A stretch of DNA of 64,000 nucleotides from Promethearchaeati archaeon. Its GTDB lineage: Archaea; Asgardarchaeota; Heimdallarchaeia; Heimdallarchaeales; Heimdallarchaeaceae. Both the position numbers and the translations under genes were made by a program. Where the stretch lies: NCBI GenBank assembly GCA_013166775.1, contig JABLTJ010000016.1:1-64000 (forward strand). Reading direction: 5' to 3'. Under the pieces are notes generated by a model that worked only from the letters and a program-made list of their open reading frames with translations, ran no database searches and was not told where the DNA came from. Of the stretch, positions 1 to 64,000 are shown in pieces. Position 1 is the first letter of the stretch; each line of letters starts with the position of its first letter.

Positions 1-1
1 C

Positions 2-1705
2 ATTTTTTTCAGTTTTATCGCATCTATTGTTGTATTAGGTGTTTTTACTCCTTCATTATTAGGTTTTGCTTACTATTATGGAATGAACCTGCTAATTAGC
101 TGTCTAATAGCAGTTTTTTATGGGAGTATTCAATTACTCATTCTGTCTAATCATTTAAAAGAGATATACAAAGAAGGTGAAAAAGAAGAAAATGTTCCTC
201 TTAACAAACTATCTAATTTTCTTAAAAAAATTCTTCCATGGATATTGTTTAATCTCTCTTTAGGATTTTCCTTCTTCTTCTTATTCTTTATAGGAATCGA
301 GAAGTTTGAGTTTGGTTCTATGATCTCATTAATTGTAATAACACTACTGTTTACTCTCTTTCTTAATATTATAATGTGGAAAAAAACTATACTATGGATA
401 GGAAAGAAAGTAATTTCTCTCTCATACTTTTTTTCAGAATTATCTAAACAAACTATCAAACTATCAAGGAGGTTAGTAAAGGACAGTTATCGTGTGATTC
501 AGTTACTCATTCTGTTTCTTATAATCTGTACTTTTTTCCTTTCAAGTTTTGATACTATAAATAACTTCAACTCTTTCAATGATGAACAAAATCAAGTTGG
601 GGAGATGATAATTAGTTTTCAACCTGAAAAAACGAATATTGTAAACGCTAACATAAGTGACTTAGTAGAGAGTTCAGTGGAAATTCAATCATCAACAACA
701 TTACTAGATAGTATCTCTATTGAAGCAAGTGGTGGAATTTCACGTTTAGTGGACATATATCTTATTAATAGCAGTAAAATACAACGGCTTTTCAATTCGA
801 TATCGATAAAGGAAAGATACGCAGGTAACTTTAATACCCAAGAAATTGCTAGCGAGTTAGAAACAAACCTGAATTCAGCTATTGTTAATAAAGCATTAGC
901 ACAATTATTATCCATTCAACTGCAAGGTTCATTTAACCTACCAATCCCTGTTGAAAATGACGAATATACTGATTCAAGAATAAATTATAGATTGTCTGCA
1001 CTTGATTCTGTTAGTTTTATTCCATTCTTTTCTGGTATTTCCTTGGAAAGACCATTTGCAATTTTAAATGATAAGACCATTTCTACTACAAATAATGCTT
1101 CTGTACAAACAGTTTATCAGATCTTATGGTTGAAAGAAACTATCTCAAAAGATGCATTCAACAAAAATATTCGAGCATTAAATGAAAACAGCTCTACTCA
1201 AATTGAGGTTGTAGAACAATTTGAGTTTCCTATAATTACAGATGATTATTGGGTACCTGCTGTTTTTCAACAATTTATGGTTTCTTTATTAACAGTTTTT
1301 GTTGTATGTTTATTCCTCTTCTTCTTAGCTTTCTATTCTGATACCATTGATAAACAGATGAAAGGATTTAGAATTTTCTTTGCTCGTGGATTATCTTTTA
1401 AGAAGGGAATCTCTCTTGTTATGTTACCGTTATTCTTATTTACATTGTTTTATATTATTTTTAGCTATGTAGTAGGTTTGATATTATCATTTGTGATGTT
1501 AACTGCAATTCAACCTAGATATTATCTAAGAATACGAATTTCTATTGTTCCTTTCTCATCCATCTTTCTGAGTTCTCAAATAATATTATTAGGGGCGATT
1601 CTCTTTGCTTCTGGGATTAGTTCTTATAGAAAATTGAGAAAGCAGATTCCTGAAGTTAAGTTCAATGTTCCTTCAGTTTTCCAAGAGGAGGAGAGTTTTA
1701 TTTGA
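2..1705 (+). CDS. FtsX/MacB-like ABC transporter permease (5'-partial)
   Basis: The frame of ORF 83..1705 stays open back to position 2 (IFFSFIASIVV...). Multiple TM segments, a large extracytoplasmic loop and a C-terminal FtsX-like 'FFARGLSFKK' segment. Operon with a LolD-type ATPase. Confidence 0.7.
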   Translation: MFFSFIASIVVLGVFTPSLLGFAYYYGMNLLISCLIAVFYGSIQLLILSNHLKEIYKEGEKEENVPLNKLSNFLKKILPWILFNLSLGFSFFFLFFIGIEKFEFGSMISLIVITLLFTLFLNIIMWKKTILWIGKKVISLSYFFSELSKQTIKLSRRLVKDSYRVIQLLILFLIICTFFLSSFDTINNFNSFNDEQNQVGEMIISFQPEKTNIVNANISDLVESSVEIQSSTTLLDSISIEASGGISRLVDIYLINSSKIQRLFNSISIKERYAGNFNTQEIASELETNLNSAIVNKALAQLLSIQLQGSFNLPIPVENDEYTDSRINYRLSALDSVSFIPFFSGISLERPFAILNDKTISTTNNASVQTVYQILWLKETISKDAFNKNIRALNENSSTQIEVVEQFEFPIITDDYWVPAVFQQFMVSLLTVFVVCLFLFFLAFYSDTIDKQMKGFRIFFARGLSFKKGISLVMLPLFLFTLFYIIFSYVVGLILSFVMLTAIQPRYYLRIRISIVPFSSIFLSSQIILLGAILFASGISSYRKLRKQIPEVKFNVPSVFQEEESFI

Positions 1706-4353
1706 AATTAACTAGACTCATCTTTAAAGCAAAAAAGAAGATTTTGCTAGTTGAATTATTCATAATAATTGCTATTTTTCTAGTTTCAAGTTTATCTTTT
1801 ACTTACTATTTGAATTCATATAGAACAGAATGGATAGGTTTAGTGAATTCTCACGACGAACCAGATTTACAAATTGAGCTTACACAACCCTTTTGGGTGT
1901 TTCTGGAGGGAAAAGATGATTTAAACGAAGAACTTGAAAACTTTCAGTATTTAGCTATAACGTCTCTTCCATCTCATTTATTTAAATTAGTATTTGAAAA
2001 TATCACCATCGAAGATTATAATTTATACATCCTCAATTCCGAAATACTGGAGTTTTTTGGATACGATCTTTCAGGTAATGAAACGTTATTAACAACAACT
2101 TACGAAAATAATATAGATTCAAGTGAAATTACTGCTAACTTTGTACTTCAATCCGGTTTAAGCAACACAACAATAACAGATATTTTCAACCAAACTTTAC
2201 TCTATAGTGCTATTTTCGGTTCTAGAAATATTGAGCATCTATCTACTTATGCTAATACTAGTCTTATACTGTCAGAATCCTATTTTAACAATCTTCTTTC
2301 ATCCATTGATGAAGCAACATTGTTAAACATTACACAAAACTTCCTCACTCATTCCTTTTACACTTTTTCCTGGAATAAATCAGAATTAATAAACGCCCTT
2401 CCCTCAAAGCTTTTTGAAATTCATAAAGAGTGGAATCATGAACGAATAGCAGTATTTTCACAGATGTATATACCAAATTATGTTCGATATGAGGAATTTA
2501 ATATTAGTGCAAATCAGATATTTTCTGACAAAATTAGTGATTTATTAACGGAATTAGACAGTATTCTAATAAGTACTATAATTATCCTCTTTTTTCTTTC
2601 CTTAACATCAATCATCTTCTTATTTCAGTTCCTAAGAAGTAGAACAGCTTTTTTCAGCAAAATTTCCTTGATTCTCTCATCAAGAGGATTAAAAGGAAAA
2701 TCTGTAAAATCGAGATTTTTAGTTCTACACTCTAGTACTCTATTATTTTCTATTACATTATTCTTTGGTTTTGTTTTGATCTTGTTATATTCTTATGAAC
2801 TTATTATGTGGAATTATTCTTATCTCGTCATAGGTGTTTCTACTAGTATAGTTTTCTTTTCACTTCTTACCATGCAAATCAAGCTAGTTCAAACATTAGA
2901 CATACAAACAAAAACAGAAGGAACAAAAAAGAGTTCTCGGTCAAGATCACAAATTATTGATTTTGGTCTTAAACTTGGTTTGGGATTGGTAATCTTTATA
3001 GCTTCAACCTCTATTCTTTCTTTCAATCAGTGGTTTCTTAATATTTTTTCCATAACTATCAGTACGTTATGGATAATAACTTGTAGTTTAAGCGGAGTGA
3101 TAGTTTTAATACTCCTCTTACCAACTCTCATTAGCAAACTAATCATTCCTTTAACAAAATTAATTCTAAGAAATTTCTCACATTTTCATTCCGCAGTATC
3201 AAGATTGTTTGAACAACTAGCTCGACAAAAAAGGATTGTATGGACAAGTATTTTCTTTCTTCAGATGCTTTTTTCTTTGATCATAATTGGTCCCAATCTA
3301 TTTATAACCCATCAAGAACAAACTGAATTAAGCTCATATTGTTATAATGTATCATTAGTGGTAGAAACTGAATCCGTATCTGAAATCCAAGATTTAGTTT
3401 GGAACAAACCTTCTATGATAGCTTACGTTGAGCCCATTTATATATCACAATTTCAGCGTAGGGATATCTATATTTACTTAGATGATCCTATGGCTTTTTT
3501 CAACGGTGTTCATTTCTTTGGAAATTATTTCAAGAAAAGGAGCAGTTCTCAAGTTTTTACCATGCTAAGTTCATCTAAAGACTTCTTTGTTACAACCCGT
3601 TTTAAGGCAGATGAGGGACAATTTAGCATAGGAGATTTAGTTAGTTTATACAAGAAAGATGTCAATGGTTCTAATATCGAGGAAAAGAAAATTCTATTAG
3701 ATATTGTTGATTTTCTCCCATTCTTCTCAATTTTCTTTGATGAAGAGTATATGAACATCTTTTTGATGAAATATGATGAATCTACACACATCTTAAACAA
3801 AAACCATTATGCAATATTCAGTTTTCAAGCCGAACAAGAAGCAGAGGAGGAGAATTTCTTTACAAACCTAAAAGAAGAGAATTTGATGTTTAATGTTATT
3901 CATAGTTTTTCTCAGTCTACACTAATACAGAATACTCAACCAAGCTTTGTCTTAAAAGTGTTAAAACTTCCAATTTACTTTCTTATCGTATTAATTCCAA
4001 GTTTAGTGTTTCTGCTCTTTTTTGATGTTAGAAAAAGAGGTACAGAATCATTTTCATTCTTAATTCGAAGAGGATTTCGTGGTAAAAATGCAAAATCACT
4101 AACATTCTATTGGTTTTTTATTCTATCTATTTTTCTAACTTTAATTTCATTTCTTTATTCAGTTTTAGTACTATTGCCAATGATTTTTATATTAAATTTA
4201 ACATATATTATGCCAATGCGATTAACCATTAATTGGATTTCATTGTTGATTGTTATCCCGATTCTATTTTCAGTATTTATGTTTCCAGTATCAATTAAAG
4301 AAGACAGCAAAATTAAATCACATCTCATGAAAAAACGGAGTAGAAATAAATGA
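1702..4353 (+). CDS. FtsX/MacB-like ABC transporter permease, two-repeat type
   Basis: 883 aa with two TM blocks, each containing an 'SRG/RRG' motif (LSSRGLKG, LIRRGFRG). TTGA overlap with the upstream gene and ATGA overlap with the downstream ATPase. Confidence 0.7.
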   Translation: MKLTRLIFKAKKKILLVELFIIIAIFLVSSLSFTYYLNSYRTEWIGLVNSHDEPDLQIELTQPFWVFLEGKDDLNEELENFQYLAITSLPSHLFKLVFENITIEDYNLYILNSEILEFFGYDLSGNETLLTTTYENNIDSSEITANFVLQSGLSNTTITDIFNQTLLYSAIFGSRNIEHLSTYANTSLILSESYFNNLLSSIDEATLLNITQNFLTHSFYTFSWNKSELINALPSKLFEIHKEWNHERIAVFSQMYIPNYVRYEEFNISANQIFSDKISDLLTELDSILISTIIILFFLSLTSIIFLFQFLRSRTAFFSKISLILSSRGLKGKSVKSRFLVLHSSTLLFSITLFFGFVLILLYSYELIMWNYSYLVIGVSTSIVFFSLLTMQIKLVQTLDIQTKTEGTKKSSRSRSQIIDFGLKLGLGLVIFIASTSILSFNQWFLNIFSITISTLWIITCSLSGVIVLILLLPTLISKLIIPLTKLILRNFSHFHSAVSRLFEQLARQKRIVWTSIFFLQMLFSLIIIGPNLFITHQEQTELSSYCYNVSLVVETESVSEIQDLVWNKPSMIAYVEPIYISQFQRRDIYIYLDDPMAFFNGVHFFGNYFKKRSSSQVFTMLSSSKDFFVTTRFKADEGQFSIGDLVSLYKKDVNGSNIEEKKILLDIVDFLPFFSIFFDEEYMNIFLMKYDESTHILNKNHYAIFSFQAEQEAEEENFFTNLKEENLMFNVIHSFSQSTLIQNTQPSFVLKVLKLPIYFLIVLIPSLVFLLFFDVRKRGTESFSFLIRRGFRGKNAKSLTFYWFFILSIFLTLISFLYSVLVLLPMIFILNLTYIMPMRLTINWISLLIVIPILFSVFMFPVSIKEDSKIKSHLMKKRSRNK

Positions 4354-5036
4354 GTAAAAAACAAGAGAAAATTATCCAGATTTTTGATTTACTTCATGTG
4401 TATAAAGGGAAAGTTGAAACCATCGCGCTTTCTGGAATAAATCTTTCTGTAACTAAGGGTGAAAGATTGGTTATCAGAGGAAAATCTGGTGTAGGGAAAA
4501 CTACTCTTTTACATTGTTTAGCAGGAATACTCAAACCTACAGCAGGTAAGATTTTAGTGGAGAAAAAGGACATAATAGATCTCAATGAAGATCAGCAAGC
4601 AGACTATAGATGTCAAACAGTTGGTCTAATCTACCAGTCCTACAATCTAGCTCCATTTCTTACAGTCAAAGAGAATATAGAATTCCCAATGATTTTAGCA
4701 AAAAAAACACAAGAAAAAATCGACAAACATGTAGATGAACTTACAGAGATTCTCGAGATTGAAAGGTATCTTGAGCAAAAACCAGAGTACCTGAGTGGAG
4801 GAGAACAACAAAGAGTAGCTATTGCAGTAGCTTTAGCCAATAATCCCCCAATAGTTCTCGCAGATGAACCCACTGGGAACATTGACGTAGAAACATCCCA
4901 AATCATTTACGAACATTTGTCAAGAATGTGCCAAGTTTATGGTACAACACTAATAATTGCATCACATGATCCAGATGCTTCTAAATATGCTGATAGAGAA
5001 ATTTTACTCACAAAACTGCAATCAAGAAACCTATAG
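4350..5036 (+). CDS. ABC transporter ATP-binding protein, LolD/MacB family
   Basis: Walker A GKSGVGKT, signature LSGGEQQRV, Walker [10 protein letters not shown]-loop SHD. Confidence 0.95.
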
Positions 5037-5164
5037 TTAGAGATTATAGGAAAACAAGTAAGTTCATTTGAAAATGAAATATTTATTCACTGATTATGTT
5101 TATAATATATTTCTACAGTTTTGGATTTATCTAATCTTTTAGTGAGTAAAAGTTTGTCATAAAA

Positions 5165-5430
5165 TTTCCTTGGGGTTTTTAGGGTGAAGTGTAGTCTAGT
5201 ATGCAGATAGGCAAGAATTACAACCGTAAAAGGCCCAAACCCGTAATTCTTCGCTTATCCCCTAAAAGGAAAAAGGAGTTGAAAGAGAAGAAGTATAAGT
5301 AGTTCTTTTGGGATCTTAATCGAATTCCTGACGCAATTATACACGTAGAACTGTCAGTGGTTCCTCTACTGGTTTAACAGAACAGACTAGAAGAGGAACC
5401 ATTGATGTTAACTAATTCGATTATGATTTT
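5165..5430 (+). ncRNA. Putative structured non-coding element upstream of tnpB (IS left end and/or ncRNA)
   Basis: Nested stems: 5177-5184/5260-5267, 5206-5212/5253-5259, 5213-5221/5243-5251, 5317-5326/5414-5423 (10 bp perfect) and 5353-5367/5392-5406 (15 bp, 2 G-T). G-T pairs favour folding of the + strand. Confidence 0.55.
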
Positions 5431-5467
5431 ACGTTTATTAAACTAACAATTTTAGGAGCTAAAACTC

Positions 5468-7036
5468 ATGAAAATTGAAAAAGAAAATAAACAAAAAGAA
5501 CTAAAAAATAGACTCAAGAAATATGAGAAGCAAGAAGAAGCTACAAGCACACTTCAAGCACCATCTATCTCTGGTTACTATCATGTTAAGATTAGGATAA
5601 AAACAGAACGGATGACTGCTCAAGAGTGCGATAGGTTGAGAATAATTACCAACCGAGATACAAGAATCATCAAAGACTACCTAAGAATCATCTATCACAA
5701 CGAGGAAAAAATTCTACGAAACGATAGTAAAGTCGCTAAAACTCAATTGGATAAATTGACTTTAACAACTTCTAAGAAAACGCAACACAAGTTACGGACA
5801 ACTGTTCCTCACGACTTAAAGAAAAGTTATCCTCGCTGTTCACATGATGAATTCATCGAATGCAGAGATAAAGCTATCTGGACTTATGAAAGTTGGAAAG
5901 CACAACAAAAACAATCCAAAGAGGATCTGAGTAGACCACAATTCAAGAAAAAAACTCCCAGAATATATTACAAAGGATTAGAACATAGAGGTACGTTTCG
6001 AGTGATACCCACTCCTGATAATACCTTAGCTAAACTTTGGCTAGATTTAAGGGATTCTCTTGATACGAAACGTTCTGGTAGAACAAATCATAAGCGACTG
6101 ATGCTACCATTAGCTTATTCACCTTATCACAAAAAGAAGCTGATACTAGATAATGTCAAAACGTTAGAACTAGTATATAAATCCAAAGAGCAACAGTGGT
6201 GTGCACATTTCACCCTCCAATATACTGTCCCTCTTTACCAATCTACACAACCACCCGCAGTGTTGGGAGTTGATTTAGGAATAAAGAAGACAGCGGTTGC
6301 AGTATTACTTACCCCCACAGGTAAAGTGATCATGGAAGAACTCTGTTTCATTGTCAATAAGGAAAGACAAGCTAAGATGTGGAGACTAGAAAAACAGATT
6401 AAATCTATTCAGAGAGAGTTAGATACAAGGAATTACAATGGTCAACCCCATAAACAGCTTAACGTCAAACTCTACCAACTACGTAGAAGACTTCGCTCTG
6501 TTACACAACAAGAACTGGGATATGCAGTTAACCAACTCGTTGATTTCATTCTCCAGTTGAAGAAACAGTATAATCTGTTTGTGTCAGTTGGCTATCCTAA
6601 GTACATTCGGAAAAGTCAGCCTCGTGGAAGTGGAAACAAATCCTTACGTCGTCAACTACATAAGTGGTGTTATCGCCTCTTTATAACCAAACTACAGCAC
6701 AAACTAACACAGCATGGATTTGAACCCCATCGAGTCGTTGCAGTCAATGAAAGCTGGACCTCCCAACGATGTTCAAAGTGTAATTCGCTTAACACTACTC
6801 GAACAAAACAAGGAAAGTTCAATTGCCACGATTGCAACTACGAAATCAATGCTGATTTGAACGGAGCAAGAAACATAGGAAAAAGGTTGATCAAATATGC
6901 GTTGAAACCAGAGCATGGTTATACTAGTATTCGAGATACACTAACAAATGACTACCACTCTCTAAAGCTATACAAATGCCTCCAACCCTTAAGTCAGTGG
7001 CTTAAGTATTCTGTGAAGAATTTATCGTCTCGTTAG
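5468..7036 (+). CDS. tnpB: TnpB-family RNA-guided endonuclease with rearranged RuvC active site
   Basis: RuvC-I LGVDLG (D269), RuvC-II position VSVGYP (G375), VNESWTSQRC (E428), Zn ribbon CSKC...CHDC, RuvC-III NADLNGARNI (D463). SD-like AGGAG upstream. Confidence 0.92.
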   Translation: MKIEKENKQKELKNRLKKYEKQEEATSTLQAPSISGYYHVKIRIKTERMTAQECDRLRIITNRDTRIIKDYLRIIYHNEEKILRNDSKVAKTQLDKLTLTTSKKTQHKLRTTVPHDLKKSYPRCSHDEFIECRDKAIWTYESWKAQQKQSKEDLSRPQFKKKTPRIYYKGLEHRGTFRVIPTPDNTLAKLWLDLRDSLDTKRSGRTNHKRLMLPLAYSPYHKKKLILDNVKTLELVYKSKEQQWCAHFTLQYTVPLYQSTQPPAVLGVDLGIKKTAVAVLLTPTGKVIMEELCFIVNKERQAKMWRLEKQIKSIQRELDTRNYNGQPHKQLNVKLYQLRRRLRSVTQQELGYAVNQLVDFILQLKKQYNLFVSVGYPKYIRKSQPRGSGNKSLRRQLHKWCYRLFITKLQHKLTQHGFEPHRVVAVNESWTSQRCSKCNSLNTTRTKQGKFNCHDCNYEINADLNGARNIGKRLIKYALKPEHGYTSIRDTLTNDYHSLKLYKCLQPLSQWLKYSVKNLSSR

Positions 7037-7039
7037 ATT

Positions 7040-7270
7040 CGATAGGATAGGTAGAGAATCTATCATCTACTTAGATTCAATAGATTCAGTAATGAGTTCC
7101 CTCTCGTAACGAGAAATGATTCCTTTGAACAGATTTGCATCATTGTATGCCTCTGTTCCAGAAGACTAGTAACTGCTTACACTATGAATCGATTATCTTT
7201 TCATTTTGTACAGTTTTGCTACAATGTAGAAACCTATTTCTGCATTCATTCTACACTGGTTTAGGAGGAG
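7040..7270 (+). ncRNA. Putative omegaRNA/reRNA scaffold plus guide
   Basis: Directly 3' of tnpB. Stems 7056-7062/7072-7078, 7102-7106/7110-7114, 7127-7133/7152-7158, 7169-7172/7177-7180 and 7223-7232/7237-7246. TnpB guide RNAs are known to derive from the element right end. Confidence 0.6.
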
Positions 7271-7436
7271 TCTCGAAACGACCTTCACAAGAACTGCAAA
7301 GTTTTTGGGAAGAGAATAACTCATCGTAACTTCTGTCAACTCTTGTAATACCATATTCCTCAAAAATATCGTCTTCTTTCTTCCCTTTTTTTCTTTTTTT
7401 TACTTGCATAATCGTTTTTTTTGAGAAAAGCTTCAT
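7251..7436 (-). CDS. Small hypothetical protein with a basic patch, a copy of the Vps22-like C-terminal segment and CxxC
   Basis: 61-aa ORF. FEEYGITRVDRSY matches FEENGIARVDRSY of the adjacent EAP30 protein. TATA-like element near 7461-7470 on the minus strand. Confidence 0.45.
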   Translation of the reverse strand: MKLFSKKTIMQVKKRKKGKKEDDIFEEYGITRVDRSYDELFSSQKLCSSCEGRFETPPKPV

Positions 7437-7508
7437 TCATTATGAATTCCTAGCATAATTCAATATAATCTCTTGAAATATGGTAAACTAAATGGAGCTA
7501 AATTCTAC

Positions 7509-7535
7509 GATTTTCAAGCGACTTACTTGAAAATC
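7509..7535. terminator. Perfect 10-bp inverted repeat downstream of the ESCRT-II gene (terminator or operator)
   Basis: GATTTTCAAG-N7-CTTGAAAATC, about 20 nt past the stop of 7557..8291. Confidence 0.4.
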
Positions 7536-7556
7536 ATCAATAGTTTTGAGAAGTGA

Positions 7557-8291
7557 TTAACTTATCAACCCAGGGAACCAATATTTCGTCCCTGCTGCAT
7601 AACTTCTGTCTACTCTTGCTATCCCGTTTTCCTCAAAGAAAGTTAAGCATCTATCAATACGCTCTTCGTTCCAGTCTGTTCTCATTAACAAATCTTCTTT
7701 TGTAACATATCCTTCACGTGAAGCATAATTTAGGATAACATCATGGTCTTGACTGAACTCTACAGTAGTAAATTCAACTATCTTAGTTCCTGATTCAAGA
7801 GTCTTGTACGGAGAAATAAGTTGAGCATTTATTAGTTTCTCCAGTGATCGATACATATCATCAATCGAAACCATCTTTCCTGGACGAGTTTTGTTTAACT
7901 GAGTGAATAACTCACCTAATGACATTATTCCCCCATTTTCAGGTGTAAGTTTTTGACCTAGCTCGATAATTTCATTTGCCAAAATGTCATAAAAACCTCT
8001 ACCTGTAAGTTTGTCTTTTAGAGTGGGGGTTTCCTGCCAATCAAAACGTCCAATTTCCATGGGTAAACCAAGTTCTTTTCTTAAATCAGCAAGTTTTTCA
8101 TAATAATCTTTGTTTTCAGTTATTTTATCACCAAATTTCTTCTCAAATTTCTTCAATTGTTTTTTAATTTCTCCAATATTCCCTATCATTTGCTCTAATT
8201 CTTTAATCATCAATTCTGCATCTTTAACTTGGAATGCTGATTTAACCTTGATTTTTTTCTCTATGTCTCGTAATCCCAATTCAATCTCCAA
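7557..8291 (-). CDS. ESCRT-II subunit, EAP30 domain (Vps22/Vps36-like)
   Basis: FYDILANEIIELGQKLTPENGGIMSLGEL, VSIDDMYRSLEKL, WNEERIDRCL and terminal GIARVD...YWFPGL follow the Vps22/SNF8 tandem winged-helix pattern. ESCRT-I and ubiquitin context. Confidence 0.9.
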   Translation of the reverse strand: MEIELGLRDIEKKIKVKSAFQVKDAELMIKELEQMIGNIGEIKKQLKKFEKKFGDKITENKDYYEKLADLRKELGLPMEIGRFDWQETPTLKDKLTGRGFYDILANEIIELGQKLTPENGGIMSLGELFTQLNKTRPGKMVSIDDMYRSLEKLINAQLISPYKTLESGTKIVEFTTVEFSQDHDVILNYASREGYVTKEDLLMRTDWNEERIDRCLTFFEENGIARVDRSYAAGTKYWFPGLIS

Positions 8292-8364
8292 CTATTTATT
8301 GTCTAGCAATTATTTATATCTTCGCAAATCTAAAACACTTCTTTCAACATTACTTTACTTAAAT

Positions 8365-8679
8365 TTAAATCAAACCTGGTAATGATTGTATCCAACTCAT
8401 TATTTTACTAACAAGATGATTTGCTTCTCTGGGGGTTAAAAACGAAGCTAGTTTGTTTTCATATTTATTGTACAATGAATTATAAACATCTCTCATCTCT
8501 ATTCCCATATTAGAACCGATTTCACTCATTTTTTGAACTTCATATGATAATTCCTCTATTTCTTCGAGGATATATCCTATGTCGATTTTTATCTCAATCA
8601 TATTTACAAGTTCAAATAAATCCTTCCTTATGTTGATGAACATAGTATTGAGAACATTTCTCTTATCCAAGAAATTCAC
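8365..8679 (-). CDS. Hypothetical helical protein, possibly a stand-alone Vps28 C-terminal-domain homologue
   Basis: About 100 aa, four amphipathic helices that align by eye with the last ~95 aa of the upstream ESCRT-I protein. The start may be the TTG 9 nt downstream (AGGTGA SD-like motif). Confidence 0.55.
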   Translation of the reverse strand: MNFLDKRNVLNTMFINIRKDLFELVNMIEIKIDIGYILEEIEELSYEVQKMSEIGSNMGIEMRDVYNSLYNKYENKLASFLTPREANHLVSKIMSWIQSLPGLI

Positions 8680-8749
8680 CTTGTTATTCTGACCTCATGG
8701 AGTGAAAGAAAAAGAAAATCGCATAAACTACATAACATCGTTATTGCCA

Positions 8750-10159
8750 TTACAATTCTTTCAAAACTCTTCTGAAATCATTAAGCCATCGAGCTGCTTG
8801 AAATTCTAGTTTTTCACAATCTTCTTCTTTTATTACATCTTGAGGTTTGTATTTTGACAGAATGTCTCGCCAATTATTTAAATCCCCTATTACCCAATGA
8901 TCTTCAGGTATGGATGGAAATGTTTTCAAGATATGAAGCATTTCATCAATATCTGCTAATAACAAATCTGCTCGAGCTACTGAACGTAGTCTTGTTAGAT
9001 CTATCAATTCAATCGCAGAAGAAACAAAATCTGCTGTTTTAGAAGGCATCTTCTTCAGAGTATCAAATGGTATGGAAACTGCTTCTGTTGTTTCAACTCC
9101 TTCTGCAACTCGCAGTTGTCTTATACCTTCAGAATATCTTTCATCCAATTTTTCTCGCTTAACGAATTCTTCAAGGTTGAATCCTGTTTTCTCTAATTGC
9201 ATTCGAGCTTTGAATATTCCTCTTAATAGCGATCTAAGTTGTTTTCTATATGCAATTTGCTCAACTTCGTTATTTTCAAAACCTTGAGTTAAATTATCTA
9301 GGGTTACAATTGAAGCAAATAAATCAGCTTCTAATTCAAGTATTTTTTCTTCTTCTTTTGTCATACCATCACTTTTGTCAACTCTAATTTTGTTAAGCTG
9401 TTTCTCAGCTTTATAACCTTTTTTAGAGTATCTTCTATGAAGTTTGTAAAAGTCTAAATTTGTTAAATCTCCATCTTCAAATTTCTCCTGAATTGTCTCA
9501 AGAGTATCCTCTATAGCATTAACTTCAGCTTTTAGATTATCCTCTCTTGATATGGGAATTTCTTTTGTCTCAATTTTAACTCCCCCTTCCTTCAGAAGAG
9601 CTTCTCTTTCTTTTTCTATGTTCCTGCTAATGTTTTCAATCTCTTTTTGATAATCGACAATCGATTTTTCTATTGATCGCTTTTCTTCACTTATTTTTAG
9701 ATCAACTTCTGGAGCCTTAGCTTGAACTAGAGGAAGCTGTCTTGTTGGAATTGGATATACTTGAAGCGTAGATTCACGTTCTTCTTTTTTTACTCTTTTC
9801 ACTTTAGTTTTATATGCTCTTGCAGGAACTTTAGTGAAAAGATCTTGTATATCATTTATCACTTCATATATGTTGTAGTTTTTTTTCCAATTAGATAGAA
9901 TCCGTAAGCTTAAAGTTTCATTATCTTCAACATTAGGATGGTTAACTTTCGGTGTAATGTCTACAAAGGGTGGAATATCAGGAAAACCATCTTGAATCCA
10001 GATATTTGCAAAAATAGGTATCTCTGTTCCTTCAATTATACCTACAAAACCTTTCCAATGTTTAAGATTACCTCTAACTGGTTCAAATCCTGACGCGTTT
10101 TCATAAATTAACTGTGCTTCATTTGCGAGGAGGAAATCATCTGTGGATATTTGTCTCAC
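8750..10159 (-). CDS. ESCRT-I fusion protein: UEV domain + coiled coil + Vps23 steadiness box + Vps28
   Basis: UBC fold (FPDIPPFV, HPNV..ETLSLRIL with Ser at the E2 catalytic Cys position). Steadiness box IEDTLETIQEKFEDGDLTNLDFYKL. Vps28 N-terminus ADLFASIVTLDNL...Y...LRSLL. Vps28 four-helix CTD. Confidence 0.88.
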   Translation of the reverse strand: MRQISTDDFLLANEAQLIYENASGFEPVRGNLKHWKGFVGIIEGTEIPIFANIWIQDGFPDIPPFVDITPKVNHPNVEDNETLSLRILSNWKKNYNIYEVINDIQDLFTKVPARAYKTKVKRVKKEERESTLQVYPIPTRQLPLVQAKAPEVDLKISEEKRSIEKSIVDYQKEIENISRNIEKEREALLKEGGVKIETKEIPISREDNLKAEVNAIEDTLETIQEKFEDGDLTNLDFYKLHRRYSKKGYKAEKQLNKIRVDKSDGMTKEEEKILELEADLFASIVTLDNLTQGFENNEVEQIAYRKQLRSLLRGIFKARMQLEKTGFNLEEFVKREKLDERYSEGIRQLRVAEGVETTEAVSIPFDTLKKMPSKTADFVSSAIELIDLTRLRSVARADLLLADIDEMLHILKTFPSIPEDHWVIGDLNNWRDILSKYKPQDVIKEEDCEKLEFQAARWLNDFRRVLKEL

Positions 10160-10239
10160 CTTATTTCTATATCTCTAATAAATCATGGCTATCAAACTTT
10201 AAAAAATATTGCATTCAAGAACCACTATTTTATAATCAA

Positions 10240-11247
10240 CTAAAGCTTTTCTATTTTTATAACAATTTTAATTGGTTTTGCTAGATTTTTATCTAAAATA
10301 TATGCAACAGATTTTTCCTTTAACTGATTTTCAACAACGTTTTTACCTTCTAATAATTTTCCCTCAACCATTAAATCAGGTTTCTCTAAACCATAAGTTA
10401 ATGCTAATCTAAGCATAAGGTCTTTGATTGTTTCAGTAGGATGAGCAACAAATTCAATCTGTTCTAATTTGTACAATTCTCCGCAAGCTGGGCAATCTTC
10501 TGTTCTTGCTAATGGAATGATAGTAGTTGCATTATTGAGACCATCATAGAACATATAGTTCTCTAGAGGTGCTCCTAATTCAAGGATGAGTTTTAGAGAT
10601 TCTTGAGCTATCATCCCACCAATAATACTTGATAATGTTGCCACAGCAGGTAGTTTAGCTTCTACCTCTTCTTCTTCTCCTCTATCCTTTTTCCTTTCTT
10701 CACCAAAGGGAGTACATGCTTGTGCTAGTTCTTCATCTGGTACTAAAGGCTGACATTCAAAACATGCAGTTTTATATGGGATAATTACTTGTACATCACC
10801 TAAAAATGCGAACATTCCTCCTAGTATAAGGGGCTTTTTTACTCTTATTGCCATAGAACTTATCCATCTTCTACCAATGAACGTATCAAGGCAACCAATA
10901 ATTACATCTGCCTTCTCATATACTGAAGCTTTGACTTCTTCCATTTTTTTATGATAAAACTCTATCTCTATCTCTGGGTTAATCTCCTTTAGTCTTTTAG
11001 AAGCTACTTCCGCTTTAGGTTTTCCTAGATCCTCCTCACGAAAGAGTAGTTGTCGATTTAAGTTGGAAAGTTCAATTGAATCAAATTCAATAATAACAAG
11101 CTTTCCGATGCCTGAAGATGCTAAAATAGTAGCAACATAACTACCTATTGCTCCTACTCCTATAAGAATAACAGTACTGTTATCCAATGTTGTTTGGTCC
11201 CATCCTGGAATAAGTGATTGACGAGAGTATCTGTTATCATCTGGCAT
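10240..11247 (-). CDS. Ubiquitin-activating E1-like enzyme (ThiF/MoeB domain + catalytic Cys + C-terminal ubiquitin-fold domain)
   Basis: RYSRQ, GVGAIG, SNLNRQLLF, Zn pairs CFEC/CPAC, additional ACT Cys in the crossover loop. Adjacent to ubiquitin. Confidence 0.92.
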   Translation of the reverse strand: MPDDNRYSRQSLIPGWDQTTLDNSTVILIGVGAIGSYVATILASSGIGKLVIIEFDSIELSNLNRQLLFREEDLGKPKAEVASKRLKEINPEIEIEFYHKKMEEVKASVYEKADVIIGCLDTFIGRRWISSMAIRVKKPLILGGMFAFLGDVQVIIPYKTACFECQPLVPDEELAQACTPFGEERKKDRGEEEEVEAKLPAVATLSSIIGGMIAQESLKLILELGAPLENYMFYDGLNNATTIIPLARTEDCPACGELYKLEQIEFVAHPTETIKDLMLRLALTYGLEKPDLMVEGKLLEGKNVVENQLKEKSVAYILDKNLAKPIKIVIKIEKL

Positions 11248-11400
11248 AAAGGCGCACCTTTAATCAATATCTTTCTTACTGAAACTGATATATGTTTCTT
11301 TTCAATCTAACAATCTATAGAAAATAATGAAATTATAGTTAAAAATAACGTAGAATGATGCTTTTGATCGTTTAACAAAAGTGGAGAAGTAATTGTCTGA

Positions 11401-11637
11401 TTAAAAACCACCTTTGGTTCTTGCAATCAAATAGCACTTGTCTCCGTCCATCATACCTGTCTGTTTTAAAATTTCACTGTCATCAAGTTGTTTTCCGTGA
11501 AAAACAATGATAACTGTATTAGCGGGTATTTTTTTCTTCTTCGCTACTTCTCTTTTTAATTGAGCCACTGTTGAATGTGGATCTACATCTAGTTCGATTG
11601 ACCCTCCACCGATAGCTGTTACTACTGAAATACGCAT
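11401..11637 (-). CDS. Ubiquitin-like protein (eukaryote-type), C-terminus GG-F
   Basis: MRISVVT...VFHGKQLDD...LIARTKGGF aligns with ubiquitin (IFAGKQLED, LVLRLRGG). Start moved to ATG 11637. Confidence 0.93.
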   Translation of the reverse strand: MRISVVTAIGGGSIELDVDPHSTVAQLKREVAKKKKIPANTVIIVFHGKQLDDSEILKQTGMMDGDKCYLIARTKGGF

Positions 11638-11752
11638 TTTATCAAACACCAAATTCTTTCTACTTTTTTATTGACTTATTCATTATTAAAGCTTACCAAA
11701 TTGTTTTGTGAATAAAAGTGCAAAAAATCAAAACAAAAAACTGAATTATACA

Positions 11753-12142
11753 TTATTTTACAGATCTCTTCTTTTCTCCCTTTCTTTTAATTGTAATAGA
11801 TGGTGGAATACCTTCTATATCTCTCTCTAATTTCTTAATTCCTATTCTTGTAACTTGCTTTCCTTCCATGAAACCTATTTTTATCATATAAAGAACGTTC
11901 TTGAAAATCGTTTCTGCTGTCTGTTTTTTATCCGAACTCTCGTATAATTGTATCCAATACTCATATGCTTCTGGTACTAGAAAAAATTGCATCAGCGCTA
12001 ACTTATCTTTCTCTTCTACGCTTTTTGGAGCTTCTTCTGCTTCTTTTAATTCTTCCATTCTTCTCTTTCTCTGTTCTGCGATTCTTAGAAGCTCTTGGGT
12101 TTTTTTTTCCCTAATTTTTTCTAATTCCTTATCTTCTGTCAT
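11753..12142 (-). CDS. PDCD5-like (dsDNA-binding domain) protein, divergent
   Basis: N-terminal DKELEKIREKK, L.PEA motif, C-terminal ITIKRK typical of the PDCD5/MTH1615 family. Confidence 0.65.
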   Translation of the reverse strand: MTEDKELEKIREKKTQELLRIAEQRKRRMEELKEAEEAPKSVEEKDKLALMQFFLVPEAYEYWIQLYESSDKKQTAETIFKNVLYMIKIGFMEGKQVTRIGIKKLERDIEGIPPSITIKRKGEKKRSVK

Positions 12143-12305
12143 ATCACTACACTATCATTATGAGACTGCTCACGTAGCATTTAAGTTTACTTTTCTTAAA
12201 CATAAACCAACATTCAATTCATATTTTTTAAATAAAAGAAATGCTTGGGAAAACATTATATTATGTCTTCAAACCCCTTTATTGAAATTTATCAGAGTTG
12301 ATGAA

Positions 12306-13736
12306 ATGGATTTGGCTATTGTAAATGCTTGGATTTTAACTCTTGCGAAAAACAGGCTAGGCATAATTAAAAATGGAACTATTGGGATAGAAGGAGATAG
12401 AATAGGTTTTATTGGGTCTACAGACGATATTGACACAAAGAAAATTGATGTAATTATTGATGGTAAAAATCACTTAGTTATGCCTGGTTTGGTTAACTCT
12501 CACATTCATACTAGTTTAACACTCTTGAGAGGGGGAGCTCAAGATTTACCTGAAATAGAATGGATGAATAAAGGAATAGGACCCTTAGCTAAGCATTTAG
12601 ATTCAAAGGATCTAATTCTTGGTTCAAAACTTGGTGTGCTAGAAGCAATAAAGACTGGTACTACAACTTTTTCTGAATATACTAGAGATGTTGCAAGATT
12701 AGTTGAACAAGTTTACCTACCTATAGGTGCCCGAGTTGTAGCTACTGAAACGATTAACGAAGTAGCCCAGGTTAATAAAGCCGCTTTGAAGCCTTCTGAT
12801 CTTTATGAATTTGATAATAAGAAGGGACAACAAGCTTTAACTAAGAATGACCAATTATTTGAAAAATACAAAAACAAACCTTTAGTTAGTTGTATGTATG
12901 GGCCTCAAGCACTCGATATGGTGTCTTTAGATACTTTGAAAACTATAAAAGAAAACGCTATTTCTAGAAATAGTAAAATTCATATGCATGTTGCACAGGG
13001 GAAAAGAGAAAGATTACAAATAACTGGAAGATTTGGAAAAGATGCTTCAACTGTAAAAGTATTAGATAATCATGAGCTTTTAGATAATTATTTAGTAGCT
13101 GTACATTGTCACGATACAGAAGAGCAAGAAAGAGAACTTATGGTCTCAAAAAATGTAAAAATGGTGGGATGTCCGAGCTCTATTAGTATTATCGATGGCA
13201 TTATCCCTCCTATTTATCATTATTTCAGTTTAGGAGGGAAAGTAGGGATTGGAACTGATCAAGCTCCAGGTCCAGGAAATCATAACCTCTTTAGAGAAAT
13301 GAGAACTATTAGTCTTCTCACAAAAACGCAATTTAGAGATCCAACGGCTTTTCCTTCATGGCAAATGTTATTTTTAATTACTATTTTCGGAGCAGAGATT
13401 CTTGGATTGGAAAAAGAAATAGGTACATTGGAAATCGGTAAAAGAGCAGACGTTATTTCTTTTGATATGAATAATCTACTTCTAACTCCAATGGTATCGA
13501 ATCCTTTCCATAATTTTATACCTAATTTAGTACATTCAGCAACTGGAACAGAAGTAGATAATGTGATAATCGATGGTAAACTAATCATCCATCAAAGAAA
13601 ATTCACATCTATTAATGAACAAAAAATAATTGACGAAGCAAATAAAAGAGCAGAAAAAATCTTCGCTGATGCTTCAGATGATTGGAAAGCCGCAGGATCA
13701 CAAATGGTAAAAGATGTAGAAAAAGGTTTGATATAA
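12306..13736 (+). CDS. Metal-dependent amidohydrolase, MtaD/SsnA/TrzA-like
   Basis: MPGLVNSHIH, HMHVAQ, AVHC, GTD, GTLEIGKRAD. True start is probably MDLAIVNAW at 12306; the longer ORF is an antisense overlap with the PDCD5-like gene. Confidence 0.88.
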   Translation: MDLAIVNAWILTLAKNRLGIIKNGTIGIEGDRIGFIGSTDDIDTKKIDVIIDGKNHLVMPGLVNSHIHTSLTLLRGGAQDLPEIEWMNKGIGPLAKHLDSKDLILGSKLGVLEAIKTGTTTFSEYTRDVARLVEQVYLPIGARVVATETINEVAQVNKAALKPSDLYEFDNKKGQQALTKNDQLFEKYKNKPLVSCMYGPQALDMVSLDTLKTIKENAISRNSKIHMHVAQGKRERLQITGRFGKDASTVKVLDNHELLDNYLVAVHCHDTEEQERELMVSKNVKMVGCPSSISIIDGIIPPIYHYFSLGGKVGIGTDQAPGPGNHNLFREMRTISLLTKTQFRDPTAFPSWQMLFLITIFGAEILGLEKEIGTLEIGKRADVISFDMNNLLLTPMVSNPFHNFIPNLVHSATGTEVDNVIIDGKLIIHQRKFTSINEQKIIDEANKRAEKIFADASDDWKAAGSQMVKDVEKGLI

Positions 13737-13742
13737 CCTACT

Positions 13743-14456
13743 TTACCTGTTATCGTTGTTTATTGGAAGGTATTGTTCTACAGAAAGATATCTTGTAAGG
13801 ACGTTGAATTTTTCTGCGTAACCAACTCCACAACGCAATCCATCTGCATGTTTCATAGTGTTTATCCAATCATTTACTCTTTCCCATTTATAGAAATCTC
13901 CATATAATTTTGCTACTTTTTGAACTTTCTCAAAATTTTTACTAATATCAATATAGATAACAGGTAATGTGGAAAATTCCTCATAGTATAGAAACATTGG
14001 AATGTGCAAAGGAGGTCGATGTGGGGCAATAGAGCCTGTAATATGTGGTATTCTTGCATAAGTTATAGCATCGCAAATTATTTGTGCTGTACCACGATGA
14101 TCTGGGTGTCTTGTATTTAACGACCAAGTAATAACTGCATCTGGTTTTATCTCTGCTACCACTTTTGTCATTTTCAAAGCATTTTCTCTGGTTGATCTTA
14201 CGTGTGTATCACCATAATCCAAAAAAAGTGTTTCACATCCTACAATCTCCCCTACTTCTCTACCTTGTTCTTCTCGGATTTTTTTTACTTCATCAAACTC
14301 CATTCCATTAAAATGAGATGCCATTTCACCACTTGTGGTCCATGCTAAAACTACACGATCACCTCTGTCAACGTGATTACAAAGACTCCCTATACTAGAA
14401 ATTTCGTCATCAGGATGAGCAAAACAAGCAAAGATGGTTTTTTTTTCTTCAGTCAT
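13743..14456 (-). CDS. PIG-L/LmbE family deacetylase
   Basis: AHPDDE, TSGE, HPDH motifs. Confidence 0.9.
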   Translation of the reverse strand: MTEEKKTIFACFAHPDDEISSIGSLCNHVDRGDRVVLAWTTSGEMASHFNGMEFDEVKKIREEQGREVGEIVGCETLFLDYGDTHVRSTRENALKMTKVVAEIKPDAVITWSLNTRHPDHRGTAQIICDAITYARIPHITGSIAPHRPPLHIPMFLYYEEFSTLPVIYIDISKNFEKVQKVAKLYGDFYKWERVNDWINTMKHADGLRCGVGYAEKFNVLTRYLSVEQYLPINNDNR

Positions 14457-14580
14457 TAAAATTGTTTAAGATACTTATAATTTTAATTTTGTGTTTTATT
14501 AAAACATATTTTTGTGTATTTATGTACTTTAATTCCACAAATACTATAAATAGCAAAATCTATCTTAATAAAAGAAGAAG

Positions 14581-15249
14581 ATGAATATTGAGGCTACTTT
14601 AATGTTTGATGAAAATAGAAAACAAAGAATAGCTAGAATTATTGAACTAGCAATCCCCATGGATTTCTTTGATTTATTGGAAGATTTAACAATACATTAT
14701 GGCAGCCAAGAAATAGCTATTTTTGAATCTTTAAAGTCTCATCATAAAGAAAAATTTGGGATTCTAGGGAAAGCAAAAGTAGAATTTTCAACAACAACTA
14801 CCAGAGTTCTAAGACAACTACCACAGATGGATACTCCAGTTACAGATGGGAAGTTATCAAAAATCTTCGAAAATAGACAGAAATTTGACGAGAAAACTCA
14901 AACAAAAATTGAAGAGGTAGATAAAATTCTGGAAAAATTCAGTGAACAGTTTAGTGATTTAACAGCAATCAAAGAAATACGAGATGAGATTACTTCAATG
15001 AAATCTCTAATACAAAATATGGGTACTGTAGGAAATGTAGTTTTTAGAACCAGTGGTGTGAGAGCAGATTTATCATCTTTAGAAGTGGATATAGCTGATT
15101 CTGAAGATGGAATAATAGCTCCACCAGAAAGACCATTACTAGAAAACGTTCTTGATAGTATGTTGCTTTTTGATGATGAAGAATTAGATGAGATTGTGAA
15201 AGAAGAATCAGCAGAACAAGAAAAAACTGCAAAAAAGAAAAATAAATAG
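14581..15249 (+). CDS. Hypothetical protein with central coiled coil and acidic tail
   Basis: 222-aa ORF with genome-typical composition. No recognised family. Confidence 0.7.
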   Translation: MNIEATLMFDENRKQRIARIIELAIPMDFFDLLEDLTIHYGSQEIAIFESLKSHHKEKFGILGKAKVEFSTTTTRVLRQLPQMDTPVTDGKLSKIFENRQKFDEKTQTKIEEVDKILEKFSEQFSDLTAIKEIRDEITSMKSLIQNMGTVGNVVFRTSGVRADLSSLEVDIADSEDGIIAPPERPLLENVLDSMLLFDDEELDEIVKEESAEQEKTAKKKNK

Positions 15250-15251
15250 AT

Positions 15252-15794
15252 TTATGCTAATTCCTTATTTGCTTCTTCAACTAATAGTTCTGCAATTTTA
15301 GTGAAAGCATTGTCAACATGATCTCCAGTAAGCGCACTTGTTCTGATATAATGAAGGCTTTTAAGTTTCTTATGGGTTTCTTGACACTCTTTGTCTGATA
15401 CCGCAATCTGATTTTTGAGGTCTTGTTTATTTCCTACCAGAACTTTAACAACAGAAGAACCGCAGTTATCAATAAACTCCTTGTCCCATTTCTTTAAGTC
15501 ACTAAGGGTTGCTTCTCTGGTAAGATCAAAGACTAATAATGCTGCCTTAGCACCCTTGTAGAAAGTGTGTCTGATAAAACGAAATCGTTCTTGTCCTGCA
15601 AGATCCCAGATAGAAAGCGCTACATGTGTACCATTTTTTAATTTCACATGTTTCTCCGAAGGTTCCATTCCTATTGTCATAAGATATGAACTGTCAAATC
15701 TGTCGTGAACAAAACGCTGAACTAGACTGGTTTTTCCTACAGCAGCGTTTCCAAGTAATAAAATCTTGAAATTAAAATCCGGTTGGCTACTCAT
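15252..15794 (-). CDS. Rab-like small GTPase (Ras superfamily)
   Basis: G1 GNAAVGKTS, G2 TIG, G3 WDLAGQERF, G4 NKQD, G5 TSA. RabF-like FYKGA and LVFDLT. No C-terminal prenylation Cys. Confidence 0.95.
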   Translation of the reverse strand: MSSQPDFNFKILLLGNAAVGKTSLVQRFVHDRFDSSYLMTIGMEPSEKHVKLKNGTHVALSIWDLAGQERFRFIRHTFYKGAKAALLVFDLTREATLSDLKKWDKEFIDNCGSSVVKVLVGNKQDLKNQIAVSDKECQETHKKLKSLHYIRTSALTGDHVDNAFTKIAELLVEEANKELA

Positions 15795-15795
15795 T

Positions 15796-16107
15796 TTACT
15801 CATCTTCTAGTATCTTAATTATGGTCTCAATCTCCTCTTTGAGACTAGTCAAAAAGAATCTTTCGAAACTTCCTGCAGCTCTATCAATGGTAGATAATGA
15901 AATACAAAGATCTTCTATTACATCCTTATGATCTTTCTCAGAATCAGTAGGGCTGTGTTTTCTTATTTTCTTTTGAGCCCTCTTTGCCAGAACTGAAGCT
16001 GTTTTTCGATCTAAAGCTCCTTTTTCATAAGCTGAAACAATGGTTAGCATCCATGATGCAACTTGTTCTAACTTATCAAACTCTTCAAGAGGGGAAAGTT
16101 CGGTCAT
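15796..16107 (-). CDS. Hypothetical all-helical protein coupled to the GTPase
   Basis: 103 aa. Its stop lies 1 nt before the GTPase ATG at 15794. Confidence 0.75.
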   Translation of the reverse strand: MTELSPLEEFDKLEQVASWMLTIVSAYEKGALDRKTASVLAKRAQKKIRKHSPTDSEKDHKDVIEDLCISLSTIDRAAGSFERFFLTSLKEEIETIIKILEDE

Positions 16108-16169
16108 AACAAATAAGGGAAAGAACTAACGTTAATATAATTTGTGTTTGCAATTATTGAAATACGAAA

Positions 16170-16210
16170 GAAAAATTGAAAAAATGAAAAAGAGGGACGA
16201 GGTCCCTTTC
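16170..16210 (-). terminator. Hairpin + T-tract terminator after the wHTH gene
   Basis: Minus strand AGGGAC-CTC-GTCCCT followed by several T runs. Confidence 0.45.
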
Positions 16211-16248
16211 TCTCCCAGAATAAACGGAGTCTGTGCTCCAAAGGCAAA

Positions 16249-16521
16249 TTAAGCTTCTTGACTAATCTCAATCTTGTCTTCTACAAGGAACTCAAAGTTG
16301 TCCCTGATTTCAGGATCAAGATAATAAAACACACTGCGCATGTCACTTAAATTAGACATTTTCTTAAGGATACCTTTCTCCAGTAACCTTCTTATACCGT
16401 AACGTACGGTTCTTTCAGGTTGGTCTACTGACCCTAATATTTGCTTTTGAGTCATAGGACCGCTTATATCTAGGACTTTAATTATGTCCTCACCACCGCG
16501 AGGTAGTTTACGTCTCTTCAT
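16249..16521 (-). CDS. Small winged-helix transcriptional regulator (archaeal MarR-like)
   Basis: GPMTQKQI...PERTVRYGIRRLLEKGIL...DMRSVFY. Confidence 0.85.
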   Translation of the reverse strand: MKRRKLPRGGEDIIKVLDISGPMTQKQILGSVDQPERTVRYGIRRLLEKGILKKMSNLSDMRSVFYYLDPEIRDNFEFLVEDKIEISQEA

Positions 16522-16545
16522 TTTTATACACCTGTATTTTGTTTT

Positions 16546-16640
16546 CAATCAACTGTTGTTGATTGTCTTACTCTTTAGAGCGTCTCTAAGAGTCGACTGT
16601 TTGTCAGCGATATTGTTTCCTAACTTTAACCCTTATAAAG
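16546..16640 (-). promoter_or_regulatory. Promoter/leader of the wHTH gene with two inverted repeats
   Basis: TTTATAA at about 16632-16638 (minus strand). IRs CAATCAAC-N4-GTTGATTG (16546-16565) and ACTCTTTAGAG-N3-CTCTAAGAGT (16570-16593). Confidence 0.45.
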
Positions 16641-16927
16641 GTTTGGGAGAACCAATTACCACTAATTCATATACTTTGAAATGGTTCCAATACATATTGA
16701 AAATACATATTGTATTTACCAGTCTTTTCTGGTGTTTGTCCGACTCAAAGGTTCTAGTAATAGCACGATGATAATTTCACTTATATACTTTTCTCATAAA
16801 TGAGACAAAAATTTAAAATAAGATAATGCAATCTTAAAAAATTTGCAATTTGCTTGATTTTGAGGGATTTTTAGTTATAAAAATGACAATACGTTAACTT
16901 TAAAACGACTTTTACTTTCTTCTTCAT

Positions 16928-17293
16928 GTGACTGAATTAAAAAAACGAGACCTGTTATTCTTCTATGGAGGAGCGTACCTTGTTATTGCAATTTTAGAAG
17001 GCATATTATTTACATTGATAATTGGAAGTTGGGCAGGAATTGATTTATTATTTAATTTTAGTGTTTGGGGATTAGTTTGGTTAATATCTATGTTTGCTTA
17101 TCCAATGTTTTTCATGGATGCAAGGGATCACCTTGCTTTAAATGGAACACTCGCTCTGCTTGGTTATGTAATAATTATAGGGGGCTACATTCTTGCTTAC
17201 TACTTGCATAAAATGTATTTGACAAAGAAGCTAAATGAAGATTTATCTTTTAAAAAAGTGTTGGATCTTTATTTTCCAACATCAAAGGAGTAA
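16928..17293 (+). CDS. Hypothetical membrane protein (about 3 TM)
   Basis: Hydrophobic segments across a 121-aa ORF. Confidence 0.65.
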   Translation: MTELKKRDLLFFYGGAYLVIAILEGILFTLIIGSWAGIDLLFNFSVWGLVWLISMFAYPMFFMDARDHLALNGTLALLGYVIIIGGYILAYYLHKMYLTKKLNEDLSFKKVLDLYFPTSKE

Positions 17294-17341
17294 AGATAAC
17301 AGAAAGAAAAGTTAATCTAACACTTATTTTTATTCATTCTT

Positions 17342-18463
17342 GTGACGTTTAAAATTGGCTTTCTAGTTAACCCTATTGCAGGGATAGGTGGGAAAAAAGC
17401 TTGGAAAGGAACGGATGAACTAGATGTTGCATGGGATTTATTTGAAGAGGGAGAAAAATACGCATTTGAGAGAGTTAACAAAGCTCTAGAATCAATCGCT
17501 TCTTCATTACCTCTGTTTTTTTATTTTTGTGGCAATCCAATGGGAGAAGATTTAGTAAGGAGTCTCTCTTTTGATGGTAAAAAGGTTTACTCACCTGAAG
17601 AATCACGCACCAGTGCATTAAATACAAAAGCAGCTTGTAAGATTTTTCTTGAAAAAAATATTGATTTAATTATTTTTGTGGGTGGTGATGGTACTGCTCG
17701 TGATGTTACTTCTATTGTTAGTGATAAAATTCCTGTTCTTGGGATTCCTTCTGGTGTGAAGATGTTCAGTGGTTGCTTCCTCTATCATCCTAGAGATTTA
17801 GGAGAAATCTTAGATGAAATGGTTAATGGTGAAATTGCTTATGCTCCTGAGGATGTTTTAGATGTTGATGAAAAGCTTTTTAGAGAAAATAGAGTTCAAG
17901 CAACATTGTATGGGCAGTTAATAGTTCCCCAAAAAGTTGGTTTAATCCAAGGAGGTAAAATTTCTTCTTCTGTTACTTCAGCTGAAACTTACGATTCTAT
18001 CGCATATGAACTAGTTGATGTGCATAATGTTCTAGACGGATTAATCGTTTTAGGAACTGGAAGTACAGTATATCATATTTTTAAATCGTTAGGAGTAGAA
18101 AAGACATTGCTTGGAGTGGATCTTCTGAAAGATGGAAAGATTCAAGAGAAGGACATAGATGAAGAAACTCTTTATCAAAAAACTAAACAAAAGGACATTA
18201 AAATCATACTTACACCAATCGGAGGTCAAGGATTTCTTCTTGGAAGGGGAAACCAACAGATTAGCTCAAGAGTATTAAAAAATGCAAACAAGTTTGAATT
18301 TCTTATTGTCTCTCCAGAACAAAAATTAGGAACAATAGATATCTTAGAACTAGATTTAGATGAACCAACTTCCATTCCGGATATAAGCAATGGATATATT
18401 AAGGTCTTAACTGGATTTCACAGATACACGCTTACAAAGATAAATGTTCAAATCACTGACTAA
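17342..18463 (+). CDS. ATP-NAD kinase-like family protein
   Basis: NPIAGIGG, GGDGTARD, GVKMFSG, GGQGFLLGRGNQQ. Confidence 0.85.
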   Translation: MTFKIGFLVNPIAGIGGKKAWKGTDELDVAWDLFEEGEKYAFERVNKALESIASSLPLFFYFCGNPMGEDLVRSLSFDGKKVYSPEESRTSALNTKAACKIFLEKNIDLIIFVGGDGTARDVTSIVSDKIPVLGIPSGVKMFSGCFLYHPRDLGEILDEMVNGEIAYAPEDVLDVDEKLFRENRVQATLYGQLIVPQKVGLIQGGKISSSVTSAETYDSIAYELVDVHNVLDGLIVLGTGSTVYHIFKSLGVEKTLLGVDLLKDGKIQEKDIDEETLYQKTKQKDIKIILTPIGGQGFLLGRGNQQISSRVLKNANKFEFLIVSPEQKLGTIDILELDLDEPTSIPDISNGYIKVLTGFHRYTLTKINVQITD

Positions 18464-19365
18464 ATCTCCTCTCTTAACCTCATCTTTAGCTCATGAACAT
18501 CTTCATCATATTCTTTCTTGATTAAATCGGTGGTATGACGAAACTCTGTTGCTTTGATCATGCTTCTTACTTCTTCTATCTTATCAACAACTTCTCTTTT
18601 ATATCTCTCATACTTCTCTTCATCTAGAATCTGATTATGAATCATTCCACTAAGAATCAGAGCCTTTTCTATAAAAACTACAATGGGAAAGCAGATATCA
18701 TAAACAGAAGCTCTACCTTCTTCAGAAATGCAAAGCTTAAGATTCCTTGCTATATCAGGGAGAATCACTACATCAAATAATAGCTTCTGACTTTTTTCAT
18801 TTTCTAGATAATTTAATAGTTGAAGTAAGACATTTTTAAGATCTGGATCAAATATTTTGAACTCTTTTGGTTGAAGTGTCAACATATTATCATCATCAAA
18901 TGCAGGTTCAATGGATTCCTCTTCAATAATAACTTCAGGAATTTCCTCAGTTTCTCCCTCTGCTTGTGTTTTTTCAAGATCTCCCTTTTTAGGTTCTTTC
19001 ACTTTTTTTGTTAAATGATATATTTTTCGTAAATCAAGGAAGACAGCTTTACCACGAAAGACAATGTTGTGAGCTTCTCCTGGTTCATAGATGTATTTTC
19101 CTTCTTTTTCCGCAACTGCTTGAAAAGTTCCATCTTCCCAAATTGGGAAAGATATAGTATAAGAAATACGTGCTGTTCCTTCTTTTGAAAATATTTTAGC
19201 TGCTGTGATATCTGAACTTAGATTGTTTTTATCTCCTATTAGGTATACATTGTCAATTTCAGGGTCTTCCCCCTGATATACTACCACAATTTCTACATAG
19301 TCATTCTCTTTAACATTTACTGATGACATGTAAAGAGGAAAATCATCACTACTCATATTACTCAC
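18460..19365 (-). CDS. Hypothetical protein (beta-rich N-domain, acidic linker, helical C-domain)
   Basis: 301-aa ORF. No recognised family. Confidence 0.7.
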   Translation of the reverse strand: MSNMSSDDFPLYMSSVNVKENDYVEIVVVYQGEDPEIDNVYLIGDKNNLSSDITAAKIFSKEGTARISYTISFPIWEDGTFQAVAEKEGKYIYEPGEAHNIVFRGKAVFLDLRKIYHLTKKVKEPKKGDLEKTQAEGETEEIPEVIIEEESIEPAFDDDNMLTLQPKEFKIFDPDLKNVLLQLLNYLENEKSQKLLFDVVILPDIARNLKLCISEEGRASVYDICFPIVVFIEKALILSGMIHNQILDEEKYERYKREVVDKIEEVRSMIKATEFRHTTDLIKKEYDEDVHELKMRLREEI

Positions 19366-19448
19366 TTCTAATAATTAGTTAAATCAAAAAAAGGTTTTCG
19401 GAACTGATAGCTTCAAAAAATTAAAAAAAATATGCCATTTTGGAAGGA

Positions 19449-20594
19449 TTAATTGAAGAAATCCTGAAGTTTTTCTACAATATAGTTGATGTTCTCGTTA
19501 GTTAGAGATGTTACCATTGGAAGTTCGAAATGCCTTTCTGCGATTGATTCTGCATTAGGACAAGATACTAAAGTATAATCAGGATAATCAATAACTTTGG
19601 AAAGGTGCCATTTTGATAAATCCTGATAGGATGGTTGCTGATATGATAAGACATTATATATTGAACGGGAACCTATGTTATTAGATTTCAAATACTCAAT
19701 CATTTGTTTTTGAGTAATATCTTCTTTCATAATACATGGAGCCATAATGTAATCGGAGTGTTTATGACCAGGTAATATCCTCTGTAATCTTAGATGTTCT
19801 GAATCCTTAAGTAATTCTCTGTACTTGTTTCCATTATAATGCCGTTTTGACATTATCTCTTCTGACCGATCCATTTGAACATTCATTACTGCTGCTGTCA
19901 TGTCAGTCATTCTATAGTTGAAACCAATCAAGTAATGTGCGTATCCTCCTGCTGGATTTCTTCCATGGTTTTTTATACTTGTTATTTTCTGAAACAGTTC
20001 CTCGTCATTAGTTATAATTGCTCCTCCTTCACCGCCAACTAGATTTTTGGTTCCGTAAAAAGAATAACAACCAATACTACTAAAATTACCAACATGTTTT
20101 CCATCTATTGTTGCACCATGACCTTGAGCACAATCTTCTATAACAATTAGTTCTCTATCTTCTGCTATGTCGTTTATTGCATTCATGTCGCAAGGATTTC
20201 CAAAAATATGAACAGGCATGATTGCTTTAGTTTTATCTGTAATTTTTTCCTCTATTTTTTCTGGATCGATATTATATGTTTCAACATCTACATCTGCGAA
20301 AATTGGAATAGCACCTGAAAATAGGATTGAATTAGAAGATGCAATAAATGTGTAAGGTGTCGTAATTACTTCATCTTTGGGACCGATATCCAAAGCAACT
20401 AAAGCTAAGTGTAGAGCACAAGTTCCATTAACAACTGTTGTTGCAAATCTTGATCCAGTAAAATCACAGAATTTTTTCTCAAAAGCGCGTGCATGTTTTC
20501 CCTCAATCAGAATTCTACTCTCAATTACTTCTTTAACTGCTTGCATTTCAAGTTCTTTTATATCAACATCAACTACTGGTATCATTATACTCAC
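19449..20594 (-). CDS. DegT/DnrJ/EryC1/StrS PLP-dependent aminotransferase
   Basis: NGTCALH, IEDCAQGHG, SFYGTKNL (PLP Lys), GEGG, GFNYRM. Confidence 0.95.
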   Translation of the reverse strand: MSIMIPVVDVDIKELEMQAVKEVIESRILIEGKHARAFEKKFCDFTGSRFATTVVNGTCALHLALVALDIGPKDEVITTPYTFIASSNSILFSGAIPIFADVDVETYNIDPEKIEEKITDKTKAIMPVHIFGNPCDMNAINDIAEDRELIVIEDCAQGHGATIDGKHVGNFSSIGCYSFYGTKNLVGGEGGAIITNDEELFQKITSIKNHGRNPAGGYAHYLIGFNYRMTDMTAAVMNVQMDRSEEIMSKRHYNGNKYRELLKDSEHLRLQRILPGHKHSDYIMAPCIMKEDITQKQMIEYLKSNNIGSRSIYNVLSYQQPSYQDLSKWHLSKVIDYPDYTLVSCPNAESIAERHFELPMVTSLTNENINYIVEKLQDFFN

Positions 20595-20680
20595 ATAGCA
20601 TCAATGTTTTTTACTAATTTTGAGTAAAAATAAGTCCTTATTAAGTTTTTGGTGATAACTTTGGTTCTAAAAACAAAATA

Positions 20681-21538
20681 CTATTCATAATAAGGACGTG
20701 AATTGTAGATAAATCCCTTTAGAGATAGGGGTATTTTTATTTTGTTTAATCTTACTTTTCTCTCAGGGTGTTCTAGTAAAGACCATCTCCGATTTACTAG
20801 GGAACCAGGATTTATCATGAAAGAATCTTTAGAGATTTCATAATTAGGTGATTCATGAATATGTCCCGCAATAATGTACGTATAGTTTGATTTGAGAATG
20901 TGATCCCTTATTTCTTTACTACCACCGTGTGATGATTTGTGCGGAATATAGTCAAGGTTAGTATCAAAAGGTGGCTCATGGAACAAACCAACAAAGATAT
21001 AGTCCTCTTCTCTTGGATACTTCTTAATTTTCTTTTCCAGTTCGGAAAGATCTTGGATAATTGCATTAGTATTTTTTTCCCCAGGTGTTTGAAAAGATGT
21101 TCTGTAACTTGCTGGAGAACAAAAACCATAACCTGCAACTACCCATTTATCATATACACAGACTGAATTATCAAGATAGAATATATTATCATGTTTTTCT
21201 GATTCTGTCAAATATATATTTCGAACTTCTGCTACCTCACTATTTCCGTGGGTAAAGAATATAGGATTTTTTAATCCAGAAATGATTTTAAAAAAACGTT
21301 TAGCGGAAGAAATCTGAAATTTAGTAAACTCTTCGAGATATTCCCCATATACTTCGTTAGCATATTTCTCTCTTGAAATTTTTCTGTTTCTTGTTATTGA
21401 TTTTAATATAAGAGAATAAGAAAGAGTGCCTGTGATATCACCTGCTATAAAAATCATATCAGCTTTTCTAAGCTTAGGAATCAATTTCCTTAGATATATT
21501 AAACAGCCATGGATATCACTTAAAACCGCTATTCTCAA
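20681..21538 (-). CDS. Calcineurin-like metallophosphoesterase
   Basis: SDIHG, AGD, GNSE, HEPP, GHIHE. Overlaps the hutH stop. Confidence 0.9.
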   Translation of the reverse strand: MRIAVLSDIHGCLIYLRKLIPKLRKADMIFIAGDITGTLSYSLILKSITRNRKISREKYANEVYGEYLEEFTKFQISSAKRFFKIISGLKNPIFFTHGNSEVAEVRNIYLTESEKHDNIFYLDNSVCVYDKWVVAGYGFCSPASYRTSFQTPGEKNTNAIIQDLSELEKKIKKYPREEDYIFVGLFHEPPFDTNLDYIPHKSSHGGSKEIRDHILKSNYTYIIAGHIHESPNYEISKDSFMINPGSLVNRRWSLLEHPERKVRLNKIKIPLSLKGFIYNSRPYYE

Positions 21539-23076
21539 GACATATCACCAAATATTTCTCCTATTTTTTGCTCTATTATCATTATGAAATTCCTGCTTGT
21601 TATTTTTTCAACAATCCACTCTACTTCTTCATCAAACCTTCTATCATCTTCTAGAGGAGAAATATTCTTTCGAATAAAATCATATACTTCTTTTAAAGCA
21701 ACAGAGATTTTTCTACCCTCCCTGAATTCAAGAGCTTGACATGCTGCATAAATTTCAATCCCTAGAATATCTATTATATGCTTTGTAATTTGATATGCCT
21801 TTTTACTAGATGTTAATCCCATTGAAACGTGATCTTCTTGATTAGCAGAAACCGATATATTATCTATTGATGCTGGAGTAGACAATACTTTGTTCTCTGC
21901 TGCTATGGCTGCAGCCACATATTGAATCATCATTAGGCCAGAATTTAATCCAGGTTTCTTTGTTAGAAATGCTGGTAGTCCAGAGTGTGATGTATCTAAT
22001 AATAAATTGACTCTTCTCTCTGAAATGTTACCCAATTCTGTCAAAGCTATACTCAGATAATCCATAGCTAGACTAATTGGTTCCCCATGAAAATTTCCAC
22101 CTGAAATGACTTCAGACGTTTGAAGATTGATTAGGGGATTATCTGTAACTGAATTGATTTCAATCTCAACTAACTTCTTACAATGAACAATAGCATCTAA
22201 AATTGCTCCATGAACTTGTGGTGAACATCTTATGGAATAAGGATCTTGAATTCGTTTTGGTTCTTTGTTTAGCAAGCTGCTTTCTTTAAGAATATCAAGA
22301 ATAGTTTTGGCAACTTTCATCTGTCCTTTGTGAGGACGCAAATCCATGATAAATGGTGAGAAAGCATTTATGTTTCCTTCAAAAGCTTCAAGAGTTAGTC
22401 CAATTGCAATAATCGAATTTTTCAGAGCATTTAACGAGTCATTGACTGTATGTGCTGCAAAAGAAGTGAGAACATGAGTTCCATTAATTAAAGAAATTCC
22501 TTCCTTCGCACTTAATTCAATTGAAGATAAATCAAGTTTAGAAAGAATTTCTGAACTTTCGAGTATTTCATCCTTAAATTTCGCTTTCCCTTCTCCTAGA
22601 AGTATTCTCGCTATGTATGCAAGAGGAGAAAGATCTCCACTAGCTCCTAAAGAACCAATACTGGGAACGAGTGGTATAACTTTCTCGTTAATTAGCTTCT
22701 CAAGCATCTCTGCAGTTTCAATTCGAATTCCACTCCCTCCTCTGCAAAATGAATTAAGTTCTATAACCATTGCACCTAAAACAATTTCATCAGGAAGGCA
22801 AGGACCAAAACCAATACTATGTGATTTAATTAGATTCTTTTGAAGTATCTCTCTTTCAGATGGGGATATTATTGTATTAGCAAGTTTCCCAAATCCTGTA
22901 GATACTCCATAAATGATTTCGTTTTTCTCAAGTTTATCTTCAATAACTCTTCTTGCTAATTTGATTTTCTTTTCTCCGTTCTCACTAATTTTGATTTTTT
23001 TACTAAAACGAGTTACTTCAAGTAAATCACTTATTGTTAAAGAATCTCCATCTAAAGCAATAACTTCTTGGTGCAT
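21535..23076 (-). CDS. hutH: Histidine ammonia-lyase
   Basis: YGVSTGFG, KSH specificity pair, MIO ASG, QDPYSIRC, GGNFHG, NQEDHVSM. Confidence 0.9.
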   Translation of the reverse strand: MHQEVIALDGDSLTISDLLEVTRFSKKIKISENGEKKIKLARRVIEDKLEKNEIIYGVSTGFGKLANTIISPSEREILQKNLIKSHSIGFGPCLPDEIVLGAMVIELNSFCRGGSGIRIETAEMLEKLINEKVIPLVPSIGSLGASGDLSPLAYIARILLGEGKAKFKDEILESSEILSKLDLSSIELSAKEGISLINGTHVLTSFAAHTVNDSLNALKNSIIAIGLTLEAFEGNINAFSPFIMDLRPHKGQMKVAKTILDILKESSLLNKEPKRIQDPYSIRCSPQVHGAILDAIVHCKKLVEIEINSVTDNPLINLQTSEVISGGNFHGEPISLAMDYLSIALTELGNISERRVNLLLDTSHSGLPAFLTKKPGLNSGLMMIQYVAAAIAAENKVLSTPASIDNISVSANQEDHVSMGLTSSKKAYQITKHIIDILGIEIYAACQALEFREGRKISVALKEVYDFIRKNISPLEDDRRFDEEVEWIVEKITSRNFIMIIEQKIGEIFGDMS

Positions 23077-23223
23077 GATTATTTACCTTTGTTAATTCTT
23101 TAATATCTTTCGTTTTCCTTTCCATATTAAAGAAAAATCTTTCTTGATATTTTAGTTACATTAGGCAAAAATTTTAAACACTCTGCCCAAAGATTTTTAA
23201 AAAATAGATTGTGGGATTAGAAA

Positions 23224-24747
23224 ATGACATATGTTATTACTGGTAAAGGACTTACAATTGAAGATGTTGTCAATGTTGCACGGCATAATGAAAAAGTGGA
23301 AATCCATCCAGATGCAATGGAACGGATGATAAAATGCAGAGAAATGCTAGAAGAGAAAATTGAAGCAAAAGAAATTATGTATGGAATTACAACTGGAATA
23401 GGAGAATTTTCTGAGGTTGTCTTAAATGATGAAGAAGTTTTACTATTTCAAAAATATCTAATATATAATCATGCAGCGGGAATTGGAGAAGCTGCTCCAA
23501 TAGAGCATATTCGCGGAGCGATGTTAGGTAGAATAAATGTTTTGGCAAATGGTTATTCGGGAAATAGACCTATTATTGCACAAACATTTGTTGAAATGCT
23601 TAATAAAGGAGTTACTCCTGAAGTTTGTCGAAAAGGATCTGTGGGTGCTTCTGGTGATTTGGCTCCTATGTCTCAGATTGCTCTTTTATTGATGGGTGAA
23701 GGTCGAGCTTTTTACAAAGGAGAATTGTTACCCGGAAAGGAAGCTATGGATAGAGCTGGCATCGAAATACCTGGTTTACAAGCAAGAGACGGTTTAGCTG
23801 CAATTAACGGATCCAACCTTCTTACAGCGATGAGTGCTATTTTTCTATATGATGCCTTACGATTTATGAAACAAGCAGAAATTGCTTGTGCTATGTCAAT
23901 AGAAGCATTGATGGGTAACTTGAAACCTTATACACCTAAACTTCATGAAATTCGAGGTTTTCCAGGTGCTGTTAGATGTGCAAAAGCTCTCACCAAGCTT
24001 TTCAAAGGTGGAGATCTTTATGAAGGAAAACTAAAAGTTAAGGTACAAGATGCATATTCGATGCGTTCTGCCCCACAAGTTTTAGGTGCTGTACATGATA
24101 CACTGGCTTGGGGTCGTACTCAAGTTGAGATTGAATTAAATGGTGTTGGTGATAATCCTGTTTTCTTTACAGAAGAAAAACTTACACTAACTGGTGCAAA
24201 TTTCCAAGGCACTCCTGTATGCTTACCCATGGATTTAGCTGGTGCTGCGATAACAATGGTTTGTGTTATGTCTGAACGAAGAATGAACAGATTAAATCAT
24301 CCTGCTTTAAGTGTAGGATTACCTCCATTTCTGACAAAAGGTGCTGGATTAATGTCAGGTTTAATGCTAAGTCAATATACTGCTGATATGCAAATTGTGG
24401 AAATGAGAATTCTATCAATGCCTGCTAGTATACAGTCTATACCTGCAGCTGCTGATCAAGAGGATTTTGTTTCTATGGGTATGAATACAGCGCTCAAGAA
24501 TTTCCAAATAATGGATAATGCTTACGGAGTTTTAGGTATTGAATTCATGGCTGCTGCCCAAGCATTAGATTTCAGAGAATTTAACTTTGGCAAAGGCGTT
24601 ACTAAAGCTAAAGAGGTTATTCGAAGACATGTAGAATTTTTAGATGAAGATAGACCATTATTTGATGACCATAACGCAATGAAAGCTCTTGTCAAATCTT
24701 GTGAGATTCTTGAAGAAGTTGAAAAAGAAATAGGAAGTTTAGGCTAA
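23224..24747 (+). CDS. Second MIO-dependent aromatic amino-acid ammonia-lyase (HAL/PAL family), specificity uncertain
   Basis: MIO ASG, QDAYSMR. Variant motifs TTGIG, YNH, GANFQG, DQEDFVSM. Confidence 0.88.
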   Translation: MTYVITGKGLTIEDVVNVARHNEKVEIHPDAMERMIKCREMLEEKIEAKEIMYGITTGIGEFSEVVLNDEEVLLFQKYLIYNHAAGIGEAAPIEHIRGAMLGRINVLANGYSGNRPIIAQTFVEMLNKGVTPEVCRKGSVGASGDLAPMSQIALLLMGEGRAFYKGELLPGKEAMDRAGIEIPGLQARDGLAAINGSNLLTAMSAIFLYDALRFMKQAEIACAMSIEALMGNLKPYTPKLHEIRGFPGAVRCAKALTKLFKGGDLYEGKLKVKVQDAYSMRSAPQVLGAVHDTLAWGRTQVEIELNGVGDNPVFFTEEKLTLTGANFQGTPVCLPMDLAGAAITMVCVMSERRMNRLNHPALSVGLPPFLTKGAGLMSGLMLSQYTADMQIVEMRILSMPASIQSIPAAADQEDFVSMGMNTALKNFQIMDNAYGVLGIEFMAAAQALDFREFNFGKGVTKAKEVIRRHVEFLDEDRPLFDDHNAMKALVKSCEILEEVEKEIGSLG

Positions 24748-24865
24748 TTTTTGATTATTTTTAATAGGGAAACATTGATATTCCCTTTCTTTTATTGTTT
24801 TTTTAGTTTAGAATAAAATGTAAGTAAAACTTAAAAACACTCTAAAAGGCAAAATATTGAGGTTA

Positions 24866-26131
24866 ATGTACTCAGAGGAGAAAGAAGGAATAATCATTTC
24901 TGATGCAACTGAATTATTTCTAGGACCTGTTACAAAATATGAACCAGTATTTTCTAATGAAAAAGCAGACTGTGTTGTCATTAAGAAAGGCAAAATTGTA
25001 ACTATTGGGGAAACTTCAAGAATATTAGGTGAATATTCTAGAAGTGATTATGAGATAATTAATTGCAGCAATAAGGTTGTATGCCCTGGTTTTGTAGATT
25101 CGCATACGCATCTTGTCTTTGCAGGTGATAGATCACATGAATTGAATCTCAAAATACAAGGAAAATCCTATTTGGAAATTGCTAAGGGAGGAGGAGGAAT
25201 TATGTTTTCTGTTAAAAATACACGCAACTCATCAAAAGAGGAATTAACCAATTTAGCACTTCAACGTCTTGATGAAATGCTTCTACATGGAACAACAACA
25301 ATAGAAGCAAAATCTGGATATGGTCTTAATACTAGTGATGAAATTAAATTATTAGAAGTGATGAATGAAGTAAATGAGTTACATCCAATTGATATTATTC
25401 CTACTTTTCTAGGTTGCCATATCAAACCCGATGATTACATTGGAAATCAATGGGAATATGTTGAAAGTATGATGCAATTGTTACCGGAAATAAAAAGAAG
25501 AAACCTTGCAGAATACGTAGATATATGGACTGATCTTGGAGCTTTTACTATAGAAGAATCTAAACTATTTTTGACAGAAGCTTCAAATCAAGGTTTTAAG
25601 CTCCGAGTACATGCTGATGAACTCGATAATGTGGGTGCTGCCTTAATGGCATCAGAAGTTGGTGCTGCATCAGCGGATCATCTGCTTCATGCAGAAGCAG
25701 TATCAGCAAGTGCAATGGCAGAAGCAGGTGTTGTTGCAAACTTACTTCCAGCTACACCTTTTGTATTAATGTCAAAGAAATATGCAAATTATCATATGTT
25801 TAAAGATGCTGGAGTAACTGTTGCCTTATCTTCTGATTTCAATCCTAATTGCTATATTCTTAACATGCAAAGTGTAATTGGATTAGCTTGTTTTATGATG
25901 AAAATGCTACCAGAAGAAGCTCTAGAAGCTTCAACTTATGGCGGAGCTAAATCGCTAAATAGAGAAACAGAATTGGGTTCAATAGATATAGAGAAAAATG
26001 CTGATATCTTAATTCTAGATATTCCGAATATTGATTCTATCCCTTATAGATTTGGTATAAATTATACAGACACCGTAATTAAGAATGGTAAAATTATCGT
26101 AAGAAAAGGAAAAAGAGTTGATATGGCTTAG
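24866..26131 (+). CDS. hutI: Imidazolonepropionase
   Basis: PGFVDSHTHLVFAGDR, EAKSGYGL, HADEL, SADHL, SDFNP. Confidence 0.95.
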   Translation: MYSEEKEGIIISDATELFLGPVTKYEPVFSNEKADCVVIKKGKIVTIGETSRILGEYSRSDYEIINCSNKVVCPGFVDSHTHLVFAGDRSHELNLKIQGKSYLEIAKGGGGIMFSVKNTRNSSKEELTNLALQRLDEMLLHGTTTIEAKSGYGLNTSDEIKLLEVMNEVNELHPIDIIPTFLGCHIKPDDYIGNQWEYVESMMQLLPEIKRRNLAEYVDIWTDLGAFTIEESKLFLTEASNQGFKLRVHADELDNVGAALMASEVGAASADHLLHAEAVSASAMAEAGVVANLLPATPFVLMSKKYANYHMFKDAGVTVALSSDFNPNCYILNMQSVIGLACFMMKMLPEEALEASTYGGAKSLNRETELGSIDIEKNADILILDIPNIDSIPYRFGINYTDTVIKNGKIIVRKGKRVDMA

Positions 26132-26145
26132 ATATCTTTCCTTTA

Positions 26146-27486
26146 TTAGAACAAATACGATATAAATAATGAAATAGCCAATAATATTGAAAAAGTCAAA
26201 CACGTAAGTATAGTCATTGCTTGTGCTGGTATCATTGCTAAGTAGTTATCATAATGTTTTTTCGTAGTAATCATCGCTTTTGTTGAAAAGAACAGTGAAA
26301 TTAGAGCAATAAGACTAAGTGGAGGAAGAATACGCAGTGTTACAAATAAAATAAGTAAGATATAAACAAGAGACATAAAGAAGATATAAATGTAAATGGA
26401 TTTTTCTCTACCAAATCTTACAACCCAGTGTTTCTTTCCAGATGCTTTATCTGCCTCGTAATCAGGGAACTGATTGATAAAAAGTATCAAAGAAATTAAT
26501 AAACCTATTAACGCAGAAGATGCAATTGGTATCCAAGAAAATTGCTCTGCTTGAACATAATAAGAACCAAATACTATTGCAGGTCCAAAACTTAAGAAAA
26601 TAGCTAGTTCTCCTAACCCGTAGTGAAGAATCTTAAAAGGTACTCCTACATAAAAAACACCTAAGAAAACACCACCTAAACCTATGTAAACAATAATGTT
26701 TCCTTGTAGGTTGAAGTTTAAGTAGAATCCAATTGATGTACACGCTAATAAGCTGATAATCGCTCCTAATAGAACTCTAGTTGGTGTGAATATTCGATTT
26801 TGAATAAATCTAGATCCTCCAGAAAAAGGTGTTAATTTAACATTGATTTCATCACTTCCTGAAACGTGATCAAAAAAGTCATTGAATAAATCTGCACTGA
26901 TATGAAAAATAGCAATACCTAAGAAAGTTAAGAAGAAATTTATCCAATTGAAAACACCAAATTCAAAAAAAGCAACAGCTGCACCTACTAATACAGCTCC
27001 CACACTAACAGAAACAAAAGGTAATCGAACTGCTTTCGTCCAGATTTTTAGAGTTCTTAAGAATGAATAGATAATTTCCTTTATAACAGATGGTTTGTTT
27101 TCTGGAAATTTTTCCCTAATTTTCAATTGAGGGACAACAATCTCAAGAGGTTTGATTCTTACTAAAATTATCCTGAAAATCCCTTCAGGTTTAAGCTTAT
27201 CAGATTTTGAAAGTTTCTTAAGAAGTTTCTCCTTTTCAGGATATTCCTTAACAATTTCAGCATATCCATAATATGTAAGTTCCTCAGTACCAGATGAAAC
27301 TGAAACCACTACTTTAGGATTAAAAGAAATCTGTTGAACAACAGATGAGTTTTCAACATTTGCAAAATAAAGATTTAGTCCATCAGAAACATAGGAACAA
27401 TTAGTAAGATCTGAGGAACTATAGCTACATGAAGAAATAAGAAATCTGTTATTTTCTTTGAGTAAATTCTCAACTTGTTCAAGCAT
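26146..27486 (-). CDS. menA: MenA/UBIAD1-type UbiA prenyltransferase with N-terminal pyridoxamine-phosphate-oxidase-like split-barrel domain
   Basis: From about aa 145: AVRLPF, NDFFD, FSGGSR, NQFPDYEAD..GK, many TMs. The first ~120 aa show the LYF...QI..NPKV...YG.AEIV...VRIKP pattern. Confidence 0.8.
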   Translation of the reverse strand: MLEQVENLLKENNRFLISSCSYSSSDLTNCSYVSDGLNLYFANVENSSVVQQISFNPKVVVSVSSGTEELTYYGYAEIVKEYPEKEKLLKKLSKSDKLKPEGIFRIILVRIKPLEIVVPQLKIREKFPENKPSVIKEIIYSFLRTLKIWTKAVRLPFVSVSVGAVLVGAAVAFFEFGVFNWINFFLTFLGIAIFHISADLFNDFFDHVSGSDEINVKLTPFSGGSRFIQNRIFTPTRVLLGAIISLLACTSIGFYLNFNLQGNIIVYIGLGGVFLGVFYVGVPFKILHYGLGELAIFLSFGPAIVFGSYYVQAEQFSWIPIASSALIGLLISLILFINQFPDYEADKASGKKHWVVRFGREKSIYIYIFFMSLVYILLILFVTLRILPPLSLIALISLFFSTKAMITTKKHYDNYLAMIPAQAMTILTCLTFSILLAISLFISYLF

Positions 27487-27556
27487 TACGAAAATACGCT
27501 AGTGTGATGTATTTAAAATTTTACCTCAAAAAAAGAAAAGAAGAAAAAAGGATTCT

Positions 27557-29227
27557 TCACATCATGCCTGGAGGCATTCCACCTGGCATTCCACCTGGCA
27601 TTCCACCTGGCATTCCACCTGGTGGCATTGCTGGAGCTCCAGATTTTGCAACAATAACATCATCAATCCGCATTATCATTATTGCAGACTCGCTTGCTGA
27701 TTTAATAGCTTGAGAAACCACTCTATGAGGTTCTAAAATCTCTGCTTTATACATATCTGTAATCTTACCATTTTGTAATAAATCAATACCGATAGATACT
27801 TTCCCTTCAGCATGTGCAGCACGAAGTTCATTCATTATATCCAAAGGATCTATTCCTGCATTTTCAGCTAAAGTTGATGGAATAGCTAATAATGATTCTG
27901 CGAAAGCCTTTACTGCTAGTTGTCGTTTATCTTTGAATTCATCAGCAAATTCATCAATCCGTAGAGATAGTTCAGTATATATTGCTCCTCCACCTGGTAA
28001 GTATGTTTTATCCTCTACTACATTTCGAACAACACAGAGAGCATCATGAATTCCTCTTTCAGCCTCATCTGTGACATATTTTGTAGCTCCATAAAGGATA
28101 ATTGAAACAGCTTTTGGATTCTTACATTCACGAACGAATACATGATCATCATCTCCAAGTTTGACTTCTTCCACTAAGCCTGCTTCACCGAGGTCATCAA
28201 CTTTTGCATCTTTAAGGTTTGTAACAATCTTAGCTCCAGTTGCTCGAGCAAGTTTCTCCATGTCACTTTTCTTTACTCTTCGGATGGCTAAGATGTTTTC
28301 TTTTGCCATAAAGTATTGTGCCATGTCGTCAATTCCCTTTTGAGCTACAACAACATTGACTCCAAGAGCAATTATTTGGTCAACCATCTCTCTTAAAATT
28401 TGTTCCTCATTATCTAGGAATGATTTCATTTCAAGAGGATCACTAATACGAATTTCTCGATCCCATTCACCTTTCTGAACCTCAACATTCTGATTTAGAA
28501 GTAGAATTTTACCACCTTCAACGGATTTGGGCATTGCTGGATGTACCACTTCCTTGTCGACTATTACACCTTCAATTAATTCTGATTGTGCAAGACTTTT
28601 ACCAGATTTTTGAAGAATTTTAATGTTATCGAGATCTACAGTATATTCACCATTTTCTTTATCTGCTACCTTCTCAACACTCTTTACTGCAATACTTGCT
28701 ATTTTATCTTTAGCTCCATGAACAGCTTTACTGTTTAAAGCAGTTGTAGCAATTTGATGTAGAAGTGTATTTTCTTCTGCGAAAGGTTCTAGAGTTTTAG
28801 AAAATTCATCTAAATATTTTTGAGCTTTGGAAGACGCTGCTTTATACCCTTCTACAATGAGAGACGCATGAATTTTTTTCTCAAGAAGCTCTAAACCGTG
28901 TTTCAAAAACTCACCAGCTAGTATAACAGAACTTGTTGTACCATCACCAGTTTCATCATCTTGTGCTTTAGCTACTTGAACAATCATCTTAGCTGCGGGA
29001 TGTTGAACATCAATTTCATCTAAAATAGTAGCTCCATCATTGGAAATTAAGATATCTCCAAGAGAATCTACTAACATTTTATCCATTCCTTTTGGACCAA
29101 GAGTGCTCTTTATTGTTTCAGAAACTATGGTTGCAGCCATAATGTTATTCTTGCTAGCATCACGACCTTTTGTTCTTTCAGTACCTTCTTTCAAAATAAT
29201 TACAGGTACTTGTCCTTGACCTATCAT
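27557..29227 (-). CDS. ths: Thermosome (group II chaperonin) subunit
   Basis: [32 protein letters not shown]-rich tail. Confidence 0.97.
27573..27620. repeat. 4 x 12-bp coding tandem repeat (PGGM tail of thermosome)
   Basis: GGCATTCCACCT x4, exact. Confidence 0.9.
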
Positions 29228-29475
29228 GTTTTTTTCACCTTTTTATTGGATGTTATTAAAATTTAATAACAATTTTGAAACTATTTTCAAGCAAGTGTTC
29301 ATTCATTGATATATAATTCTTGCGATTTTGAAAAAAAATTCCTCTTGAGAAAAAAATCTAATCTTATGCATATACTCTTGTGTGATTAATTATTATTCTT
29401 TCTTTTATTTCAATGAGAATTTATGAAAATGTTTTTATCATTTCATTGTATTTTGCTTATGCTGGGATTATCCAA

Positions 29476-31047
29476 ATGTCTGAAGATGAAGCCCTTCAAG
29501 ATACAGAGAAAGTTCGTTTACTCTTCTTCACAAGTCCTACATGCTTTGCATGTCCAGATGTTGAAAGAGTACTAGAGAACATTGCTGGTACTTCAATGAA
29601 AGGAATGTTACATGTAAGTACAATTGATATTACAGAAGAGCAAGAGATTGCTGCTCAATATGGAATCATGAGTGTGCCTGTTATAATGTTAAATGAGGAA
29701 AGAATAGCTGAGGGACTAATCACAGAAGATGTTATACGTGAAAAACTTTGGTCCTCAATTCTTCCAAATATGATTTTAAGTGAAAGAGATACTCGTCGCA
29801 AAGAGAGTATGATGATTCTAACCAAGAACACAATTAGTAGTATTATCTCACAAGAACTAGTTAGAGAGAATCTTGGTGATTATGTTCACATTAGTACATA
29901 CCAACAAGTGATGATGTCTCTGCTTGCATTAGATCCTTTAATTCCTCAACTCCTGTATCAAAGTGGTAGAGAATTAGGAATGTATGGCGCGGCACCATAT
30001 TACCTAACTGTGTTAAATCCAAAAGTAGGTGCTGTAAAACCAGAAGAGAGGTTTCAAGAAACTCTAATCGCACTTGCTCAATTGTATAGCCGTAACAACA
30101 TTGTTCCACTATATCAGGCTACGCATTGTGATATAGCAAAACTAGAGGGATATACTGCTACTTTAAGAATTTATGAATTAGCAAATAGTGCTGGTGCTAT
30201 AAATATTAGCGAACCGCTATGTCATTATACCGCAGGTGAAATTGCTGGAACAGTTGAAGCTATGATTGGTTTTGGCGCTAGAGTTATTGAAATAAAATGC
30301 AAAGGATTGGGCGATGCATATTGTGAGTTTGAAATAGAAGTTTTCCAAGGAAAAGAACCAGGCAATGTAGCTTATCGGACTATGGAGATTAAAGAAGAAG
30401 ATAAGAAAATTAAATTTCTTGGAGATTTTCCTGCAGAAGAATATCGAAGACAACTTTTCTATGAATTCATACATGAAACTACCCAACATGGTTACAATTC
30501 CCTAAAAATGACCGAATCATTAAGACCTAATGATCAGGATTATGTTCACATAAGTTCTTTACAACAACAGATAATATCTTTAAAATTCAGAGATAAATTC
30601 TGTGGTGCTCTACTATATTCCGCAGGAAGAGAATTAGGTGTTATAGGACCAGCAAAAAATCTGATATATGATTTGTTAGCCGCGGAAAAAGCGGAATTAC
30701 CTATAGATTCACTTAAACAAGCAACAGAAATAATCAGACAATATCTGACTCATCCAACCAACTATTTGCCTAGAGCTCACTCTTTTGTAAATGTTCTAGA
30801 TGGAGAAGATGAAGATGAAATGTACATTCAAATTCATGAGTGTGCATATGCATCTGGAGCTAATCTTTCAGAAACCAACTTAAATGAGACACTTTGTGAT
30901 TTTCAAGCAGGATACTTGGCAGGACGATTGGCATTAATACTTAAAGATCCCCCAATTGTAACTGAAACAAAATGCCATGGGACTGGGCATAATTTTTGCG
31001 AATTTCGAATTGAGAAAGGGTATTCATTCGAAGAAAGTGGTCATTAA
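29476..31047 (+). CDS. Thioredoxin-domain + tandem V4R-domain protein
   Basis: FTSPTCFACP and SVP cis-Pro loop, then two repeats DYVHIS..QQ...LLY..GRELG...C...AG..AG...E.KC...G...CEF. Start probably MSEDEAL. Confidence 0.85.
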   Translation: MSEDEALQDTEKVRLLFFTSPTCFACPDVERVLENIAGTSMKGMLHVSTIDITEEQEIAAQYGIMSVPVIMLNEERIAEGLITEDVIREKLWSSILPNMILSERDTRRKESMMILTKNTISSIISQELVRENLGDYVHISTYQQVMMSLLALDPLIPQLLYQSGRELGMYGAAPYYLTVLNPKVGAVKPEERFQETLIALAQLYSRNNIVPLYQATHCDIAKLEGYTATLRIYELANSAGAINISEPLCHYTAGEIAGTVEAMIGFGARVIEIKCKGLGDAYCEFEIEVFQGKEPGNVAYRTMEIKEEDKKIKFLGDFPAEEYRRQLFYEFIHETTQHGYNSLKMTESLRPNDQDYVHISSLQQQIISLKFRDKFCGALLYSAGRELGVIGPAKNLIYDLLAAEKAELPIDSLKQATEIIRQYLTHPTNYLPRAHSFVNVLDGEDEDEMYIQIHECAYASGANLSETNLNETLCDFQAGYLAGRLALILKDPPIVTETKCHGTGHNFCEFRIEKGYSFEESGH

Positions 31048-31127
31048 TTTTCTAATCGCCATCAAAAAAGTTATAACTAAACTTATTTGTAGGTTTCAAA
31101 AAGGGCTTCGAGTAAAGGACGATAACT

Positions 31128-31607
31128 ATGAGCAAAGCTATAAGAATCTGGGATAAAGAAGCAGTATGGCCCAGTGTTATTACTGTATTTTCAATTTCAT
31201 TACTAGCACAAATTCCACATTTCTATTATTTACATGAAATTATCAAACTAAATGATTGGGCAACACTTCCATTGTTGATAGCATTCCCGATTTTCAGTTC
31301 GATAGGTTTGAGCGCTGTTTCACTCCTTTTCTCTGAATATTTAATGAACAGAGTGAGAGATACTAAGCAAAGAAAATTATTTAGATTCTTAATTCGTGGA
31401 TCTTTACTAACTATCACAATTTATTTTGTAATACAAATCTTGATTATCTTCTTTGTTTTCGATGCTTCGCCAGTTTTAATAAATGCTTTACCTGATAATG
31501 TAATAGACAATATCACATTCAAGGAAATTCTTGGTGTTTCTCTTATGCTTATTATTGGAATATTCGTTAATCCTCCAATTCAAATTCAATTAAGAAGGAG
31601 AAAATAA
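31128..31607 (+). CDS. Hypothetical membrane protein (about 4 TM)
   Basis: Four hydrophobic segments and a basic C-terminus. Confidence 0.7.
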   Translation: MSKAIRIWDKEAVWPSVITVFSISLLAQIPHFYYLHEIIKLNDWATLPLLIAFPIFSSIGLSAVSLLFSEYLMNRVRDTKQRKLFRFLIRGSLLTITIYFVIQILIIFFVFDASPVLINALPDNVIDNITFKEILGVSLMLIIGIFVNPPIQIQLRRRK

Positions 31608-31629
31608 GAATAAAATGAAAAAAGAGAAT

Positions 31630-33147
31630 TTAAGGAACATATTCTCCATTTTCTAATTTTTCTTTAAGTATTTTATAAGAAACAACTAAATTCTTTACAG
31701 ACCATCCAATATCCACTCTGCTAACTGTAGCATTGTATGGGGCATGATGTGCATATTCTACATCTTTTCTGGCTTTTTCCATCTCTATCTCTACAGCATC
31801 AACGTATTTGTCGATAGTGTCTTTGTTCTCGTTTTCTGTAGGTTCAACCATCCAAGCTTCATGTGCAATTAGCGGAAAATACACAGTAGGTGCATGCATT
31901 CCATGGTCGAGAATCATCTTACCAATATCTTTTCCAGAAACATCATAGTTTCTTAGAGCTGGAGTAGCCTCTAGAACTCCTTCATGTTTTCTTGGTATAG
32001 AAGGTCCATGGCTTAGTCTGAAACCATCTATTTTCTCTAGTTTTCTTACCGCATAATTAGCAGTTAAACATGCTTGTTCTGCTGTATGTTGTAATCCTTC
32101 GAAGCCAAGTGCAGCTATGTAAGCGTATGCTCTTAAAGCAATAGCAACATTACCATAATATCCATGCAACTTACCAATAGATTTAGGTCTGTCGTGATTG
32201 AAAAAGTAATAATCTTTGTCTTTATCATAGTCTATGGTTGGCACTGGTAAATAAGGTTCTAAAATATCATTGCAGCTTACTGATGCAGCTCCAGGACCTC
32301 CTCCACCATGTGGAGTTGAAAATGTTTTATGAAGGTTGAAATGCAACACATCGTATCCCATATCTCCTGGTCTGATTTTTCCAACAATTGCATTAAAGTT
32401 TGCACCATCATAGTACAGTAATCCACCAGCTTCCTTAACAATTTGTGACATCTCGATGATGTCTTTTTCGAAAATTCCTAAGGTATTTGGATTTGTCAGC
32501 ATTAAGCCAGCAGTTTTTTCGGAAACAGCTGCTTTGAGTGCGTCCATGTTTACTCTACCATCTTCGTTGGATTTAATCTCGATAAGTTTCATTCCATTCA
32601 TTACAGTACTTGCAGGATTGGTTCCATGACTGGAATCAGGAGCAATTATTTCATCTCTTTGTTTATTCTCATGATCATCATGATATGCTTTAATTAGAGC
32701 AAGACCACAATACTCACCACTCGCACCTGCAGGTGTTTGTAGAGTTGTATGAGGAAGACCTGCTAGATTTCCTAATGCTACTTGTAATTCATATAATATC
32801 TGTAGAATTCCTTGAACGGATTCTTCTGGTTGATTAGGATGAAGGTACATCATTTTTTCTGATCTAGCAATAGTTTCATTGATTTTTGGATTATATTTCA
32901 TTGTGCAAGAACCTAAAGGATACATACCTGTATCAACACAATAATTCATCTGTGCTAGTCGAACATAATGTCTCATAACTTCTCCTTCATGAAGTTCAGG
33001 TAATTCAGGTAATTTAGTTCGTTTCATGCTTTCAGGGATTTTGATATCCTCTCTTGGAAAATCACATCTTGGTGGGATATTAGCTCTTCTTCCTTTTTTG
33101 CTCAAATCGAAAATTAAAGGTTCATCATATTTTGCTTGTCTGTACAT
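31630..33147 (-). CDS. gcvPB: Glycine dehydrogenase (decarboxylating) subunit 2
   Basis: PLGSCTMKYNP, YYDGAN, HFNLHKTFSTPHGGGGPG. Confidence 0.97.
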   Translation of the reverse strand: MYRQAKYDEPLIFDLSKKGRRANIPPRCDFPREDIKIPESMKRTKLPELPELHEGEVMRHYVRLAQMNYCVDTGMYPLGSCTMKYNPKINETIARSEKMMYLHPNQPEESVQGILQILYELQVALGNLAGLPHTTLQTPAGASGEYCGLALIKAYHDDHENKQRDEIIAPDSSHGTNPASTVMNGMKLIEIKSNEDGRVNMDALKAAVSEKTAGLMLTNPNTLGIFEKDIIEMSQIVKEAGGLLYYDGANFNAIVGKIRPGDMGYDVLHFNLHKTFSTPHGGGGPGAASVSCNDILEPYLPVPTIDYDKDKDYYFFNHDRPKSIGKLHGYYGNVAIALRAYAYIAALGFEGLQHTAEQACLTANYAVRKLEKIDGFRLSHGPSIPRKHEGVLEATPALRNYDVSGKDIGKMILDHGMHAPTVYFPLIAHEAWMVEPTENENKDTIDKYVDAVEIEMEKARKDVEYAHHAPYNATVSRVDIGWSVKNLVVSYKILKEKLENGEYVP

Positions 33148-33148
33148 T

Positions 33149-34537
33149 TTAATTCCTCCATTCTCCAATAGCCTTAACAAAATCGTTAAGATCGTCTTCG
33201 CATAGTAAGTACGAAGTAGTTATAAGATAATCGTAGTTTTCACCATCAAAGCTGTATGGTATACCAGCAAGAATTTTTCTTTCAAGCATGAAGTTTGTAA
33301 ATTCCTTCTTTTTACTCTTTGGAACCTTAAGATCAATCAAGAATGAATTAAAGAATTCGCCTGTAAATACTCTTTTAATGCCTTTCTTTTCTAATTCAGA
33401 AGCTACATAATGAGAGCTTAGATACATTGTTTCTGCGGAATCTTTGTAACCTTCTTTTCCTAGAAGTGCTAGATGAACTGCACAACTTAATGCTACAAGA
33501 GCTTCATTAGTACAGATGTTACTGGTTGCTCTTTCACGTTTAATATGCTGTTCTCTTGTTTGCAAAGTGTTACAAAAAGCTCTCTCTCCTTCTTTCTGTG
33601 TTATAGTGATACCAACGATACGTCCTGGTAATTGACGGATATCGCGCTTATCATATTTCATGGACATGATACCTAGTAATGGGCCACCAAAATTGAGTGG
33701 TCCTCCACCTATAGTTTGTCCTTCGCCTATGCAAATATCTGCACCGTATTCTCCAGGAGATTTCATTAGAGCAAGGGAATTCATGTCAGCTCCAACAACC
33801 ACTCTAATGCCTTTTTCATGTGCATCATTAATGATTTCTTCTATTTCATCTTCAATAACTCCGAAGAAGTTAGGATTTTCTATATAGATTCCAGCAAAAG
33901 TCTCATCCATCATTTCCTTTGCCTTTGTTATATCCATTTTTCCAGTTGTGCTGTCATGAGGAACAATCTCTAGTGAGAGTTTTGCACCTGTAACATAGTT
34001 CTTCAACACAGCTTCACGGTTCGGAGCAATAGCTGATGTATACAAGAATTTATTTCGTTTTGTGATACGTGCACACATTAAAGCAGCTTCACCTACTCCA
34101 GTAGCCCAATCATAAAGAGAAGCATTTGCTAGATCCATTCCTGTGAGCTCGCAAATCATGCTCTGATATTCAAATAAAGCTTGAAGGGAACCCTGAGAAA
34201 CCTCTTCTTGGTACTGTGTGTAACCGGAATAGAATTCTGTTCTTCGTAAAATTTCATCTTGCAAAGCTGGTACATATATATCCAACACTCCTCCTCCTAT
34301 GAAACTCCTAAGCTCTCTTGTTGTTAAATTTTTACTTAACTTGACCTTAATTGCTTCCATAAGAGCATATTCACTTTCATAGAATGGAATATCAAGATCT
34401 CCTTTGAATTTAATTTCCTCAGGAATATCAGAATATAAATCATTTACATCTTTTATTCCTAAGTATTCCATCATTCCATCCAAATCTTTTTGCGAGTTTG
34501 CAAGATAAGGATGTCCTTTAAAATCATCTTCTGTCAT
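33149..34537 (-). CDS. gcvPA: Glycine dehydrogenase (decarboxylating) subunit 1
   Basis: YTQYQEEVSQG, NASLYD, NFGGP, LQTREQHIKRERATSNICTN. Confidence 0.97.
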   Translation of the reverse strand: MTEDDFKGHPYLANSQKDLDGMMEYLGIKDVNDLYSDIPEEIKFKGDLDIPFYESEYALMEAIKVKLSKNLTTRELRSFIGGGVLDIYVPALQDEILRRTEFYSGYTQYQEEVSQGSLQALFEYQSMICELTGMDLANASLYDWATGVGEAALMCARITKRNKFLYTSAIAPNREAVLKNYVTGAKLSLEIVPHDSTTGKMDITKAKEMMDETFAGIYIENPNFFGVIEDEIEEIINDAHEKGIRVVVGADMNSLALMKSPGEYGADICIGEGQTIGGGPLNFGGPLLGIMSMKYDKRDIRQLPGRIVGITITQKEGERAFCNTLQTREQHIKRERATSNICTNEALVALSCAVHLALLGKEGYKDSAETMYLSSHYVASELEKKGIKRVFTGEFFNSFLIDLKVPKSKKKEFTNFMLERKILAGIPYSFDGENYDYLITTSYLLCEDDLNDFVKAIGEWRN

Positions 34538-34559
34538 TTTTTTACCTCATATAAATTGA

Positions 34560-34588
34560 TAAAAATAGAGGGGGAAAGTTCTCCTCTA
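34560..34588 (-). terminator. Possible hairpin + T-tract between gcvH and gcvPA
   Basis: Minus strand TAGAGG...CCTCTA followed by TTTTT immediately after the gcvH stop. Confidence 0.3.
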
Positions 34589-34592
34589 AAAT

Positions 34593-35015
34593 TTAGTGAG
34601 TACCTTCTTCAATCAATTTTTCTACGAGTTTGACGTAGTCTTCAACATTAAGAAGATGGTCAGTACCATTTGTTGGTTTAACTTTAAGAATCCATCCTTC
34701 ACCATAACAATCTTCTGTTATTGGTGCTGCATCGTCTTCTAAGTTAGTATTTGCTTCAACAACTTCACAATCAAATGGTGCATAGAAATCTACTACTGCC
34801 TTAAGGGCTTCAATAATCCCCATTGAATCAGCATTTGAAAAGGTATCTCCAACAGCTGGAAGCTCAACGTAAGCTAGTTCTCCAAGTTCTGTGCTAGCAT
34901 AATTGGATATTCCATAAATCCATACATCTCCTTCCTGCTTAACCCACTCACTTTCTTTTGTGTAAAGTAGGTTATCTTTTATTGTATATTTATCTTTAAT
35001 TACTATATCGCCCAT
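34593..35015 (-). CDS. gcvH: Glycine cleavage system H protein
   Basis: YTKESEW, GISNYA..ELGEL.YVELP, lipoyl-Lys EALKAV, CYGEGW. Confidence 0.95.
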   Translation of the reverse strand: MGDIVIKDKYTIKDNLLYTKESEWVKQEGDVWIYGISNYASTELGELAYVELPAVGDTFSNADSMGIIEALKAVVDFYAPFDCEVVEANTNLEDDAAPITEDCYGEGWILKVKPTNGTDHLLNVEDYVKLVEKLIEEGTH

Positions 35016-35165
35016 TTTTATTCCTCTATTTTGTAGGATTGTTTTAACAAAAAACAATTCAGTTTATAAAGATTATCTCATGGATACCTTTTGTAATTCT
35101 TGGGATAAAACCTTTCTAACTCAATATTAAGGTGTTTTAGATTTTGACTTAAATTTATTTGATTT

Positions 35166-35594
35166 TTATAAATCTAGAATAACGTGACAATACCAATCCT
35201 CTTTTCTTTTTTCTATCAAAAACTTGTACATTGTTACAGCTTTTACATCTGTTAGCAACTCATCATTTTCATAATCTATTTCTGTCCCATGAGCTTTGCA
35301 AGAAAGCGAATATATCTCATTCTCTTTTATCTCTATTTCATAATCTTTGAAAAGCGAGACATCAACGTCCTTCAGATATACTAATTCACTTAGGAAATCA
35401 TATAGTAATAATTCTAAAGAATCAGATTCCAATTCTATATCCCATGTTCTTTTAGCTACAATTTTATTCACTTCAATCATTGCTTCCATCATAGCAATTC
35501 CAGCTCCTCTAAATAGCTCTGATATAGTATCTGAATAAACTTCAAAAGCAAAATCTGATTTCACTTCTTCTGTGAGTATGTTATATCTGAACAT
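35166..35594 (-). CDS. Archease (RtcB activator)
   Basis: SDFAFEVY, LLYDFLSELVY, DVKAVT, ILDL terminus. Head-to-head with rtcB. Confidence 0.9.
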   Translation of the reverse strand: MFRYNILTEEVKSDFAFEVYSDTISELFRGAGIAMMEAMIEVNKIVAKRTWDIELESDSLELLLYDFLSELVYLKDVDVSLFKDYEIEIKENEIYSLSCKAHGTEIDYENDELLTDVKAVTMYKFLIEKRKEDWYCHVILDL

Positions 35595-35694
35595 TGCTCT
35601 CAAAAAAAAGCAAGACCAAATGATTAAAAACAATACCATTTTGCATATTTTCTGATAAACCAAGAGGTTTATTAAAACACAAAATTCTCTAAAG

Positions 35695-37179
35695 ATGAGT
35701 AAAATGTCTAGTAACAATGTTCCGATGAAAAAAATAGATCAATCTACTTGGGAAATTCCTGTATCATTCAAAAAAGGAATGAGAGTTCCAGCAAGATTGA
35801 TTGTAACTCCTGCTCTAAAGAAAGGAATCGAAGGTGGGGTTATCGATCAGATAACTAATGTTGCTACATTACCAGGAATTCAAAAATATGCAATTGCTCT
35901 TCCAGATGCTCACAGAGGTTACGGTTTTCCTATTGGTGGAGTCGCCGCTATGGATATGGAGGAAGGAGTGATAAGTCCTGGGGGGGTAGGTTTTGATATC
36001 AATTGTGGAGTTAGGATGCTAACGACTACATTAGAAGAGAGAGACGTTCGTCCAAAAATAAAAGAACTTGTAGAGAAACTATTTCAAAGAGTTCCCGCAG
36101 GTGTTGGTGTAAAACTCTCACATGATAATTTTTTAGCAAGTATTTCTCGCTCCGTTTTTGATGCAGTACTTGAGAATGGTGCACAATGGTGTTTAGAAAA
36201 TGGTTATGCTCGTGATGAGGATGTTAGAAGAATAGAAAGTCAAGGTAAGATGCTTCGAGCTGATTCATCTAAGGTTAGTGATAAAGCGAAAAGTCGTGGA
36301 TTAAGACAACTCGGAACACTTGGTTCAGGAAATCATTATTTAGAAATTCAAGTAATAAAACCTGGTGATATATTTGATTCTGAAATGGGTGCAAAATTCG
36401 GACTTACTGGTCCATATCAAGTCACAGCTATGATTCATTGTGGATCAAGAGGTATGGGTCATCAAGTAGCATCTGATTACCTAAGAACTTGCTTAACAGC
36501 AATGAGAAAATATAACCTTCCGATAATCGATCAAGAACTAGCTAGTGTGCCAATTACCTCAAGAGAGGGAGAAGATTACTTTGCTGCTATGAGTTGTGCT
36601 TCAAATATGGCTTTTGCGAATCGTCAGATAATTACTCATAATGTTAGAAAAGTCTTCTCTGAAGTTTTTCATAAAGATGAAGAAGAATTAGGTCTCAATT
36701 TAATTTATGATGTAGCTCATAACATAGCTAAAATTGAAGAACATAATGTAGATGGACAAAAAAAGAAGCTGATGGTTCATAGAAAAGGTGCAACAAGAGG
36801 ATTTCCTCCACATCATCCTGAGATACCTGAAGAATACAAAGAACTTGGACAGCCTATTATACTCGGAGGTTCAATGGAAACAAGTTCTTATCTTTTAACT
36901 GGAACACAAAAAGCAATGGAAGTTAGTTTTGGATCTACTGCACATGGGGCTGGAAGAACTATGAGTAGAAGCAGAGCTAAAAAGCAAATAAGAGGCGATT
37001 TCCTCCAAAGGAAAATGAGAGAAAAGGGAATATATGTTAAAGGAGCATCAATGCCTGGTTTAGCTGAAGAAGCTGGCTTCGCATACAAGGATATAGATGA
37101 AGTTGTAAATGCACTGAAAATATCAGGAATTGGTCACCCCATTGTTAGAGTTACACCTTTAGGTAATGTCAAAGGATAA
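35695..37179 (+). CDS. rtcB: tRNA-splicing RNA ligase RtcB
   Basis: PDAHRGYGFPIG, DINCG, GNHY, HCGSRG, HRKGAT, STAHGAGR, EEA..AYK. Confidence 0.97.
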   Translation: MSKMSSNNVPMKKIDQSTWEIPVSFKKGMRVPARLIVTPALKKGIEGGVIDQITNVATLPGIQKYAIALPDAHRGYGFPIGGVAAMDMEEGVISPGGVGFDINCGVRMLTTTLEERDVRPKIKELVEKLFQRVPAGVGVKLSHDNFLASISRSVFDAVLENGAQWCLENGYARDEDVRRIESQGKMLRADSSKVSDKAKSRGLRQLGTLGSGNHYLEIQVIKPGDIFDSEMGAKFGLTGPYQVTAMIHCGSRGMGHQVASDYLRTCLTAMRKYNLPIIDQELASVPITSREGEDYFAAMSCASNMAFANRQIITHNVRKVFSEVFHKDEEELGLNLIYDVAHNIAKIEEHNVDGQKKKLMVHRKGATRGFPPHHPEIPEEYKELGQPIILGGSMETSSYLLTGTQKAMEVSFGSTAHGAGRTMSRSRAKKQIRGDFLQRKMREKGIYVKGASMPGLAEEAGFAYKDIDEVVNALKISGIGHPIVRVTPLGNVKG

Positions 37180-37198
37180 ATATTTAACTCTCAGCTTT

Positions 37199-38230
37199 TT
37201 ATTTTTCTCTTAAATCAACAAAAGATATTGCTAATCCTTTCTTTCTCGCCCACGAATCTATTTTTTCAACAACTATCTCCAAATTATCCGTTTCTGCTCC
37301 TGCCGCTGGTTTGTGACCGCCACCATCCATTGATTGTGCTAACAAATCAACTCTATATTTTTCCTTCTGTTCTTCTGAAAGTTTCTTATTTAATCTTAGA
37401 CTAATTTTAACCTCTGTAGGATAAACTGTGATATAAGCAGCCCCCATAGCTCCTCTTTTTTGTACTTCCCTCGCAACAAATGTAAGATTGTAATGTAAAG
37501 GATTATCAATAATAACTACAAAATCAGTAATTTCAATTTCCTTTGCAATCTCCATAGAAGATTTTCTTGATTGCCGTAAATTCTTAACTCGATGAGCTAA
37601 TTCAGGTTTCCATAGTCCTTCTAATCCCTCAAAAGCAAGAATTTCAATTAATTCGTCATGTTCTTGTATAGTAAAAGTGGATTTACATATATCTTCAATA
37701 AACCATATTTTTTCATCCCATGACAACTTTGAGAAATTATCTAGAAGTCCAAGTGGGGGTGGAATTTCATAACTAGCTGTATCTGTAATTTTACTTATTC
37801 GAACCAGTTCTTTAAGGTGTTCAGGAAGAGAGTCGGAGAAAATTTTCTCTATAAGGTAAGCAGTACTTGGGGCACCAGCAACAAAATATATGTTGTTGGA
37901 TTTAATGATTTTTCCAATATTTGATATGTGATGATCAAAGAAGTATTCTGCTGTATTAGAGTGAAAGGGTTCTAAGTCAACAATAGCGAACCAATTGGCA
38001 TCAGCGATTTTATCTATTATTTCTCTCTCCTTGAAAAGAGCGTAATCTAGAGGAATAAAAACAAGTTCTTTATCAGAAAATAAGAAGCGAATCAAAACTG
38101 CTGAAATTATGCCGTCCGGACAATTAAAATGATACGCAACTTTCTGTTGAGTTTTAGAAGAGAGTTGTAGTATTTCCTCCCTGTATTTCTCTTTCTTAAT
38201 GATATGCTCTTTCAACTTCTTTGATGACAT
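37199..38230 (-). CDS. DHH/DHHA1 family phosphoesterase
   Basis: H..CPDG, VD, DHH, SLR, GGGHKPAAG. Confidence 0.85.
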   Translation of the reverse strand: MSSKKLKEHIIKKEKYREEILQLSSKTQQKVAYHFNCPDGIISAVLIRFLFSDKELVFIPLDYALFKEREIIDKIADANWFAIVDLEPFHSNTAEYFFDHHISNIGKIIKSNNIYFVAGAPSTAYLIEKIFSDSLPEHLKELVRISKITDTASYEIPPPLGLLDNFSKLSWDEKIWFIEDICKSTFTIQEHDELIEILAFEGLEGLWKPELAHRVKNLRQSRKSSMEIAKEIEITDFVVIIDNPLHYNLTFVAREVQKRGAMGAAYITVYPTEVKISLRLNKKLSEEQKEKYRVDLLAQSMDGGGHKPAAGAETDNLEIVVEKIDSWARKKGLAISFVDLREK

Positions 38231-38242
38231 TAGATTTCACAT

Positions 38243-39016
38243 TCATTCGATGTTTAAATACCTTTTCAAGTTAGAATGGAGGATGTCTGAAATCTCTTCA
38301 TTTTCTATTTGTTTCCACTCGCTAATTTTCTCCAATACCCTTGGTATAAGAGCTGGTGATCCAATTATCCTCTCATCATCAATAGTGTATTTAACATTCC
38401 CATCAGATTCAGTTAAAATCTGATCCTTGGGTGTCGCTTTCAAAACTTCAATGTGAGACGAACCGGTTAGCACTGAGGGATTAATGCTGAAAAAGTATCC
38501 TCTATCTATAAATTGTGAGAGGATTTTCTTAGGTCCAGAGTACCAATGCATCAAGACATTATTTGGTGGAATTTTAAATGATGTAAGTGTTTCAGCGACA
38601 ACCCCTTCTGCTCCTTTTCCATGGATGTTGACTGGTATTCCGTGTTTTTCTGAAAGCCCTAAGAAGAATTTGAAATATTCTTCTTGGATTGGATAATATT
38701 CTTCTTTATCAATAAAATGACAATCTAAACCGATTTCTCCCAAGACCACATTTTTATTATCTAGAATAAGTAATTCAAAGTTCTCCTTAATTTCTTCAGT
38801 TAATTTTCTCTTCGCGCTCCATGGATGAACGCCGATTCCTGGAACAATTTGATTAAATTTGGAATGAAGTTCAATACTCCTTAGACTTTCCTTATATTTA
38901 GTAGCAACACTTATTACGACTTCTAAACCTTCTGAAATCCACCTTTCCATGTAATTTTCAATATCCATATAGAAGTAATTCTTAGGAAGGTGGCAATGAA
39001 CATCATGCAATTTCAT
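38243..39016 (-). CDS. tatD: TatD family deoxyribonuclease
   Basis: DVHCH, GVHP, GEIGLD, HWYSG, TESD. Confidence 0.93.
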   Translation of the reverse strand: MKLHDVHCHLPKNYFYMDIENYMERWISEGLEVVISVATKYKESLRSIELHSKFNQIVPGIGVHPWSAKRKLTEEIKENFELLILDNKNVVLGEIGLDCHFIDKEEYYPIQEEYFKFFLGLSEKHGIPVNIHGKGAEGVVAETLTSFKIPPNNVLMHWYSGPKKILSQFIDRGYFFSINPSVLTGSSHIEVLKATPKDQILTESDGNVKYTIDDERIIGSPALIPRVLEKISEWKQIENEEISDILHSNLKRYLNIE

Positions 39017-39067
39017 TAAATAAACTTGAAACATATCGTTTATATTTTTCACGTATATTGTTTTTTT

Positions 39068-39262
39068 ATGGACAAAGACATATTACCTCTAGAAGAAAGA
39101 GTGAAAAAACTTGAACAAGAGGTGGAGCAATTACGTGGATTGCTAGAATCACACATCAGAAAACATGGATTTCCTCCCCCAATCCATCCTGATCCAACAA
39201 AACCTTCCAAAAAACCTTTCGAACCAGGTCACCCTGATGTAGGTCCACCTAAGGAATATTAA
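39068..39262 (+). CDS. Small coiled-coil + proline-rich protein
   Basis: LEERVKKLEQEVEQLRGLL heptads followed by a Pro-rich tail. ATG 39068 avoids overlap with tatD. Confidence 0.6.
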   Translation: MDKDILPLEERVKKLEQEVEQLRGLLESHIRKHGFPPPIHPDPTKPSKKPFEPGHPDVGPPKEY

Positions 39263-39285
39263 TAATCTGAAATTTTGCATTATGG

Positions 39286-40116
39286 GTGAACAAGATGGCA
39301 AAGAAAGAAGACTTCGATATGATGGTACGGAGGATGATAAACGGCAGTGATGTTGTTGTCGAAGTTATAGACGCGCGTTTTCCCAGTCTTTCAAGAGCCA
39401 AAAGATATGAAAATAGGGTTTTGAAAAATAGATCAAAAAAACTGTTTGTTGCAATGAACAAGGTTGATCTTGTTCCAAATAAAGTAGTTCAGAAATGGAA
39501 ATCAATACTAAATAAGGAGGGAATATATGTTATACCTACTTCAGCAAGGGAAAGGCTGAGTACCACAATTTTGAGAAATTCAATAATTAGTGCTGTAGGA
39601 AAGGATTTCTTTTATATTACCGCTTGTTTCATTGGTCTTCCGAATACAGGTAAGAGTTCTCTAATCAACATCCTAAAAGGAAGATCTAGCGCTCCAGTAT
39701 CCCCAATTCCCGGATTTACAAGAGCTTTACAAGTCCTAAGGATTACAACAAGGTTAAGGATTTTTGATACTCCTGGTGTGATTCCTATAAAACTATCCTT
39801 AGCAAATCAGGTTCTACTTGGGGTTATACGACCAGAGAAACTACCAGATTACATGAAAGCTGCTTGGGCATTAGTCCATAAAATAGATCAGCTTAATCCA
39901 GGAATACTCTCTGAAACATATGAAATAGAATATGATTCACCTCCAGAATTTCTCGAAAAATTTGCAGAAAAAAGGCATAAGAGAAAGAAGGGTGGAGGAT
40001 TAGACTTGGAGACTGCTGCAGTAATTTTTATGAATGAACATATAAACAAGGCAAGAATCCCAGTTTGGGAAAATCCTGATGATTATTTACTAAATAAAGA
40101 AAAAGAGGAAATCTAA
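39286..40116 (+). CDS. Circularly permuted ribosome-biogenesis GTPase (RbgA/YlqF/Nog2-like)
   Basis: DAR, G4 NKVD and G5 SAR precede G1 GLPNTGKSS, then PGFT and G3 DTPG. Confidence 0.93.
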   Translation: MNKMAKKEDFDMMVRRMINGSDVVVEVIDARFPSLSRAKRYENRVLKNRSKKLFVAMNKVDLVPNKVVQKWKSILNKEGIYVIPTSARERLSTTILRNSIISAVGKDFFYITACFIGLPNTGKSSLINILKGRSSAPVSPIPGFTRALQVLRITTRLRIFDTPGVIPIKLSLANQVLLGVIRPEKLPDYMKAAWALVHKIDQLNPGILSETYEIEYDSPPEFLEKFAEKRHKRKKGGGLDLETAAVIFMNEHINKARIPVWENPDDYLLNKEKEEI

Positions 40117-41213
40117 GTTTCCTTCTTTTTAATTTTATACTTGTATAAAAGCAAGAACGTAACAGAGAGTACAATTACAGTTAGTGGGACTCCAATATAA
40201 ATCCCAAGATAATTTGATTTTTGCGATTTACTTACTTCAAAAACCAAACTTCCTGTAACACTTCCTCCAGCTATATAAAGAAAATTATCTTTAAAATCAA
40301 TATCGTGTGCTGCTGAAACTCCTTGTCTTTGTTCTGCTATTTTAGTAATGGTTGGTAAACTACTGATGTTAAGATATTCAACCCCATAGTTGTCTGCGAC
40401 ATAAAGATGAGTGCTATTACCTACAACCCCTTGAGCTTCACCCTCATCATCATCTGTGTGTAAGCCTAGTAAAATAGGATTAGAAGGAGTGGAGATATCA
40501 AAAACCAAAACATTACTAGAATAACACCCAACAAACAGTAGATTTTCAAATGCTGATATACCAGTCGCTCCATCAGTAGCACTCAAAGTACTTACTTTTT
40601 GCGGAGCTGAAGGAATTGTCACATTTAGGACATTAACCCTAGAATTTGGATTAGCAACATAAGCAAAATTATCCCTAACAACAACACCATCAGCTCGACC
40701 ATCAAGAGAATATTCACCAATTTTTGTTGGATTAGTTAAATCAGTAACATCAAAAATCTGTAATCCATTTTCATAGTTTGAAATATACGCATAATCACCT
40801 GATACATAGACATTGTTACTTATACCTCCTCCATTTTCATGACCTAGAAGAGTTGGATTTGCAGGATCACTAACATCGGTTATAAATAATCCTTGACCCG
40901 CAGCAGCAACATAAGCTATGTCGTCTTTAACAAATATTCCAAAAGCACCACCATTTATCTCGAAATCACTAATTATCTTAGGTTTAGTTGGATTTTGGAT
41001 ATCAACAACTATGTAACCATCATTCCCAGTAATATAAGCATAATTACAATCAATATCAACGTCATATCCAACTCCTGATCCACCAATACTTGTAATTTTA
41101 TTTAGATAAAATTCAGTTTGTGCCTTAGATGAAAGCACAGCATAATTTAATAACAAGATTAATAACAGAATGAAAATTATCTGCTTACTACTATATAATT
41201 TAATTTTAGTCAT
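40113..41213 (-). CDS. Secreted LVIVD-repeat beta-propeller with C-terminal membrane anchor
   Basis: About 7 repeats of AYV....GL.I.DV.DP.NP. N-terminal signal and C-terminal TM followed by basic residues. Confidence 0.88.
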   Translation of the reverse strand: MTKIKLYSSKQIIFILLLILLLNYAVLSSKAQTEFYLNKITSIGGSGVGYDVDIDCNYAYITGNDGYIVVDIQNPTKPKIISDFEINGGAFGIFVKDDIAYVAAAGQGLFITDVSDPANPTLLGHENGGGISNNVYVSGDYAYISNYENGLQIFDVTDLTNPTKIGEYSLDGRADGVVVRDNFAYVANPNSRVNVLNVTIPSAPQKVSTLSATDGATGISAFENLLFVGCYSSNVLVFDISTPSNPILLGLHTDDDEGEAQGVVGNSTHLYVADNYGVEYLNISSLPTITKIAEQRQGVSAAHDIDFKDNFLYIAGGSVTGSLVFEVSKSQKSNYLGIYIGVPLTVIVLSVTFLLLYKYKIKKKET

Positions 41214-41294
41214 ACAAATTCTCCAAAGATTCTCTTTCACGTTTTACTTTAGACACTTATAAATTTACCAAATCTGAGAAGAGATTATCTTTTT

Positions 41295-42323
41295 TTACAG
41301 TTTCAATCCTAGTAGATGCATGGTCTCTATATCAACAAAACCGTGTTTTTCGCAAATTGTTTTTTGATTTTCATCAGCTGTTTGAAACTCAACAATCACG
41401 TTTTGTTCAATTGTTAAGCTCTCTTTTATGAACTCCAATGCATAAGTTAGCATCGGTTCTATTAGCTTTGCATTATGTTTGGGGTCAACCATCAAATCTA
41501 ATCTGTGAGGGATTCCTTCTTTTTTACTAAGATTTACATAAATTGTTCCAACTAATTTTTCATCTTTATAAATTGACCAAGTTTTGGTATTTGGTTTAAG
41601 AACTAATCTTGCTATTGGTCTTATAATCCTAATCAACAGAGGTCTGAAATATCTGCTTTTTTGAACTGGATGAAAGATTTGTACCTCTTCTGGTGTTGAT
41701 TTGAGATCAAGTTCATATCTTTCTTTGTTAGTTTTCTTATTTCGTTCTAGTTCTTGTAATTGATATTCTTTAGGCAATTCAACTAGTTTAACTGAGGATA
41801 ATTGGTCGGGTTCTAGTTTCTGTCTAGTATTTGTGTCATAATGAACAAAATCTAGACTTTTATACAGTTTGTATGCTGGTTCGTTAATATCAAGAACCTC
41901 AAGAATGCACATTTTTGCACCAAGTTTCTTGGAATGTTCAATTGCTTCATTTACTAACTTCCTAGCAAACCCTCTCCTTCTATAATCTGGATGCGTTGCT
42001 ACCATACTAATCTCATATTTGTCTTCTAAGCTATATCCTACATTAACAGAAGCTATTATTTCTCCTTGTGAATCTTCAATAATAAACCCATCAAGAACAT
42101 GTTTATAGTTCTTAGAGAAAAAACCCATGAAATTTAGGAAGGGTTTTAAAGATTTAAACTCTTCAAAAATGTTTCTTGCTTCCAATCCTTTCATCTGAAG
42201 TTCGTTTTCAAAAACAACTTCTAAAAGGGAAGTGACTCTTTCATAATCTGTCTCAAAATTCCAATTCCTTAATGAGAACTCTTCCTCTCCTACTTGAAAT
42301 TTTCGTGTGTTTTCTTCATTCAT
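41295..42323 (-). CDS. GNAT acetyltransferase (tandem domain)
   Basis: VATHPDYRRRGFA, N.PA..LY..L.F, plus a degenerate second GNAT domain. Confidence 0.88.
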   Translation of the reverse strand: MNEENTRKFQVGEEEFSLRNWNFETDYERVTSLLEVVFENELQMKGLEARNIFEEFKSLKPFLNFMGFFSKNYKHVLDGFIIEDSQGEIIASVNVGYSLEDKYEISMVATHPDYRRRGFARKLVNEAIEHSKKLGAKMCILEVLDINEPAYKLYKSLDFVHYDTNTRQKLEPDQLSSVKLVELPKEYQLQELERNKKTNKERYELDLKSTPEEVQIFHPVQKSRYFRPLLIRIIRPIARLVLKPNTKTWSIYKDEKLVGTIYVNLSKKEGIPHRLDLMVDPKHNAKLIEPMLTYALEFIKESLTIEQNVIVEFQTADENQKTICEKHGFVDIETMHLLGLKL

Positions 42324-42478
42324 TTTAATCACAATTGCTCGATATTTGATGATGTTATTAATTTGATTATCAAATCTACTTCCACACCTATTGATAAATG
42401 TTTTGATTATCAAACTAATTTGATGATTAAATTTATAAGGGTAAAAAATAATGATTTACTATATATGGAGATGCTTTA

Positions 42479-43270
42479 ATGAGTAAATCAGATAAATTAG
42501 AAGTAGAATTTAAGGGATTAAAAGCTGTAGATCCTAAAATATTGGAAAGAGTAAATGATGTTTTCAAAGTTGGAACAAAACATGCAATTCTAATGGTAAT
42601 AAAGAATTTTGGCTCTTCGAATATCAAAAAACTAGCAAAGATTCTAGGAAAAAATGAAGCAACTATATATCATCATGTACAAGATTTAACAGACGATAGC
42701 GAACAAAAGTCTAAGCTACTTCAGATAGATGAAGAAAAAACTCGAAACAACAAGGGTATCTTCTACAAACTAACAAAAGTCGCAGAGAGACATTTTGGGC
42801 AACCTCCTGTTGAGGTAATGGAAACAAAATTAGTCGAAGCATATGAGAAAATATTAGAACAATCAGATGAGGAGCTTTATCGTATTTATATGGAACTGCT
42901 TGCCAATCATCCAGATATTGGAAATCAAGCAAATAAAGCGAGAAGAAGTCTTTCTTATAATCATATTCTCGAAAGTATTATGGTTAACAATCTTGAACGT
43001 GCAGAGAAAGCTTTTCTGGAAAATAAAAAACCAAAGAATCCTAATCATCCTCTAGGTAGTATAGCAAATTTTCCGCTGGATTTGAGAATTTCAAAACCTA
43101 GACATATTTTTGAGATTCTAAAGTTATTTAACGAGATGTCAGTTCAATTCTACGGATTAAAGGAAAAATTCGAAAAAGAGATGGATAAAGAAAGAATACC
43201 TGAAGAGAATCGCATTAATATTCATTACCATGTTATTGGTGGTGAAATAGCAGAATTCGAATTTGAATAA
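42479..43270 (+). CDS. ArsR-like winged-helix transcriptional regulator
   Basis: SNIKKLAKILGKNEATIYHHVQDL...FYKLT. Divergent from the GNAT gene. Confidence 0.8.
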   Translation: MSKSDKLEVEFKGLKAVDPKILERVNDVFKVGTKHAILMVIKNFGSSNIKKLAKILGKNEATIYHHVQDLTDDSEQKSKLLQIDEEKTRNNKGIFYKLTKVAERHFGQPPVEVMETKLVEAYEKILEQSDEELYRIYMELLANHPDIGNQANKARRSLSYNHILESIMVNNLERAEKAFLENKKPKNPNHPLGSIANFPLDLRISKPRHIFEILKLFNEMSVQFYGLKEKFEKEMDKERIPEENRINIHYHVIGGEIAEFEFE

Positions 43271-43300
43271 TTACAAAAATAAAAGAAAGAAAAAAGAGAA

Positions 43301-44470
43301 TTAATCTTCTCTTCGCCATCCCCACTTCTTAGTATCGTAGAAGGGTAATTTAACGACTTTAGCTCTAACTTGATTCTTACGAATTTGGACTAAAACTTCA
43401 GTTTCTGGTTCAGCATACTTAATGTCAATATAAGCCATACCAATACCTACGTTACCAATAACAGGGGAACGAACACCATTGACCATGTGACCAATTTTTT
43501 CTCCAGCAGGATTAAGGACATCATAATCAGCCCTTGGAATACCTTTATCTAATAATTTTATTCCAACATGTTTGATTTTAACACCTTCATTCTTAGCTTT
43601 TAGGATAGCTTCTTTACCAAAGAAGAATGGTTCTTTATCATGCTTGCAGAACATTTTGAAGTCGTAACCAGTTTCAACAGGGTTGACTCCTTCATGAATA
43701 TCCTCACCATAAAGTGGTAAACCTGCTTCAATTCTTAGTGCATCTCGAGCACCTAGACCACAAAGAGCTATTCCAACTTCTTTACCAGCTTCTAAAATGG
43801 CATTCCAAACCTTGATTCCCTTTTCAGGATTTTGTAGATCAGAATTAAAAATTACTACTTCAAAACCATTCTCACCAGTATAACCTGTGCCAGTGAATAA
43901 GCATTTGCATCCTTCAACTTCAGCTTCAATCATCTGCCATCTTCCTGTGTCAGGAACACCCAAATTATCTAAAATTACTTTGTAATTTGGTCCTTGAACA
44001 GCAAACATAGTTGTTTCCAGAGTCCAATCTTTGAACTCAAGAGGTTCTCCGGTGAATTCCTCAAAAATCTTAACAAATTGACCGATCCAAGCTAAGACCT
44101 TTGTAGTTTGATCACCTGCATTGCAAACATTGAAGAACTCAGTTTCACTTTTCTTTCCTATAATTGTATCATCTCTATAACCACCGTTCTCATTAAGATA
44201 ATAGGTGTAACCACATTTCATGTCTAACATAGCAGATATATCTCTTGGTGTGAGAAGTTCCATTAATTTAGAGGCATACTTGCCTTTTAAGGAGTAACGA
44301 CCCATGTCAGTCACTTCGACAATAGATACATTCTCTCGTGTTGCCATGATTTCGTCATCTATTCCAGTATAGGAGACTGGAAGATAATATCCTGCAAAAT
44401 CAATCATTCTGGCTCCAGCATCTTCATGGACTTTCCACATAGGAGTTTTTACTAATTTACCCATAAGCAT
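43301..44470 (-). CDS. gcvT: Glycine cleavage system aminomethyltransferase T
   Basis: FAGY.LPV.Y, DD, AVQGP, TGYTGE.GFE, GLGARD.LR.EAG.PLYG. Confidence 0.96.
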   Translation of the reverse strand: MLMGKLVKTPMWKVHEDAGARMIDFAGYYLPVSYTGIDDEIMATRENVSIVEVTDMGRYSLKGKYASKLMELLTPRDISAMLDMKCGYTYYLNENGGYRDDTIIGKKSETEFFNVCNAGDQTTKVLAWIGQFVKIFEEFTGEPLEFKDWTLETTMFAVQGPNYKVILDNLGVPDTGRWQMIEAEVEGCKCLFTGTGYTGENGFEVVIFNSDLQNPEKGIKVWNAILEAGKEVGIALCGLGARDALRIEAGLPLYGEDIHEGVNPVETGYDFKMFCKHDKEPFFFGKEAILKAKNEGVKIKHVGIKLLDKGIPRADYDVLNPAGEKIGHMVNGVRSPVIGNVGIGMAYIDIKYAEPETEVLVQIRKNQVRAKVVKLPFYDTKKWGWRRED

Positions 44471-44634
44471 AACCTTCTGATTTGTTGTATTTACTGGTTT
44501 CGATTTTTTCTTTATAGATAAAAATGTTATCCATTGTAGATATATTTCTCAGCTGATGAAGATTCTTCTTTTGTTTTCAAAATACTCATTATCTTGAGAA
44601 ATCTTTTTCAATTTGTAGCTTTTTGAATAAAACT

Positions 44635-46008
44635 ATGCAACCCCCAGTAGAACCTTTTAAGATTAAAGTAGTAGAACCCGTCAAAATTCCTTCTGAAGAA
44701 AGAAGAAGAGAAGCAATAAGAGAAGCTGGTTTTAATACATTCCTGTTACTATCTGAAGATGTTTTTATCGACCTACTCACAGATTCTGGAACAGCTGCAA
44801 TGTCTGACAATCAATGGGCTGGTATGATGATAGGAGATGAAGCATATGCTGGAAGTAAGAATTTCTACAATCTTGAAAAAGCTGTGCAAGATGTTCTTGG
44901 TTACAAACATCTAGTTCCAACTCATCAAGGTAGAGGAGCTGAACATTTAATGTTCCAACATTTAGTAAAGGATGGACAAATAGTTCCAAGGAACATGTAC
45001 TTTACAACTTCTAAATTACATGTTGAAATTCCAGGTGGGAAAATGGTAGATTCTATCATAGATGAAGCTCATGATCCTGAAAATTTACATCCTTTTAAGG
45101 GAAATATGGACTTCAATAAATTACAAACATACATAGACGATTATGGCCTTGAGAAAATAGCTTTTGTGAGTGTTGAAATGAATGTTAACATGGCTGGAGG
45201 ACAACCTGTATCTATGGAAAATCTTCGAAAGCTAAGAGAATTTTGTGATGATTACAAACTAAAAATCATTTATGATGCAACTCGTTCTAGTGAAAATGCT
45301 TACTTCATTAGAGAAAGAGAAAAAGGCTATGAGGATACTCCTATTATCGAGATTTTAAGAGAGATGATGAGCTACTCTCATGGAAGTGTGTACAGTTCTA
45401 AGAAAGATTGTCTAGTCAATATAGGTGGATTCTTAGCAACAAATGACAAGGAAATATATGAAGCAACCAGAAATATGGTTGTTGTTTATGAAGGTCTTCA
45501 CACATATGGTGGAATGGCTGGACGAGATATGGAAGCAGTAGCTAGAGGTTTGAGGGAAGGTGCTGAATACGATTATCTGAAATACAGAGTAAACCAGGTT
45601 CGTTACTTAGGTGAATTGCTCATGAAAGCAAATGTTCCAATTGTGAAACCAACTGGTGGTCATGCAATTTTTCTCAATGCTCTCAAATTCCTACCTCATC
45701 TAACAAGAGAACAATGGCCAGCTCAAACCTTAGCTGGTGCAATATACGAAGATTCAGCTGTTAGATCCATGGAAAGAGGAGCTGTTTCTAAGGGAAGAGA
45801 TAAAGAAACAGGAGAGAATATTTTTCCTCCTTTGGAATTGGTCCGATTGACAATTCCCAGAAGAGTTTACACAAATACACACATAGAATATACAGCAAAA
45901 TCCATAGTTAATCTATATGAAAAGAGAGACAATATTCCCGGATTGGAAATGGTCTACGAACCAAAATACCTTAGATTCTTCCAGGCAAGATTCGAGCAAA
46001 TAAAATAA
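44635..46008 (+). CDS. tpl: Tyrosine phenol-lyase (beta-eliminating lyase family)
   Basis: DLLTDSGT, GDEAY, HQGRGAE, SKKD PLP Lys. YFTT and RFF are TPL-type, whereas tryptophanase has FDTT and RHF. Confidence 0.85.
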   Translation: MQPPVEPFKIKVVEPVKIPSEERRREAIREAGFNTFLLLSEDVFIDLLTDSGTAAMSDNQWAGMMIGDEAYAGSKNFYNLEKAVQDVLGYKHLVPTHQGRGAEHLMFQHLVKDGQIVPRNMYFTTSKLHVEIPGGKMVDSIIDEAHDPENLHPFKGNMDFNKLQTYIDDYGLEKIAFVSVEMNVNMAGGQPVSMENLRKLREFCDDYKLKIIYDATRSSENAYFIREREKGYEDTPIIEILREMMSYSHGSVYSSKKDCLVNIGGFLATNDKEIYEATRNMVVVYEGLHTYGGMAGRDMEAVARGLREGAEYDYLKYRVNQVRYLGELLMKANVPIVKPTGGHAIFLNALKFLPHLTREQWPAQTLAGAIYEDSAVRSMERGAVSKGRDKETGENIFPPLELVRLTIPRRVYTNTHIEYTAKSIVNLYEKRDNIPGLEMVYEPKYLRFFQARFEQIK

Positions 46009-46042
46009 TAAAAAACAAGATTTGAGCTATTTCTAAATTGAA

Positions 46043-47419
46043 CTAATAGCTGAATCTATATCTTTTGCTTTTTCCTCTATGACTATCCATAAAGATTTTT
46101 TCTCCATCAAGTCCCTCCACAAATTCCATTTCTTGCCCTGGTGAAGCAAATGGAAATTCTTTTGGGGCAACAAACTTATGTCCTTCTTTATGATCATAAG
46201 TTGCCATAAATTCTACTGGATTTTCATCTCGTGGACCAAGGCCAACTAATTTAGGTCCTATCTGACTGAAAAGTGAAATACCCCAATCTGAAGAATAAAA
46301 TCCAATAATATCTTTAAAATCAGGAACTGGTTTATCTTTTTCAAGTTTGAATTTTTCCTTTTCCTTTTTCAAATGAGCTAGTATTCCGTTGATCCCTAAT
46401 GCAAGAGTTACAGCTGGACCATCAACTGCATTTGTAAGTACAACTATGACAACCTTGTCTTTTTGGGAGAGTCCAGATTGTGTAATAAACCCTGGATAAC
46501 CACCACCATGTCCAACAATTTTAGTAGTTTCTATTTTACCTCCTTTTGCTTCTAGGATACCGAAACCTATTCCCCTATCAACTGTTTTATCTTTAAATTG
46601 AACTCTTTGCATTTCACGTTTTATGTAATCTGGGAATAGAACATCGTTTTCGAAGATGTGAGCTCTATAAAACTTGATTAAATCTTCAACATTGCTACTT
46701 AATCCGGTAGCAGAATGCATTATTTTAGCAGGTGTGTGCTTGGCAGTTTCTCTCTCCTTTCTTGGAAATTTGATTTTATGTCCAGTAGCATGTCTAGGTA
46801 GGTTGGTTTCATCGATATCAACAATTGTGTTCTTCATCTCCAAAGGATCAAAAATTTCTTTTTGTATATATTCAGCGTAGCTTTGACCTGAAACAGCCTC
46901 TATTACCTGACCAAGGACTGTAAATCCAAAATTCGAATACTTTACTAATTCACTAGTCCCAAAAAAACTTATTCCTTCTAGTGTTTGAGATTTTATCTCT
47001 TCAATTCCTGGGAATTCTAGAGTACTCCAATGAGCAGTTTTTCCATCACGCGTCATACCACTTGTATGTGTAAGTAAATGTCGAATTCGTACTTGTTGTA
47101 GGTTCTTATCGTTTTCAGAAGAAAACCATGGTAGATGTTTGGAAACTTTATCATCTATTGATAGTTTTTCTTCATGATAGAGTTTCATAATAGCAGTCGC
47201 AGTAAACAATTTAGAATGTGAAGCAATACGAAATAGATGTTGATCCGTCAACTTTGTTTTTTCCTCTAAATTTGCATAACCATATTCTCTCTTGAAAATA
47301 ATTTCATCTTCAACAAAAATCCCCACTGCTACACCCGGAATCTCTTTAAAATAAACCTGAAAATCAAGCCAGTTATCTATAAGATGTAGAGCTTGCTTAA
47401 ACATCTCTTTCTTAGACAT
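46043..47419 (-). CDS. Serine hydrolase, beta-lactamase class C/peptidase family
   Basis: IASHSK (SxxK), LLTHTSG, YSN, HGG. Confidence 0.92.
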   Translation of the reverse strand: MSKKEMFKQALHLIDNWLDFQVYFKEIPGVAVGIFVEDEIIFKREYGYANLEEKTKLTDQHLFRIASHSKLFTATAIMKLYHEEKLSIDDKVSKHLPWFSSENDKNLQQVRIRHLLTHTSGMTRDGKTAHWSTLEFPGIEEIKSQTLEGISFFGTSELVKYSNFGFTVLGQVIEAVSGQSYAEYIQKEIFDPLEMKNTIVDIDETNLPRHATGHKIKFPRKERETAKHTPAKIMHSATGLSSNVEDLIKFYRAHIFENDVLFPDYIKREMQRVQFKDKTVDRGIGFGILEAKGGKIETTKIVGHGGGYPGFITQSGLSQKDKVVIVVLTNAVDGPAVTLALGINGILAHLKKEKEKFKLEKDKPVPDFKDIIGFYSSDWGISLFSQIGPKLVGLGPRDENPVEFMATYDHKEGHKFVAPKEFPFASPGQEMEFVEGLDGEKIFMDSHRGKSKRYRFSY

Positions 47420-47450
47420 AACTTGAAAAAGAACAGTACATTAAAAACTA

Positions 47451-48410
47451 TTATTGTCTCTCATTTTTTTTATTTAACGCGAGGATGGAAATGAATTCAT
47501 AAATAATGTTAGAGGCTAATAACGATGTGATTTCAGAAGGATCAAAAGAAGGTAAAACTTCTACAAGATCGAATCCAGTAAAGTTCAATCCTTCCAATCC
47601 CCTTACAAGCTTAAGTGTTTCCCCACTTGTGAACCCCCCAATTTCTGGTGTTCCTGTTCCTGGAGCATAGGCAGGATCTACAAAATCAATATCAAAGGTA
47701 AGAAACACCTTTGTGCTTCCTATTCTATTCTTGATTCTTTCTATAGTTTTTTCGATACTGCTTTCTCTTATTTCTTCAGTTGTTATTACCTCAAAACCTA
47801 ACTCTTTAGGAATTTTCAGATGGTTTTCCGAGTAAATTGATCCACGTAATCCAACTTGAATAGAATGGTCAGCATCTAGAAGATTTTCTTCAACAGCTCT
47901 TCGAAAGGGTGTTCCATGATTATATGGTTTACCAAAATACTCATCCACTGTGTCGCTATGGGAGTCGAAGTGTAACAAACTCACAGGTCCATGCTTTTTA
48001 ACCACAGCTCTTAATTCTGGCAAGGTGATTGCATGATCTCCTCCTAAAAGAATCGGAACTACACCTGCATCAACAATAGGAAGGAGGTTTTCTTCAATTC
48101 TCTTATATCCTTCTTCTATATACCCTGGAACAACAGGTAAATCTCCAAAATCTATACCTGAGAGATATTCAAAAGGACTGATGTTCAAAACTGGGTTATG
48201 GTGCCTAAGTAAAGCTGATACTTTTCTAATTGCAGCTGGTCCCTCTCTTTGTCCTGTCCTAAAAGATGCTCCTGCGTCTGAAGGCACACCTATAATTGCA
48301 AAATCAACTCCTTTAAGTTTCTTAATATATGGTAATCTCATGAACGTTTTAATTCCTGAAAATCTGGGGTATTTTATAGGATCAACTGGCTTATATTTAT
48401 TCATCATCAA
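47451..48410 (-). CDS. speB: Agmatinase / ureohydrolase
   Basis: PRFSG..TFMRLP, GGDH, DSHSD, DIDFVDP..APGTGTPE.GG. Confidence 0.85.
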   Translation of the reverse strand: MMMNKYKPVDPIKYPRFSGIKTFMRLPYIKKLKGVDFAIIGVPSDAGASFRTGQREGPAAIRKVSALLRHHNPVLNISPFEYLSGIDFGDLPVVPGYIEEGYKRIEENLLPIVDAGVVPILLGGDHAITLPELRAVVKKHGPVSLLHFDSHSDTVDEYFGKPYNHGTPFRRAVEENLLDADHSIQVGLRGSIYSENHLKIPKELGFEVITTEEIRESSIEKTIERIKNRIGSTKVFLTFDIDFVDPAYAPGTGTPEIGGFTSGETLKLVRGLEGLNFTGFDLVEVLPSFDPSEITSLLASNIIYEFISILALNKKNERQ

Positions 48411-48532
48411 TCACTTAATACAAAATAAGATAATTTTTCTTACTTATATAATATTCGAGAAATCTGAGATTAGAATAAGATTAAAGAAAAGAAAATTAAA
48501 GATGAGTTTAATAGCTCATCCCTATTACATTG

Positions 48533-49891
48533 CTATTTTTGTCTTCTTAATATTTTTCGAGAGATCATCTCTAAAGCTTGAGTAACAGGATAAATAGTTT
48601 CATTTACTGCTGGTGCATAACACAAATCAGCTTCAAGTAATTCTTGGAAAGTCATTTCACTTTGCAATCCCATGGATACTACATTCAAATTATCTGTTAT
48701 TGAATCAGGACCAATAGCTTGAGCTCCAAGTAATTTTCCAGTATTCTTGTCAGCAAGAATTTTGAAGTGAAGTTCAACAGCATCAGGCATATATGGTGGT
48801 TTATTATGTGTTTTAATCTTAGCTGAAACCACTTCAAAACCTGCATCTTCTGCAGCTTTCTTAATAAGACCTACAGATCCAACTCGAAGATCTATGTATG
48901 GTACTATGAAATTATTCATTGTTCCTGGGAACTTTAGAGTTCCTGGTCTAGCAATGGTCATAGCAGCTACTCTTGCCATTCGAACACAGCAAGTTGCTAG
49001 AGCTGAATTGATAGGTTTCTTTGAAACTAAATGAGTTGTTTCAGCACAATCTCCAACAGCGATTATATTAGGATCTGAAGTTTTCAATTCATCATCTGTT
49101 ACAATTGCACCAGATTCACCAATTTCTAATCCTGCTTCTTGTGCTAAAGTTACTTCTGGTTTTACACCTGTAGCTGCGACAACAAAATCACATTCAAAAT
49201 CTCCTTGATCTGTTGTGACTTTAGTAGCCATACCTTTTTCATCAAGAACAATTTCGTTTATTCCTACTCCAATAACGAACTTCAGTTTAGGTAGTCTTTC
49301 TTCAAGAATTTTTACTGTATCATCTGCATAATCTGGATCTACAAGCAGACGCATAATCCTAGATCTTGCTAGAACAACAGTTTCGATACCCCTATGAGCA
49401 AGTTCTGTAGCAACTTCAAGCCCAATTGCAGAAGCCCCTACAACCGCAACTTTAGAAGCTGTTGCAGCAGCTTCACGAATCATTGCTGAATCTTCAATCC
49501 ATTTTAGTGCATAAACGTTTTTACCATTAGCTCCAGGGATTGGAGGACGTTTAGCTTTAGAACCAATACAGAGGACTAGATAATCATATTCAACCTCAAA
49601 AATCTCATCATTCTCAAGATTCTTTACACTAACTTTCTTATTCTGACGATCAATTTTGAGAGCTTCATGACGACGTAAGAAGTTTATTTTCATCATCTGA
49701 TAATTCATAGATTCAATCAGAGGACTTTCATCTTCCCACAACCCACCAATCGCATAAGGCATAGCACAAGGATGATATGCATCGTAATTCTTCTTATCAA
49801 TTACTGTAATTTCTGCATTTCTATCCCATGCACGGAGTGTGGTAGCTGAGGTCCAACCAGAGGAACCATGTCCGATATATACAACTTTCAT
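48533..49891 (-). CDS. NADH oxidase / CoA-disulfide reductase family flavoprotein
   Basis: FAD loop GHGSSG, single redox Cys YHPCAMPY, GD, LLGAQ, CYAP. Confidence 0.9.
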   Translation of the reverse strand: MKVVYIGHGSSGWTSATTLRAWDRNAEITVIDKKNYDAYHPCAMPYAIGGLWEDESPLIESMNYQMMKINFLRRHEALKIDRQNKKVSVKNLENDEIFEVEYDYLVLCIGSKAKRPPIPGANGKNVYALKWIEDSAMIREAAATASKVAVVGASAIGLEVATELAHRGIETVVLARSRIMRLLVDPDYADDTVKILEERLPKLKFVIGVGINEIVLDEKGMATKVTTDQGDFECDFVVAATGVKPEVTLAQEAGLEIGESGAIVTDDELKTSDPNIIAVGDCAETTHLVSKKPINSALATCCVRMARVAAMTIARPGTLKFPGTMNNFIVPYIDLRVGSVGLIKKAAEDAGFEVVSAKIKTHNKPPYMPDAVELHFKILADKNTGKLLGAQAIGPDSITDNLNVVSMGLQSEMTFQELLEADLCYAPAVNETIYPVTQALEMISRKILRRQK

Positions 49892-49950
49892 GAACGAAAA
49901 CAGAGGAAGATAATTTATTAAAGTTACTAAAGGTAAGAATACATCCTTCT

Positions 49951-50667
49951 TTACCAAGGTACTTCATTTCCTTGCCAATCGTAAAACTTGCCTGTATCTT
50001 CAATTTTCAAAGATTCAATAACGCTGATCATCCCACTAATGGACTCATCTGGCATCAAAGGAGCTTTTTCTGTATATTCCATTGAGGTCTTCACCCAACC
50101 TGGGTGCAAAGAAACAACAATCACTCCAGAATTATCCAATTCAACTGAGAGCGCTTTAGTAATCATGTTTAATGCGGCTTTACTTGAGCTATAACTGTAC
50201 CCACTACCTTTTCTCCTTTTTCTAGCTATACTCCCGCTGACTGAGGAGATATTGACTATAATCGGATTTTCAGCTTTCTTCAACATAGGAAGGAACCTAA
50301 CAGCCATCATTAAAGGAGCTACTGTATTTATTTGGAAAATGTTGCTGAAGTCTTCTTTTTGAATATTCTCTAAGGAATCACTAAATTTTTCTCCACCAAA
50401 TCTAACACCAGCATTGTTGATTAAGATATCCAGTTTATCCATAAAACTAGTCATTTGCTTGTATAATTTACCTCGCTCTTCTTCACTACTAACATCTAAT
50501 TCAGGGACAATTATCCTTCCTGAGTGCTTATCTCTCAGTTCCTGTAATTGAACTGCTGCTCCAGGTCTCCTGCATGATGCAATAACATAATCACCTCTCT
50601 CAAGAAACTGTCTAGTAAATTCCAATCCTAATCCACTATTGCTCCCTGTTATCAAAATCCTCTTCAT
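49951..50667 (-). CDS. Short-chain dehydrogenase/reductase (CsgA-like)
   Basis: TGSNSGLG, NNAG, YSSSK, LHPGWVKT, terminal VPW. Confidence 0.93.
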   Translation of the reverse strand: MKRILITGSNSGLGLEFTRQFLERGDYVIASCRRPGAAVQLQELRDKHSGRIIVPELDVSSEEERGKLYKQMTSFMDKLDILINNAGVRFGGEKFSDSLENIQKEDFSNIFQINTVAPLMMAVRFLPMLKKAENPIIVNISSVSGSIARKRRKGSGYSYSSSKAALNMITKALSVELDNSGVIVVSLHPGWVKTSMEYTEKAPLMPDESISGMISVIESLKIEDTGKFYDWQGNEVPW

Positions 50668-50769
50668 CTTAAACAAATTAATGCTCTTCTCTTATTATTT
50701 TTGTGTTATTCCCTTCAAAACTTATTAAAGTCAGAAAAGACATAGTATTCATTTAGTAAGGTTTTATAC

Positions 50770-51987
50770 TTGAAGATGAATGTAAAGCAAGCAACCTCTG
50801 TCAGAGATCTTTGTACAAATTGTGCTTATTGTAAGAGTGCAATAAAATGTCCTGGTGAATTGTATTGTGTAGCGTGTGGAGCTTGTATAGAAGCTTGTCC
50901 TCAATCTGCAAGGATTTTTATTGAAACAGAGAAAGAAGTAGAAAAATATAATCTGTTAATTGACGGAGATATATATACTGTTTTAGAGAATCAAACAATT
51001 CTCAAGGTTCTTGAATCTCTCGGATACAAAATATCATCCCATTCCCATGATGCGCAAATTTATGCTCCCTGCAAAACAGGCGGTTGTTGGTCCTGTGCTG
51101 TTCTAGTGAATGGTGAGCTTAAGCCATCTTGTATCACTCCTATTGAAGATGGTATGGAAATTGTTACAGATATAGACAATATTACTCCAATGCGAATTGT
51201 TTCAGGTTTCCAAGGGCATCATGTTGGAGGAGTTGGTACTCCGAAAAATATTGAAATTACAAGTCCTTTCGGATATATAGAAGTTGCGTGTTTCACATCA
51301 GGCTGTCTTTACAGGTGCCCAACTTGTCAGAACTGGCAAGTAGCCTATCTTTCTAACTCTGAAGCTCTAACTCCAAAAGTAGCAGCTAGAAAGCTTACTG
51401 AAGTGAGAAAACAATACAGAGTTAACAGAATGGCAATTAGCGGAGGAGAATCAACATTGAATCGAAAATGGCTTGTTAGTCTTGTTTCCAACTTGAAATT
51501 CCTCAATCCTGACTCATTAGCTAGAATTCATGTTGATACTAATGCATCAATACTAACTCCTGATTATATTGATGAGTTAGTTAATGCAGGACTAACAGAC
51601 ATTGGACCTGATCTGAAAGGGAATTCCGTTGAAACCTTTATGAAAATAACTAATCTAAAAGATCAAGAACTAGCTAAGAGATATTTTGATACGAGTTGGA
51701 ATGCAGTAAAATATATTCTAGATAATCATTACGGGAAAATATTCATGGGTGTTGGATTACCCTTTAATAAAGAATTCATGACTCTTACAGAACTTGAAGA
51801 AATGGGTAATAAATTAGCAAATTGGGAACCAGATTTACAAGTTACAGTTTTAGATTATCGTCCAGAATTTCGAGCACAGCATATTGAACGTCCATCAGTA
51901 CATCTTATGAAGAATGTTAAGGAAATTTTAAGCAGCACAGGATTAACTAGCGTAATCTGTCAATCAATATATGGACACATTAAATAG
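50770..51987 (+). CDS. Radical SAM enzyme (PFL-activase-like) with N-terminal 4Fe-4S dicluster and 2Fe-2S domains
   Basis: CTNCAYC, CVACGACIEACP, CKTGGCWSC...C, radical SAM CLYRCPTC, SGGE, DTN, DLK. Confidence 0.88.
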   Translation: MKMNVKQATSVRDLCTNCAYCKSAIKCPGELYCVACGACIEACPQSARIFIETEKEVEKYNLLIDGDIYTVLENQTILKVLESLGYKISSHSHDAQIYAPCKTGGCWSCAVLVNGELKPSCITPIEDGMEIVTDIDNITPMRIVSGFQGHHVGGVGTPKNIEITSPFGYIEVACFTSGCLYRCPTCQNWQVAYLSNSEALTPKVAARKLTEVRKQYRVNRMAISGGESTLNRKWLVSLVSNLKFLNPDSLARIHVDTNASILTPDYIDELVNAGLTDIGPDLKGNSVETFMKITNLKDQELAKRYFDTSWNAVKYILDNHYGKIFMGVGLPFNKEFMTLTELEEMGNKLANWEPDLQVTVLDYRPEFRAQHIERPSVHLMKNVKEILSSTGLTSVICQSIYGHIK

Positions 51988-52043
51988 TAAACTTTTTGAA
52001 AACTAAATTTCTGCTTAAAATAGTGCAGTAAAAAGGTGTACCA

Positions 52044-53933
52044 ATGGTTTTTAGGAATAAGATGGAAGAAATAATCGAAGGAAAACATCGATTACCAGAA
52101 GATGAAAGGCTAAAAATGGAATATAAACCCGATAAGATTCCCCCACTTCCAGAAGGAGAAGAAGCTCTTAAACCTTCAACAAAAGCAGGATGGGAAACCG
52201 AATCAATTATTAGAGCAATGATCTCAAATCTACACAATGGTAGAAACTGGGAAAAGTTGTACATTTATGGAGGATCAGGGAAAGTTGCAAGAGATTGGAA
52301 ATCCTTCTACGAGACAATTGATTTGTTAAAGTCTCTTGATTCTAATGAAACATTATTCTTGCAATCAGGCGTACCTTATGGAAAGATGCAGACAACTCGA
52401 TGGGCTCCTAGATGTGTAATAACGAATAGCGTTATTGTTCCTCATTGGACACCAAATTTTGAAGAGTTTGTTGCAGCAGGACTTTCAGTTTATGGGCAAA
52501 TGACAGCTGGTTCTTTTATATTCATAGGTCTTCAAGGTATTATTCAAGGGACTTATGAAACAATTGCGGCTGCAATTAAAACTGCTGAGAAGAAACCTTC
52601 TTACAAGCAATTATCAAAGTTTGAGAAAAAACTCATAGTTACAGCTGGACTTGGATTAATGAGTGGAGCTCAACCTTTAGCTGCTAAAATGTGTGGTAAA
52701 ATCTGTATAATAGCAGAAGTAAATCCTAACCTAATTGACAGAATGTATAACACTGGAAGGGATCAAGGAGCGCCTTATTTAGATTACAAAACTGAATCTA
52801 TAGAGGAAGCAATACAAATAGCTCAAGAAGCTTCAGAGAAGGATGAAGCAGTTTCCATCGGAATTCTCTGTAATGCAATTGAACTCTTACAACATCTTAT
52901 AGATAATAATATTACTCCACTTGTTCTGACAGATCAAACCTCAGCTCATGATTTACTGAATGGTTATTATCCTGTAGGAATTTCTTATGATGAGGCTGAC
53001 ATCCTAAGGGTTGAAAGCCCAGAAGAGTATCTTGAGAGATCAAGAAGAACAGTTGTTAAGCATGTAAATCAAATGGTAGAGTTAAATAAGAGAGGTGCTG
53101 AAACTTTCGATTATGGAAATAATATTAGACAACAAGCATATGAACTTGGAGTAAAGGATGCATTTGATTACTCTGGGTTTGTTTTGGAATATGTTAGACC
53201 TCTCTTCTGTGAAGGAAAAGGACCATTCAGGTGGATGGCACTTAGTAACGATCCTGAAGATATTAGAACTACAGATAAATATGCAAAGAAACTATTCTAT
53301 GATGATTCACAACTAGTTAATTGGCTTGAGTTAGCAGATAAATACATACCTTTTGAAAAAGGATTACCCGCTAGAGTTTTCTGGGCTGGATTTATCGGAA
53401 GAGCTGCATTTGGGATGCTAATGAACAAACTTGTTGCTGATGGTGAACTCAAAGCTCCAGTAGTAATAGGAAGAGATCATCTAGATGGTGGAAGTGTTGC
53501 TTCACCTAATCGTGAAACAGAAGGCATGATAGACGGTAGTGACGCAATTGGAGATTATGCTGTTATTAATCTAATGGGAAATGCTTTATCTGGTGCAACA
53601 TGGGTTTCTTATCATGGTGGAGGGGGTGTCGGAGTTGGCTATTCTCTTCATGCTGGACAAGTAATACTTGCTGATGGTACCCGCCTTTCACAAGAAAGAT
53701 TGTTTAGAGTATTAACTTGGGATCCATTAAGTGCTGTTTTACGACATGCTGCAGCTGGTTATGAGAAGGCAATATCAATAGGCGAAAAACATGATTTGGT
53801 TATCCCTGGAAAGAACAACAACAAGGTCTTTGACTATCTAAAATTGTACAATCATATAATTAAACTAGTGAAAGAAAGAACAGGATTAGATTTATTCCCA
53901 TACAAAGAAAAACTGGAAATAAATCTGTTGTAG
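52044..53933 (+). CDS. hutU: Urocanate hydratase
   Basis: YGGSGK, YGQMTAGS, GLGLMSGAQP, TDQTSAHD, FDYGN, GPFRW, GRDHLD. Confidence 0.96.
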   Translation: MVFRNKMEEIIEGKHRLPEDERLKMEYKPDKIPPLPEGEEALKPSTKAGWETESIIRAMISNLHNGRNWEKLYIYGGSGKVARDWKSFYETIDLLKSLDSNETLFLQSGVPYGKMQTTRWAPRCVITNSVIVPHWTPNFEEFVAAGLSVYGQMTAGSFIFIGLQGIIQGTYETIAAAIKTAEKKPSYKQLSKFEKKLIVTAGLGLMSGAQPLAAKMCGKICIIAEVNPNLIDRMYNTGRDQGAPYLDYKTESIEEAIQIAQEASEKDEAVSIGILCNAIELLQHLIDNNITPLVLTDQTSAHDLLNGYYPVGISYDEADILRVESPEEYLERSRRTVVKHVNQMVELNKRGAETFDYGNNIRQQAYELGVKDAFDYSGFVLEYVRPLFCEGKGPFRWMALSNDPEDIRTTDKYAKKLFYDDSQLVNWLELADKYIPFEKGLPARVFWAGFIGRAAFGMLMNKLVADGELKAPVVIGRDHLDGGSVASPNRETEGMIDGSDAIGDYAVINLMGNALSGATWVSYHGGGGVGVGYSLHAGQVILADGTRLSQERLFRVLTWDPLSAVLRHAAAGYEKAISIGEKHDLVIPGKNNNKVFDYLKLYNHIIKLVKERTGLDLFPYKEKLEINLL

Positions 53934-53954
53934 AATCTAAAAACGTGATAACAA

Positions 53955-54650
53955 ATGAAAGAAGAAATTTCATCTTTATTAAAACAAATAAAAAATCTGA
54001 AAAGAGAGATTCTGACATATGAAGAATCAAGAAAAATAATGGAATTATCTGATATTCCTTTAAATCGAATGAAGTTAGCACGAAATTTGGAGGAAGGAAT
54101 TGAGGAAGCAAATAAACTAGGATATCCCGTAGTTCTGAAAATTGTTTCTGAGGACGTTATTCACAAATCTGATTCCGGAGGAGTTAAAGTAGGAATCAAT
54201 TCAGAAGATGATCTGAAAAAAGCCTATGATGAAATGATACAGAGTGTAAAAGAACATTATCCAGCTGCTAAAATCGAGGGAGTAAGTATTGAAGAAATGG
54301 TAAATGGCGTAGAATTGCTCATAGGAACTAATACAGATTCACAATTTGGAAAGATGATTGCTTTTGGGATAGGTGGAGTATTTGTTGAAGTTTACAAAGA
54401 TGTTTCATTTCGTTTGATTCCTGTCACAAAACACGATATAGAAGAGATGATAGATGAGATTGGTGGAAAGAAACTTCTAAATGGATTTAGAGGAATGCCT
54501 GCAGTAAATAAGGAAGAACTTACATCTTTAATCCTCAAAATCTCAAAACTCATAGAAGAGAATCCTATTATTAAGGAGATAGATCTTAATCCTGTTGTTG
54601 GTACAGAAAAAGGATTGAAAGCAATAGATGCCAGAATAATTCTCGAATAA
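53955..54650 (+). CDS. acdB: ADP-forming acetate/acyl-CoA ligase beta subunit
   Basis: [39 protein letters not shown]. Confidence 0.92.
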
Positions 54651-54718
54651 ATTTCAACCAAATTAATACCTTTTCCAAATATTTTTATTTATTACAAAAG
54701 AAGTGGATGTGTGATATT

Positions 54719-54991
54719 ATGTCAAAAGTGAAAGCAAGTCATATTTTAGTTAAAAAGCATTCAGAAGCAAAGAGAATTCTCGATGAACTAAATAGTGGTG
54801 CAGATTTTACTGAACTAGCAAAGAAGCATTCTTTATGTCCCTCTGGTAAAAAGGGTGGAAGTCTAGGTTTCTTTACTCACGGGCAGATGGTTAAAGAGTT
54901 TGAACGAGCAGCTTTTTCTCTTAGGAAAGGAGAACTTTCTGATGTTGTAAAAACTCAATTTGGTTACCACGTTATTAAAAGAACGGGATAA
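54719..54991 (+). CDS. ppiC: Parvulin-type peptidyl-prolyl isomerase
   Basis: ASHILVK, LAKKHS.CPS...[18 protein letters not shown]. Confidence 0.95.
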
Positions 54992-55094
54992 CACAAGATT
55001 TATTTCTTATTCTTTTTAGTAGCTAAAAGGAAATACTTAAAATAGAAATTGATTCAAGTAGTGTGTGTGCAATAACCATGCACAAGTGATGATT

Positions 55095-55754
55095 ATGTCG
55101 TTAGATGTGGATGAAAATATCAAAAGACAAGTTAAAGAAATTTTCCAGCATATGGAAAATATTGTGTATGTAAAGTTGTTTGCTGACAAAGATAGATGTT
55201 TGACATGTGCTCAAACTAAAGAAATTATTGAATTGCTTGCTGAATTAGCACCAGAAAACATGATAGATATAACTGTTTATGATCAAGAAGATAATCCTCC
55301 TGAAATCCAAAAATACAATGTTGAAAGATTTCCAACAATTCTTCTTCATGGAGAAAAGGAACATGATGTTGTTTTTACTGGAATTCCAAGTGGTTATGAA
55401 TTTGGAACATTGGTAGAAGATATTTTAGATATATCTGCTAGAAAGGTGACTTTGAAAAGCGAAAACCTTGAGAAAGTTGAAAAAATTGACAAACCAATCA
55501 AAATTCAGGTTTTTGTTACTCCTACATGTCCATACTGTACTTCAGCAGTAAGAATAGCACATAAACTTGCTATGGCAAATCCAAATATTATAGGAGAGAT
55601 GGTCGAAGCAACAGAATTTCCACAATTAGCTCAAAAATATTACGTTATGGGCGTTCCTAAAACTGTTATTAATGAAGGTGCAGTTCAGTTTGAGGGAGCT
55701 TATTCCGAAGATCAATTTGTGGAAAAAGTAATGGAAGCTTATAAAAAAGCTTAA
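55095..55754 (+). CDS. Protein disulfide oxidoreductase (two thioredoxin folds)
   Basis: CLTC and CPYC, GIPSGYEF, MGVPK. Confidence 0.93.
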   Translation: MSLDVDENIKRQVKEIFQHMENIVYVKLFADKDRCLTCAQTKEIIELLAELAPENMIDITVYDQEDNPPEIQKYNVERFPTILLHGEKEHDVVFTGIPSGYEFGTLVEDILDISARKVTLKSENLEKVEKIDKPIKIQVFVTPTCPYCTSAVRIAHKLAMANPNIIGEMVEATEFPQLAQKYYVMGVPKTVINEGAVQFEGAYSEDQFVEKVMEAYKKA

Positions 55755-55773
55755 TTTCTTTTTCTTTTCTTTT

Positions 55774-56970
55774 TTATTCTGTTTTTTCTTCCTGAGTTGT
55801 GTCTGGTTCATCTGTTGGAGTAGATTCTTCTTTAGTTTCTTCTTGTACAATTTCCTCTTCTTTAGTTTCCTCTTGTACAATTTCCTCTTCAATGATTTCC
55901 TCTTGTACAATTTCCTCTTCTTTAGTTTCCTCTTGTACAATTTCCTCTTCTTTAGTTTCCTCTTGTACAATTTCCTCTTCTTTAGTTTCTTCTTGTACAA
56001 TTTCCTCTTCTATTGTCTCTTCTTTACTTGATTCAGTTTTTGTTGTTTTCTTTACGCTTTTTTTCTTTTTTACGTAGTATTCTTCTTCTTCTTCTTTTTC
56101 GAATTTACCTTTATCAGATTTTAATTTCTTGATTTTTTGTTTAACAAGATCAAGTATTGTTTTCTTTTGGATATCTACTTCTCTGATTTTTTTAACAACA
56201 TCAGCTTCTTCCATAACTTGCTTAGTATCTTTATCTTCCTCAATTTCGAGAGATACAATATAATCCTTCATCATAGTAAATCTCATGTTTAGTGATTTGT
56301 AGGATTCAAATGAATCTACAGAGTCAATTTGCTTGTCAACTGCTTGTAGTTCAAGAAGATATTGTTGCAATTGTAATGCTTGATGTTCTAGTTGATCTAT
56401 GACTCTGAACATTTTACTTCTATATTCTTTATCAAATTCTTGAGATTGTTTTTCTTCATCCTCCAGTTTTTCTGCTTTTGATTTTCTTCCCCAAATAGCA
56501 ATGTGGATTTTACCATAAGCTAGAAGCAAGAAGGGGAGAGCACATAATTCAATAACAACAGGGATGAGGAATATTACAGGAATTGTTATAAAGAAAGGAA
56601 CTGTAGGTAGGGAATTCAGTAGAGGGCTTAAGGTCCTCTCAAAGTTTGCGACTGTTTCCTTAAGAATTAGTATAATTGCACTATACAATACAACAGCTAG
56701 TACGGATAGCAAAAATGATTTCAACAAAGATCCAAGCATATCAAAAGTTGTTTGAAGAGAAACTTCGTCTCTATAATGATAAATACACTCTGTGATTGCA
56801 ATAAGAGCCGCTAGAAACGACAAAGGTATAGCAAGTATAGTTAATGTTAATGTTGCTTGATTATACGAGAAAAATATGAGTATTAATAGGCTAAAAATCG
56901 CACCAACAAAGAATGCAAAAATACTTTGATTTAGATTTTTAGCCATTCTTGCATATGGCATATTTATCAC
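55774..56970 (-). CDS. Membrane protein (about 4 TM) with coiled coil and Glu-rich repeat tail
   Basis: N-terminal TMs, helical middle, (EEEIVQEETK)n tail. Confidence 0.8.
   Translation of the reverse strand: MINMPYARMAKNLNQSIFAFFVGAIFSLLILIFFSYNQATLTLTILAIPLSFLAALIAITECIYHYRDEVSLQTTFDMLGSLLKSFLLSVLAVVLYSAIILILKETVANFERTLSPLLNSLPTVPFFITIPVIFLIPVVIELCALPFLLLAYGKIHIAIWGRKSKAEKLEDEEKQSQEFDKEYRSKMFRVIDQLEHQALQLQQYLLELQAVDKQIDSVDSFESYKSLNMRFTMMKDYIVSLEIEEDKDTKQVMEEADVVKKIREVDIQKKTILDLVKQKIKKLKSDKGKFEKEEEEEYYVKKKKSVKKTTKTESSKEETIEEEIVQEETKEEEIVQEETKEEEIVQEETKEEEIVQEEIIEEEIVQEETKEEEIVQEETKEESTPTDEPDTTQEEKTE
55831..56010. repeat. 6 x 30-bp coding tandem repeat
   Basis: Consensus TTTAGTTTCCTCTTGTACAATTTCCTCTTC, head-to-tail with no spacers. 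Confidence 0.95.
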
Positions 56971-57097
56971 AATGTTTGATTTTTAAAAAAAGGTTTTCCA
57001 TGAAGGAAAAGGGAAAATAGTATTTGAACTAGTTTATGATACACTTTTGAGCTTGGATAATACTTTTTAATGTAAAAATTTAATTTCTTTTGATATT

Positions 57098-58426
57098 ATG
57101 AAAATGAAATCCACAGTAACTTTTCTAGTTTTTACTATGTTTTTGATGGGTTCTTTATATTTGCAAACAGGAATCATTGGAGTCAATGCAGAAACAAGAA
57201 ACAATAACAATTTCCAATTACAAGTAGATCAATACAATGCCACGTCTTCAAGAGATTTCTTTAACGAATCAAAACATCCCAGATATCCTCTAGTTACACA
57301 ACCTTTTGGCATGATTCAATACCCACACAAGGCGTTTCCAACAATAGTAAAATTTGATGAAGAATTCAGAATAGCAATTCAAGCTACTAAATCAGCTGAA
57401 GATTGGTTATTTACCTTAATAGATGGGTCAACATCAATAACCTTAGAGATAATAGATTCGGAATATAGAAATGACCAAAGAATATTCACTGTTATTTCAT
57501 CCCAAAATACAGAGGGATTATATGATTTACAAATGAACTGTAGCGAAGGTGATGATTATCAGACACATGCTGTAAACCTTATTGAAGAGAAGAAATATCC
57601 ATATACATTTGTTCAGATATCTGATGCTCATTTTCCTACTTACTTCGCTACAGGAATAAATACCACTGAAATCAATTTAGAAGAAATTGAGAAAATACGA
57701 CAATTAAATCCTGATTTTGTTATCTGCACTGGTGATTTAGTTCAGGGTCCTCAATTAATGTTTTTGAATCCAGAAACAGGAAAACCAATGTCTATGAAAT
57801 CACAACTTAGATTAGGTTTGTGGGCTCTTGATTTGTTGAATGTTCCTGTTTATTATATAGCTGGAAATCATGAATTTTCCCCATCTAACCTAGTTCCTGA
57901 TGATCTTACTGAGGCTTGGCATTATTATCTTGGACCTCTTAGGTATCAGAATTTTGATTATCTTGATTGGTCTTTTGTTGGATTTGGTACAGATTCTCCA
58001 GGACTATATGCTGATGAGAAGGATGCAATCAAAGGGATATTAAATGAAGTAGCAGGAAAAGCAAATGTTCTCTATTATCATTTCGATTTTTCAGGAGATG
58101 CAACAGAATTGATAAATAAATATCCTATTGAAGTTGGTATATATGGGCATCGTCATGAAGACACGGGAGAATTAAGAGATACAAGCATTGAGATTTATTA
58201 TGGTGTTGATACTCTGTATCACTTACAAGGTTCTTTGTACGGAAGATACTTTGAGCTGTTTACAATCAATAACGAAACTAGTTTAACCCTAAATAATACA
58301 ATACATAATTTCATTTTAGAACCCTATACTCCTGAAAAAACGAGGACTAGTGCTTATCTAGTTGTGTTAAGTGCATTTTTTGTTTTAAGTCTTAATATTA
58401 GAAGAAAAAGGAGAAAAAACATCTAA
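57098..58426 (+). CDS. Secreted, membrane-anchored metallophosphoesterase
   Basis: Signal peptide, SDAH, TGD, GNHE, GHRH, C-terminal TM + RRKRRK. Confidence 0.87.
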   Translation: MKMKSTVTFLVFTMFLMGSLYLQTGIIGVNAETRNNNNFQLQVDQYNATSSRDFFNESKHPRYPLVTQPFGMIQYPHKAFPTIVKFDEEFRIAIQATKSAEDWLFTLIDGSTSITLEIIDSEYRNDQRIFTVISSQNTEGLYDLQMNCSEGDDYQTHAVNLIEEKKYPYTFVQISDAHFPTYFATGINTTEINLEEIEKIRQLNPDFVICTGDLVQGPQLMFLNPETGKPMSMKSQLRLGLWALDLLNVPVYYIAGNHEFSPSNLVPDDLTEAWHYYLGPLRYQNFDYLDWSFVGFGTDSPGLYADEKDAIKGILNEVAGKANVLYYHFDFSGDATELINKYPIEVGIYGHRHEDTGELRDTSIEIYYGVDTLYHLQGSLYGRYFELFTINNETSLTLNNTIHNFILEPYTPEKTRTSAYLVVLSAFFVLSLNIRRKRRKNI

Positions 58427-58534
58427 TCCCCTATTTTTTTCCCCTAACAATAGAGGTCAAATTTATATTATACAATAATAATACTCAGTTGTTGTTTAAA
58501 ATAAGCAACAGAATTTGATCAAAGGGATAAAAAT

Positions 58535-59827
58535 ATGCTTGAGATTAATAGATACAAAACTTCCTTGAATGAAATTTTTTCTGAAAAAAAGAAATTTGAA
58601 TTTCAGTTATTAGTAGAAAAAGAATTGGCATATGCTAATTTCAAACTAGGAAAGATACCAAAGGAAGCAAATGAAGTTGTTCAGGCTCGTTGTAATTCAG
58701 AGCATGTAAAACTTGAGAGAGTTAAGGAAATAGAAATAGAAATACATCATGATCTGATGAGTGTAGTCCTAGCAATCTCTGAGCAATGTGGTGAATATGG
58801 TGGTTTTATTCATTTGGGGGCTACCTCCTATGATATTCAAGACACAGTAAGAGGATTACAACTAACTCAAGCAAAGAAAACCATACTTGAAACCCTAAAA
58901 AAAACAACTAAAATTGTAACCGAGTTAGCTGCTGAACATAAGAATCTTGTTTGTATAGGAAGAACACATGGTGCACATGCTATCCCAACAACGTATGGTA
59001 TGAAATTTGGAAACTTCCTAAATGAACTTATTTTAGCAAAAGAAGTACTTGAAAATGCCAAAGTGAATTATGGCAAGATGTCAGGTGCCGTAGGAACTTA
59101 TGCTTCTTTTGGTACAATGGAAATTGAAAAAATAGTTCTTGAAAAATTAAATCTTGAGAAACAACCCATAACTACACAAATAATTTCTCGTGTATTATAT
59201 TCGAAATATATTTTCGCTTTAAGTTTAATTGCAACTGTTCTTGATCATTTTGCAAGAGAAATAAGAAATCTACAAAGGACTGAAATCGATGAGATAAGAG
59301 AATCCTTCTCAGAAGCTCAAGTAGGATCCTCAACTATGCCTCAAAAAAGGAATCCTGATAAAAGTGAGAGGATTTGTGGTTTAGCTAGAGTTATCAGAGG
59401 TTATGTACAAACATCTATGGATAATATATGTTCTGAGCATGAAAGAGATTTAACTAACTCCAGCTCAGAGAGGATAATCCTTTCAGAAGCATCAATTCTA
59501 ACACACTTCATTCTTTTGGAAATGAATAAAATCCTACAATCTCTCTACCTTAACTTACCAAAAATAGAAAAAAATCTCCAGCTTAGAAAGGGAGCACAAT
59601 GTGCTGAGCATCTCATGATAAGAATGGCTGATAAGATCGGAAGACAAAAAGCACACGAACTTCTGAAGAAATTGTCAAACGAAGAAGACTTTATGCAGGC
59701 AGTCAAGAACAATACAGTTATCTCCCAGTACTTCAAAGAAGAGACAATCGAAGAAATCTTAGATCCAAATAATTATGTGGGTTTGTCTACGCAGATAGTA
59801 GAAGAAATTATCAAATCTGATGACTAG
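58535..59827 (+). CDS. purB: Adenylosuccinate lyase
   Basis: HHD, H.GATS.D, GRTH..HA, SGAVG, SSTMPQKRNP, HERD. Confidence 0.95.
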   Translation: MLEINRYKTSLNEIFSEKKKFEFQLLVEKELAYANFKLGKIPKEANEVVQARCNSEHVKLERVKEIEIEIHHDLMSVVLAISEQCGEYGGFIHLGATSYDIQDTVRGLQLTQAKKTILETLKKTTKIVTELAAEHKNLVCIGRTHGAHAIPTTYGMKFGNFLNELILAKEVLENAKVNYGKMSGAVGTYASFGTMEIEKIVLEKLNLEKQPITTQIISRVLYSKYIFALSLIATVLDHFAREIRNLQRTEIDEIRESFSEAQVGSSTMPQKRNPDKSERICGLARVIRGYVQTSMDNICSEHERDLTNSSSERIILSEASILTHFILLEMNKILQSLYLNLPKIEKNLQLRKGAQCAEHLMIRMADKIGRQKAHELLKKLSNEEDFMQAVKNNTVISQYFKEETIEEILDPNNYVGLSTQIVEEIIKSDD

Positions 59828-59849
59828 AAAGATAGATTGATTATTTTAT

Positions 59850-62363
59850 TTAGAGATTTTCCAAAATATCTCTTTCGGTGTTGAGAAGATTTTCCAGAAT
59901 TATTGCTCTACCTGCTTTTTCCAACAATTCCATCAAAGCAACTTGAGGAGATTCAAATTTCCTTGGGGTTGCAAAAACACTCTGAATTTTTACCCCTTCC
60001 ATCCCAAACCATTCAGCCATATTGTATTGAAGAATGAGTAGAAAATTACCAAACTCTTCGATACCTGTTTTTGCAAAATATTCTGAAGCTTGGACTATAA
60101 TTTCATTATGATCCTCTCCTTTCTTTGTAATGATTTGCCACAATAAGTTTACTAGATATGATAGTCCCTTCAAGTAATAGAAATTCGATTCATTTACAAT
60201 ACCACTAATTAATCCAAGATAATTATTTACTTCTTCAGAAACAAAAGATTGATTCAAATTTTCTTTGTATATCTCTGCTATAATCCTTATTAGATTAAAT
60301 AAAACACCTACAGAAATTAGTTTATCGATTTCCAGTGCTTCTTGCAAAGTGCTAATTAATGAACCGTAAGCATCATTATAATTCCCTTTATGAATCTGCT
60401 TAATACCATTCAGAAAACTAATCCAGACTCTAGCATTTTTGATTCCATCACTCTCTTTTTCTTCAAGTTTTTCTATTACTTCAGTAAATAATTCTTCTTT
60501 GTCACTAAAAATATAGAGAAGACCCTTTTCAGCTAAAATATCGACTAAAATATTTACCAACCCATTTTCAAAAAGAAATCTTTCTGCATATTTGTAATCA
60601 TCTATAATTTTATCGTAATTTTCCAAATATAGATTAATTCTAGCCCGATTAAGATTGATGATTACCTTTTCAACCATATTATTCTCGGAAATTATAATAT
60701 CTTGAACCTTCTTGTATCGAATCACGCTCTCTTGGAAATCTCCTTTAAGGGCGAGTATGTCTGCTATCTTTCTTAAGCACCTAACTCTTTTGTTTCTATC
60801 AAAAACGTCTGAATAGTGACTATATGAGGATCGAAGTTTGACTAGTGCTTCATCATATCTTCCTTCTTGTACATCAAATGAAGCCTGCAATTCCTTAATT
60901 TCTGCGATTTTCATGCTGTCCGATATTTTCAGATAGAAGTCTTTTGCTTCATTTAGGTGATTTCCTGCTTTGCTTATATCACCTAATCTAGTATATGCTT
61001 CTGCAATTAAAATATCGCAATTTGCTTGACTTTCTGCATCTCCAACTTCAAAATACAATATTTGGCAAGCTTTTAGAATCAAAATCTGTCTCTTTATATC
61101 ATCATTTCTACTGATAGCAATTTGAGCTCTTAATCTCAAAGAATCAGTTTTTCCTCTTTGATATTGAATTTCTTCAGATAAAGTTTCTATTTGATCTACC
61201 CTTTTTAGTGCATTTTCTATGTTTCCTTGCCTATAATCACCAATAGTTATCTGCACTAATGCCCTTGTAAATTGTCTTTTATTAGCAATATTGACAACAT
61301 TATTGTATGCTTTATCATAGATTTTCTGTGCTTCTTCTTTCTCATTGGTTATTATATAACTATCAGCTAAAGCTAAAAGAGCTAGAAAACTTCTATTATA
61401 GTCATGGTATTGATTTGCAAATGCATAAGATGTGTTAAGACTTTCTCTTGCAAGCTTGTGGTGTCCTAGTTTCTTCAAAATTTGTCCTCGAATGAAATTT
61501 CCTTTTATAAGATAGTATTGAGATATTCCTTGAAGTCTGTCAATTGTCTGTGCAGAGAGTATATTCCCTTTTTTTAACTCTCCTTTTAGGTAATATACAT
61601 AAGCTAAACCTATGTCAGATGCTCCAGTAAGAGGAACATTGGATAAATTCTCTGCTAGTTCTTTTGTTCTTGTATATATCTTTTCTGAAGAAATGAAATC
61701 AGAAGAATCTAGCTTTTGTTCTCCAATAGTTAACAAAGCTATAAGTTGCCAGAACTGATCTTTTGCTTGTTTTCTATTTTCAATAAATTCCTCGATTTTC
61801 TTGAGGCCTTCAACGTTATTTGCTGATTGTTGCTCTACCAGTCCTTCTGCAAAATCCTTGATTTGTTGTAATTGTCCTGGAATTAATCTGCTTTGCCTTT
61901 CATCAAAAATAGCATTAAGCATACCTTTGTAATTATCGATATTCTCTGTGTTTCCAATTGATAATTTTAGATAAATGATCCAGAATAACGCTTCCACTAA
62001 TGGTACTAAATCAGAACTTTCATTTTCAATAATATGATCTAAATGACTAAAAGCTTGATCAACCTCACCTATTTCAAATAGAGCTATACTTCCCCAAACT
62101 CTAGTCCCAGGAATTGATTCAGTAATACATTTAATAGCAAGATCATATTGACCAACAATTACACCAATCTTGCTTGCTAAGTATTTCAGCTCATCATCAT
62201 TTTCATAAACAGGATCCTCTACTAAGTTCCATAATATTCTACCAATCTGTTTTGAAGCATCAGTAGAGAAGCTACCTTCAAGTGTTTGAATCAAGAATTC
62301 TCTTAATTCTGGACTTATTCTGTTCTGATGTGCTATAATTTCTGGAGGGATGGTTTCTGTCAT
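59850..62363 (-). CDS. Large TPR-like alpha-solenoid protein
   Basis: 837 aa of recurrent ~40-aa helical repeats (G.....G....A...). Confidence 0.8.
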   Translation of the reverse strand: MTETIPPEIIAHQNRISPELREFLIQTLEGSFSTDASKQIGRILWNLVEDPVYENDDELKYLASKIGVIVGQYDLAIKCITESIPGTRVWGSIALFEIGEVDQAFSHLDHIIENESSDLVPLVEALFWIIYLKLSIGNTENIDNYKGMLNAIFDERQSRLIPGQLQQIKDFAEGLVEQQSANNVEGLKKIEEFIENRKQAKDQFWQLIALLTIGEQKLDSSDFISSEKIYTRTKELAENLSNVPLTGASDIGLAYVYYLKGELKKGNILSAQTIDRLQGISQYYLIKGNFIRGQILKKLGHHKLARESLNTSYAFANQYHDYNRSFLALLALADSYIITNEKEEAQKIYDKAYNNVVNIANKRQFTRALVQITIGDYRQGNIENALKRVDQIETLSEEIQYQRGKTDSLRLRAQIAISRNDDIKRQILILKACQILYFEVGDAESQANCDILIAEAYTRLGDISKAGNHLNEAKDFYLKISDSMKIAEIKELQASFDVQEGRYDEALVKLRSSYSHYSDVFDRNKRVRCLRKIADILALKGDFQESVIRYKKVQDIIISENNMVEKVIINLNRARINLYLENYDKIIDDYKYAERFLFENGLVNILVDILAEKGLLYIFSDKEELFTEVIEKLEEKESDGIKNARVWISFLNGIKQIHKGNYNDAYGSLISTLQEALEIDKLISVGVLFNLIRIIAEIYKENLNQSFVSEEVNNYLGLISGIVNESNFYYLKGLSYLVNLLWQIITKKGEDHNEIIVQASEYFAKTGIEEFGNFLLILQYNMAEWFGMEGVKIQSVFATPRKFESPQVALMELLEKAGRAIILENLLNTERDILENL

Positions 62364-62431
62364 TAAGAATCATCTGATTTACAACAATCTAAAAATATAA
62401 CTGTGGTATAATAAAAAAACTTTATGTAATT

Positions 62432-62680
62432 CTAAGATGTTCGCATAGCTTCTAGATTGATGTTAACAACTTGATTGACTCCAGGGACACGTTCTTTTAG
62501 AAGTTTTTCTACATAACCTGTCAAAGTTAGCTGGCTATAAGGGCAACCTCTACAAGCTCCTTGCAATTCAACTTTAACAATTCCAGTTTCTTCATCAACT
62601 TCAACTAAATCTATGTCTCCACCATCTTGTTGAAGAGCTACACGAATTTCGTTTAATGTGGCTTGAATTTTTTCTTTCAT
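62432..62680 (-). CDS. NifU-C/Nfu Fe-S carrier protein
   Basis: L..DGGD..L, GACRGCP.S..TL. Confidence 0.93.
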   Translation of the reverse strand: MKEKIQATLNEIRVALQQDGGDIDLVEVDEETGIVKVELQGACRGCPYSQLTLTGYVEKLLKERVPGVNQVVNINLEAMRTS

Positions 62681-62794
62681 TACAATCACAATAATCTATA
62701 GTTGGTATTTCTTAACGAATGGTATTTATAAAATATGCTTTCTATACAAAAACACTCTTCAATTTATTATGTAGTAATATTTTGCTTTTTGATA

Positions 62795-63331
62795 TCATTC
62801 CTTGAACAAAGAACTTGTAAATGGAACTAGAGCAATTATTATATCTCTTTTAAAAACCTCTTTTCTTTGAATTCTATTACCAGTGAATAATGCTATAGCT
62901 CCTCCTTTTCTTTTCGTATCTCTTTCCCCTGAAAGCTTATCAATAACGTCTCCAAGTTCTTTCTCCTTACTCTCTTCAATTTCTCTATAGATTTGTGTTG
63001 GTAAAGGCATTCTTCCTCCTCCAGCAATGGATTTCTTTCCTTCTTTATTGCAGACACATACGAACCAAGTAAGAAATGCTCCAAATTCATCTTTTCCTAG
63101 TCCTCCTTCAAGACTTACATAATAATCTGCTTCTTCTTCTTTAGATTGAGCTATTTCAATACGTTTTACTGCTGATTCAAGTGTTTCTTTTATAGTCATA
63201 GGTTGTTTGTAAACACCAGAATATTGGTTCAAATCTAGTGAAATAAGTTCTAAACGCTTGAAATAGGCATAGAATGCTTCTTCAACCGCTTTAATTTTAA
63301 CTGGATTCTTTGAACAGACAAGAATTTTCAT
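62795..63331 (-). CDS. yjjX: Inosine/xanthosine triphosphatase (YjjX/DUF84)
   Basis: SKNPVKI.AV, SGV..QP, LEGG, ELG.VID, GAI..FT. Confidence 0.92.
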   Translation of the reverse strand: MKILVCSKNPVKIKAVEEAFYAYFKRLELISLDLNQYSGVYKQPMTIKETLESAVKRIEIAQSKEEEADYYVSLEGGLGKDEFGAFLTWFVCVCNKEGKKSIAGGGRMPLPTQIYREIEESKEKELGDVIDKLSGERDTKRKGGAIALFTGNRIQRKEVFKRDIIIALVPFTSSLFKE

Positions 63332-63405
63332 AATATCCACTTTAATGCAAAAGATTATCTTTTTTAAGGATAACTTCATTTCTATCTTTAGAAAGGTGTA
63401 CACTT

Positions 63406-64000
63406 ATGGTAGAATGTCATTACTGTAGAAACCCAGTGCAATCACATTGGAATTTTTGCCGAAAATGCGGGGCACGCTTATTTCATAAAGAAGAAGCAGA
63501 AGAATTAATTGTGAAAGATGAAGTTATTGAGGTAGCAAAAGAGGATCCATCTTCTCCTACAGGTATGATTTATGAACCTCTTGAAGTTGAAGAAGTAGAA
63601 GTAGATGAAGAAGAAGAAAAAAAAGAACACACTGATGAAGAATTAGTTGAAAGAATTGCAGATGTGATAGTTAAGCGAGAAGATTTCAATGCTCTACTAA
63701 AGAAAAAAGCAGATTTAGACGATGAAATTAACAAAATGCTTGATAGAGTTAAAAATAAATTAATACCTAGAAATGAAGCACTGCCAAAGATAAAAGAACT
63801 CAAGGAAGAAGTTGATGCAGTTACTGCAAGAGAAACAGATTTTGAGAATTTTTCAGCTATACTACCAATTGAAGAAATAATTGAAGATAGAGCTAACGAA
63901 CGTAAAAAACTCAAAAAACTAAGTGCTCTGAAAGGAGACAAAGCAGTCAGTAGGGCTACTTTTGATGAGATGGAAACAAAATATAAGAAGAATATAGAAA
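63406..64000 (+). CDS. Zinc-ribbon + acidic linker + coiled-coil protein (3'-partial; absent from the ORF track)
   Basis: ATG 63406 after AAGGTG. Translates MVECHYCRNPVQSHWNFCRKCGARL..., open to the window end. Confidence 0.85.
   Translation, partial: MVECHYCRNPVQSHWNFCRKCGARLFHKEEAEELIVKDEVIEVAKEDPSSPTGMIYEPLEVEEVEVDEEEEKKEHTDEELVERIADVIVKREDFNALLKKKADLDDEINKMLDRVKNKLIPRNEALPKIKELKEEVDAVTARETDFENFSAILPIEEIIEDRANERKKLKKLSALKGDKAVSRATFDEMETKYKKNIE

Follow-up and report, generated by a model that had tools for sequence, protein, structure and literature searches.

A conserved, plus-strand-folding spacer between a membrane-anchored ATPase gene and a RuvC-II-rearranged tnpB in Heimdallarchaeaceae

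The window, a stretch of 64,000 nucleotides of a Heimdallarchaeaceae genome, contains a Heimdall-group archaeal TnpB gene with an omegaRNA scaffold 3' of the gene. Positions 5127-7324 are the right-hand module of a two-gene unit of this family, which in its full form consists of a promoter block, the gene of a membrane-anchored HerA/FtsK-type ATPase, a spacer of ~305 nt, a RuvC-II-rearranged tnpB and a right end of ~290 nt, in that order. The following features were assigned to the locus and its right flank.

5127-5162, plus strand: 3'-terminal remnant of a group-B HerA/FtsK-like ATPase gene, comprising the last ~11 codons (~35 nt) and the TAA stop at 5160-5162
5161-5430, plus strand: conserved structured spacer, the "upstream RNA" of the earlier note
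5433-5467, plus strand: putative tnpB expression signals, with TATA-like GTTTATTAA at 5433-5441, Shine-Dalgarno-like AGGAG at 5454-5458 and the ATG at 5468
5468-7036, plus strand: tnpB, 522 aa, RuvC-II-rearranged, with D269, G375, E428 (NESWTS), a CxxC..CxxC zinc finger and NADLNGA with D463
7010-7324, plus strand: omegaRNA scaffold and right end, closed by the invariant long-range helix ATGAGT 7092-7097 : ACTCAT 7319-7324
7325-7366, plus strand: guide position, a diverged duplicate of the 3'-end codons of the neighbouring EAP30/ESCRT-II gene (counterpart at 7598-7640)
7386-7401, plus strand: T7 and T8 runs, 62 nt past the right end, a candidate archaeal oligo-T terminator of the omegaRNA-guide transcript

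Cas12 descends from TnpB, which is itself a compact enzyme for genome editing; the RNA known to work with TnpB lies at the 3' end, and the partners known for it are transposases. The identification of the 522-aa product as a TnpB, made earlier from the sequence alone, was borne out by matches to the Pfam Cas12f1-like TNB domain (E 1.5e-15) and to NCBIfam guided_TnpB (7.7e-27, 94.5 bits, slightly below the family's 100-bit cut-off). The catalytic Glu of RuvC-II is relocated, with G375 at the canonical site and E428 as the alternative; in an alignment of 24 relatives, D269, E428, D463 and the four zinc-finger Cys are invariant or at least 90% kept. This class of RuvC-II-rearranged TnpB is described in Altae-Tran et al. 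2023 (PMC10691335), and, like the RIIr branches presented there and like Fanzor1-type active sites, our protein has a Gly at the canonical RuvC-II Glu position, an alternative Glu ~50 residues downstream, a RuvC-III NADxN motif and a retained zinc finger. The census of that paper places the RNA downstream of TnpB, and its main text does not contain the word "ATPase". The protein probably works as TnpB usually does, as an RNA-guided nuclease. The motifs GTTTAT and AGGAG are conserved 5' of tnpB in the alignment of 19 copies, and the sister TnpB clades carry TTTTTATAGG at a comparable distance from the ATG; the TATA-like and Shine-Dalgarno-like signals are putative, and may have a promoter function.

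Downstream of tnpB, the structure noticed earlier proved to be a canonical omegaRNA scaffold, but its proposed end at 7270 was too short, as the copies are homologous up to 7324. In all of them homology ends abruptly after ..TAACTCAT at 7324; the downstream non-coding part is therefore 288 nt long, and the scaffold starts inside the 3' end of the ORF. We predicted 63 pairs in the scaffold, 22 of them with compensatory changes (15 copies), and the fold of 7037-7300 has z values of −2.5 on the plus strand and −1.8 on the minus strand. The terminal ..TCAT is also present at the right ends of two sister clades, and at the left flank of sister clades ..CAT directly precedes the boundary; in the window, TCAT (5157-5160) stands immediately 5' of the spacer. 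From their positions, TCAT/CAT may constitute a TAM-like motif. A run of at least six T within 100 nt past the right end was found in nine of 14 distinct copies, versus 11% of random 100-nt genome windows, and the T-runs at 7386-7401 probably terminate the omegaRNA-guide transcript. In metatranscriptomes of two studies, contigs match parts of the tnpB CDS, and one RNA contig spans 7096-7335. The four RNA runs considered, which consist of contigs only, cover stretches of the CDS and of the right end, a coverage for which DNA carry-over is possible, and the gap at 5146-5395 is uninformative either way. The DNA runs X1-X3 contain 87-93% of the stretch.

At least six distinct complete units were found in Heimdallarchaeaceae, in which the spacer sits between tnpB and the gene of a membrane-anchored HerA/FtsK-type ATPase of ~790-915 aa. 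The units with an intact ATPase ORF are L059/L084, L062/L073, L060/L067, L061/L068, L147 and L149/L150, with an ATPase-tnpB gap of 300-307 nt; L156 and L158 are extra assemblies of two of these six and were not counted separately. The genes that flank the complete units vary from one to another. The ATPase resembles the membrane-anchored archaeal ATPases of the CedD/VirB4/HerA/FtsK type in its N-terminal TM helices and DUF87 P-loop core (Pfam E 1e-11 to 1e-13; NCBIfam CedD E 1e-10). It is a multi-copy "group B" paralogue, unlike the single-copy core gene of the genus, to which it is 39-44% identical; among themselves, the group-B ATPases are 52-100% identical. No description of a linkage between group-B ATPases and TnpB was found in the literature searched.

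Over 45 nt, the ATPase remnant of the window has 39 identities with the 3' end of an intact ATPase gene (G000:C1:284011-286755), which is the last feature of contig C1 in this genome's assembly, and it shares the terminal codons ..LMxKDLS* with the full-length ORFs of L059, L060, L061 and L062. The C1 gene was probably once contiguous with the window unit and later split from it by at least 6.4 kb of inserted DNA; the assembly leaves C1 and C27 unjoined. The locus had been described as a stand-alone TnpB gene with no tnpA, no cas genes and no array. These absences were upheld: no match to Y1 TnpA (PF01797) was obtained in the genome, which is 88.7% complete, there is no cas gene among the neighbours scanned (ABC-transporter and ESCRT genes), and no tandem or CRISPR array was found in 1-14000. 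The locus is stand-alone in this window only, given that an ATPase gene precedes the spacer in the complete units. Two serine-recombinase genes are present elsewhere in this genome. A type V CRISPR-Cas locus was discarded from the same array search and neighbouring genes, and the Aloposons (Wu et al. 2022, PMC8813620) are unrelated, giant-gene elements.

The spacer is predicted to form the following helices, all on the plus strand.

5166-5171/5273-5278: P1
5206-5221/5243-5259: H1
5286-5292/5303-5309: P3
5312-5326/5414-5428: P4
5353-5375/5384-5406: P5 (H2)

On the plus strand, 5161-5467 folds with −86.6 kcal/mol and a z of −4.46, with none of 100 shuffles equally good, versus a z of −1.9 for the minus strand of this segment. 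Over 19 distinct copies, the 68 spacer pairs are formed in 89.5% of cells, versus 34-54% when the partners are slid, and 34 compensatory cells were counted versus 18.6 ± 2.9 in shuffled alignments (0/500 shuffles reach 34), although these statistics overstate independence because the 19 copies are related. The number of pairs with double changes and the number of pair types are not above shuffles (reached in 95 and 123 of 500, respectively). Many G.U pairs are fixed across the 19 copies, which confirms folding on the plus strand. The earlier note had correctly proposed a plus-strand fold. A conserved plus-strand hairpin is compatible with single-stranded DNA as much as with RNA.

The core of H2, GGTTCCTCT/AGAGGAACC, is invariant in the 19 copies. 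Its nine central pairs never change, the adjoining helices covary and the H2 loop varies, a pattern that favours sequence-specific recognition. The unpaired motifs AAATTTC and GCAATTnTACAC are also invariant. Sister TnpB clades have left ends of 85-190 nt, so that the spacer is 1.6 to 3.6 times longer, in line with the earlier view that the upstream structure much exceeds a simple left end. Rfam returned no match for it; with permissive thresholds (E up to 10), only chance-level hits appeared in 4900-7700. A conserved, Rfam-unmatched and long 5' structure supports the suggestion of a distinct element architecture. Two assignments were dropped after comparison of the copies: a K-turn or C/D-box seen by eye in the P4/P5 internal loop, whose CUGA is not conserved, and group II intron boundaries (GUGYG), which are not conserved either.

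Leaving aside copies truncated by the end of a contig, every intact tnpB of the clade that was examined has the spacer in full, including those that have lost the ATPase gene. In a DNA search of 47 genomes it was found beside tnpB or as truncated remnants and nowhere else, and a pattern scan of metagenomes for the spacer motif gave a single match (L145), judged to be chance. We considered whether the fold could be a functionless relic that is conserved because the copies spread recently and underwent gene conversion. Between the two copies of this genome, identity is 97% over the spacer and 75% over the CDS, and their common tract extends into the left flank of the window, which indicates a recent conversion; moreover, conservation between species is no higher for the spacer than for the CDS. 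Against this, compensatory and wobble changes preserve the helices between units with ATPases of only 53-57% identity, the length of the gap is steady at 300-307 nt, and none of the intact tnpB copies examined has lost the spacer. We regard a relic as very improbable.

The earlier note had also raised the possibility that the upstream segment is a second piece of the guide scaffold. On its left the spacer meets ATPase codons and on its right TATA/SD/ATG, both of them conserved, and neither side has a hypervariable, guide-like stretch; no complementarity or inverted repeat of at least 14 nt was found between 5146-5467 and 7010-7324; for these reasons a second guide scaffold is not supported. 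With IscB/OMEGA and Cas9-type loci, the locus has in common that an extensive structured non-coding segment precedes the nuclease ORF on the sense strand. In IscB, however, the scaffold is bordered by a variable guide at the transposon end; the spacer has conserved borders on both sides and a complete omegaRNA lies at the 3' end, and neither an IscB-like guide nor a tracrRNA-like anti-repeat to 7010-7324 was detected in the spacer. IStrons, which combine a group I intron with an IS605/IS607 tnpB, likewise carry a structured RNA of several hundred nt upstream of tnpB, but the spacer has ~7 helices in two domains, and the element ends in ..CAT (T) instead of the terminal G of the intron; no group I intron was matched by Rfam at E up to 10 in 4900-7700.

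A related alternative is a trans-acting RNA of its own, encoded by the spacer, which would belong to the TnpB or ATPase-TnpB RNP as a second component and serve as extra scaffold or as a platform joining the two proteins. The size, conservation and clade specificity of the fold and its invariant unpaired motifs agree with this, as do the ~35 additional Lys/Glu-rich residues at the N-terminus of this clade's TnpB relative to the spacer-less sister clades, and ATAAAAT at the 5' edge of the spacer may be a TATA box. The conserved borders and the missing complementarity to the right-end RNA argue in the other direction; in addition, the omegaRNA is structurally complete by itself, and the spacer was never seen as a gene independent of tnpB. 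A separate RNA appears quite unlikely to us.

The reading to which we give about even chances is that of a two-gene-unit module with an ordinary TnpB/omegaRNA and a spacer that acts in cis, as a leader or left-end element. A sense transcript through the 3' end of tnpB and the right end would yield the omegaRNA, with the scaffold closing via ATGAGT:ACTCAT; the guide would be read from the flank, from 7325 onward, and the transcript would probably stop at the T-runs near 7386-7401. The spacer would be a cis-acting element that folds on the plus strand and travels with tnpB, not a guide scaffold. Most likely it is at once a structured RNA, either leader or intercistronic, and the element's left end, with the promoter and SD of tnpB at its 3' edge, and the invariant H2 hairpin may be a sequence-specific protein-binding site that controls TnpB expression or the processing of an ATPase-tnpB transcript. 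The promoter, terminator and protein-binding roles named here are putative. The regulatory leader suggested earlier is a possible reading; if the TATA-like box at 5433 drives tnpB, the fold would lie upstream of the mRNA start and would be excluded as its leader.

With non-autonomous IS200/IS605-type (IS1341-like) TnpB elements and their ISDra2-type omegaRNA, the locus shares a single tnpB, a scaffold that overlaps the 3' end of the ORF, a sharp boundary between right end and flank, a guide taken from the flank, TCAT at the right end and left flank, and several copies per genome. It differs from them in the relocated catalytic Glu and in a left part made of 307 nt of conserved structure rather than a short end. 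Unlike in IS200/IS605, the copies carry varying lengths of the left-neighbour ATPase gene, Y1 TnpA was not found in the genome and no matching end hairpins were recognized. If the spacer is merely an expression leader, this would be an ordinary non-autonomous TnpB element with an unusual left end.

The spacer could instead act as DNA, either as a left end or recombination site or as a loading or recognition site for the FtsK/HerA-like ATPase, with H2 bound as a hairpin or as a duplex; clt, which has such a role for Streptomyces TraB, offers an analogy. In accordance with this possibility, the H2 stem sequence is invariant in 19/19 copies next to a variable loop and helices, TCAT occurs both just before the spacer and at the right-end terminus (with ..CAT at the left flank of sister clades), and the conserved Cys-bearing C-terminal module of the ATPase is encoded directly upstream. 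Furthermore, in three genomes 6-9 kb of other genes lie between the group-B ATPase gene and the spacer, as though this boundary were a point of entry for DNA. Conserved G.U pairs and strand-asymmetric folding, however, do not fit a duplex site, and the right end showed no H2-like hairpin, in contrast to IS200/IS605, whose end hairpins are paired. The lack of a detectable Y1 transposase and the unsharp left limits of the copies, which carry from 10 nt up to the entire ATPase gene, also weigh against a role as DNA, which we consider unlikely.

A bolder possibility is a three-part system made of the HerA/FtsK-type membrane DNA motor, a sense RNA of ~270 nt and TnpB/omegaRNA, in which H2 would be the RNA platform coupling motor and nuclease. 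We hold this to be distinctly improbable; if true, the system could carry out RNA-guided DNA uptake or transfer, or copy gene islands into targeted sites, and the ATPase...cargo...TnpB layouts of the three genomes would be its footprints. In the archaeal group closest to eukaryotes, a TnpB clade has thus retained a large covarying 5' structure and is also tied to a membrane DNA-motor ATPase; in this genome its unit borders a gene island and has a guide that is a copy of neighbouring host-gene sequence. The locus is a testable case for TnpB units gaining extra parts and perhaps moving cargo.

The tnpB unit lies at the right-hand border of an island that spans at least 18 kb, and the whole locus might be the drive module of a homing island: TnpB, with its EAP30-derived guide, would cut the island-free geneX-EAP30 junction, repair would copy the island in, the spacer would be an expression region, and the resident EAP30 gene would be protected by changed bases. 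GeneX and EAP30 are convergent neighbours, 25-35 nt apart, in 13/13 relatives examined; here, a 24-nt copy of the EAP30 3' end comes after geneX, with foreign DNA beyond it. The right end is followed by a diverged 38-42-nt copy of EAP30 codons (7327-7364 versus 7600-7637, 84% match), and the resident EAP30 reads TTAT at a site that is TCAT in the closest relatives. Other observations oppose a drive of this kind. The near-target at 7598 is mismatched at positions 2 and 14 of the first 20 nt past the right end and is preceded by ..GCTG instead of an in-register TCAT/CAT, the guide differs from each sampled island-free allele in at least 4/20 positions, and 174 nt intervene between the EAP30-like patch and EAP30. 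Likewise, no second genomic match above chance was obtained for the guides at the three other right ends of this genome, and the lack of a join between C1 and C27 also counts against homing, which seems to us improbable.

The left flank (5016-5034, 5110-5123) and 7205-7237 have short direct repeats in common, which lack colinearity and were taken as chance. The 25 nt before the EAP30 stop were tried as a right-end remnant, being alike at 19/24 nt, and were recognized as the native gene end because relatives without the element carry ..AAACTCAT followed directly by CAG.. at that place. The native EAP30 end resembles the right-end terminus and may do so as a target motif.

The relatives of the 522-aa TnpB protein are annotated as Heimdallarchaeaceae, and the neighbours of its gene, which mark the host as an Asgard archaeon, comprise a UEV-Vps28 gene and the following:

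4350-5036, + strand, ABC-transporter ATPase gene
5468-7036, + strand, tnpB ORF, 522 aa (Cas12f1-like TNB domain, E = 1.5e-15; NCBIfam guided_TnpB, 7.7e-27)
7557-8291, − strand, EAP30/Vps36-like ESCRT-II gene

An alignment of 24 relatives revealed that D269 is invariant, that G375 occupies the canonical RuvC-II Glu position, with an alternative, E428, within NESWTS, and that a Cys4 zinc finger and an NADLNGA motif containing D463 are present. By its sequence, this TnpB is assigned to the RuvC-II-rearranged class, which is probably active (Altae-Tran et al., PMC10691335). TnpB and its 3' RNA are an already known kind of system; the novelty of the locus is its conserved 5' structure and its linkage to an ATPase.

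In 17 copies, homology starts at approximately 5131-5154 and stops sharply after TAACTCAT at 7324, so that the end previously placed at 7270 was 54 nt short. Judged by its sequence, this right end (the omegaRNA scaffold side) is a normal omegaRNA. The structure reported downstream of tnpB is real: it folds with a z of −2.5 on the + strand, and for 15 copies RNAalifold predicted 63 pairs, with compensatory changes at 22 of these pairs. Immediately ahead of the variable flank, the scaffold is closed by an invariant long-range helix between ATGAGT (7092-7097) and ACTCAT (7319-7324). Entire hairpins are gained or lost from copy to copy. The TCAT terminus is common to elements of two sister clades, and an RNA-library contig covers 7096-7335. 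Of 14 distinct copies, 9 (the window, L043, L045, L048, L053, L054, L056, L152 and L155) have T-runs of at least 6 located 18-77 nt past the right end, versus a background of 11% per 100 nt; these flanks are 60-73% pyrimidine, and in the window the runs (T7 and T8, 7386-7401) follow an EAP30-like patch. They could serve to terminate the guide transcript or reflect a preference for certain targets. In a clade with 44% identical TnpB (L079, L081, L082, L089, L119), the left end TTTTCCCCACTTT and the right-end AAAGTGGGGAAAA are reverse complements of each other and thus form a subterminal inverted repeat, which is not seen in the window's clade.

When 47 genomes of the order were searched at the DNA level, the segment upstream of tnpB (the spacer, 5161-5430) was detected in 14, including the window's own, nearly all from one genus. 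The predicted folding energy of 5161-5467 is −86.6 kcal/mol for the + strand (z −4.46, versus −1.9 for the − strand), and numerous fixed G.U pairs support + strand folding; on both points the earlier note is confirmed. We evaluated its conservation by mapping nine helices of the window fold to 19 distinct copies aligned with MAFFT. Across 68 pairs, 89.5% of cells were paired, compared with 34-54% when the partners were slid. Compensatory cells numbered 34 against 18.6 ± 2.9 in shuffles, and the covariation score reached 0.183 against 0.152; none of 500 shuffles attained either value. The number of pairs with double changes (13 versus 11) did not exceed the shuffles. The nine central pairs of hairpin H2 (5353-5375/5384-5406), GGTTCCTCT/AGAGGAACC, are invariant in the 19 copies, while its loop and the outer helices vary, a pattern that suggests sequence-specific recognition. 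The Rfam search gave no credible match for the folds, and neither this search nor the right-end terminus indicated group I intron features in the spacer.

The earlier note proposed that this segment could be a second scaffold piece. However, the spacer borders are conserved, with no variable segment on either side among the aligned copies, no complementarity of at least 14 nt to the right end was found, and the search of the 47 genomes recovered only truncated remnants apart from tnpB; these results give no support to a second guide scaffold or a tracrRNA-like partner. One such remnant, at 5396-5626 of L041 (G020:C73), comprises the first 234 nt (86% identical) and lies 2.3 kb from a complete unit, with no tnpB after it. 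Most likely, the spacer is a cis-acting sense-strand element that goes with tnpB within the unit. As such, it would serve as a structured leader or intercistronic RNA as well as the left end of the element, with H2 as a putative protein-binding hairpin and a putative TATA-like box (5433-5441) and SD (5454-5458) at its 3' edge. The main rival reading is that the spacer acts at the DNA level, as a recombination site or an ATPase loading site.

The description of this TnpB as stand-alone does not hold for its family. Many copies are preceded by an ORF of about 790-915 aa on the same strand, which has N-terminal TM helices, a DUF87/HerA P-loop core and TrwB-like and CedD-like matches, and which ends (LMxKDLS*) exactly at the start of the conserved non-coding segment. 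Intact ATPase-spacer-tnpB arrangements, with a constant gap of 300-307 nt, occur in at least six distinct units with different flanking genes (L156 and L158 are extra assemblies of two of them), and share a left limit, a block of about 70 nt that precedes the ATPase start and contains a TATA-like box. Other tnpB copies retain C-terminal ATPase remnants of 38-84 aa or, as in the window, just 10-35 nt. The genus has two ATPase groups, 39-44% identical: group A is a single-copy core gene, and group B is multi-copy and TnpB-linked. In contrast, the elements of more distant TnpB clades (44% and 37% identical; Thorarchaeota) are simple, span about 1.8 kb and have left ends of only 85-190 nt, lacking both the ATPase and such an upstream fold.

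In the window's genome, contig C1 has an intact group-B gene at its end (284011-286755); this gene finishes with the first ~11 nt of the spacer, after which the sequence diverges, and its last 45 nt match the window remnant at 39 positions. Judging from these sequences, this gene and the window unit probably once formed a continuous stretch, which at least 6.4 kb of DNA, the ABC-transporter genes included, later divided. Two other genomes likewise have a group-B ATPase gene upstream of a solo tnpB and in the same orientation, at distances of 6.8 and 9.4 kb.

The window's genome carries a second copy of the unit on contig C93 and two fragments. The spacers of the window and C93 copies are 97% identical and the CDS 75%; the high identity continues into the window's left flank, back to 4967, and reflects a local conversion or duplication event, not added constraint. 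The C93 copy (9304-11651; L002, L057) has two in-frame TGA stops and includes 190 nt of this flank, 70 nt of which are the end of the ABC ATPase gene; its other limit nevertheless falls exactly at the right end. Two serine-recombinase (Resolvase) genes of this genome (C65:89645-90064 and C80:26358-26801) may encode IS607-type transposases, which could then work in trans.

In 13 of 13 relatives examined, EAP30 and a gene ending in IIQFEADKVF* are convergent neighbours with 25-35 nt between them. Downstream of the latter gene (C1:276405-277169), the window's genome has first a 24-nt copy of the 3' end of EAP30 and then genes of accessory type (NYN, SAP, DUF7019, HEPN). Given the adjacency in relatives and these accessory-type genes, an island of at least 18 kb appears to separate the two genes, assuming that C1 and C27, the window's contig, are adjacent across an unassembled join:

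C1:277170-288008 plus window 1-7540, apparent island: NYN-like, SAP, DUF7019 and HEPN genes, group-B HerA-like ATPase, ABC-transporter pair, TnpB unit

The TnpB right end is close to the right edge of this apparent island. The 38-42 nt past it (7325-7366, from the guide position onwards) are an 84% copy of EAP30 C-terminal codons (7598-7640) located 273 nt further on, and belong to a 61-aa ORF on the − strand (7251-7436) that extends into the right end. A minority reading is that of a homing island, whose spread would be driven by TnpB with an EAP30-derived guide; against this, the near-target differs from the guide at two positions and lacks a CAT-type motif in register, and the guide has no match among the island-free alleles sampled. 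In element-free relatives (L196-L218), the native 3' end of EAP30, AAACTCAT followed by CAG (window counterpart, 7541-7565), closely resembles the right-end terminus; in the window's genome it reads AACTTAT followed by CAA. Positions 13-30 past the right end also have an exact 18-nt match at C90:7893-7910 of this genome (E = 0.002), which may be due to chance.

Follow-up and report, generated by a model that had tools for sequence, protein, structure and literature searches.

A ubiquitin-ESCRT gene cluster of the AB_125 type appears in this genome to have been interrupted by an accessory island, with a contig break falling within a two-copy repeat and with no dispersal of the genes; we consider this reading probable. 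On this reading, the locus looks like half a cluster because the island parts two convergent operons and because the assembly broke inside the island. The window, a stretch of 64,000 nucleotides of contig JABLTJ010000016.1 (C27 below), comes from a member of the Heimdallarchaeaceae whose assembly is a MAG of 115 contigs (k=141; 4.5% contamination).

Gene complement of the ubiquitin-ESCRT system

A first-pass annotation had described six co-oriented minus-strand ORFs at 7557-12142, with a TnpB gene beside them; their coordinates and domains are borne out (Table 1), and the EAP30 and Vps28 calls have HMM support. It is also correct that no gene for E2, E3, DUB, Vps25, Snf7, or Vps4 lies inside 7557-12142. 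Each gene of the cluster is single-copy in the assembly. The ubiquitin combines a β-grasp domain with a C-terminal GG and is 92-99% identical to its congener orthologues. The domains UQ_con/UEV, Vps23_core, and VPS28 are all found by Pfam in one 469-aa protein, and motif inspection (HPN...LSLRIL) indicates that Ser replaces the catalytic Cys of its first domain, which is therefore a UEV. This fusion is kept in congener loci throughout the genus; in the examined loci of genomes from two other groups of the order (f3 and f4), Vps23 and Vps28 are encoded separately. The AB_125 orthologue of the fusion protein has been tested biochemically and binds ubiquitin (PMC9192718).

Table 1. Features of the window and of the ESCRT-III unit on contig C1
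Feature	Coordinates	Strand	Details
Accessory island, right part	1..7319	.	Permease, 883-aa membrane protein, ABC ATPase, TnpB unit
Permease, 5'-truncated	2-1705		Island right part
883-aa membrane protein	1702-4353		Island right part
ABC ATPase	4350-5036		Island right part
TnpB	5468..7036	plus	Island's last gene; PF07282 (Cas12f1-like_TNB) 1.5e-15
EAP30 3' relic, decayed	7320..7523	minus	Profile positions 167-233; three in-frame stops
ESCRT-II Vps22/36-like (EAP30), intact	7557..8291	minus	244 aa; PF04157 3.3e-22
Four-helix bundle p104	8365..8679	minus	104 aa; AF2 pLDDT 90
Single-chain ESCRT-I, UEV + Vps23 core (steadiness box) + Vps28	8750..10159	minus	PF00179/PF05743, PF09454, PF03997
E1-like ThiF-family activating enzyme	10240..11247	minus	335 aa; PF00899 4.4e-61
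Ubiquitin	11401..11652	minus	83 aa; PF00240 4.8e-14; C-terminus ...KGGF
PDCD5-fold protein p129	11753..12142	minus	129 aa; opens co-oriented unit
Two ESCRT-III (Snf7) paralogues and Vps4 (MIT + AAA + Vps4_C)	C1:273809-276381
Vps25	C1:276405-277169		PF05871 5e-19

The whole-genome HMM search that the first-pass annotation had proposed finds E2, RING, JAMM DUB, Vps25, ESCRT-III, and Vps4 genes elsewhere in the assembly. C1 carries a pair of ESCRT-III genes together with Vps4 and Vps25 at 273.8-277.2 kb, so that ESCRT-II is represented by EAP30 in the window together with Vps25 on that separate contig. At 21.1-27.8 kb, contig C102 has an operon that encodes E2, a JAMM DUB, and two RING proteins as well as a second Ubl and E1, and there is a further E2 at C1:94.9 kb and a further JAB protein on C56. 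The E2-like inventory comprises four proteins, two E2s, both with the catalytic Cys, and two UEVs, both lacking it; the JAMM motif is intact in both JAB proteins. The genome as a whole thus encodes E1, E2 with the catalytic Cys, RING E3, and JAMM DUB. It should be noted that genes for E2, E3, and DUB were not found beside the ESCRT cluster in any congener locus examined, and that in one congener, G001, the E2/E3/DUB operon is on a different contig from the ESCRT cluster.

Gene order in relatives and the position of the break

Vps25 and EAP30 lie tail to tail, 10-35 nt apart, in all 21 congener loci that extend beyond EAP30 (21/21, AB_125 included; 12/12 in the initial set), and the gene order on both sides of this pair is the same in the congener loci. 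ESCRT-III, Vps4, and Vps25 also adjoin EAP30 in two further genera of the family and in three further families, the exception being the G025 locus, in which none of the three was found next to EAP30. In G046, a closed genome of the same family, a different TnpB lies between Vps4 and Vps25. The comparison with relatives lacking the TnpB, likewise suggested by the first-pass annotation, thus favors a split, since the half-composition is not shared. The annotation had offered two explanations, that the rest of the cluster is encoded elsewhere or that the cluster was split by rearrangement, and each is partly true: the missing genes are on C1 and C102 and the cluster is split, although the split is best read as an interruption by one accessory island and not as a dispersal of the genes.

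As the first-pass annotation recognized, the system is already described; both it and the UEV-Vps23-Vps28 fusion are published (Hatano et al. 2022, Nat Commun 13:3398, PMC9192718; Makarova et al. 2024, mBio 15:e00335-24, PMC10936438). AB_125, of the same genus, shares the fusion (69% identical) and the inventory of two E2 and two UEV proteins, and the gene order of its locus (L059) is identical as far as contig MEHH01000089 extends; unlike in AB_125, Vps25 and Vps22/36 are here apparently parted by an accessory island that includes TnpB and measures at least 18 kb, and the operons are on different contigs. In Asgard archaea vps25 is typically co-directed with vps4 and ESCRT-III, and vps22 with vps23 and vps28 (PMC10936438). 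The present locus has exactly this two-unit layout, and what had been called the cargo-recognition half corresponds to one of these units, but in this family the ESCRT-I/II unit differs from the general Asgard locus in including ubiquitin, E1, and the PDCD5-fold gene and in having Vps23 and Vps28 fused.

Relative to the congener order, the break is within the last codons of EAP30. Beyond the Vps25 stop, C1 keeps 23 nt, reaching to C1:277192, that match the ancestral end of EAP30 (...PGLMGF*). On the window side, the intact EAP30 has a C terminus (...AAGTKYWFPGLIS) unlike the genus consensus (...SEGTKYWFPGLMG[LMY]) when C termini are compared, and a decayed EAP30 3' relic sits between this gene and the right end of the island, abutting the point, 7324, at which island homology stops. 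The relic scores 27.3 bits against the genus EAP30 profile, compared with at most 5.6 bits for shuffles (200 in 6 frames), and 4e-6 by tblastn. It has about 60-65% nucleotide identity to any congener EAP30, whereas orthologues of G000 and G006 retain 83% identity at third positions and are far less diverged; on this comparison, a simple recent insertion plus duplication would not account for the divergence of the relic. With respect to a donor lineage, alignment scores favor G016/G001-like congeners (111 and 107, with 71 for G000's own gene), but as the identities are all 60-65%, no origin is claimed.

The accessory island, its second copy, and the contig ends

The assembled island spans at least 18.1 kb, and the whole is probably about 19-20 kb. 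Its cargo includes HerA-like ATPase, HEPN, DUF7019, NYN, and SAP genes and an FtsX-like/ABC transporter module, with TnpB at the right end. The TnpB shares the C-terminal Cas12f1-like TNB zinc-ribbon domain with those of IS200/IS605-type elements but, unlike these, is accompanied by a much larger cargo, which includes the HEPN and HerA-like ATPase genes and the transporter module. Neither TnpA nor an integrase was identified in the island, nor were terminal repeats; a comparison of its two outer ends for direct or inverted repeats gave chance 10-11-mers only. Neither the 883-aa protein nor a 300-aa ORF flanking on the C1 side has a homologue in G001, G004, G006, or G007; the proposal that the ABC module or the C1 flank is core genome displaced by a reciprocal inversion was rejected on these grounds.

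A second copy of the island is associated with contigs C6 and C93. The right part has an 80% identical paralogue on C93 (75.6% between window 4967-7324 and C93:9304-11651), homology ends at about window 7324, and no convincing signal of a neighboring-gene relic is seen in the 286 bp beyond the right end of the second copy (C93:11652-11937). Nothing in the second copy corresponds to the left 6.8 kb of the C1 part; what is treated here as one island may therefore instead be nested insertions. The genes flanking the second copy on C6 and C93 are neighbors, 3-10 kb apart, in at least 14 congeners, and G006 has a 52-bp empty site at this locus.

The first 144 nt of C27 and C93 are identical, and the last 144 nt of C1 match the first 144 nt of C6 in reverse complement; a search with end k-mers found no contig in the bin bridging the end of C1 and the start of C27. 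The permease lacks about 340 N-terminal codons, judged from a paralogue on C51, and the smallest contig in the bin is 1506 bp, from which we infer a missing repeat of about 1-1.5 kb. These 144-nt forks, together with the fact that the flanks of the second copy are neighbors in relatives, make it most likely that C1 is joined to C27 across the unassembled repeat. The order would be the C1(+) end, the repeat, and the C27(+) start, collinear with relatives, which argues for insertion and not dispersal.

The 2x2 fork of contig ends also permits the other pairing, C1 to C93 and C6 to C27, in which a crossover in the central repeat would have left the operons far apart or inverted. Identity between the two island copies climbs to 95-100% toward the missing repeat, a sign of recombination, and suggests that the copies have recombined or been homogenized there. 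Such true dispersal would, however, need an extra event, whereas with the parental pairing both loci regain synteny with relatives together, and the C1(+)/C27(+) orientation matches that of the 21 congener loci exactly; we therefore regard dispersal as improbable, though deserving some weight. A far smaller probability attaches to an artifact in which window 1-7324 is chimeric or mis-binned and the real cluster is uninterrupted. The contamination and fragmentation of the MAG and the existence of 80% identical paralogous copies would allow this, but on both contigs conserved ESCRT genes give way to accessory DNA, and a degraded fragment of one and the same EAP30 3' end is found at each junction, a pattern that chimerism would not produce; in addition, the bin has no contig with an uninterrupted Vps25-EAP30 junction, the ESCRT genes being single-copy. 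That the split is ancestral, the relatives having joined the operons secondarily, has a negligible probability: no point was found in its favor, EAP30 relics flank the break on both sides, and it is refuted by the proximity of ESCRT-III, Vps4, and Vps25 to EAP30 in the congeners, other genera, and other families.

According to the preferred reading of an interrupted cluster, the ancestral layout would have been a p129-ubiquitin-E1-fusion-p104-Vps22/36 operon tail to tail with an operon of ESCRT-IIIa, ESCRT-IIIb, Vps4, and Vps25. The island would have inserted within the final codons of Vps22/36 in this one genome among the congener loci. The presence of two diverged island copies with a near-identical center would have caused the k=141 assembly to break there, leaving ESCRT-III, Vps4, and Vps25 in the end region of C1 and the ubiquitin and ESCRT-I/II genes in the start region of C27. 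Since both operons are single-copy and intact, with the insertion falling between convergent units, the pathway would be functional and run as in relatives: the UEV would bind ubiquitin-tagged cargo, which would be relayed from the Vps28 domain to Vps22/36, Vps25, and ESCRT-III, with Vps4 acting last, while E2, RING E3s, and the JAMM DUB would be supplied by the separate C102 operon, as in G001.

Two small conserved proteins and implications

The description of the 129-aa ORF as PDCD5-like holds at the level of fold but not in Pfam or PDB-sequence searches. The protein has no Pfam match at E ≤ 1, a profile of 9 homologues retrieves no PDCD5 chain among PDB sequences, and an hhalign comparison with the canonical PDCD5 of this genome (PF01984; C35:56729-57031) is not significant. 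Its AF2 model, with a pLDDT of only 72, has the N-terminal long helix and helical core of the PDCD5 fold, although the PF01984 HMM does not match. The best 8 VIA matches are all PDCD5 (Z 8.5-5.2, the first being PDB 6iqc at 8.5), with unrelated matches at 5.0 or below, and Foldseek gives a probability of 0.99 with 25-26% identity to Sulfolobus solfataricus PDCD5. As modeled, p129 is a divergent PDCD5 paralogue, at fold level only. A match is present once per genome in 28/28 other genomes of the family, and p129 adjoins ubiquitin in every congener locus that reaches that far; in closed genome G046, p129, ubiquitin, and E1 are kept together, inverted as one block. Among the papers searched, none names PDCD5 together with Asgard and ubiquitin.

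For p104 there is no Pfam match at E ≤ 1, and a PDB-sequence profile search gave nothing meaningful. The first Foldseek match of its model is the Vps28 C-terminal domain (2j9w_B; TM 0.72/0.75, rmsd 2.3 Å), and the VIA Z score for this domain (12.1) is tied with those of designed bundles and CheA P1 (12.6-12.8); there is no profile similarity to an alignment of fusion and Vps28 proteins (hhalign probability 0.2). The protein occurs in every congener locus and in two further genera of its family; it is absent from the examined loci of other families. Separately encoded Vps28 C-terminal domains have been reported in Asgard archaea (PMC10936438), and p104 is possibly a free-standing adaptor resembling this domain. 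[quoted passage not shown]

The significance of these observations beyond correct annotation is small. With every component present and intact, a score of partial or reduced for the ubiquitin-ESCRT system would be wrong for this genome, and the case suggests that apparent "half clusters" in MAGs can arise when an island has inserted and the contig breaks within a repeat. The analysis also flags two conserved unnamed genes, p129 and p104, in a system whose AB_125 proteins have already been studied biochemically, and the locus, if joined as proposed, would be a case from nature of convergent ESCRT operons that withstand being about 20 kb apart.

The ubiquitin-E1-ESCRT-I-ESCRT-II unit

The segment at 7557-12142 holds six ORFs, all co-oriented on the minus strand, and four of them are assigned by Pfam (table), which bears out the ubiquitin-E1-ESCRT-I-ESCRT-II gene group of the first-pass annotation together with its EAP30 and Vps28 calls, the VPS28 domain being part of a 469-aa fusion. 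Because the HPN motif of this fusion is followed by LSLRIL and the Cys-bearing loop that would stand there is absent, the protein is a UEV and not an E2. Its close homologues are from Candidatus Heimdallarchaeota MAGs, including AB_125 (MEHH01000089, 69% identity), whose UEV-Vps23-Vps28 fusion and the ubiquitin binding of that fusion have been described (Hatano et al. 2022, PMC9192718); the same paper describes the entire gene set as clustered in Heimdall genomes.

The label "PDCD5-like" for the 129-aa protein (p129) holds at the level of fold but not of sequence. In comparisons of its model (pLDDT 72), PDCD5 structures outrank all else, occupying the top eight VIA rows (Z 8.5-5.2) with a Foldseek probability of 0.99, but p129 has no match in Pfam or among PDB sequences. 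Since a canonical PDCD5 is encoded elsewhere in the genome, p129 represents a second, divergent copy. A search of 28 other genomes of its family gave one p129 match in each, and the gene adjoins ubiquitin in every locus from genomes of the same genus (congeners) that extends that far.

The 104-aa protein (p104) is present in all congeners (49-93% identity) and is confidently modeled as four helices (pLDDT 90). Its best PDB match by Foldseek is the Vps28 C-terminal domain 2j9w_B (TM 0.72/0.75, rmsd 2.3 Å), with 2g3k and 2j9v also among the matches to this domain; by VIA-align, these Vps28 C-terminal domains (Z 11.4-12.1) are on a par with designed bundles and CheA P1 (Z 12.6-12.8). Profile comparison with the Vps28 part of the fusion itself detects no similarity. 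A reasonable reading of fold and context is that p104 may be a free Vps28-CTD-like adaptor; separately encoded Vps28 C-terminal domains have been reported from Asgard genomes (Makarova et al., PMC10936438).

Between p129 and PIG-L lies an amidohydrolase gene which, among the congeners examined, occurs only here and in G006; its domain begins at residue 192 of ORF 11901-13736, the 5' extension over the p129 gene is unnecessary for the domain, and the gene marks a small site of variable content next to the cluster. Farther out, a Ras-family GTPase gene overlaps a 103-aa ORF that has no Pfam match, and this pair is kept at a distance of two to four genes from the cluster wherever the congener loci extend far enough, as well as in two further genera of the family.

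Features of the locus and related genes (positions without a contig name are in the window, which begins contig C27)
Feature	Location	Strand	Basis or remark
TnpB	5468-7036	+	Pfam
Decayed EAP30 fragment	7320-7523	-	profile positions 167-233
EAP30 (Vps22/36)	7557-8291	-	Pfam 3.3e-22
p104	8365-8679	-	four-helix model
UQ_con/UEV + Vps23_core + VPS28, one 469-aa protein	8750-10159	-	Pfam
ThiF-family E1	10240-11247	-	Pfam 4.4e-61
Ubiquitin, C-terminal end KGGF	11401-11652	-	Pfam 4.8e-14
p129	11753-12142	-	PDCD5-fold model
Amidohydrolase	12333-13736	+	
Ras-family small GTPase and 103-aa ORF	15252-16107	-	PF00071, 2.5e-47 (GTPase)
Snf7, Snf7, Vps4 (MIT + AAA + Vps4_C), Vps25	C1:273809-277169	all +	
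Ubiquitin-system operon	C102:21.1-27.8 kb (L010:9171-15789)		separate
Second E2	C1:94.9 kb		HAN...RICVGV
Second UEV-coiled-coil protein	C1:162.8 kb		
Second JAMM protein	C56		
Second EAP30-family match, 244-aa open frame	C2:50554-51213 (L017)		weak, 1.7e-11; far from ESCRT genes
Canonical PDCD5	C35:56729-57031		PF01984, 99.8 bits
HerA/DUF87-TrwB-like ATPase of the island, 928 aa	C1:283969-286752 (L064:15961-18744)		
Truncated relative of this ATPase, 308 aa	C6:294-1220		in second island copy
Second island copy	C6:1-1475 + C93:1-11937 (L061, L062)		between DAGK-like gene and 153-aa ORF
Further TnpB-like fragments	C27:68910-69539 (beyond the window), C1:175275-175535		one cut by end of contig C27

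Components encoded elsewhere and synteny in relatives

The assembly (3.85 Mb, 115 contigs) is 88.7% complete. The first-pass annotation had proposed that the missing components are encoded elsewhere or that the cluster was split by rearrangement, and a genome-wide search upholds the former: ESCRT-III, Vps4 and Vps25 are on contig C1, and E2, RING and JAMM proteins on C102. The C102 operon encodes an E2 with its catalytic Cys, a JAB protein that is a JAMM DUB with the motif intact, one clear RING protein, two membrane proteins (one of 380 aa that matches RING weakly and one of 195 aa), a second Ubl (118 aa, ending ...STAG) and a second ThiF E1 (425 aa); with the pair in the window, the genome therefore has two Ub/Ubl-E1 pairs. 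The tally of two E2s and two UEVs equals that of AB_125 (Hatano et al., PMC9192718), and in the congener G001 the conjugation-enzyme operon is likewise on a separate contig. Every gene of both ESCRT units is single-copy in the assembly; the EAP30-family match on C2 may be an Asgard-specific wH-wH paralogue. In Asgard genomes vps25 typically shares its direction with vps4 and ESCRT-III, as vps22 does with vps23 and vps28 (Makarova et al. 2024, PMC10936438), so the "cargo-recognition half" noted at first is one of two known units.

The split is supported and sharpened by synteny, examined in 12 congeners and eight genomes from other families of the order, and then by re-use of 23 named loci. In 12/12, and later 21/21, congener loci extending past EAP30 the cluster is uninterrupted, with the order [496 aa][129 aa][atpC] Snf7a Snf7b Vps4 Vps25 > < EAP30 p104 fusion E1 Ub p129, the convergent Vps25 and EAP30 genes 10-35 nt apart, and PIG-L, a 222-aa gene, the Ras-family GTPase and the 103-aa gene beyond p129. 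The order is identical in another genus of the family (G041). In a closed genome of the same family (G046) all genes are together, with p129-Ub-E1 inverted en bloc relative to the ESCRT-I/II genes and a different TnpB (34-42% identical to that of the window) between Vps4 and Vps25 (L069:5718-7141), which makes this cluster the site of two independent disturbances associated with TnpB. In f3 and f4 genomes of the order, the loci examined encode Vps23 and Vps28 separately, and adjacency of p104, Ub, E1 and p129 is absent in 8/8 outgroup loci; ESCRT-III, Vps4 or Vps25 neighbors EAP30 in seven of these, with none of the three beside it in the eighth (G025). The synteny in relatives indicates that the uninterrupted cluster is ancestral and this genome the exception.

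The accessory DNA and the probable contig junction

In alignment with the junction of the closest congener, G006, C1 matches through the Vps25 stop plus 23 nt, to C1:277192, and those 23 nt encode the ancestral end of EAP30 (...PGLMGF*). In the window, an intact EAP30 gene, its C terminus slightly non-consensus, stands next to a decayed EAP30 fragment, which has three in-frame stops, scores 27.3 bits (≤5.6 bits in 1200 shuffled frames) and begins where homology to a second copy of the island stops, at 7324. The remnant and the relic together indicate that accessory DNA entered the 3' end of EAP30 at about codons 234-238 and that an intact gene copy was kept beside the relic. Nucleotide identity of the relic to any congener's EAP30 is only 60-65%, the G000 (this genome) and G006 orthologues sharing 83% of their bases even at the third positions of codons; such divergence is inconsistent with a recent duplication. 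Over a single stretch of 38 nt (7327-7364) the relic and the intact gene are 84% identical. The relic may have decayed long ago, may have been imported together with the island or may owe its state to partial gene conversion.

The C1 part of the island (277193-288008, 10.8 kb) has genes for proteins bearing NYN, SAP, DUF7019, HEPN and HerA/DUF87-TrwB domains, and window 1-7319 contains a permease gene truncated at its 5' end followed by genes for an 883-aa membrane protein, an ABC ATPase and TnpB. Homologues of the 883-aa protein and of a 300-aa ORF beside Vps25 were not found in congeners G001, G004, G006 and G007. The second copy is diverged: C93:1-5034 matches window 1-5044 at 80% and C93:9304-11651 matches window 4967-7324 at 76%, and C6:1-760 and C6:749-1230 match the C1 end region at 95 and 87%. 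It has an additional FtsX-permease/ABC pair ahead of TnpB.

The first 144 nt are common to C27 and C93, and the C1 end is the reverse complement of the C6 start over 144 nt, the characteristic pattern of a k=141 assembly graph that forks where a repeat present in two copies has collapsed. In at least 14 congeners the genes on either side of the second copy (C6:2652-3932 and C93:13922-16183) are neighbors on a single contig, separated by 3-10 kb, and G006 has a 52-bp empty site precisely between the equivalents of C6:1476 and C93:11938; the C6-repeat-C93 pairing therefore restores synteny there, and the complementary C1-repeat-C27 pairing restores it at the ESCRT locus in the correct orientation. 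By comparison with a C51 paralogue, the missing repeat should comprise about 340 N-terminal permease codons, and a contig of 1-1.5 kb holding this repeat would have been lost to filtering, since the smallest contig in the bin is 1506 bp. The identity of the two copies climbs to 95-100% beside the gap, as would suit a crossover between them instead, an explanation that we regard as unlikely. With synteny restored by the C6-C93 and C1-C27 pairings, the locus is read as probably one cluster interrupted by an island of ~19-20 kb, across a contig junction that we infer.

Implications for ESCRT function

By orthology to AB_125, for which the mechanism was proposed and partly tested (PMC9192718), the UEV would bind ubiquitin, the Vps28 domain would connect to Vps22/36, Vps25 would recruit ESCRT-III, and Vps4 would recycle it. 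Nothing suggests a loss of function: the insertion appears to lie between two convergent units, both intact, and the ubiquitin-conjugation enzymes are in their own operon. The Ub-ESCRT system of the window is one already published, and its peculiarity here is most likely a lineage-specific island insertion combined with assembly fragmentation.
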